From contig JBDRBK010000149.1 in NCBI GenBank assembly GCA_043822705.1, positions 1 through 15,141 of the forward strand: a stretch of DNA of 15,141 bases, read 5' to 3'. The translations under genes and the position numbers were made by a program. Origin of the DNA: Fidelibacterota bacterium (GTDB lineage Bacteria > Fidelibacterota > Marinisomatia > Marinisomatales > TCS56). The notes beneath the pieces were generated by a model. It made no database searches and was not told where the DNA came from. It saw nothing but the letters and a program-made list of their open reading frames with translations. Below are positions 1 through 15,141 of the stretch, piece after piece (the first letter of the stretch is position 1; each line of letters opens with the position of its first letter).

Positions 1-378
1 CACCGTCTGCACCAGCGGGTACAGCCCCACCAGCACGCCGGCCAGCAGGTAGCCGGGGCGACCGACGCCGCCACCCAGCAGGACCAGCTCGACGATCAGT
101 CCTTCCATGGTGATGCCGATGAACGGGCCCAGTTTGATCGTCGCCAGACCCAGCACCTTGATCAGGCCGGCGATCAGTCCCATCAGCAGGCTGCTGCCGC
201 GAACGTTGTTCACCGTCCTGGCTGTGAGCAGGATGATCAGTCCCAGCGCCGACAGGATCGACCCGGAGAAAGGTACCCGCAGGGCGTGTAGCAGCGAGCC
301 CAGCGATGCTTCCAGCAACCCCCAGAAGGTGCCGAAGACGGCAATATAAACCAACGCCTTGCGATCCAGATGATCCAT
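1..378 (-). CDS. Integral membrane protein, 3' end outside the window; possibly ECF-transporter S-component-like
   Basis: Not in the ORF track. ATG at 378-376, 10 nt after the yjbQ stop, opens a frame running to base 1: MDHLDRKALVYIAVFGTFWGLLEASLGSLLHALRVPFSGSILSALGLIILLTAR... It has several hydrophobic helices. The family call is inference. Confidence 0.75.
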   Translation of the reverse strand, partial: MDHLDRKALVYIAVFGTFWGLLEASLGSLLHALRVPFSGSILSALGLIILLTARTVNNVRGSSLLMGLIAGLIKVLGLATIKLGPFIGITMEGLIVELVLLGGGVGRPGYLLAGVLVGLYPLVQTV

Positions 379-388
379 GACGCCCGGC

Positions 389-808
389 CTATTCACCAAT
401 AATTTTCACCAGTACGCGCTTATCGCGGCGGCCGTCGAATTCGCCGTAAAATATGCGCTCCCAGGTACCGAAATGCAATTTACCACCGGTTACCGCCACC
501 ACAACCTCGCGGCCCATGATCTGGCGCTTATGATGGGCGTCGCCGTTATCCTCGCCGGTGCGGTTGTGTTCATAGCGGCTGGTGGGGTCATGCGGCGCCA
601 GTTCTTCCAGCCATTTCTTGTAGTCACGGTGCAGACCCGGCTCATCATCATTGATGAACACCGAAGCGGTGATATGCATGGCATTCACCAGGCACAGACC
701 TTCACGGATACCGCTCTCCCGCAGGGCCACCTCCACATCAGTGGTGATATTGACAAAATCCATCCGCTCCGGGCTATTGAACCATAATTCCTTGTGAAAT
801 GATTTCAT
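389..808 (-). CDS. yjbQ: YjbQ/UPF0047 family protein (secondary thiamine-phosphate synthase-like)
   Basis: 139 aa with characteristic motifs [19 protein letters not shown]...NGDAH and [15 protein letters not shown]. Confidence 0.92.
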
Positions 809-857
809 TGGATTGCCGATTTTGGTTGGACGAATTTACGATCGACCGGCGATGGTA

Positions 858-914
858 AACCGTTAAAACGGTTGCCTTGTTATGGGTTTGGTTGCCCACG
901 ACTGAAGTCATGGG
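858..914. repeat. Pair of short REP-like hairpins
   Basis: AACCGTT-AA-AACGGTT at 858-873, and CCCACGACT-GA-AGTCATGGG at 895-914 (one mismatch). Confidence 0.6.
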
Positions 915-932
915 TTAGAATATCGGCCGAGC

Positions 933-960
933 GTAGTGACAAGACAGGTCTTGTCACTAC
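933..960. repeat. 28-nt GTAG...CTAC REP palindrome (family A)
   Basis: GTAGTGACAAGAC-AG-GTCTTGTCACTAC with perfect 13-bp arms. Relatives are at 8916-8943 and 8990-9017. Confidence 0.85.
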
Positions 961-984
961 CAAATTTATCATTATCCTGTATTC

Positions 985-1083
985 TCACCCTTCGATAAGC
1001 TCAGGGTGACATTTGGAAATAAAATGTTATGCCATGCTGAGCCTGTCCCTGCCCGCCAGAGGCACGCAGGCGGGGAAGCATGA
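985..1083. repeat. Pair of TGTCA(CCC/TGC)TGAGCYTRTCGAAG-type repeats; the second carries a 27-nt insert
   Basis: 985-1011 reads TGTCACCCTGAGCTTATCGAAGGGTGA on the minus strand. 1030-1083 reads TGCCATGCTGAGCCTGTC[insert 1048-1074]GAAGCATGA. The same family occurs at 10975-11069. Confidence 0.85.
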
Positions 1084-1141
1084 CCTGAATAGTCACCTCC
1101 AATGGCACAACTGACCACTTACCCCTGATTCCTGCATCCTG

Positions 1142-1483
1142 TTACGCTTTTTCCATCACCAGCAGCATCTTGAAGCGCCGGTCGGCCTGCAATGCATGGG
1201 AATGATAGGCGGGCATGACAATCTGCTGGCCGGCGGTCACCGTCAGCGGCGTGCCGTCAATGGATATCTGCGCCTCCCCGTCCAGCACATGCACCGTGGC
1301 AGCGAAGGGCGTCGTATGTTCGCTCAGACCCTGGCCGCGGTCGAAGGCGAACAGGGTCACGGTACCGGTCTCGTCCTTCAGCAAAGTCTGGCTGACGATC
1401 GAGTCGGACTGGTACTCAATTTTCCCGGCCAGTACCGCCAAATCCAGACTAGCGACAAATTTTTCGATTGGATTGTCCGGCAT
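1142..1483 (-). CDS. Cupin-domain protein (single cupin barrel)
   Basis: 113 aa with the cupin motifs FAFDRGQGLSEHTTP...VLDGEA...MPAYHSHAL. A GGAGGAG Shine-Dalgarno lies upstream. Confidence 0.9.
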   Translation of the reverse strand: MPDNPIEKFVASLDLAVLAGKIEYQSDSIVSQTLLKDETGTVTLFAFDRGQGLSEHTTPFAATVHVLDGEAQISIDGTPLTVTAGQQIVMPAYHSHALQADRRFKMLLVMEKA

Positions 1484-1547
1484 ACTTAGCTCCTCCGGTT
1501 GCTGAAATAATTATGAAACAGGCGGCGCTGTTGACGCTTCCGACCCG

Positions 1548-1576
1548 AAGATAGCGCCCGCGATCAACTCCGGCAA
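1548..1576 (-). promoter_or_regulatory. Putative sigma70 promoter of the cupin gene
   Basis: Minus strand TTGCCG (1576-1571), 17-nt spacer, TATCTT (1553-1548). Confidence 0.45.
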
Positions 1577-1651
1577 GCTTTATCTTTAATCATCACATAA
1601 CTTCCGATAAATTTACCGCTACATTTTCAATTCAAACGCCGGGAATCGATT

Positions 1652-2275
1652 ATGAAAAGATCTATACTGATTACGCTTTGTGTCCTGCTAATGGTCGGTT
1701 GCACGCACCTACGCCGGCCGGACCTGCCGATCGTCGAGCTGGATTACCCGGCCGGACTGGCGGTATTCACCCGATCGCAGTGGGGTTCCCTGGCCCTGCA
1801 GGATACTCTGCCCCAACATACCATAAACAAGATCACCATCCATCACGGCGGCGAGGATTTCCCCGCCGACAAAGACCCGGTTCAGTACCTGCGCAACCTG
1901 CAAACCTGGAGCCGGTCGGCGGAAAAGAACTGGATCGATATCCCCTACCATTTCATGATCGATCTGGACGGTCGCATTTACGAAGCGCGACCGATCAATT
2001 ATCCCGGCGCCACCAACACCAGTTACGACCCCACCGGCCACGCCCTGATCTGCGTGATGGGCAACTATGAGAACCAGGTCCTGTCCGATCAACAACTGCA
2101 GGCAGTAGTGGACCTGACCGCGTTTCTGGTGCGGCTGTACGGCGTCGACCTGGACGATATCAAGGGCCACAAGGATTATGCCGAGACACTCTGTCCCGGG
2201 CAGGATTTGTACCGTTATCTGGAGGATGGAACGATCCGGACAAAAGTGGCGGAAAAATTACCGGCTTCTTTATAA
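1652..2275 (+). CDS. N-acetylmuramoyl-L-alanine amidase (Amidase_2/PGRP-like), predicted lipoprotein
   Basis: 207 aa. Signal peptide ends in MVGC (Cys17). Zinc-amidase motifs ITIHH, WIDIPYHF...GRIYEAR, and KGHKD...TLCPG. Confidence 0.88.
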   Translation: MKRSILITLCVLLMVGCTHLRRPDLPIVELDYPAGLAVFTRSQWGSLALQDTLPQHTINKITIHHGGEDFPADKDPVQYLRNLQTWSRSAEKNWIDIPYHFMIDLDGRIYEARPINYPGATNTSYDPTGHALICVMGNYENQVLSDQQLQAVVDLTAFLVRLYGVDLDDIKGHKDYAETLCPGQDLYRYLEDGTIRTKVAEKLPASL

Positions 2276-2304
2276 ATTCCATCGTAAATACAAGGGGATA
2301 GAGG

Positions 2305-2712
2305 ATGATACGCTATATCGTAGTCAGCATTATCGGTGGTTTGATTTTCGGCATTCTGGATGGCATGCTTAACGCCAATCCACTGGCGCAGAAACTGTAC
2401 GCGGTTTATAAGCCGATCGCCCGGGAATCGATCAACATTCCGGCCGGCCTGCTGATCGACCTGTGTTACGGCTTCATCCTGGCGGCGATTTTTCTGGTGC
2501 TGCATTCCAGTCTGCCGGGTGAAACGGCCCTGATTAAAAGCCTGAGCTATGGTTGTCTGATCTGGTTTTTCCGGGTCGTAATGTATGCCGCCAGCCACTG
2601 GATGATGTTCCAGATCTCAGGCGCGGCCATTGCCTACATGCTGCTGGCCGGATTGGCGGAAATGTTGATTCTGGGAATTGTATACGGACTGGCGCTTAGA
2701 CCGGTACTGTGA
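2305..2712 (+). CDS. Small membrane protein of unknown function (about 4 transmembrane helices)
   Basis: 135 aa with four hydrophobic segments and a purine-rich RBS. It follows the amidase by 29 nt, so they are probably co-transcribed. Confidence 0.8.
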   Translation: MIRYIVVSIIGGLIFGILDGMLNANPLAQKLYAVYKPIARESINIPAGLLIDLCYGFILAAIFLVLHSSLPGETALIKSLSYGCLIWFFRVVMYAASHWMMFQISGAAIAYMLLAGLAEMLILGIVYGLALRPVL

Positions 2713-2751
2713 TGCTTACCGGGCTATGGCGTGACCGTGCCCTGGTGATCA

Positions 2752-3999
2752 TTAAAACGACCGCTTCAGCTCAATAAACAGCTTATCTTCCTGGTCCATG
2801 CGGCCGTAAGTGGTGTTTTCAGCGCCCTGGAATAAAACCGCTCCCGCCGTCAGATGGGTGGCGTCGGCCAGTTCCCAGGTCAGGAAAGCCATCGTGAACG
2901 AATCGCCCGCCTGCAGATTATAGACGCCCAACAGCCGGCCGGAAACATACGCGAACGGTTTCCAGGAAATCATCGTCGACAGCGAGTGGCTTGATTTCTC
3001 GGGCGCCGTCAAATAATCGGTCAGTCCTAGATTGTCGATCAGGCCCTGCTCGCTGCTGTATTGATAATCCAGCAGCGTCCGGTTGACATACTGCAGATTC
3101 AGCAACAGGTCATCCGACCAGATATAATCCACCCCCAATACCGCCTGGATATTGCGGTTGTCGACGAACACATCGTTGCCGCCTTCGTCGGCAGTCTGGA
3201 GATAGGCCGCTTCACCTTTGATATTCCAGGCGTCGATCGGCCGGATAAAATCCAGGCCGAACATCTGCAACGAGTGGTAATTCACGTTGAAAACCGGAAC
3301 CGGCGGCAGAACCGACAGATCCATACTTGACCGGATCGTCGGCAGGTTATCATAACCATTGAAATAGCAGATCGAAATATCCGTATTCCCCAGATAGGAT
3401 GTGGCGCGGAAACCCAGTTGCGGCTCGTCGTAGCCCAACTGCGGATAAGCAATTTGCGCGTCCGGCGGCAGGGGCATTACTGCCGGTGTGAACCCGGGAA
3501 TCAACACCCCCTGCAGGGTCAGGTCGCCCAGATACCACTGGACCGACAAAGCCATCACCGGCAGGCGGTAGTCTTCGATTTCGCCGGACATGTTGGCATA
3601 ATCCCAGGGATTGATCAGATCGGTGGGATTGACCCAGTCCGCCGCACCCCAGAATATAAATTGCTGTCCCAGGCGGATGTCGGCCGCGGCCAGATGCAGG
3701 TCTAAGTAATATTCCACCGGGTAAACACCGAAGCCGGCACCACGGCCTAAATCGTTTTCGGTGGCCGTATTCAGGGTATCGGGGCGGGCAGCCGCCTGAT
3801 CGAATTCGAAATTGATGGCGGCAAAATACTCCATTCTGGTGCCCAGACCGCCGCTGTAGCGGGTCTGAAAGCGGGTGCCGATCCGGTCGTAAGTCCGGTC
3901 ATGGGGATTCAGGAAAGCGAAACCTTTCAGGTAACCGTTGATATCGGCCCCGGCTGCCGCAACAGCCAGCAAGAGCAGGCTCGACAATAGTTTTTGCAT
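2752..3999 (-). CDS. Putative outer-membrane beta-barrel protein (DUF1302-like)
   Basis: 415 aa with a signal peptide, IRLGQQFIFWG...PTDLINP motif, amphipathic beta strands and a C-terminal Phe (LFIELKRSF). It is last in the MMPL operon with a 1-nt overlap. Confidence 0.78.
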   Translation of the reverse strand: MQKLLSSLLLLAVAAAGADINGYLKGFAFLNPHDRTYDRIGTRFQTRYSGGLGTRMEYFAAINFEFDQAAARPDTLNTATENDLGRGAGFGVYPVEYYLDLHLAAADIRLGQQFIFWGAADWVNPTDLINPWDYANMSGEIEDYRLPVMALSVQWYLGDLTLQGVLIPGFTPAVMPLPPDAQIAYPQLGYDEPQLGFRATSYLGNTDISICYFNGYDNLPTIRSSMDLSVLPPVPVFNVNYHSLQMFGLDFIRPIDAWNIKGEAAYLQTADEGGNDVFVDNRNIQAVLGVDYIWSDDLLLNLQYVNRTLLDYQYSSEQGLIDNLGLTDYLTAPEKSSHSLSTMISWKPFAYVSGRLLGVYNLQAGDSFTMAFLTWELADATHLTAGAVLFQGAENTTYGRMDQEDKLFIELKRSF

Positions 4000-4772
4000 C
4001 AGCGGCCCTGTTGCAGGTAGCGGACGGTGAAAAAATCGCCGGGAATACCAGTATCCACCTGCAGGTTGAGAAATTTCATTTCGCTGGAATGACCGGTCTG
4101 GAGATCGCGCATGATCATGTCGGTGGCAAAATCGACTGTTTTAACCAGTTGGAACTCGATCACATCCAGTTCTTTCCATTTGGTCAGACTTTTATCATAA
4201 TATTCGCTGTAGATCGTATTCAGTCGCGCCTGGTCGACCCAGCGCACGATCTTGCCATAGCCGGTATCTGCCAGTATCTTGTCCGAGACCGGCAGACATT
4301 CAATCTTGTAGCAGAACTGACCTTTTTTCTCTTCCTCACCCAACAGACGGTAATTCCAATCCTCCAGCTCCGGCATGCCGATGTCGTAGTAGGTGAAATC
4401 GCTGGCCATGAAATTGCCGCCGCTGCCACTGGAGGCGATTTTCTTGACGCGCCGCAGGGCCGGCAGATAGAGGTACTGCTCATCATCCGCGCCGGTGGTT
4501 TCCAGGGTCAGGAAGCCCGTGCCTTTTACGTCCGCGGGAGCAATAAAGCGCATCAGCATCCGGTTCAGGCCACTTTCTGTGTCACTGGAATAGAAAGCGA
4601 TCTCGCGCTGCCGTTCTTCACCACGGGCGTTTTTCAGGATCAACTGCAGATCGGCCTGCATATCCTGCCAGGTGGACTGATTCAGCGCTTTCCGCATGAT
4701 CTCATAGCCGGTCATCTCCTGGGCTGTTAAACCCACTGAAATGAATATAATGCTCAAGAACAGTTTTCTCAT
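3999..4772 (-). CDS. Outer-membrane lipoprotein-sorting (LolA-like) periplasmic protein
   Basis: 257 aa with a signal peptide and PADVKGTGFL...QYLYLPALRRVKKI...FMASDFTYYD, typical of the LolA-like partners of MMPL transporters. Confidence 0.88.
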   Translation of the reverse strand: MRKLFLSIIFISVGLTAQEMTGYEIMRKALNQSTWQDMQADLQLILKNARGEERQREIAFYSSDTESGLNRMLMRFIAPADVKGTGFLTLETTGADDEQYLYLPALRRVKKIASSGSGGNFMASDFTYYDIGMPELEDWNYRLLGEEEKKGQFCYKIECLPVSDKILADTGYGKIVRWVDQARLNTIYSEYYDKSLTKWKELDVIEFQLVKTVDFATDMIMRDLQTGHSSEMKFLNLQVDTGIPGDFFTVRYLQQGR

Positions 4773-4790
4773 ATTAACCTCAATTCACTA

Positions 4791-4866
4791 TGCCCGCGAA
4801 ATGCACTGAATACACTAAATATTTTTCCATAATTCCTTTAGTGTTATTTAGTGTATTCGGCAGGCA
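4791..4866. repeat. Imperfect ~30-bp inverted repeat with internal tandem units
   Basis: Left arm TGCCCGCGAAATGCACTGAATACACTAAA (4791-4819). The reverse complement of the right arm (4837-4866) is TGCCTGCCGAATACACTAAATAACACTAAA. Confidence 0.75.
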
Positions 4867-4867
4867 A

Positions 4868-7216
4868 TCACTTCAACGACTTCGGTTTGAAATTCACAAA
4901 CACCAGCGGCATTACCGTCAGCGCCCCGAAAGCCGATGTCAGCATCGTCATGGCGATCAGGGTGCCCAGGTGCGCCACCGAAACGAATTGCGATAGACCG
5001 ATCACGGCAAAACCAGCGGCCACCACCAGCGAATTAAAGGCAATCGCCACACCCGAATCTTCCATCGTGGCGATAACGGCCTGCGCGTAATCCCCGCTTT
5101 GCCCCAGCTTGCGCCGGTAGCGATACATGAAATGGATGGCGTAGTCCACGCCCACACCGATGGCGATGCTGGAGGTCATCATCGTGGTCATATTCACATT
5201 GATTCCCGACAGACCCATTACGGTAAAATTCAGCAGCATGGCAAAAAACAGCGGGATTGTGTTGAATAGTCCGATGATCGGCGATTTGAACATGAAACTG
5301 GTAATCAGCCAGACCAGAATCAGGGAGACAGTGATACTCAGGATTTGACCGGATACGACCAGGTCATCCACCACCAGAATCAAGCGCGCCATGCCGGTTA
5401 CGGCGGTGGCGGTATTCTCAAAATGATCGTCGATATAATCCTGCAGTTCGGCGTTGATCAGTCGCAATTCGGACTGTTTATCGGTATTCAGGAAAATCGT
5501 CATCAGCGTATTGCGATAATCATAATCGACGATGCTGGCCATGTCGTCGGGTTTGCCGGACATTTCGTAGAGGGTCAGGTACTGGGCGACCAGTTCGTTG
5601 CCCGAGACGGTATCATAGCGGGTCACTTCGATCCATTCGCCGTTTTGCTGTTCGAAATCAGTGTAATCCACTACCACCTGCTCGGCCGGCACGACATTAT
5701 AGGTGTCATCATCACCGTGGAGCACTTTATTAAAGCGTTTCACGAAATCCGCCAGCGAACGGGCGTCGCCCACATGCTCCAGTTGCAGAGCCGTCTGTTT
5801 CAGGCCGTCCAGGTCGGCCAGGATACGCGGGTCCTTCATCTGGTCGTCGGCTACGCCTTCCACCATGATCTGAAAGGAATTAGTGCCGGCAAAATGCTGA
5901 TTGATCAGTCCGTCAGCCACCCGCACCGGATGATCGCGGTCAAAATTCTCGATTGATGAAAAGGAATGCTCGAGCCGGCTGAAACCCCATATCGCAAAAA
6001 CCACGACCAGGACGCCCAGCGGGTACAGCGCCTTACGGTTTTTCACCAGCAGCCGGCCCCAGGCGGTCATCAGTTTGATGGACACCGGCGCCTTGTCCGT
6101 CTGTCGCACCCGCTGCGGTACTTTCAGCAGGGAGAGCACGGCCGGAACCAGCGTCAGGCTCAGCAGCAGGGCGTACAGTACGCCCAGGGCGGTGAAAGCG
6201 CCCATGATCCGGATCGATTCAATTTTGGTAATGCCCAGGCTCATGAAGCCGGCCATGGTGGTCAGCGAAGTCATGATTACCGGTGCATTCATGTCGGCCA
6301 TGGTGATCCGGACCAGTTCCCGGCGGTCTTTAGCCTTTCGTCCATGGGTGTAATAATGGGTCATGATATGAATACTGTCAGCCACGGCGATCGCCATGAT
6401 CAGGATCGGCAGAATCTCGGTGGAATGGGACATGGGGAAGCCCAAAAATGCCATCGTACCCAGCGTCCAGAGTACCGAAAGGATCACCACCAGCAACGGC
6501 AGAATCACACCACGCACGTTGCGGTAAATCGCCAGCAGCAGCAGGAATATCACCAGGATGCCCACCGCGAAAAACATTCCCAGATCCTTCATCACACCCC
6601 AGGCTACGTAATAGGAGGCCACCGGTTTGCCGGCGGGAATCAGAGTCAGGTCGGTTTTCAGGTCCCAGTCCTTGATGAAAGGGACGAAATCGGCCATGAA
6701 ATCCATGTCGTCGGTGGTATTCTTGAGCATCAACATGATACCGAACATTTTGCCATCCCGCGACACCAGGTTGCCCAGAGCCAGATCGTTGTTGAACAAC
6801 CTTTCCCTGAAGGATGCCACTTCGGCAGCATCAACCGGCGGTCCGGTCAGGATATCCTGCACCTCCATCCCGTCCGCGGTGCCGCTGATCACATTGACGT
6901 TAGTGGGCGACAATACCTGGTACACCTCGGGAAAATTTTCCAGTTCGGCGGTCAGGTCCCAGACGTCACGCAGGGCAGCCGGCGTAAACAGTGCTTCACC
7001 CTCCACGCCGATGAATACAAAATCCTTGGTGGGGAAAATCTCGGTCATCTTGTCGTACAGCCGTTTGGCGGGAATCTGCTGCGGCAGGGCATCGGTAATA
7101 TCAGGGTCCATGCGCAGTTTGGGCATCTGGCTAAAAAATCCGGCGGTGATCAGGACGATAGCGATCAGATACAACCGGGGCCGGTCAATCACTGTGGCGG
7201 TCAATTTTTTTAACAT
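4868..7216 (-). CDS. MMPL/RND-superfamily transporter
   Basis: 782 aa with two repeats of a transmembrane helix, periplasmic domain and 5 helices. Motifs AIAVADSIH, TSLTTMAGF and GVGVDYAIH. Confidence 0.92.
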   Translation of the reverse strand: MLKKLTATVIDRPRLYLIAIVLITAGFFSQMPKLRMDPDITDALPQQIPAKRLYDKMTEIFPTKDFVFIGVEGEALFTPAALRDVWDLTAELENFPEVYQVLSPTNVNVISGTADGMEVQDILTGPPVDAAEVASFRERLFNNDLALGNLVSRDGKMFGIMLMLKNTTDDMDFMADFVPFIKDWDLKTDLTLIPAGKPVASYYVAWGVMKDLGMFFAVGILVIFLLLLAIYRNVRGVILPLLVVILSVLWTLGTMAFLGFPMSHSTEILPILIMAIAVADSIHIMTHYYTHGRKAKDRRELVRITMADMNAPVIMTSLTTMAGFMSLGITKIESIRIMGAFTALGVLYALLLSLTLVPAVLSLLKVPQRVRQTDKAPVSIKLMTAWGRLLVKNRKALYPLGVLVVVFAIWGFSRLEHSFSSIENFDRDHPVRVADGLINQHFAGTNSFQIMVEGVADDQMKDPRILADLDGLKQTALQLEHVGDARSLADFVKRFNKVLHGDDDTYNVVPAEQVVVDYTDFEQQNGEWIEVTRYDTVSGNELVAQYLTLYEMSGKPDDMASIVDYDYRNTLMTIFLNTDKQSELRLINAELQDYIDDHFENTATAVTGMARLILVVDDLVVSGQILSITVSLILVWLITSFMFKSPIIGLFNTIPLFFAMLLNFTVMGLSGINVNMTTMMTSSIAIGVGVDYAIHFMYRYRRKLGQSGDYAQAVIATMEDSGVAIAFNSLVVAAGFAVIGLSQFVSVAHLGTLIAMTMLTSAFGALTVMPLVFVNFKPKSLK

Positions 7217-7824
7217 CAGTTATCCTTATTCAATAAGTTGGTTAGGCTGCGGACAAACAGGTTCAATTCCTCTTCCAGAGCCGCTTTGACGACGCCCTGG
7301 TGAATTTTTCCGGCCAGGCCGGACATGTAGGTCCAGACCATCCCGGCGATCACCCGGGAATCATAGCCGGAACCGGTGGCACTAAAAATTTCATTCATGC
7401 GGTGCTGGACCGGCTCATGCAAACGGCGGATTTCAGCGATTACTTCCGGTTCATGGATAACCTGCACCGGGGCATTTTTTCCCATCGGGTAATGCAGACC
7501 GAAAAAAGCCGGGTCCTCGTAGGCCCAGTCCACATAGGCGTTGAGCATGCGCTGCAGCAGTTGTTCCAGGCCGGACACCGCCACGATATTTTCCTCCAGC
7601 CGCCGGAACTGGGCCCGGACACAGGTGAGAAACAACTCACGGTAGATGGCCTCTTTGTTGGGGAAATAATAATAGATCGTGGCCTTGCCCAGCTCGGAAG
7701 CTTCGGCGATATCGGCCATCGTCGTCTCCTGGTAGCCTTTTCGGGAATACAACTCCTTGGCCGCCGCCAGGATGGCTTCGATTCTCAATTGTTTTTCACG
7801 TTCTTTGCGATCTGTCAGTGACAT
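7216..7824 (-). CDS. TetR/AcrR family transcriptional regulator
   Basis: 202 aa with N-terminal HTH ILAAAKELYSRKGYQETTMADIAEASELGKATIYYYFPNKE. The stop overlaps the MMPL start by 1 nt. Confidence 0.95.
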   Translation of the reverse strand: MSLTDRKEREKQLRIEAILAAAKELYSRKGYQETTMADIAEASELGKATIYYYFPNKEAIYRELFLTCVRAQFRRLEENIVAVSGLEQLLQRMLNAYVDWAYEDPAFFGLHYPMGKNAPVQVIHEPEVIAEIRRLHEPVQHRMNEIFSATGSGYDSRVIAGMVWTYMSGLAGKIHQGVVKAALEEELNLFVRSLTNLLNKDN

Positions 7825-7828
7825 TAAT

Positions 7829-7892
7829 CAACCGTACGTTTTGTTTTCGACCATACGTTCGAAAGTTACAAAACCTTTAATTTTGTAGTCAA
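7829..7892 (-). promoter_or_regulatory. Putative tetR-operon promoter with candidate operators
   Basis: Minus strand TTGACT (7892-7887), 18-nt spacer, TAACTT (7868-7863). Near-direct repeats CAACCGTACGTT (7829-7840) and CGACCATACGTT (7848-7859). Palindromes TTCGA-N8-TCGAA (7846-7863) and TACAAAA-N7-TTTTGTA (7867-7887). Confidence 0.55.
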
Positions 7893-8019
7893 TCAAAATA
7901 CTTCGATCCCCATTGGTTTGTTGGGACAACTCTCAAGAGTTATCCCGACCGATAAAATCCGGGGATTTTTCACCAGCGGTAAGTATATTGGCGTGATAAA
8001 TTTTCAAGTCGAGGACAGC

Positions 8020-8919
8020 ATGCTCAATGAAATCCATTTTCTACTGACCTACACCTGTCTAAATGAATGTGATCACTGTTTTCTATATTGTGGGCCGGAG
8101 TCCAAGGGCACGTTCACGGTCGAACAACTTCGTCAGGTTTTCGTCGAAATTGCCAAAATTGACTCGATCGACAAAGTGTATTTCGAAGGCGGCGAAGCCT
8201 TCCTCTATTACCCCCTACTGCTGGAAGGCATTCGTCTGGCCCGAGCCCGGGGATTGGCAGTGGGCATCGTCACCAATTCCTACTGGGCCACTTCGGTGGC
8301 CGACGCCGAGCTGTGGCTCAAACCGCTGGTGGAACTGGGTATCGCTGATATTTCCATGAGCGATGATTCATTTCATTTCAGCGATGAAAAAAATCCCGCC
8401 AAATTCGCCCTGCAGACCGCCAAAAACCTGGGGATGGCCGCCGGCGCAATCTGCATCGAAGAACCCACGGTCGCACCAAATCCCACGGCGATGGGCGAAG
8501 CGGTGGTTGGCGGCGGCGTCATCTTCCGCGGCCGGGCGGTGGAAAAACTATCACAGGGATTGCCCACCCGACCGGCCGGCGAACTGACCACCTGCCCCTT
8601 CGAAGATCTGGAGAATCCCGGCCGGGTCCATCTGGATGCCTTCGGCCACCTACACCTCTGTCAGGGACTTTCAATGGGCAATATCTGGAAAACACCATTG
8701 TCGGAATTGGTGAAAAATTATTCGGCCGACCGGCACCCAGTCTGCGCACCGCTGCTGGCTGGCGGACCCCAACGGCTGGCACAGGCCCATAGTCTGGACA
8801 GCACCGGCGGGTATATCGCCGAATGCCATTACTGCTACGAGGTGCGAAAACAACTGCTGGACAAATACCCGGATTATCTGGCGCCACGGCAGGTTTATGG
8901 GGTGCAAGATTTATTGTAG
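8020..8919 (+). CDS. Radical SAM protein with C-terminal SPASM/twitch-like cysteines
   Basis: CxxxCxxC motif (CLNECDHC), FEGGEAF, VTNSYWA and C-terminal TCP...HLC...ECHYC. Start moved from TTG 7918 to ATG 8020 because GAGGA lies at 8011-8015, giving 299 aa. Confidence 0.9.
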   Translation: MLNEIHFLLTYTCLNECDHCFLYCGPESKGTFTVEQLRQVFVEIAKIDSIDKVYFEGGEAFLYYPLLLEGIRLARARGLAVGIVTNSYWATSVADAELWLKPLVELGIADISMSDDSFHFSDEKNPAKFALQTAKNLGMAAGAICIEEPTVAPNPTAMGEAVVGGGVIFRGRAVEKLSQGLPTRPAGELTTCPFEDLENPGRVHLDAFGHLHLCQGLSMGNIWKTPLSELVKNYSADRHPVCAPLLAGGPQRLAQAHSLDSTGGYIAECHYCYEVRKQLLDKYPDYLAPRQVYGVQDLL

Positions 8920-9017
8920 GGACAATACATGTGTTATCCCTACCCACAATTACTTTTATTGGCGCTCAACGGAATAATATATTATCAATGTAGCGACGAT
9001 ACATGTGTCGTCGCTAC
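8916..9017. repeat. Two 28-nt GTAG...CTAC REP palindromes (family A)
   Basis: GTAGGGACAATAC-AT-GTGTTATCCCTAC (8916-8943) and GTAGCGACGATAC-AT-GTGTCGTCGCTAC (8990-9017). Confidence 0.85.
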
Positions 9018-9079
9018 CGCAGATATTTAGGAATGGTATCTGTGGGCGGTTCGGCCCACAAAAATTTTACTTTTTGGAT

Positions 9080-9109
9080 AAAAAAAACCGCCGAATAACC
9101 GGCGGTTTT
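9080..9109 (-). terminator. Rho-independent terminator, strongest on the minus strand and possibly bidirectional
   Basis: A8 (9080-9087), CCGCCG, 6-nt loop, CGGCGG, then a T run. On the minus strand this is a GC hairpin followed by U8. Confidence 0.85.
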
Positions 9110-9160
9110 CCAACGATTGATTGATCCAAATGGAATCAGACACCTAATCGCTTGACGGTG
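9080..9160 (-). ncRNA. Candidate ~80-nt small RNA complementary to the adjacent tRNA-like gene
   Basis: Bounded by a predicted promoter (9193-9165) and the terminator, with no ORF. Its 5' part, CGUCAAGCGAUUA...UCCAUUUG, is complementary to the tRNA anticodon arm and D-loop. Transcription is inferred, not shown. Confidence 0.45.
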
Positions 9161-9164
9161 GTAA

Positions 9165-9193
9165 AACTTACCTGCTATGGAGAATTAATGCAA
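9165..9193 (-). promoter_or_regulatory. Putative sigma70 promoter for the candidate sRNA
   Basis: Minus strand TTGCAT (9193-9188), 17-nt spacer, TAAGTT (9170-9165). The predicted start near 9159 is just before the complementary block. Confidence 0.45.
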
Positions 9194-9208
9194 GTAAAAT
9201 AACCTTAG

Positions 9209-9282
9209 TGCCCAGGACCAGATTTGAACTGGCATCTAATCGTACGTCAAGCGATTATGCTATCCATTTGCACCACCTGGGC
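9209..9282 (-). tRNA. Atypical tRNA or tRNA-like RNA, anticodon GAC (nominally Val), CCA not encoded
   Basis: Folded by hand: GCCCAGG-UG-GUGC-AAAUGGAUA-GCAU-A-AUCGC-UUGACGU-ACGAU-UAGAU-GCCAG-UUCAAAU-CUGGU-CCUGGGC-A. It retains U8, A14, G18G19, A21, U33, the A15-U48 pair and the T-loop consensus. There is a C31-A39 mismatch, and CUA follows in place of CCA. Confidence 0.8.
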
Positions 9283-9372
9283 ACTATATTCTTCGGTATT
9301 TCCGTTAAAGTTCCATAAACAGTGTTGAAATATCAAGATGTAAATTTATGTATCTTGTTATAGATTCGGCCC

Positions 9373-10965
9373 ATGCAGGATAGCTATGATTATATTATAA
9401 TTGGTTCCGGTTTCGGTGGCGCGGTGGCGGCCCTGCGGCTGGCGGAGAAAGGTTACCGGGTGGCGGTGCTCGAACAGGGGCGGCGCTACCGTCCCCAGGA
9501 TTTTCCAAAACGTAACTGGAATCTGCGTAAATTTCTGTGGCTGCCGAAAATCGGGCTCTACGGCATCCAGGCCCTGACCCTGCTGAAGGATGTGTTCATC
9601 CTCCACGGCGCCGGTGTGGGCGGCGGCAGCTTGGTCTACGCCAACCAGCTTTTAATCCCCCCCGATGACGTCCTGGACGATCCATCCTGGGGACAACCGG
9701 ACTGGCGCGTTACTATTCTACCCTATTATGACAAAGCCCGACGGATGCTGGGAGCCACCCCGGCCCAGGAAATCACCGTGGCCGATGAGCTCTTGAAGGA
9801 ATGCGCCGCCGATATCGGCCGGGGCGACACCTTTCACGTCAACGAAGTCGGTATCTATTACGGTGAACCGGACCTGACCGTTCCCGACCCCTATTTCGAC
9901 GGCGAAGGTCCCGAGCGCACCGGCTGCATCGCCTGCGGTGCCTGCATGACCGGCTGCCGCCACGGCTCCAAAAACACGCTGGACCTTAATTACCTCTACC
10001 TGGCGGAACAATTAGGCGTGACGATCATCCCGGAAACCAGAGTCAGCGACGTCCGTCCGGGCGGTAACGGCTATATCATTACGACCAGAAATTCCGTGGG
10101 ACTGATACCCCGCCGGCGGCGATTCCAGGTCGGTGGTGTGATTTTTTCCGGTGGCGTGATGGGTACGGTGAAACTACTGCACCAGTGCAAAACCAGGGGA
10201 TCGTTGGCCTCAATATCTGCTCAGTTGGGAAATATCACCCGTACCAACAGCGAAGCGCTGCTGGGGGTGATCGCCCGCAAGAAGGACGTGGATTATTCCG
10301 CTGGGATCGCCATCACATCCGGCGTCCACCCCGACGACAACACCCAGATCGAAACCGTTCGCTACGGCAAAGGCCACGACGCCATGGCCCTGCTGACCAC
10401 CCTGCTGGTCGGGGGCGGCAAACCTTGGCCGCGGCCGTTGCGCTTCCTGGGGAATATTGTGCGGCACCCGCTGACCTTCCTGCGTTTCCTGGTTCCCTTC
10501 GGCTGGGCCCGACGGGCCACGATTCTGCTGGTGATGCAAAAGATCGACAATTACCTGCGGCTGGAATATAAGCGGCGCTGGTGGCGCCTGGGCGGTCGTT
10601 CCATGAACTCCAATTGGCACACGGCCAAGAAGGTGCCGTCGTATATTCCCGTGGCCAACGAATTCGCCCAACGAATGGGCCAAAAAATCAATGGCCGGCC
10701 CTCCAGTTGCCTGCCGGAAGTATTATTCAATACATCTACTACCGCCCATATTTTAGGCGGGTGCGTAATGGCCGATTCACCGGCGGAGGGCGTGATTAAC
10801 CATAATGGTAAAATTCATGGCTACGATAATTTGTACGTAATCGACGGCTCGGTGATCCCCGCCAACCTGGGTGTTAATCCCAGTCTGACGATCACTGCCG
10901 TGGCGGAATATTTGATGGATAAATTTCCGGAAAAAGATGGTCATGGCACGGCAAGTTCACCATGA
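9373..10965 (+). CDS. GMC-family FAD oxidoreductase, cholesterol oxidase (ChoD)-like
   Basis: 530 aa with IIIGSGFGG FAD-binding motif, GAGVGGGSLVYAN, CIACGACMTGC...KNTLDLNYL, TAHILGGC and NLGVNPSLTI. The substrate is not established. Confidence 0.9.
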   Translation: MQDSYDYIIIGSGFGGAVAALRLAEKGYRVAVLEQGRRYRPQDFPKRNWNLRKFLWLPKIGLYGIQALTLLKDVFILHGAGVGGGSLVYANQLLIPPDDVLDDPSWGQPDWRVTILPYYDKARRMLGATPAQEITVADELLKECAADIGRGDTFHVNEVGIYYGEPDLTVPDPYFDGEGPERTGCIACGACMTGCRHGSKNTLDLNYLYLAEQLGVTIIPETRVSDVRPGGNGYIITTRNSVGLIPRRRRFQVGGVIFSGGVMGTVKLLHQCKTRGSLASISAQLGNITRTNSEALLGVIARKKDVDYSAGIAITSGVHPDDNTQIETVRYGKGHDAMALLTTLLVGGGKPWPRPLRFLGNIVRHPLTFLRFLVPFGWARRATILLVMQKIDNYLRLEYKRRWWRLGGRSMNSNWHTAKKVPSYIPVANEFAQRMGQKINGRPSSCLPEVLFNTSTTAHILGGCVMADSPAEGVINHNGKIHGYDNLYVIDGSVIPANLGVNPSLTITAVAEYLMDKFPEKDGHGTASSP

Positions 10966-10974
10966 CAACCAATT

Positions 10975-11069
10975 TGTCACCCTGAGCCTGTCCCGGCCCG
11001 CCGAAACAGCGTGCAGGCGGGGAAGGGTGCTTGGTATTCACTTCATGCTTCGACAAGCTCAGCATAACA
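10975..11069. repeat. Inverted pair of TGTCA(CCC/TGC)TGAGCYTGTCGAAG-type repeats; the first carries a 29-nt insert
   Basis: 10975-11029 reads TGTCACCCTGAGCCTGTC[insert 10993-11021]GAAGGGTG. 11043-11069 reads TGTTATGCTGAGCTTGTCGAAGCATGA on the minus strand. Confidence 0.85.
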
Positions 11070-11082
11070 TAATTATTAGCTA

Positions 11083-12645
11083 ATGACCAATTACACCGAC
11101 TGCTACAACCCCGCCACCGGCGAAAAGATCGGGCAGGTGCCGCTGACCAGCCCGGAAGAGCTGCAACAGATTTTCACCGAAGCCCGCGCCGTCCAGAAGG
11201 ACTGGGCCGCCCTGCCGGTCAGGGAACGCGCCAAATACATTTTCAAAGTACGCGATTACCTGGTTGACTACGCCGATGAAATTGCTACTCTAATTTCACA
11301 GGATAACGGCAAAGTCAAACTTGACGCCTTGGTGGGTGAAGTCTTCGCCGCCGCCTTGGCGGCTAATTATTATGCCAAAAATGCCCAGCGTTTTTTAAAG
11401 GACGAAAAATTGAAAGCCGGCAGCCTGCTGCTGTTCTATAAACGCAGCCGGATTGTTCACGTGCCTTACGGCGTTGTGGGGATCATTTCACCGTGGAATT
11501 ATCCCTTTGGGATTCCGATCCATGAAATCGTGTTCGGTCTGCTGGCCGGTAATGCCATCGTGCTGAAAACCGCCAGCGAAACCCTGCTGGTCGGGCAGAA
11601 ACTGGCTGAAATCTTTTACCAGTCCGGTTTGCCGCAAGGGATTTTCAACTTTGTCAATATTCCCGGCCGCGAAGTGGGTAGCGCTTTCCTGGATAATGGT
11701 ATCAATAAAATATTCTTCACCGGATCGGAAGCGGTGGGTAAAATCCTCAGCCGCCAGGCTGCCGATACGCTGACGCCCCTCAGCCTGGAACTGGGCGGCA
11801 ACGATCCGATGCTGGTCTGCCCGGATGCCGATATCCACCGAGCCGCCGGCGGTGCGATCTGGGCCGGGTTCACCAATTCCGGCCAGAACTGCGGCGCCGT
11901 AGAACGAATTTATGTGCATGAAGAGGTGTACCAGCAATTCTGCGAGCTGATGAAAGATAAAGTGGCCCGATTCAGGATCGGCAGCGGCGCCGACTACGCT
12001 AATGACATGGGGGTGATGACGACAACCGGCCAGATTCGGATCGTTCAGGAACACCTGGAAGACGCCCTGGCCAAAGGCGCCCGAATTCTGGTGCGGACGG
12101 AACAGGTGGACACCGGCCTGAAAAATGTCCTGCCGGCAGTGGTGCTGGTGGACGTGAACCACGAGATGCGCGTCATGCGGGAGGAGACTTTCGGACCGGT
12201 GCTGGCGATCATGAAGGTGGCGGACATGGACGAAGCGGTGCGCCTGGCCAATGACAGCGACCTGGGTCTAACAGGCTCGGTGTGGTCGGAAAACCGCGCC
12301 ACCGCCGAAACGCTGGCCCGTCGCCTGGAGGTGGGGGCGGTATTGATCAACGATCACCTGATGAGCCACGGACTGGCGGAAACACCCTGGGGCGGCTTCA
12401 AGAGGTCCGGCAATGGCGGCCGCACCCACGGTCGCTGGGGCTTCGAAGAAATGACCCAGCCACAGGTTATTGTCCAGGATTATTTCCCCTTTGCCCGCCA
12501 GTCGATGTGGTGGCACCCCTACACCAAAGGTGTCTACCGGGCTTTCTTACATCTGCCGAAATTGCTGTTTGGTAATTCAATCAAAAAACGGTTCCAGGGC
12601 TTGTGGGCCTTGATCCGCGTATTGCCGCGGTATTATAAAACATGA
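11083..12645 (+). CDS. NAD(P)-dependent aldehyde dehydrogenase
   Basis: 520 aa with IISPWNYPF, FTGS, catalytic LELGG, NSGQNC, EETFGPV and PWGGFKRSG. The C-terminal extension is basic and amphipathic. Confidence 0.95.
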   Translation: MTNYTDCYNPATGEKIGQVPLTSPEELQQIFTEARAVQKDWAALPVRERAKYIFKVRDYLVDYADEIATLISQDNGKVKLDALVGEVFAAALAANYYAKNAQRFLKDEKLKAGSLLLFYKRSRIVHVPYGVVGIISPWNYPFGIPIHEIVFGLLAGNAIVLKTASETLLVGQKLAEIFYQSGLPQGIFNFVNIPGREVGSAFLDNGINKIFFTGSEAVGKILSRQAADTLTPLSLELGGNDPMLVCPDADIHRAAGGAIWAGFTNSGQNCGAVERIYVHEEVYQQFCELMKDKVARFRIGSGADYANDMGVMTTTGQIRIVQEHLEDALAKGARILVRTEQVDTGLKNVLPAVVLVDVNHEMRVMREETFGPVLAIMKVADMDEAVRLANDSDLGLTGSVWSENRATAETLARRLEVGAVLINDHLMSHGLAETPWGGFKRSGNGGRTHGRWGFEEMTQPQVIVQDYFPFARQSMWWHPYTKGVYRAFLHLPKLLFGNSIKKRFQGLWALIRVLPRYYKT

Positions 12646-12679
12646 ATTAATCCGCCAATCCGTGGGCGTTGTATCAATA

Positions 12680-12780
12680 TAGGGTGGTTTCACAAAACCA
12701 CCCTAATACGATTCATCAATGATCATATTTATACGTAGGGTTGCTTCGCGAAGCAACCCTACTTCGCAAAACCACCCTAC
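12680..12780. repeat. GTAGGGT...ACCCTAC REP cluster (family B) next to the RAYT gene
   Basis: TAGGGTGGTTT-CACA-AAACCACCCTA (12680-12705). Perfect 28-nt palindrome GTAGGGTTGCTTCGCGAAGCAACCCTAC (12735-12762). Partial copy TTCGCAAAACCACCCTAC (12763-12780). Confidence 0.9.
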
Positions 12781-12813
12781 AATAAATGGGGAAATTCAAT
12801 TATTACACAAAAA

Positions 12814-13302
12814 TCATTTTCCCCAATTGCGGGGGTTATTTTTGATATACCATCGAATACGGTCCAAATCGTTTTCATCACGAACAATATGATCATAAAA
12901 ATCACGTTGCCAAATCCGGTGACCTGGGGTGTTTTCCGCCATGTTCATTCTTTTAGTGGAAACGGTTTTAAAGGCTCCGATCAATCTTCCCAGGGGCTTA
13001 ATTTTTCCTGTGCGTTGTTCTGATTTATAAACAACGATTCCGTGTAAATGATCAGGCATTACAATCCACTCATCCAAGTCAATTTACGAATACTGCCGTG
13101 CCAGCCATAGCCAGGTCCGGCGTACAATTTCACCTACCTGATTGCATTTCATCTGCTGTTGTTCAACTTCGCCAAAAAGATGAATTTGGTTCTGGACATT
13201 GATCGTCACAAAATAATAACCGGGACCGGTATAATCACATTCTGGCAGTCGTAGCGAATGACGATTATGGATTTTGGGATCGTACCCGACCTTTTCCTTC
13301 AT
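12814..13302 (-). pseudogene. REP-associated tyrosine transposase (RAYT, Y1 HUH family) with an in-frame premature stop
   Basis: The 72-aa and 87-aa ORFs are in one frame: ...WLARQYS*IDLDEWIVMPDHLHGIV... with TAA at 13086-13084. Motifs RHSLRL...DY...GYYFVTI, HUH (HLH), WQRDFYDHIVR and YIKNNP. Confidence 0.88.
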
Positions 13303-14522
13303 AACAGCAAATCAATTCCATTAACCAATTTGGCCTTGTTGAATAGCGGGTTTATCATATCAAAACGTACTTTTTCACAACCGTTGAATTTTGCCAGCGC
13401 CGATAATTTCTCGGTCATTGCATCCTCGATTGCATCTAATTCCTCAAAACCCAGCTCGAACTGCAGGGATTGAATTAACAATTCCTTTTTCTTCCGATCC
13501 GCCTTGGGATCAAGGCGACCAACCAGCCGGTCGCCCCACAGGATCGGCAACACGAAATAACCCCACTGCCGCTTGTCCGCCGGCACGTAACATTCCAACG
13601 TGTAGTCAAAATCGAACAGCCGTTTGGTGCGTTGACGCTGAATGATCAGGTTGTCGAATGGTGACAAGAAATGGATTTTGGGATTGGTGAGCGGTTGATC
13701 GAGCATTTCCAGATACGCGGTCAAGATCCAATTATCGCCGGCAGATCCTTCGATGGTTACTTCGGTCAATTCGCCGGCCGCCGCCAGATCGCGGATTGCT
13801 ACTGTTACCGTGGTTTTATCGGCCAGCCGCAGATGATCGTAAATCTCCTTTTCGCCGGCGATCCCCAGGGACTGCAACGCCCGTCGGACATGGAAACGGC
13901 CCAGCTCGTCGTTGGCCGGGATGGTCGTGTCGACCCCTGAGGGAAGGACGCGCTCGGTCAGGTCGTAAATACGGTGGAATTTCTCACGCCGGGTGACCAT
14001 CAATTCGCCGCGCCACAATAACATCTCCAGCGCCACCTTCTCCGGTTTGCGCCCGCCCCACTGGTTTTTTTCGCCCTGGTCCGGCGTTTCAAAATCCTTA
14101 ACGCCCAGCGGTCCCTCCCGGCGAATCCGTTCCAGCACCGGTTTTATCAGATGTCCGAAATTCCGCAGCCGTTCCTTCTCCCATTTATCATGGGGATCGG
14201 TGAAGCGCTGCATCTGCGGCCGGTGAAAACGGTAATCGCCTATGGGGATATAGGCCGCGGCATGCGCCCAGTATTCGAAAACGCGCCGGTCAACGGCCAA
14301 CAGCTCATCCAGAAATTCCGGCTGGTAATCAGGCAGGCGGGTCCACACGGTATGGTGATGTGCCCGTTCGATCACATGGATCGTATCAATCTGCACGTAA
14401 CCCAGTTTTTCGATCGCCTGGGCGGCACCTTCCTTGCCCGGCGGCGAGGCAGGTTCGCTCAGTTGCTGCAGTCGCACCGCCAGACGACGGGCCTGTGCCA
14501 GGGTGATGGATTGCGGTCTCAT
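13299..14522 (-). CDS. ycaQ: YcaQ/AlkZ-family winged-helix DNA glycosylase (crosslink repair)
   Basis: 407 aa with LGYVQIDTIHVIERAHH (QxD motif), FEYWAHAA, LSPFDNL and YTLECYVPADKRQWGYFVLPIL...GRLDPKADR. Confidence 0.88.
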   Translation of the reverse strand: MRPQSITLAQARRLAVRLQQLSEPASPPGKEGAAQAIEKLGYVQIDTIHVIERAHHHTVWTRLPDYQPEFLDELLAVDRRVFEYWAHAAAYIPIGDYRFHRPQMQRFTDPHDKWEKERLRNFGHLIKPVLERIRREGPLGVKDFETPDQGEKNQWGGRKPEKVALEMLLWRGELMVTRREKFHRIYDLTERVLPSGVDTTIPANDELGRFHVRRALQSLGIAGEKEIYDHLRLADKTTVTVAIRDLAAAGELTEVTIEGSAGDNWILTAYLEMLDQPLTNPKIHFLSPFDNLIIQRQRTKRLFDFDYTLECYVPADKRQWGYFVLPILWGDRLVGRLDPKADRKKKELLIQSLQFELGFEELDAIEDAMTEKLSALAKFNGCEKVRFDMINPLFNKAKLVNGIDLLL

Positions 14523-14567
14523 ACCGGTTATTTATTTTCGTTGGTTAATATTACCTGATCGGAAAAA

Positions 14568-15083
14568 TCACCGGTCCTGACGAACACGGATGATTTTGCT
14601 GATGTCAAATCCCAGGGCGTTTGCCTTGTTCAGCAGTTCGCTGATTATGGTTTCATCCAGTTGGGCGCTGCGGCTGAGAATCCACAGGTAATCGAATGAA
14701 CTGCTGACCACCAGGGCGTAGCGGTAATCAGGGTCAAGCTCAACGATGATGTAATCGCCATAGAAGGGTCTGAAAAAGGAGACCCGCAGGTAGCCCACAT
14801 CGGAGGCGGCGGCGAATTTGGCCCAGCCCTTGGCGATCGAATGCTTGCCGTCGGGAGCGTCCTTGTAACCCTGATTGATCACCCGCACCCTTCCGGGGGC
14901 CGATAATTCATAGGTGGCGGTGACATTGGTCAGTCCCCGCTCGAAGCGGTGGTCAAACCGGACGATTTCGTACCACTTTCCCAGGTAACGTTCCAGGTCA
15001 AAACCGGAAACCGGTCTGAACTGCGGCGTCCCGCCCCACAATCCGGCCAGGGCGATAAATATGAACAGCGTTATTTTGGTCAT
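14568..15083 (-). CDS. blc: Bacterial lipocalin (Blc-like)
   Basis: 171 aa with FDLERYLGKWYEI, VSFFRPFYGDY and YLWILSR. An AGGAGG Shine-Dalgarno lies at 15098-15093. Confidence 0.9.
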   Translation of the reverse strand: MTKITLFIFIALAGLWGGTPQFRPVSGFDLERYLGKWYEIVRFDHRFERGLTNVTATYELSAPGRVRVINQGYKDAPDGKHSIAKGWAKFAAASDVGYLRVSFFRPFYGDYIIVELDPDYRYALVVSSSFDYLWILSRSAQLDETIISELLNKANALGFDISKIIRVRQDR

Positions 15084-15097
15084 TTACGTATTCCTCC

Positions 15098-15141
15098 TTA
15101 AAATTTTTCCAGCGCTGATCGCGCTGACTCATACCCGATCG
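15098..15141 (-). CDS. C-terminal end of an upstream gene, truncated by the window edge
   Basis: Frame ...IGYESARSALEKF* ends with TAA at 15100-15098, abutting the lipocalin RBS. It is weakly reminiscent of patatin-like C-termini but too short to call. Confidence 0.4.
   Translation of the reverse strand, partial: IGYESARSALEKF

Follow-up and report, generated by a model that had tools for sequence, protein, structure and literature searches.

We found, in a Fidelibacterota metagenome-assembled genome, a tRNA-Val(GAC) gene with a 3′ trailer that carries short complements of the tRNA itself. It lies on a 15,141-nucleotide contig, the whole of which was analyzed and is called the window here. 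The reading that we favor, with moderate confidence, is that this is a recently acquired orphan tRNA unit, co-transcribed with its trailer up to a terminator, and that the trailer is a patchy inverted self-copy produced by rearrangement. The unit would be specific to this strain and gained recently in a fast-changing intergenic spacer, with the tRNA, a 3′ trailer of ~125 nucleotides and a Rho-independent terminator making up a single minus-strand transcription unit. What had been described as an "anti-tRNA" would have no gene of its own but would be a short, patchy inverted copy of the 5′ half of the tRNA (positions 8-20 and 25-37) within that trailer, most likely originating in a fold-back or template-switch duplication or in recombination at or before acquisition. 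As such a rearrangement scar, the complement would be without a selected regulatory role. The features that bear on this reading are the following.

8925-9384, no strand: strain-variable block; the X3 contig of a relative (record 12) joins 8924 to 9385 via 83 other bases
9080-9111, minus strand: intrinsic-terminator-like hairpin and U8 (CCGCCGG-UUAU-UCGGCGG with an A-tract/U-tract extension; repeat I8)
9112-9152, minus strand: trailer hairpin H2, from the predicted fold of 9078-9207 alone; contains most of both antisense blocks
9122-9134, minus strand: trailer block 2, complement of the D-loop and D-stem, 8/8 over 9127-9134 and 11/13 (85%) overall (repeat I6)
9145-9157, minus strand: trailer block 1, perfect 13-nt complement of the anticodon arm, including a GUC codon (repeat I4)
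9167-9198, minus strand: trailer hairpin H1, with a 9-bp stem and a 14-nt loop in the predicted folds; its arms contain TTGCAT and TAAGTT
9206-9286, minus strand: 11-bp inverted repeat I7, the 7-bp acceptor stem plus four pairs between leader UAGU and A73 with trailer CUA
9208-9282, minus strand: tRNA-Val(GAC), 75 nt, class I, from ARAGORN, Rfam RF00005 and comparison with the other tRNAs of the genome
9245-9257, minus strand: target block 1 (tRNA positions 25-37), the 5′ anticodon-stem strand and the loop through GAC-G37 (repeat I4, 13/13)
9263-9275, minus strand: target block 2 (tRNA positions 8-20), the 5′ D-stem strand and the D-loop (repeat I6, 11/13, with a perfect 8-mer at 9263-9270)

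The tRNA-Val(gac) at 9208-9282 is the sole tRNA that ARAGORN reports in the window, and it passes the family threshold of the Rfam tRNA model (RF00005; 52.6 bits against a gathering score of 29, model positions 1-71). It is a divergent second copy, unrelated in sequence to the native tRNA-Val(GAC) on contig C13, which scores 68.7 bits; by Rfam score it ranks 40th among the 42 tRNAs of the genome, and its closest relatives there are tRNA-Leu, with 57 of 75 positions in common. The upstream motif of native tRNA genes, seen at 11 of the 42 tRNAs, was not found in 8800-9500. With its native isoacceptor unrelated, its nearest tRNAs being tRNA-Leu and the native motif missing, the unit looks foreign. 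The D-arm also matches a tRNA-Gln of Danxiaibacter flavus (Chitinophagaceae; L034) at 17 of 18 positions. The earlier note had called the tRNA non-canonical, which is not clearly the case: divergent though it is, the cloverleaf is full (7-bp acceptor stem, 4-bp D-stem and 5-bp T-stem), and the usual invariant and tertiary-contact bases are all present as judged from ARAGORN's drawing and the alignment to the Rfam model (U8, A14, G18G19, U33, a purine at 37 in the form of G37, G53-C61 and the T-loop UUCAAAU, scored against UUCRANY). The one deviation is a C31-A39 mismatch that leaves a 4-bp anticodon stem, as in 5.6% of bacterial tRNAs (PMC13092985). Judged from its sequence, the gene is structurally intact and no decaying pseudogene. 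Its discriminator is A73 and CCA is not encoded; A35, C36 and A73 correspond to the valine identity set. A mistranslating tRNA derived from a tRNA-Leu was considered and rejected, as these three bases fit valine identity and mischarging is without support. Leader and trailer extend the acceptor stem by 4 bp, against 0-1 bp in the 26 other assessable tRNAs of the genome, and this outlier among the 27 assessed hints at an unusual precursor. Elsewhere in the genome, contig C90 carries a 3′ fragment of tRNA-Asp, a classic partial tRNA copy.

The complementarity between this tRNA and its trailer is as the earlier note had described it, with all coordinates in agreement with the sequence. The repeat search recovered both the perfect 13-bp inverted copy of 9245-9257 at 9145-9157 and the perfect 8-mer 9127-9134/9263-9270 in colinear order; the two trailer blocks follow the order of their targets with an inter-block spacer of 10 nucleotides, against 5 in the tRNA. 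The complement shares the tRNA's strand and lies beyond the tRNA but ahead of the only terminator, so pairing with the minus-strand tRNA would be open to a minus-strand RNA covering 9207-9080, as had been claimed. The complementarity is far above chance: when the mononucleotides of the 128-nt trailer were shuffled 300,000 times, 28 of the shuffles had a perfect complement of at least 13 nucleotides to the tRNA, and the longest complement in 83 other tRNA-flank comparisons of this genome (42 tRNAs, 150 nt of flank per side) was 9 nucleotides. Pairing beyond the blocks behaves differently. The duplex of the minus-strand RNAs (-37.6 kcal/mol, against -30.9 for the plus-strand RNAs) is equaled or bettered by 63% of shuffles of the spacer and 3′ flank, which average -38.9; extended pairing outside both blocks is thus at chance level and gives no pointer to selection for an extended RNA duplex. 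Strand asymmetry of the duplex energy was likewise rejected as a sign of RNA-level selection, since shuffled spacers perform equally, and RNA.duplexfold energies set against whole 150-nt flanks were not discriminating.

The trailer ends in the putative U8 terminator that had been proposed. Its GC-rich hairpin of 10-13 bp has a perfect stem (9084-9093/9100-9109, 10/10 in repeat I8, then U8 at 9080-9087) and appears in the predicted folds, although a simple consensus terminator scan did not report 9080-9111; it would equally end a co-transcript of tRNA plus trailer. In the predicted fold of the trailer alone, the basal stem of H2 re-uses anticodon-stem sequence (GCGAUU/AAUCGU) and leaves CCGUCAA, the complement of the anticodon loop, single-stranded. 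Under a nearest-neighbor model (energies in kcal/mol), the tRNA by itself has its energy minimum in the cloverleaf (-24.2), while the co-transcript reaches -71.8 with the cloverleaf enforced and -73.9 at its trailer-paired minimum, a gap of 2.1 from a model that ignores tertiary contacts, which favor the cloverleaf further. The co-transcript also folds far better than its shuffles (z = -5.67). We infer that the primary transcript could adopt two nearly isoenergetic folds, namely the cloverleaf with trailer hairpins, or the 5′ half of the tRNA paired with the trailer. The fallback suggestion of the earlier note, a cis trailer able to refold the pre-tRNA, fits this anatomy and the near-equal energies. 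As the cloverleaf is transcribed first and would be locked by the 11-bp acceptor helix, it probably wins.

The case for a second, separate transcript is different. The string TTGCAT (9193-9188), a 17-nt spacer and TAAGTT (9170-9165) is present as described, but the promoter role proposed for it did not hold up: the hexamers agree with the consensus at 3/6 and 3/6 (6/12 in all), they lie within the arms of H1, and a promoter scan of 8800-9500 on both strands returned 0 sites. The same scan, together with the search for the native motif over that interval, recognized no promoter for the tRNA unit itself. The Rfam scan that had been recommended was run on the locus and placed the tRNA alone above threshold, with no other known family; the sub-threshold sRNA matches all fall on the terminator hairpin. 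There is no support for an "anti-tRNA" gene other than the complementarity itself.

The spacer that holds the unit is variable between close strains. On the X3 contig of the relative, the flanking genes are 90-95% identical and 83 unrelated bases stand in place of 8925-9384; as this contig joins 8924 to 9385, the REP-like palindromes, terminator, trailer and tRNA are all absent there. Three genomes of the same family keep the radical-SAM to GMC-oxidoreductase order (flanking-gene amino-acid identities of 72-75% and 82-84%), with spacers of ~120-235 nucleotides and no tRNA. Logan contigs from two runs match 9059-9313 (X1, which may represent the source sample) and 8902-9102 with 0 differences. 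The 6 runs listed for the locus include no RNA run, which has no bearing on whether it is expressed. The genes of the window encode an amidase, a DUF1302 protein, a LolA-like protein, an MMPL protein, a TetR regulator, a radical SAM protein, a GMC oxidoreductase, an aldehyde dehydrogenase, an AlkZ-like protein and a lipocalin; the 10 largest ORFs of this 15-kb contig include no integrase, recombinase or invertase, and downstream of 9080 the minus strand carries no gene. A 9-nt direct repeat, TTCGGCCCA, flanks the unit at 9050-9058 and 9365-9373 (D8), and the X1 contig begins at 9059. A target-site duplication by this repeat was considered and rejected: by our estimate about one such 9-mer repeat is expected by chance in 800 nucleotides, and TAGATTC, directly left of the right-hand copy, is conserved in relatives, which is a misfit with a simple duplication.

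No homologue of the tRNA or trailer was recovered from 790 genomes of the phylum, GTDB species genomes, JGI metagenomes, IMG/VR, phages or plasmids. BLAST against the 40 nearest genomes, 306 others of the class and 400 others of the phylum (the best 2 candidates per genome being scored for the class and phylum sets) returned merely fragments of 19-35 nucleotides, and the five genomes with a tRNA-Gln having the same D-arm gave a best match of 21 nucleotides. The pattern scans required exact matches, which distant homologues may have escaped: the structured tRNA pattern found 28 loci in GTDB genomes, none of them Val(GAC) (22 tRNA-Gln(UUG), 2 Ser, 1 Lys, 1 unassigned and 2 non-tRNA); the D-arm 20-mer matched two JGI metagenome contigs, in neither of which ARAGORN sees a tRNA; four patterns had 0 matches in IMG/VR; phages gave 0 matches; and plasmids gave a 30-nt terminator match alone. 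Homologous loci that keep the antisense block, for which the earlier note had proposed to look, were thus found in none of the collections searched, across which the tRNA-plus-trailer unit is a singleton. As the complementarity is real but confined to one strain, it seems to resemble a scar left by rearrangement more than a new regulator.

Several observations are against a scar. Had a recent inverted duplication simply decayed under neutrality, two perfect blocks with unrelated spacers of unlike length (10 against 5 nucleotides) would not be expected. The blocks fall on both exposed loops of the tRNA, and with the CCGUCAA predicted to be unpaired they resemble the pairing seeds of antisense RNAs. 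Moreover, the tRNA is intact, its 4-bp acceptor extension is an outlier, and the trailer-paired fold is lower by 2.1 kcal/mol. A selected cis device, a self-masking "pro-tRNA" whose co-transcribed trailer pairs with its own D-loop and anticodon arm, is an alternative: the precursor would be kept in an inactive fold, or RNase P or 3′ processing slowed, until trailer removal, throttling the output of a foreign and possibly harmful tRNA. The near-isoenergetic folds (-71.8 and -73.9 kcal/mol), the fold z-score of the co-transcript, the perfect blocks at the two loops that are most accessible to a partner, the anticodon-loop complement left unpaired in the trailer alone, the acceptor helix lengthened to 11 bp and a complementarity well above chance are all consistent with such a device. 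We nonetheless consider it unlikely, as a single locus with no homologue in the collections searched offers neither conservation nor covariation, pairing outside both blocks does not exceed chance, the cloverleaf comes first in transcription, is the minimum fold of the tRNA alone and is further favored by tertiary contacts, and no promoter is recognizable for the unit. The fuller proposal of a tRNA/anti-tRNA module, in which a horizontally acquired "pro-tRNA" is masked at its D-loop and anticodon arm by its own trailer or by an RNA processed from that trailer, seems to us distinctly improbable; the tRNA would then be active solely after trailer removal or degradation, and such a module would amount to a dedicated antisense partner, encoded in cis, that regulates one tRNA at the RNA level.

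The proposal of the earlier note that a separately promoted minus-strand RNA of ~80 nucleotides (~9159-9080) inhibits the adjoining tRNA in trans or serves as its antitoxin is very unlikely. It could appeal to a complement on the right strand followed by a terminator, with the TTGCAT-N17-TAAGTT string just upstream, but the claim is left unsupported by so weak a string, the lack of a called promoter on either strand, the placement of both hexamers in the arms of the hairpin at 9167-9198 and the missing native motif; further, no Rfam family but tRNA reaches threshold, the RNA has no homologue in the collections searched, and the tRNA, with what is presumably a valine identity set (A35, C36 and A73), has no evident toxic feature. 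That the unit arose in assembly or is a dead fragment without expression, either chimeric or silent junk, is rated lower still. Such an origin might be suspected in a metagenome-assembled genome with 6% estimated contamination and in a tRNA with no recognized promoter; it is opposed by the identical Logan contigs of two runs (9059-9313 and 8902-9102, though X1 may be the source sample), by repeated blocks of 13 and 8 nucleotides that are too short for a fold-back chimera, by flanking genes that assign the contig to this lineage (82-84% identity) and by the structural intactness of the tRNA. We give least credence to a role at the level of DNA, with the 13-bp inverted repeats as recombination or protein-binding sites, for example those of an invertible 87-bp segment or an operator pair. 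The perfect repeat, its arms 87 bp apart inside a strain-variable spacer, invites this idea; the window, however, has no recombinase or invertase, inversion of 9158-9244 (followed by eye) destroys the tRNA and, there being no GCCCAGG upstream on the plus strand, creates no other, X1, the sole independent contig to cross the region (9059-9313), is oriented alike and shows 0 differences, and a pair of sites leaves the second colinear block unexplained.

To our knowledge, no tRNA is under the control of a dedicated antisense segment, and literature searches yielded no case of a tRNA masked by its own trailer. If the trailer does mask its tRNA, this would be the first known tRNA with dedicated antisense control and would suggest how bacteria tame foreign tRNAs able to disturb decoding. 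On present evidence, what the locus offers is more modest, a clean and dated case of a tRNA gene that has arrived in a hypervariable spacer and that a relative with 90-95% identity in the flanks lacks. It also cautions those who scan sequences alone that a tRNA gene can have highly significant self-complementarity next to it with no sign of conservation. At 209 nucleotides (9078-9286), the locus is a small and directly testable construct.

Among known systems, the T-box riboswitch likewise displays a codon in a loop (here GUC) that reads the tRNA anticodon, and it touches the tRNA body at a second point. The T-box, however, is located in an mRNA leader, pairs over 3 or 4 nucleotides, stacks on the elbow and senses the tRNA 3′ end, whereas the present locus has no downstream gene and pairs over 13 and 8 nucleotides; RF00230 is not among its 22 Rfam matches at E <= 10. 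The kissing-loop antisense RNAs of the RNAI/RNAII and CopA/CopT pairs resemble it on paper, with complementary sequences in the loops or single strands of both partners, but each of those antisense RNAs is read from the strand opposite its target and is complementary to that target throughout; the locus is no member of the Rfam RNAI family (16.5 bits against a gathering score of 47). The 3′ external transcribed spacer of leuZ in Escherichia coli (3′ETS) is similarly a segment between a tRNA and the operon terminator with a possible base-pairing role after processing. That spacer acts as a sponge for sRNAs and shows conservation across enterobacteria; the trailer described here would pair instead with its own tRNA and is not conserved. 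Quasi-palindrome template switching, a mutational process rather than a system, creates short perfect inverted repeats that are patchy within unrelated sequence, much like the 13-nt and 8-nt islands seen here, although one sequence cannot demonstrate such an origin. Finally, att-type tRNA footprints are classically direct repeats of the 3′ part of a tRNA with an integrase nearby. Here no integrase is encoded by the contig's 10 largest ORFs, and the copy is instead inverted, drawn from the 5′ half and made of two perfect blocks. What the locus shares with these footprints is a partial copy of the tRNA's own sequence beside the gene, with the copy lying inside a segment (8925-9384) that varies among close strains.

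A single tRNA gene lies in the 15,141 bases of the window: ARAGORN calls a minus-strand tRNA-Val(gac) at 9208-9282, and this tRNA is also the sole Rfam family there (52.6 bits; gathering score 29). The window makes up all of C149, one of the 218 contigs (C-numbers) of the 3.34-Mb genome G000, whose 42 tRNA genes include another tRNA-Val(gac), on C13, with a quite different sequence. By Rfam score the window tRNA ranks 40th of the 42, with the C13 gene reaching 68.7 bits; its closest in-genome counterparts are two tRNA-Leu genes (57/75 positions identical), and its D-arm agrees at 17 of 18 positions with that of a tRNA-Gln from the Chitinophagaceae genome Danxiaibacter flavus (GTDB record L034). 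It is best described as a divergent tRNA-Val, probably of foreign origin, and A35, C36 and A73 presumably fit valine identity. The molecule is structurally sound: with an acceptor stem of 7 bp, a D-stem of 4 bp, a T-stem of 5 bp, a variable loop of 5 nt, and U8, A14, G18G19, U33, G53-C61 and the T-loop UUCAAAU all present in the ARAGORN drawing and Rfam alignment, it is not clearly the non-canonical tRNA of the earlier note, the lone irregularity being a C31-A39 mismatch. In one survey, 4-bp anticodon stems reportedly account for 5.6% of ~1.7 million bacterial tRNAs (PMC13092985). CCA is not encoded, as is the rule among G000 tRNAs. Pairing of four leader bases with A73 plus the start of the trailer lengthens the acceptor helix and gives an 11-bp inverted repeat (9206-9216 / 9276-9286); this extension is unusual in comparison with the genome's 26 other assessable tRNAs. 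On its 3' side lies the trailer, with the following elements:

9167-9198, minus strand: predicted trailer hairpin H1
9145-9157, minus strand: block 1, complementary to tRNA positions 25-37 (anticodon stem, 5' strand, and loop through GAC-G37)
9112-9152, minus strand: predicted trailer hairpin H2
9122-9134, minus strand: block 2, complementary to tRNA positions 8-20 (5' strand of the D-stem and D-loop)
9080-9111, minus strand: putative terminator

The complementarity between trailer and tRNA is real, lies in cis and exceeds chance. A repeat search recovered both inverted copies described previously, namely the perfect 13-nt match of block 1 to 9245-9257 and the perfect 8-nt D-loop copy (9127-9134 / 9263-9270), the latter inside an 11/13 match of block 2 to 9263-9275; their colinear order also holds, and the intervening pieces (trailer, 10 nt; tRNA, 5 nt) are unrelated. 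When the 128-nt trailer was shuffled 300,000 times, a perfect complement of at least 13 nt to the tRNA arose only 28 times, and we estimate the joint occurrence with the colinear 8-mer to be rarer still. When all 42 genome tRNAs were each compared with the 150 nt on both sides, the longest complement was 13 nt for the window tRNA's trailer and 5-9 nt in the other 83 comparisons. Pairing beyond the two blocks, which folding programs draw as a longer duplex, did not reach significance: with the blocks fixed and the spacer and 3' flank shuffled, the mean energy was -38.9 kcal/mol (sd 3.2) versus -37.6 observed, and 63% of shuffles paired as well or better. Since shuffled spacers and flanks do as well, the advantage of the minus-strand RNAs (-37.6) over the plus-strand RNAs (-30.9) carries no weight.

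The separate trailer promoter proposed earlier, TTGCAT-N17-TAAGTT, fits the consensus at just 3/6 + 3/6 positions, and a scan of 8800-9500 on both strands at a threshold of 9/12 returned no promoter-like site; in the predicted fold of the trailer alone, its two hexamers are opposite arms of the 9-bp hairpin H1. Native G000 tRNAs often display, ~5-60 nt upstream, a motif unlike TTGACA/TATAAT, approximately AAATTC, ~7 GC-rich bases and then GCTTTTT (fuller form ~TAAATTC ... GCTTTTTA), possibly the promoter that this lineage uses for its stable RNA genes. Its loose pattern occurs at 11/42 tRNAs (e.g., tRNA-Gln on C94, tRNA-Glu on C129, tRNA-Asn on C211, tRNA-Lys on C55 and tRNA-Phe on C178) and its tight pattern 23 times genome-wide. 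It was not found on either strand of 8800-9500, and therefore precedes neither the window tRNA nor the trailer. The previously noted U8 terminator is represented by a perfect 10-bp stem (9084-9093 / 9100-9109) with U8 after it on the minus strand; its hairpin appears in the predicted folds but was not listed by a simple terminator scan, and it would serve a tRNA-plus-trailer transcript equally well. As a separate promoter is unsupported, the simplest anatomy is one unit of tRNA, ~125-nt trailer with H1 and H2, and terminator, from which we infer co-transcription of trailer and tRNA. An Rfam check of 8880-9400 gave 22 matches at E <= 10, with the tRNA alone above threshold; the sRNA and leader matches (rimP, Phe leader, frnS, RNAI and others) all fall on the terminator hairpin.

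For the tRNA by itself the cloverleaf is the minimum-energy fold (-24.2), as is predicted for all transcript lengths up to the first antisense block; it would be the first structure to form, closed by the 11-bp helix. The predicted fold of the 213-nt co-transcript has -73.9 kcal/mol (z = -5.67) and pairs the 5' half of the tRNA with the trailer. Since the best fold with the cloverleaf imposed reaches -71.8 kcal/mol, the two states appear almost equal in energy, in a model that takes no account of tertiary contacts or modifications, and the computation would allow a bistable precursor.

The contig's place in its lineage is firmly supported by the flanking genes: orthologues of the GMC oxidoreductase (9373-10965) occur in three same-family genomes at 82-84% identity, and the radical-SAM gene (7918-8919) is again their upstream neighbor (72-75% identity). 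The spacer between them is ~120-235 nt in the relatives versus 453 nt in the window, and can be aligned only at a palindrome that follows the radical-SAM gene and over ~15 nt ahead of the start codon. The three relatives' spacers contain no tRNA, and ARAGORN called none in 10 upstream regions of 4 kb. Three public runs, all DNA, cover parts of 8700-9700, and their contigs were compared with 8400-10000. A 255-nt contig from X1 matches 9059-9313 exactly, though X1 is possibly the genome's source sample and no independent confirmation, and one from X2 matches 8902-9102 exactly. The 942-nt contig from X3 aligns with 8446-8924 (50 differences, ~90%) and 9385-9755 (18 differences, ~95%) and carries 83 different letters where the window has its 460 bases between 8924 and 9385; it therefore represents a close relative without the tRNA, trailer, terminator and most palindromes. 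The unit is absent from this nearest relative.

The unit is single-copy in G000 and a singleton within the collections searched, and it looks foreign. BLAST with the 213- or 313-nt unit gave no hits beyond 19-35-nt fragments, whether in 40 relatives, in 306 further genomes of the class or in 400 more from the phylum, with two candidates per genome scored in the latter two sets. A structured pattern (D-arm 5' part, UUGAC and T-loop) run over GTDB species genomes found 28 loci, namely 22 tRNA-Gln(UUG), in which UUGAC is the anticodon plus A37 C38, 2 Ser, 1 Lys, 1 unassigned and 2 that are not tRNA; none is Val(GAC). The D-arm 20-mer hit two JGI contigs, neither with an ARAGORN tRNA, and IMG/VR (four patterns) and phages and plasmids (blastn) yielded nothing beyond a terminator look-alike. 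As the pattern scans require exact matches, distant relatives were possibly missed. In genomes of Chitinophagales, Cellvibrionaceae, Exilibacterium and Desulfobacterales, the matched tRNA-Gln(UUG) genes (L027, L031, L034, L039 and L040) are often closely packed with others into arrays of 4-8 tRNA genes, including tRNA-Ile(tat) and "tRNA-Leu" calls of 77-79 nt; the arrays look like the accessory tRNA arrays of other bacteria. Two Patescibacteria MAG loci (L043 and L044) carry class-I-sized tRNAs of 73-77 nt called Ser(tga) by ARAGORN; serine tRNAs seldom have a short variable loop.

Between the radical-SAM gene and the tRNA unit stand four consecutive stem-loops. A palindrome of 28-30 nt, perfect or nearly so (GTAGGGACAATACA followed by TGTGTTATCCCTAC, and a variant), is present twice behind the radical-SAM gene, at 8915-8944 and 8989-9018, with further copies on at least six other contigs (C82, C158, C40, C162, C136 and C164; on C158 directly downstream of tRNA-Thr) and at the equivalent place after the radical-SAM gene in relatives G002 and G005; it looks like a REP-type dispersed family. 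A GC-rich hairpin, GTGGGC-GGTTCG-GCCCAC (9034-9057), lies between the palindromes and the terminator. Another terminator module, CGACAAACCCCTTTTCTCGACGAGAAAGAGGGGTTTTTT, is a hairpin within a hairpin and a repeated cassette, nearly identical by eye behind several unrelated tRNAs (on C30, C150, C165, C183 and C41); the window tRNA does not have it. On C90 it follows a tRNA-Asp 3' part (anticodon arm, T-arm and acceptor 3' strand; C90:825-889, a weak Rfam match of 29.9 bits with no ARAGORN call), the arrangement to be expected of an att-type duplicate bordering an integrated element. The direct repeat TTCGGCCCA, 9 nt long (11 nt if one mismatch is allowed), occurs at 9050-9058 and 9365-9373, on either side of the terminator, trailer, tRNA and upstream block; the X1 contig that matches exactly begins at 9059. 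The repeat could reflect duplication of a target site, but chance alone should produce one like it in 800 nt, and the TAGATTC just left of its right-hand copy is conserved in the relatives' genomes, which argues against it.

The locus is an acquired orphan tRNA gene whose trailer is partly complementary to it, most likely the footprint of a rearrangement. We put at about even chances that the inverted self-copy, which would stem from a fold-back or template-switch event or from recombination, has no selected role. Against a pure scar, the two perfect islands fall exactly on the two exposed loops, the anticodon-loop complement is single-stranded in the predicted fold of the trailer alone, the tRNA is intact and the acceptor extension is unusual; on these grounds we retain, as a rather unlikely alternative, a selected "pro-tRNA" that masks itself, whose boldest version, a riboregulated pro-tRNA, is more doubtful still. 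Of the earlier note's two readings, the cis trailer fits, whereas the separately promoted antitoxin acting in trans, with no recognizable promoter of its own, is very improbable. A DNA-level site seems barely plausible, and so does an artefact or silent relic.

In the literature searched, no tRNA was described as being masked by its own trailer, which says little about what has been published. Integration footprints share with the locus a partial tRNA copy inside a strain-variable block; of the features that define them, the direct 3' repeat is absent here and an integrase is missing among the window's 10 largest ORFs. The least unlike modes of working are the antisense or kissing-loop pair, in which the locus fails membership (Rfam RNAI score 16.5 versus 47), and the T-box specifier contact, where it likewise fails, with no T-box model among the 22 Rfam matches and no minus-strand gene downstream of 9080. 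A conceptual neighbor is provided by the RNAs derived from tRNA 3' spacers (e.g., the 3'ETS of leuZ).

Follow-up and report, generated by a model that had tools for sequence, protein, structure and literature searches.

Among described systems, the closest to the locus analysed here are the type VIII toxin–antitoxin (TA) pairs, such as SdsR/RyeA and CreTA, and the type I pairs, for which hok/sok-type layouts are the reference. In the sections of PMC11869752 available to us, type VIII systems consist of an RNA toxin and an RNA antitoxin, and type I systems of an antisense small RNA directed against a toxin mRNA. Two further comparisons involve unusual tRNAs: allo-tRNAs have been found near toxin–antitoxin genes (main texts of PMC5389517 and PMC7609411), with missense suppression lethal in E. 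coli (main text of PMC5389517), and tRNA-ProX of Streptomyces and Kitasatospora is a dual-identity mistranslating tRNA with codon-dependent toxicity that works with ProRSx (available sections of PMC11415595). The main finding here is a predicted antisense small RNA against the anticodon arm of a tRNA with a GAC anticodon, tRNA(GAC), which a preliminary description of this DNA had missed. The features lie as follows in the window, the whole 15,141-nucleotide stretch of DNA that was analysed.

9209–9282, minus strand: tRNA with anticodon GAC (9246–9248), found by Rfam (RF00005) and ARAGORN; proposed toxin
9188–9193, minus strand: predicted −35 box TTGCAT, read from the sequence, 17 nt from the −10 box, 3 of 6 consensus positions
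9165–9170, minus strand: predicted −10 box TAAGTT; the partner of tRNA base 37 follows after 7 nt
9080–9159, minus strand: predicted anti-tRNA small RNA of about 80 nt with an inferred start, comprising a 5′ seed, a hairpin and a terminator; proposed antitoxin
9145–9157, minus strand: 13-nt exact complement of tRNA bases 25–37 (5′ anticodon stem and loop)
9122–9134, minus strand: imperfect D-arm complement from the repeat search, 85% over 13 nt
9080–9109, minus strand: terminator-like hairpin with 10-bp arms (9084–9093 and 9100–9109) followed by a run of eight U, from sequence and folding

As in type VIII systems, both partners would be RNA and the antitoxin would pair with the toxin RNA; two adjoining non-coding RNA genes are found, one complementary to the other, with the small RNA gene predicted from the sequence. 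The proposed toxin differs from those of type VIII in being a full cloverleaf tRNA acting in translation rather than a small RNA, no Cas proteins are present here, and the antitoxin is aimed at an anticodon arm. With type I systems the locus and its relatives share a short antisense RNA, here a predicted one, equipped with a promoter and a terminator of its own and placed in tandem, divergently or convergently, as well as a possible fold-back of the primary transcript in cis, tandem copies and prophage neighbours. Unlike in type I, the target is a tRNA, whose anticodon arm is the part matched by the complement, and no toxin ORF is seen among those of 60 aa or more, none of which lies in 8948–9357. 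Allo-tRNAs likewise have a body whose identity differs from the anticodon; according to the main texts of PMC5389517 and PMC7609411, however, their 12-bp acceptor domain is built as 8/4 or 9/3 and their variable arm is long, whereas tRNA(GAC) has a 7/5 form and a short loop. The tRNA-ProX likeness is that of a dual-identity bacterial tRNA, but the available sections of PMC11415595 describe a Pro body, A33 and a dedicated synthetase, whereas tRNA(GAC) has U33, an antisense partner and no synthetase gene within the window. A housekeeping tRNA-Val(GAC) shares A35, C36, A73 and the U32-U33-GAC-R37-U38 loop; tRNA(GAC) departs from it in A20 and A45 (not G20 and G45), C3–G70, C31·A39 and a Leu-like body, in being additional to a canonical copy and in having an antisense partner. 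A tRNA paired with its own anti-anticodon RNA was not found in the literature searched, a body of text that leaves most subscription journals and supplements outside it. The words antisense and complementary are absent from the main texts of PMC5389517 and PMC7609411; the PMC5389517 supplement showing tRNA loci could bear on novelty.

The tRNA is real and is extra to the canonical copy. Its Rfam match to RF00005 covers the full length of 9209–9282(−) (52.6 bits, model positions 1–71, above the gathering score, with the 31–39 pair flagged as non-standard), and ARAGORN, which the preliminary description had proposed running, calls a tRNA-Val(gac) at 9208–9282(−). Every stem and tertiary-contact base is intact, in agreement with the full cloverleaf described earlier, for which the bases listed proved correct: the acceptor stem is GCCCAGG/CCUGGGC with A73 (CCA is absent from the gene), the D-loop GGAUA carries A20 and U20a, A15–U48 is present, and the anticodon arm has U33, G37, U38 and C31·A39. 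A 255-nt contig from run X1 spans 9059–9313 with 0 differences; it may come from the source sample and so speaks only against an assembly error. The host has a canonical Val(GAC) on contig C13 as well as a Val(CAC), and the tRNA pattern was found in 0 of 300 other genomes of the class. The case that the preliminary description had set against itself, in which this would be the only GAC tRNA and a housekeeping copy conserved across the lineage, is therefore not what the genomes contain. ARAGORN finds 42 tRNAs in this 93%-complete assembly and lists no Arg(CCG), His, Gly(GCC), Ala(GGC) or Val(UAC).

The small RNA unit lies about 50 bases downstream of tRNA(GAC) and consists of a predicted sigma-70 promoter, the RNA of about 80 nt and a terminator. 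The earlier statement that the tRNA stands alone is correct in that ARAGORN finds no other tRNA in the window, but it overlooked the antisense gene predicted just 3′ of it. In a repeat search the anticodon arm (9245–9257) matched 9145–9157 in inverted orientation, perfectly over 13 nt. None of the genome's 41 other tRNAs has a complement longer than 9 nt downstream or 8 nt upstream, against 13 nt here, and 0 of 3000 random 500-bp genome windows reach the score of the 13-nt match, with 11 reaching 10. The first 10 bases of the predicted RNA are unpaired, and its predicted binding gain is −10.0 kcal/mol with tRNA(GAC) against −2.6 kcal/mol with the host Val(GAC), with whose loop it shares 7 nt. 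The promoter and terminator elements were read from the sequence; a consensus scan listed neither, and the −35 box has only three of six consensus matches. The RNA at 9080–9159 belongs to no Rfam family at the gathering score. We consider it highly probable that this is a genuine small RNA gene directed against tRNA(GAC). As tRNA(GAC) itself lacks a terminator, read-through precursors could fold back in cis, and in such a precursor the same pairing does fold (z = −5.3).

The amino acid that tRNA(GAC) would carry was approached through its body and its identity elements. In a nearest-neighbour test of 49 positions outside the anticodon arm against 402 reference tRNAs (recovery 23/28 for Val, 32/36 for Leu and 30/38 for Arg), the nearest isotypes were Leu (38 of 49 features), Thr (35), Ile (33), Phe (32) and Arg (32), with Val outside the top five. 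This bears out the mixed identity first described, a Val anticodon on a non-Val body, together with the resemblance to Leu in a tRNA whose variable loop is short (5 nt); the Leu-like regions are the acceptor and T arms, and the D-loop is of the Arg type. The available sections of PMC9976931 give A35, C36 and A73 as major ValRS determinants and G20, G45 and G3–C70 as minor ones; tRNA(GAC) has all three of the former, with A20, A45 and C3–G70 in place of the latter, and no G·U at pair 3 or 4. Of the LeuRS set given there (A73, A15–U48, G18G19, A20a and a long variable arm, the arm being dispensable for E. coli LeuRS), it has the first three, carries U20a instead of A20a and lacks the long arm. 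Of the ArgRS set (A20, A/G73, C35 and G/U36, same source), it has A20 and A/G73; in register it reads A35 and C36 rather than C35 and G/U36, and a C-G is found at 36–37.

Two of the bases that had been taken as anomalous are, by themselves, rejected as oddities, G37 and A20 both occurring in other tRNAs of genome records and phages. The pair G37-U38 had been thought unusual for Val(GAC), but U38 is also present in the host's canonical copy, and G37-U38 occurs in 4 of 5 phage Val(GAC) genes and in all four ordinary-looking Val(GAC) genes (three Patescibacteria-type records and one Humimicrobiaceae) that, with three non-tRNAs, made up the 7 matches of the genome-collection pattern. Similarly, A20 makes a poor stand-alone pointer to Arg, being frequent in non-Arg phage tRNAs (9 of 9 matches in one search, 68 distinct genes in another). 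On their own, G37 and A20 are weak arguments for mischarging.

That tRNA(GAC) is mischarged is what we infer; the major ValRS determinants, which it keeps, speak against this. Charging with Arg, by an ArgRS that would use A20 and read C36–G37 one base late, is put forward tentatively; charging with Leu is possible, if somewhat improbable, charging with Val is unlikely, and a tRNA left uncharged is very unlikely. Of the rules that could cover all of the wider set of loci described below, the one-base-late reading is the simplest, and it would explain Arg bodies with GNC anticodons. The available sections of PMC4742068 describe an ArgRS slide in the 5′ direction (C34–U35) and a yeast ArgRS that C36 blocks when the anticodon is CGC or CUC; the literature searched offered no precedent for a slide in the 3′ direction. 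The idea that A39 represents a shifted A38 is weakened by the presence of U31–A39 in true Arg(CCU) genes (L304 and L305), and because the pair occurs there A39 may simply be inherited. Two phage tRNAs with the Leu anticodon CAA have a short variable loop (L319 and L274), which suggests that Leu acceptors with a short arm occur naturally.

The locus is an insert with a patchy distribution in relatives. It is flanked by radical SAM and GMC oxidoreductase genes with 453 nt between them, and in three relatives of the same family this gap is about 120–240 nt and contains no tRNA; a contig from run X2 connects 8924 to 9385 through 83 other letters. A DNA search found no homologue in 40 relatives or 400 genomes of the phylum, pattern searches had no match in two other phyla (0/251 and 0/301 genomes), and BLAST of tRNA(GAC) against phages and plasmids returned chance-level pieces only. 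The contig is unlikely to be a contaminant: in tetranucleotide composition it resembles the rest of the bin, with a correlation of 0.963 that ranks it 51 of 110. GTAG-type palindromes, which we take to resemble REP elements, lie at 8915–8944 and 8989–9018, and at 9316–9337, upstream of the gene for the GMC oxidoreductase, there is an imperfect palindrome that could be a regulator site.

A metagenome pattern for tRNAs with A20-U20a and G34-N-C36-G37 matched at least 119 loci; once the window's locus and a locus from a phage had been added and duplicates removed, 89 distinct genes remained. The conservation of A20, U20a, G34, C36 and G37 in this set is circular, as the pattern imposes it. Each 20-nt anticodon arm was scored against 250 nt on either side and on both strands, with a cut-off of at least 10 over the anticodon. 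Among the matches listed, a copy reaching the cut-off accompanies 21 of the 31 distinct A39 tRNAs (the window's included) and 1 of the 58 others, which are mostly ordinary-looking Asp and Val genes, against a cross-pair background of 14/1474. The ten A39 tRNAs among them without a scoring copy include three with short flanks and two that score 8–9 in the same layout. Over all sequences analysed, 30 of 500 tRNA calls score 10 or more, 26 of them in module loci and 4 at other tRNAs.

The 22 modules so defined resemble the window's locus in construction, and the counts that follow apply to the matches listed. A TAnnnT −10 box stands 6–18 nt upstream of the base-37 partner in 20 modules (the exceptions being L131 and L157) against 13% in controls, and hairpin-U runs follow the copy on its 3′ side in most. 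Base 35 varies, with A in 16 modules, U in 3 and G in 3, yet every one of the 22 has it paired; bases 29 and 30 each show four pair types, the copy tracks the anticodon (GAC, GUC or GGC), and a C stands opposite G37 in 21 of the 22 small RNAs. The arm-match score is 13.6 for a module's own flank and 7.3 for the flanks of other modules. The copy lies upstream on the opposite strand in 12 modules, downstream on the opposite strand in 4, and downstream in tandem in 5 plus the window's; in the 16 with a copy on the opposite strand, pairing must be in trans. A fourth arrangement, tandem upstream, is seen at neighbouring tRNAs (L107 and L125). At 80% identity the modules fall into 8 clusters, one with 10 members, and the window's tRNA is at most 68% identical to any other module member listed; with its Leu-like body, unlike most, it joins the set by architecture rather than by clear descent.

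Searches of viral and plasmid sequences returned little of this kind. Three tight viral patterns gave 0, 11 (non-tRNA) and 0 matches, and another returned L062 only. None of 68 phage tRNAs with A20 and A39 and without C35 has an antisense unit, a lone score of 11 being read as a neighbouring tRNA; as this free-anticodon scan was swamped by Thr(UGU) (55/68), it serves as a control only and does not bear on the C36–G37 requirement. Plasmid and phage matches of related modules are ordinary tRNAs with one exception, a plasmid-borne tRNA (L309:999–1071) with an Arg-like body, an AAC anticodon, G37 and C31·A39, which has a TTGACA promoter-like site, adjoins a mobF relaxase gene and has no antisense unit within 2 kb. 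Pfam found no protein neighbour shared among 95 ORFs from the 22 loci; two modules (L099 and L143) adjoin phage integrase and Rad52-like genes, and the large cluster has GlnR and heliorhodopsin neighbours, which suggest freshwater Actinomycetota as its source. A neighbour-protein search in viral contigs found nothing, and in 20 module loci the Rfam matches were to tRNA only, with no small RNA family. An apparent enrichment of G·U pairs in the tRNA/small RNA duplexes was not convincing and was dropped.

The partner tRNAs are themselves unusual. Most of their bodies are nearest tRNA-Arg in the nearest-neighbour test, and for L143 and L073 BLAST matched annotated tRNA-Arg genes. As G73 is an identity element for Asp and G3·U70 for Ala, module tRNAs with Asp anticodons, which carry A73, and those with Ala anticodons, which have no G3·U70, miss the identity of their own anticodon. 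Outside the selection pattern, a tRNA at L136:295–366(−) combines an Ala-type G3·U70 body with the Arg anticodon GCG and is followed by its own promoter, an antisense unit scoring 16 and a terminator, making it a cleaner mistranslation candidate than the window's tRNA. Three other, repeated tRNAs, also outside the pattern and with U73 or similar (L107:619–692(+) and 1046–1119(+), L125:2898–2971(−)), have anticodon arms that exceed the usual length by two bases around TGCC. Each of these tRNAs, which are candidate frameshift suppressors, is preceded by a tandem antisense unit. Four modules lie within 2 kb at L107.

What is seen in the sequence is a spare tRNA with a mismatched body and anticodon next to a promoter–seed–terminator unit complementary to its anticodon arm. 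We think it fairly probable that the two genes form an RNA-only module working like a toxin–antitoxin pair, with a mis-decoding tRNA as the toxin; the recurrence of the pairing in unrelated microbes suggests such a pair. Silencing a duplicate of a normal Val tRNA would gain little, whereas a misreading tRNA must be silenced, and an RNA-only TA pair, with tRNA(GAC) as the putatively toxic partner, is the simplest reading. The tRNA would be charged with a non-cognate amino acid and deliver it at GUC and GUU valine codons, damaging the proteome, or alternatively would slip frame through the open 31–39 pair. The free 5′ seed of the small RNA would invade the anticodon loop and so block charging or decoding, or mark the duplex for decay, and a read-through precursor could also pair in cis on the same sequence. 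Loss of the short RNA, through loss of the element or transcriptional shut-off, would release the stable tRNA. For the wider set, the case is evenly balanced that these loci represent a widespread, undescribed class of RNA-only TA modules, in which a tRNA toxin corrupts translation (Arg or Leu at Val, Asp or Ala codons, Ala at Arg codons, or frameshifting) and a small RNA antitoxin pairs with the anticodon arm, the class having arisen several times on different tRNA bodies, with a main group in which ArgRS reads C36–G37 one base out of register.

An unlikely alternative is that tRNA(GAC) is a regulated accessory tRNA with no role in addiction, providing, in certain conditions, useful low-level mistranslation or extra codon supply, with the small RNA as its off switch. 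The sequence evidence for the small RNA applies equally to this proposal, the ValRS determinants are present, mistranslation can be adaptive (available sections of PMC11415595), and one cluster among the matches listed comprises 10 related loci, some at the same site. Selfish modules fit better with the varied anticodons and bodies, the tandem and decayed copies (L107 and L130), the prophage neighbours and the absence from relatives, and the host already has a Val(GAC). We regard it as improbable that the roles are reversed, with the small RNA a toxin that blocks the host tRNA and the odd tRNA a decoy soaking it up. RNA toxins that sequester tRNA do exist, as CreT illustrates, and the 7 nt common to the small RNA and the host Val(GAC) loop would suit such a toxin; yet the host tRNA has A37, facing the C that these small RNAs place opposite G37, the predicted gain with it is small, and a decoy needs no intact acceptor, D and T arms.

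Slightly less probable still is a DNA-level repeat with no RNA function, be it a site of inversion or attachment or a stretch duplicated locally in inverted orientation, next to a foreign tRNA in decay. The insert does adjoin the REP-like palindromes, and two related loci lie near integrases; against this, Pfam found no recombinase family in the remaining loci scanned, none of the 3000 random windows matches as well, and the copies listed, whether direct or inverted, upstream or downstream, nearly all follow closely on a −10 box and mostly terminate in hairpin-U runs. A relic of a once-functional module, with the tRNA promoter or charging lost in this copy, is the least probable reading: a promoter scan found no sigma-70 promoter upstream of tRNA(GAC), the 400 phylum and 300 class genomes hold no close relative, and leader and trailer lengthen the acceptor helix to 11 bp, but no stem or tertiary base has been lost and the 13-nt complement retains its perfect match.

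If the toxin–antitoxin reading is true, an addiction or defence module could have a tRNA itself as its toxin, bacteria would make natural antisense RNAs against tRNA anticodons, and some of the extra Val, Asp, Ala and Arg tRNAs in annotations would carry the wrong label. It would also offer an answer to the question, posed as open in the available sections of PMC11415595, of how hosts use and control mistranslating tRNAs. Such modules would lend themselves to a simple screen, for tRNAs that have an anti-anticodon unit close by. They would also serve as natural cases on which to test the identity rules of synthetases, and synthetic biology would gain a compact missense suppressor that can be switched.

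Some module precursors carry further complementary elements. A second anti-anticodon motif, CGTCA, occurs in or at the loop of the tRNA's own terminator hairpin, within the first 45 nt 3′ of the tRNA, in 10 of the 22 modules and in L121 against 1 of 54 controls, among the matches listed (L066, L080, L107, L113, L116, L121, L125, L131, L158, L159 and L178); it may form a kissing loop in cis that holds the precursor inactive. At L073, L086 and L155 the end of the leader is complementary to a stretch about 80 nt 3′ of the tRNA (GGAGTGGGG / CCCCACTCC-like), so that a long helix may close off the precursor.

Elsewhere in the window are a TetR gene at 7216–7824(−) and a Y1 transposase-like gene split into two ORFs at 12814–13302(−). 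The host genome has one ArgRS match. It also contains a copy of the 3′ half of its tRNA-Asp(GTC), as is left after element integration (G000 C90:825–889), and two near-identical class I synthetase matches in frames of 657 and 658 aa (G000 C117:2340–3341 and C186:10391–11395), a pair that is possibly part of the bin's 6% contamination.
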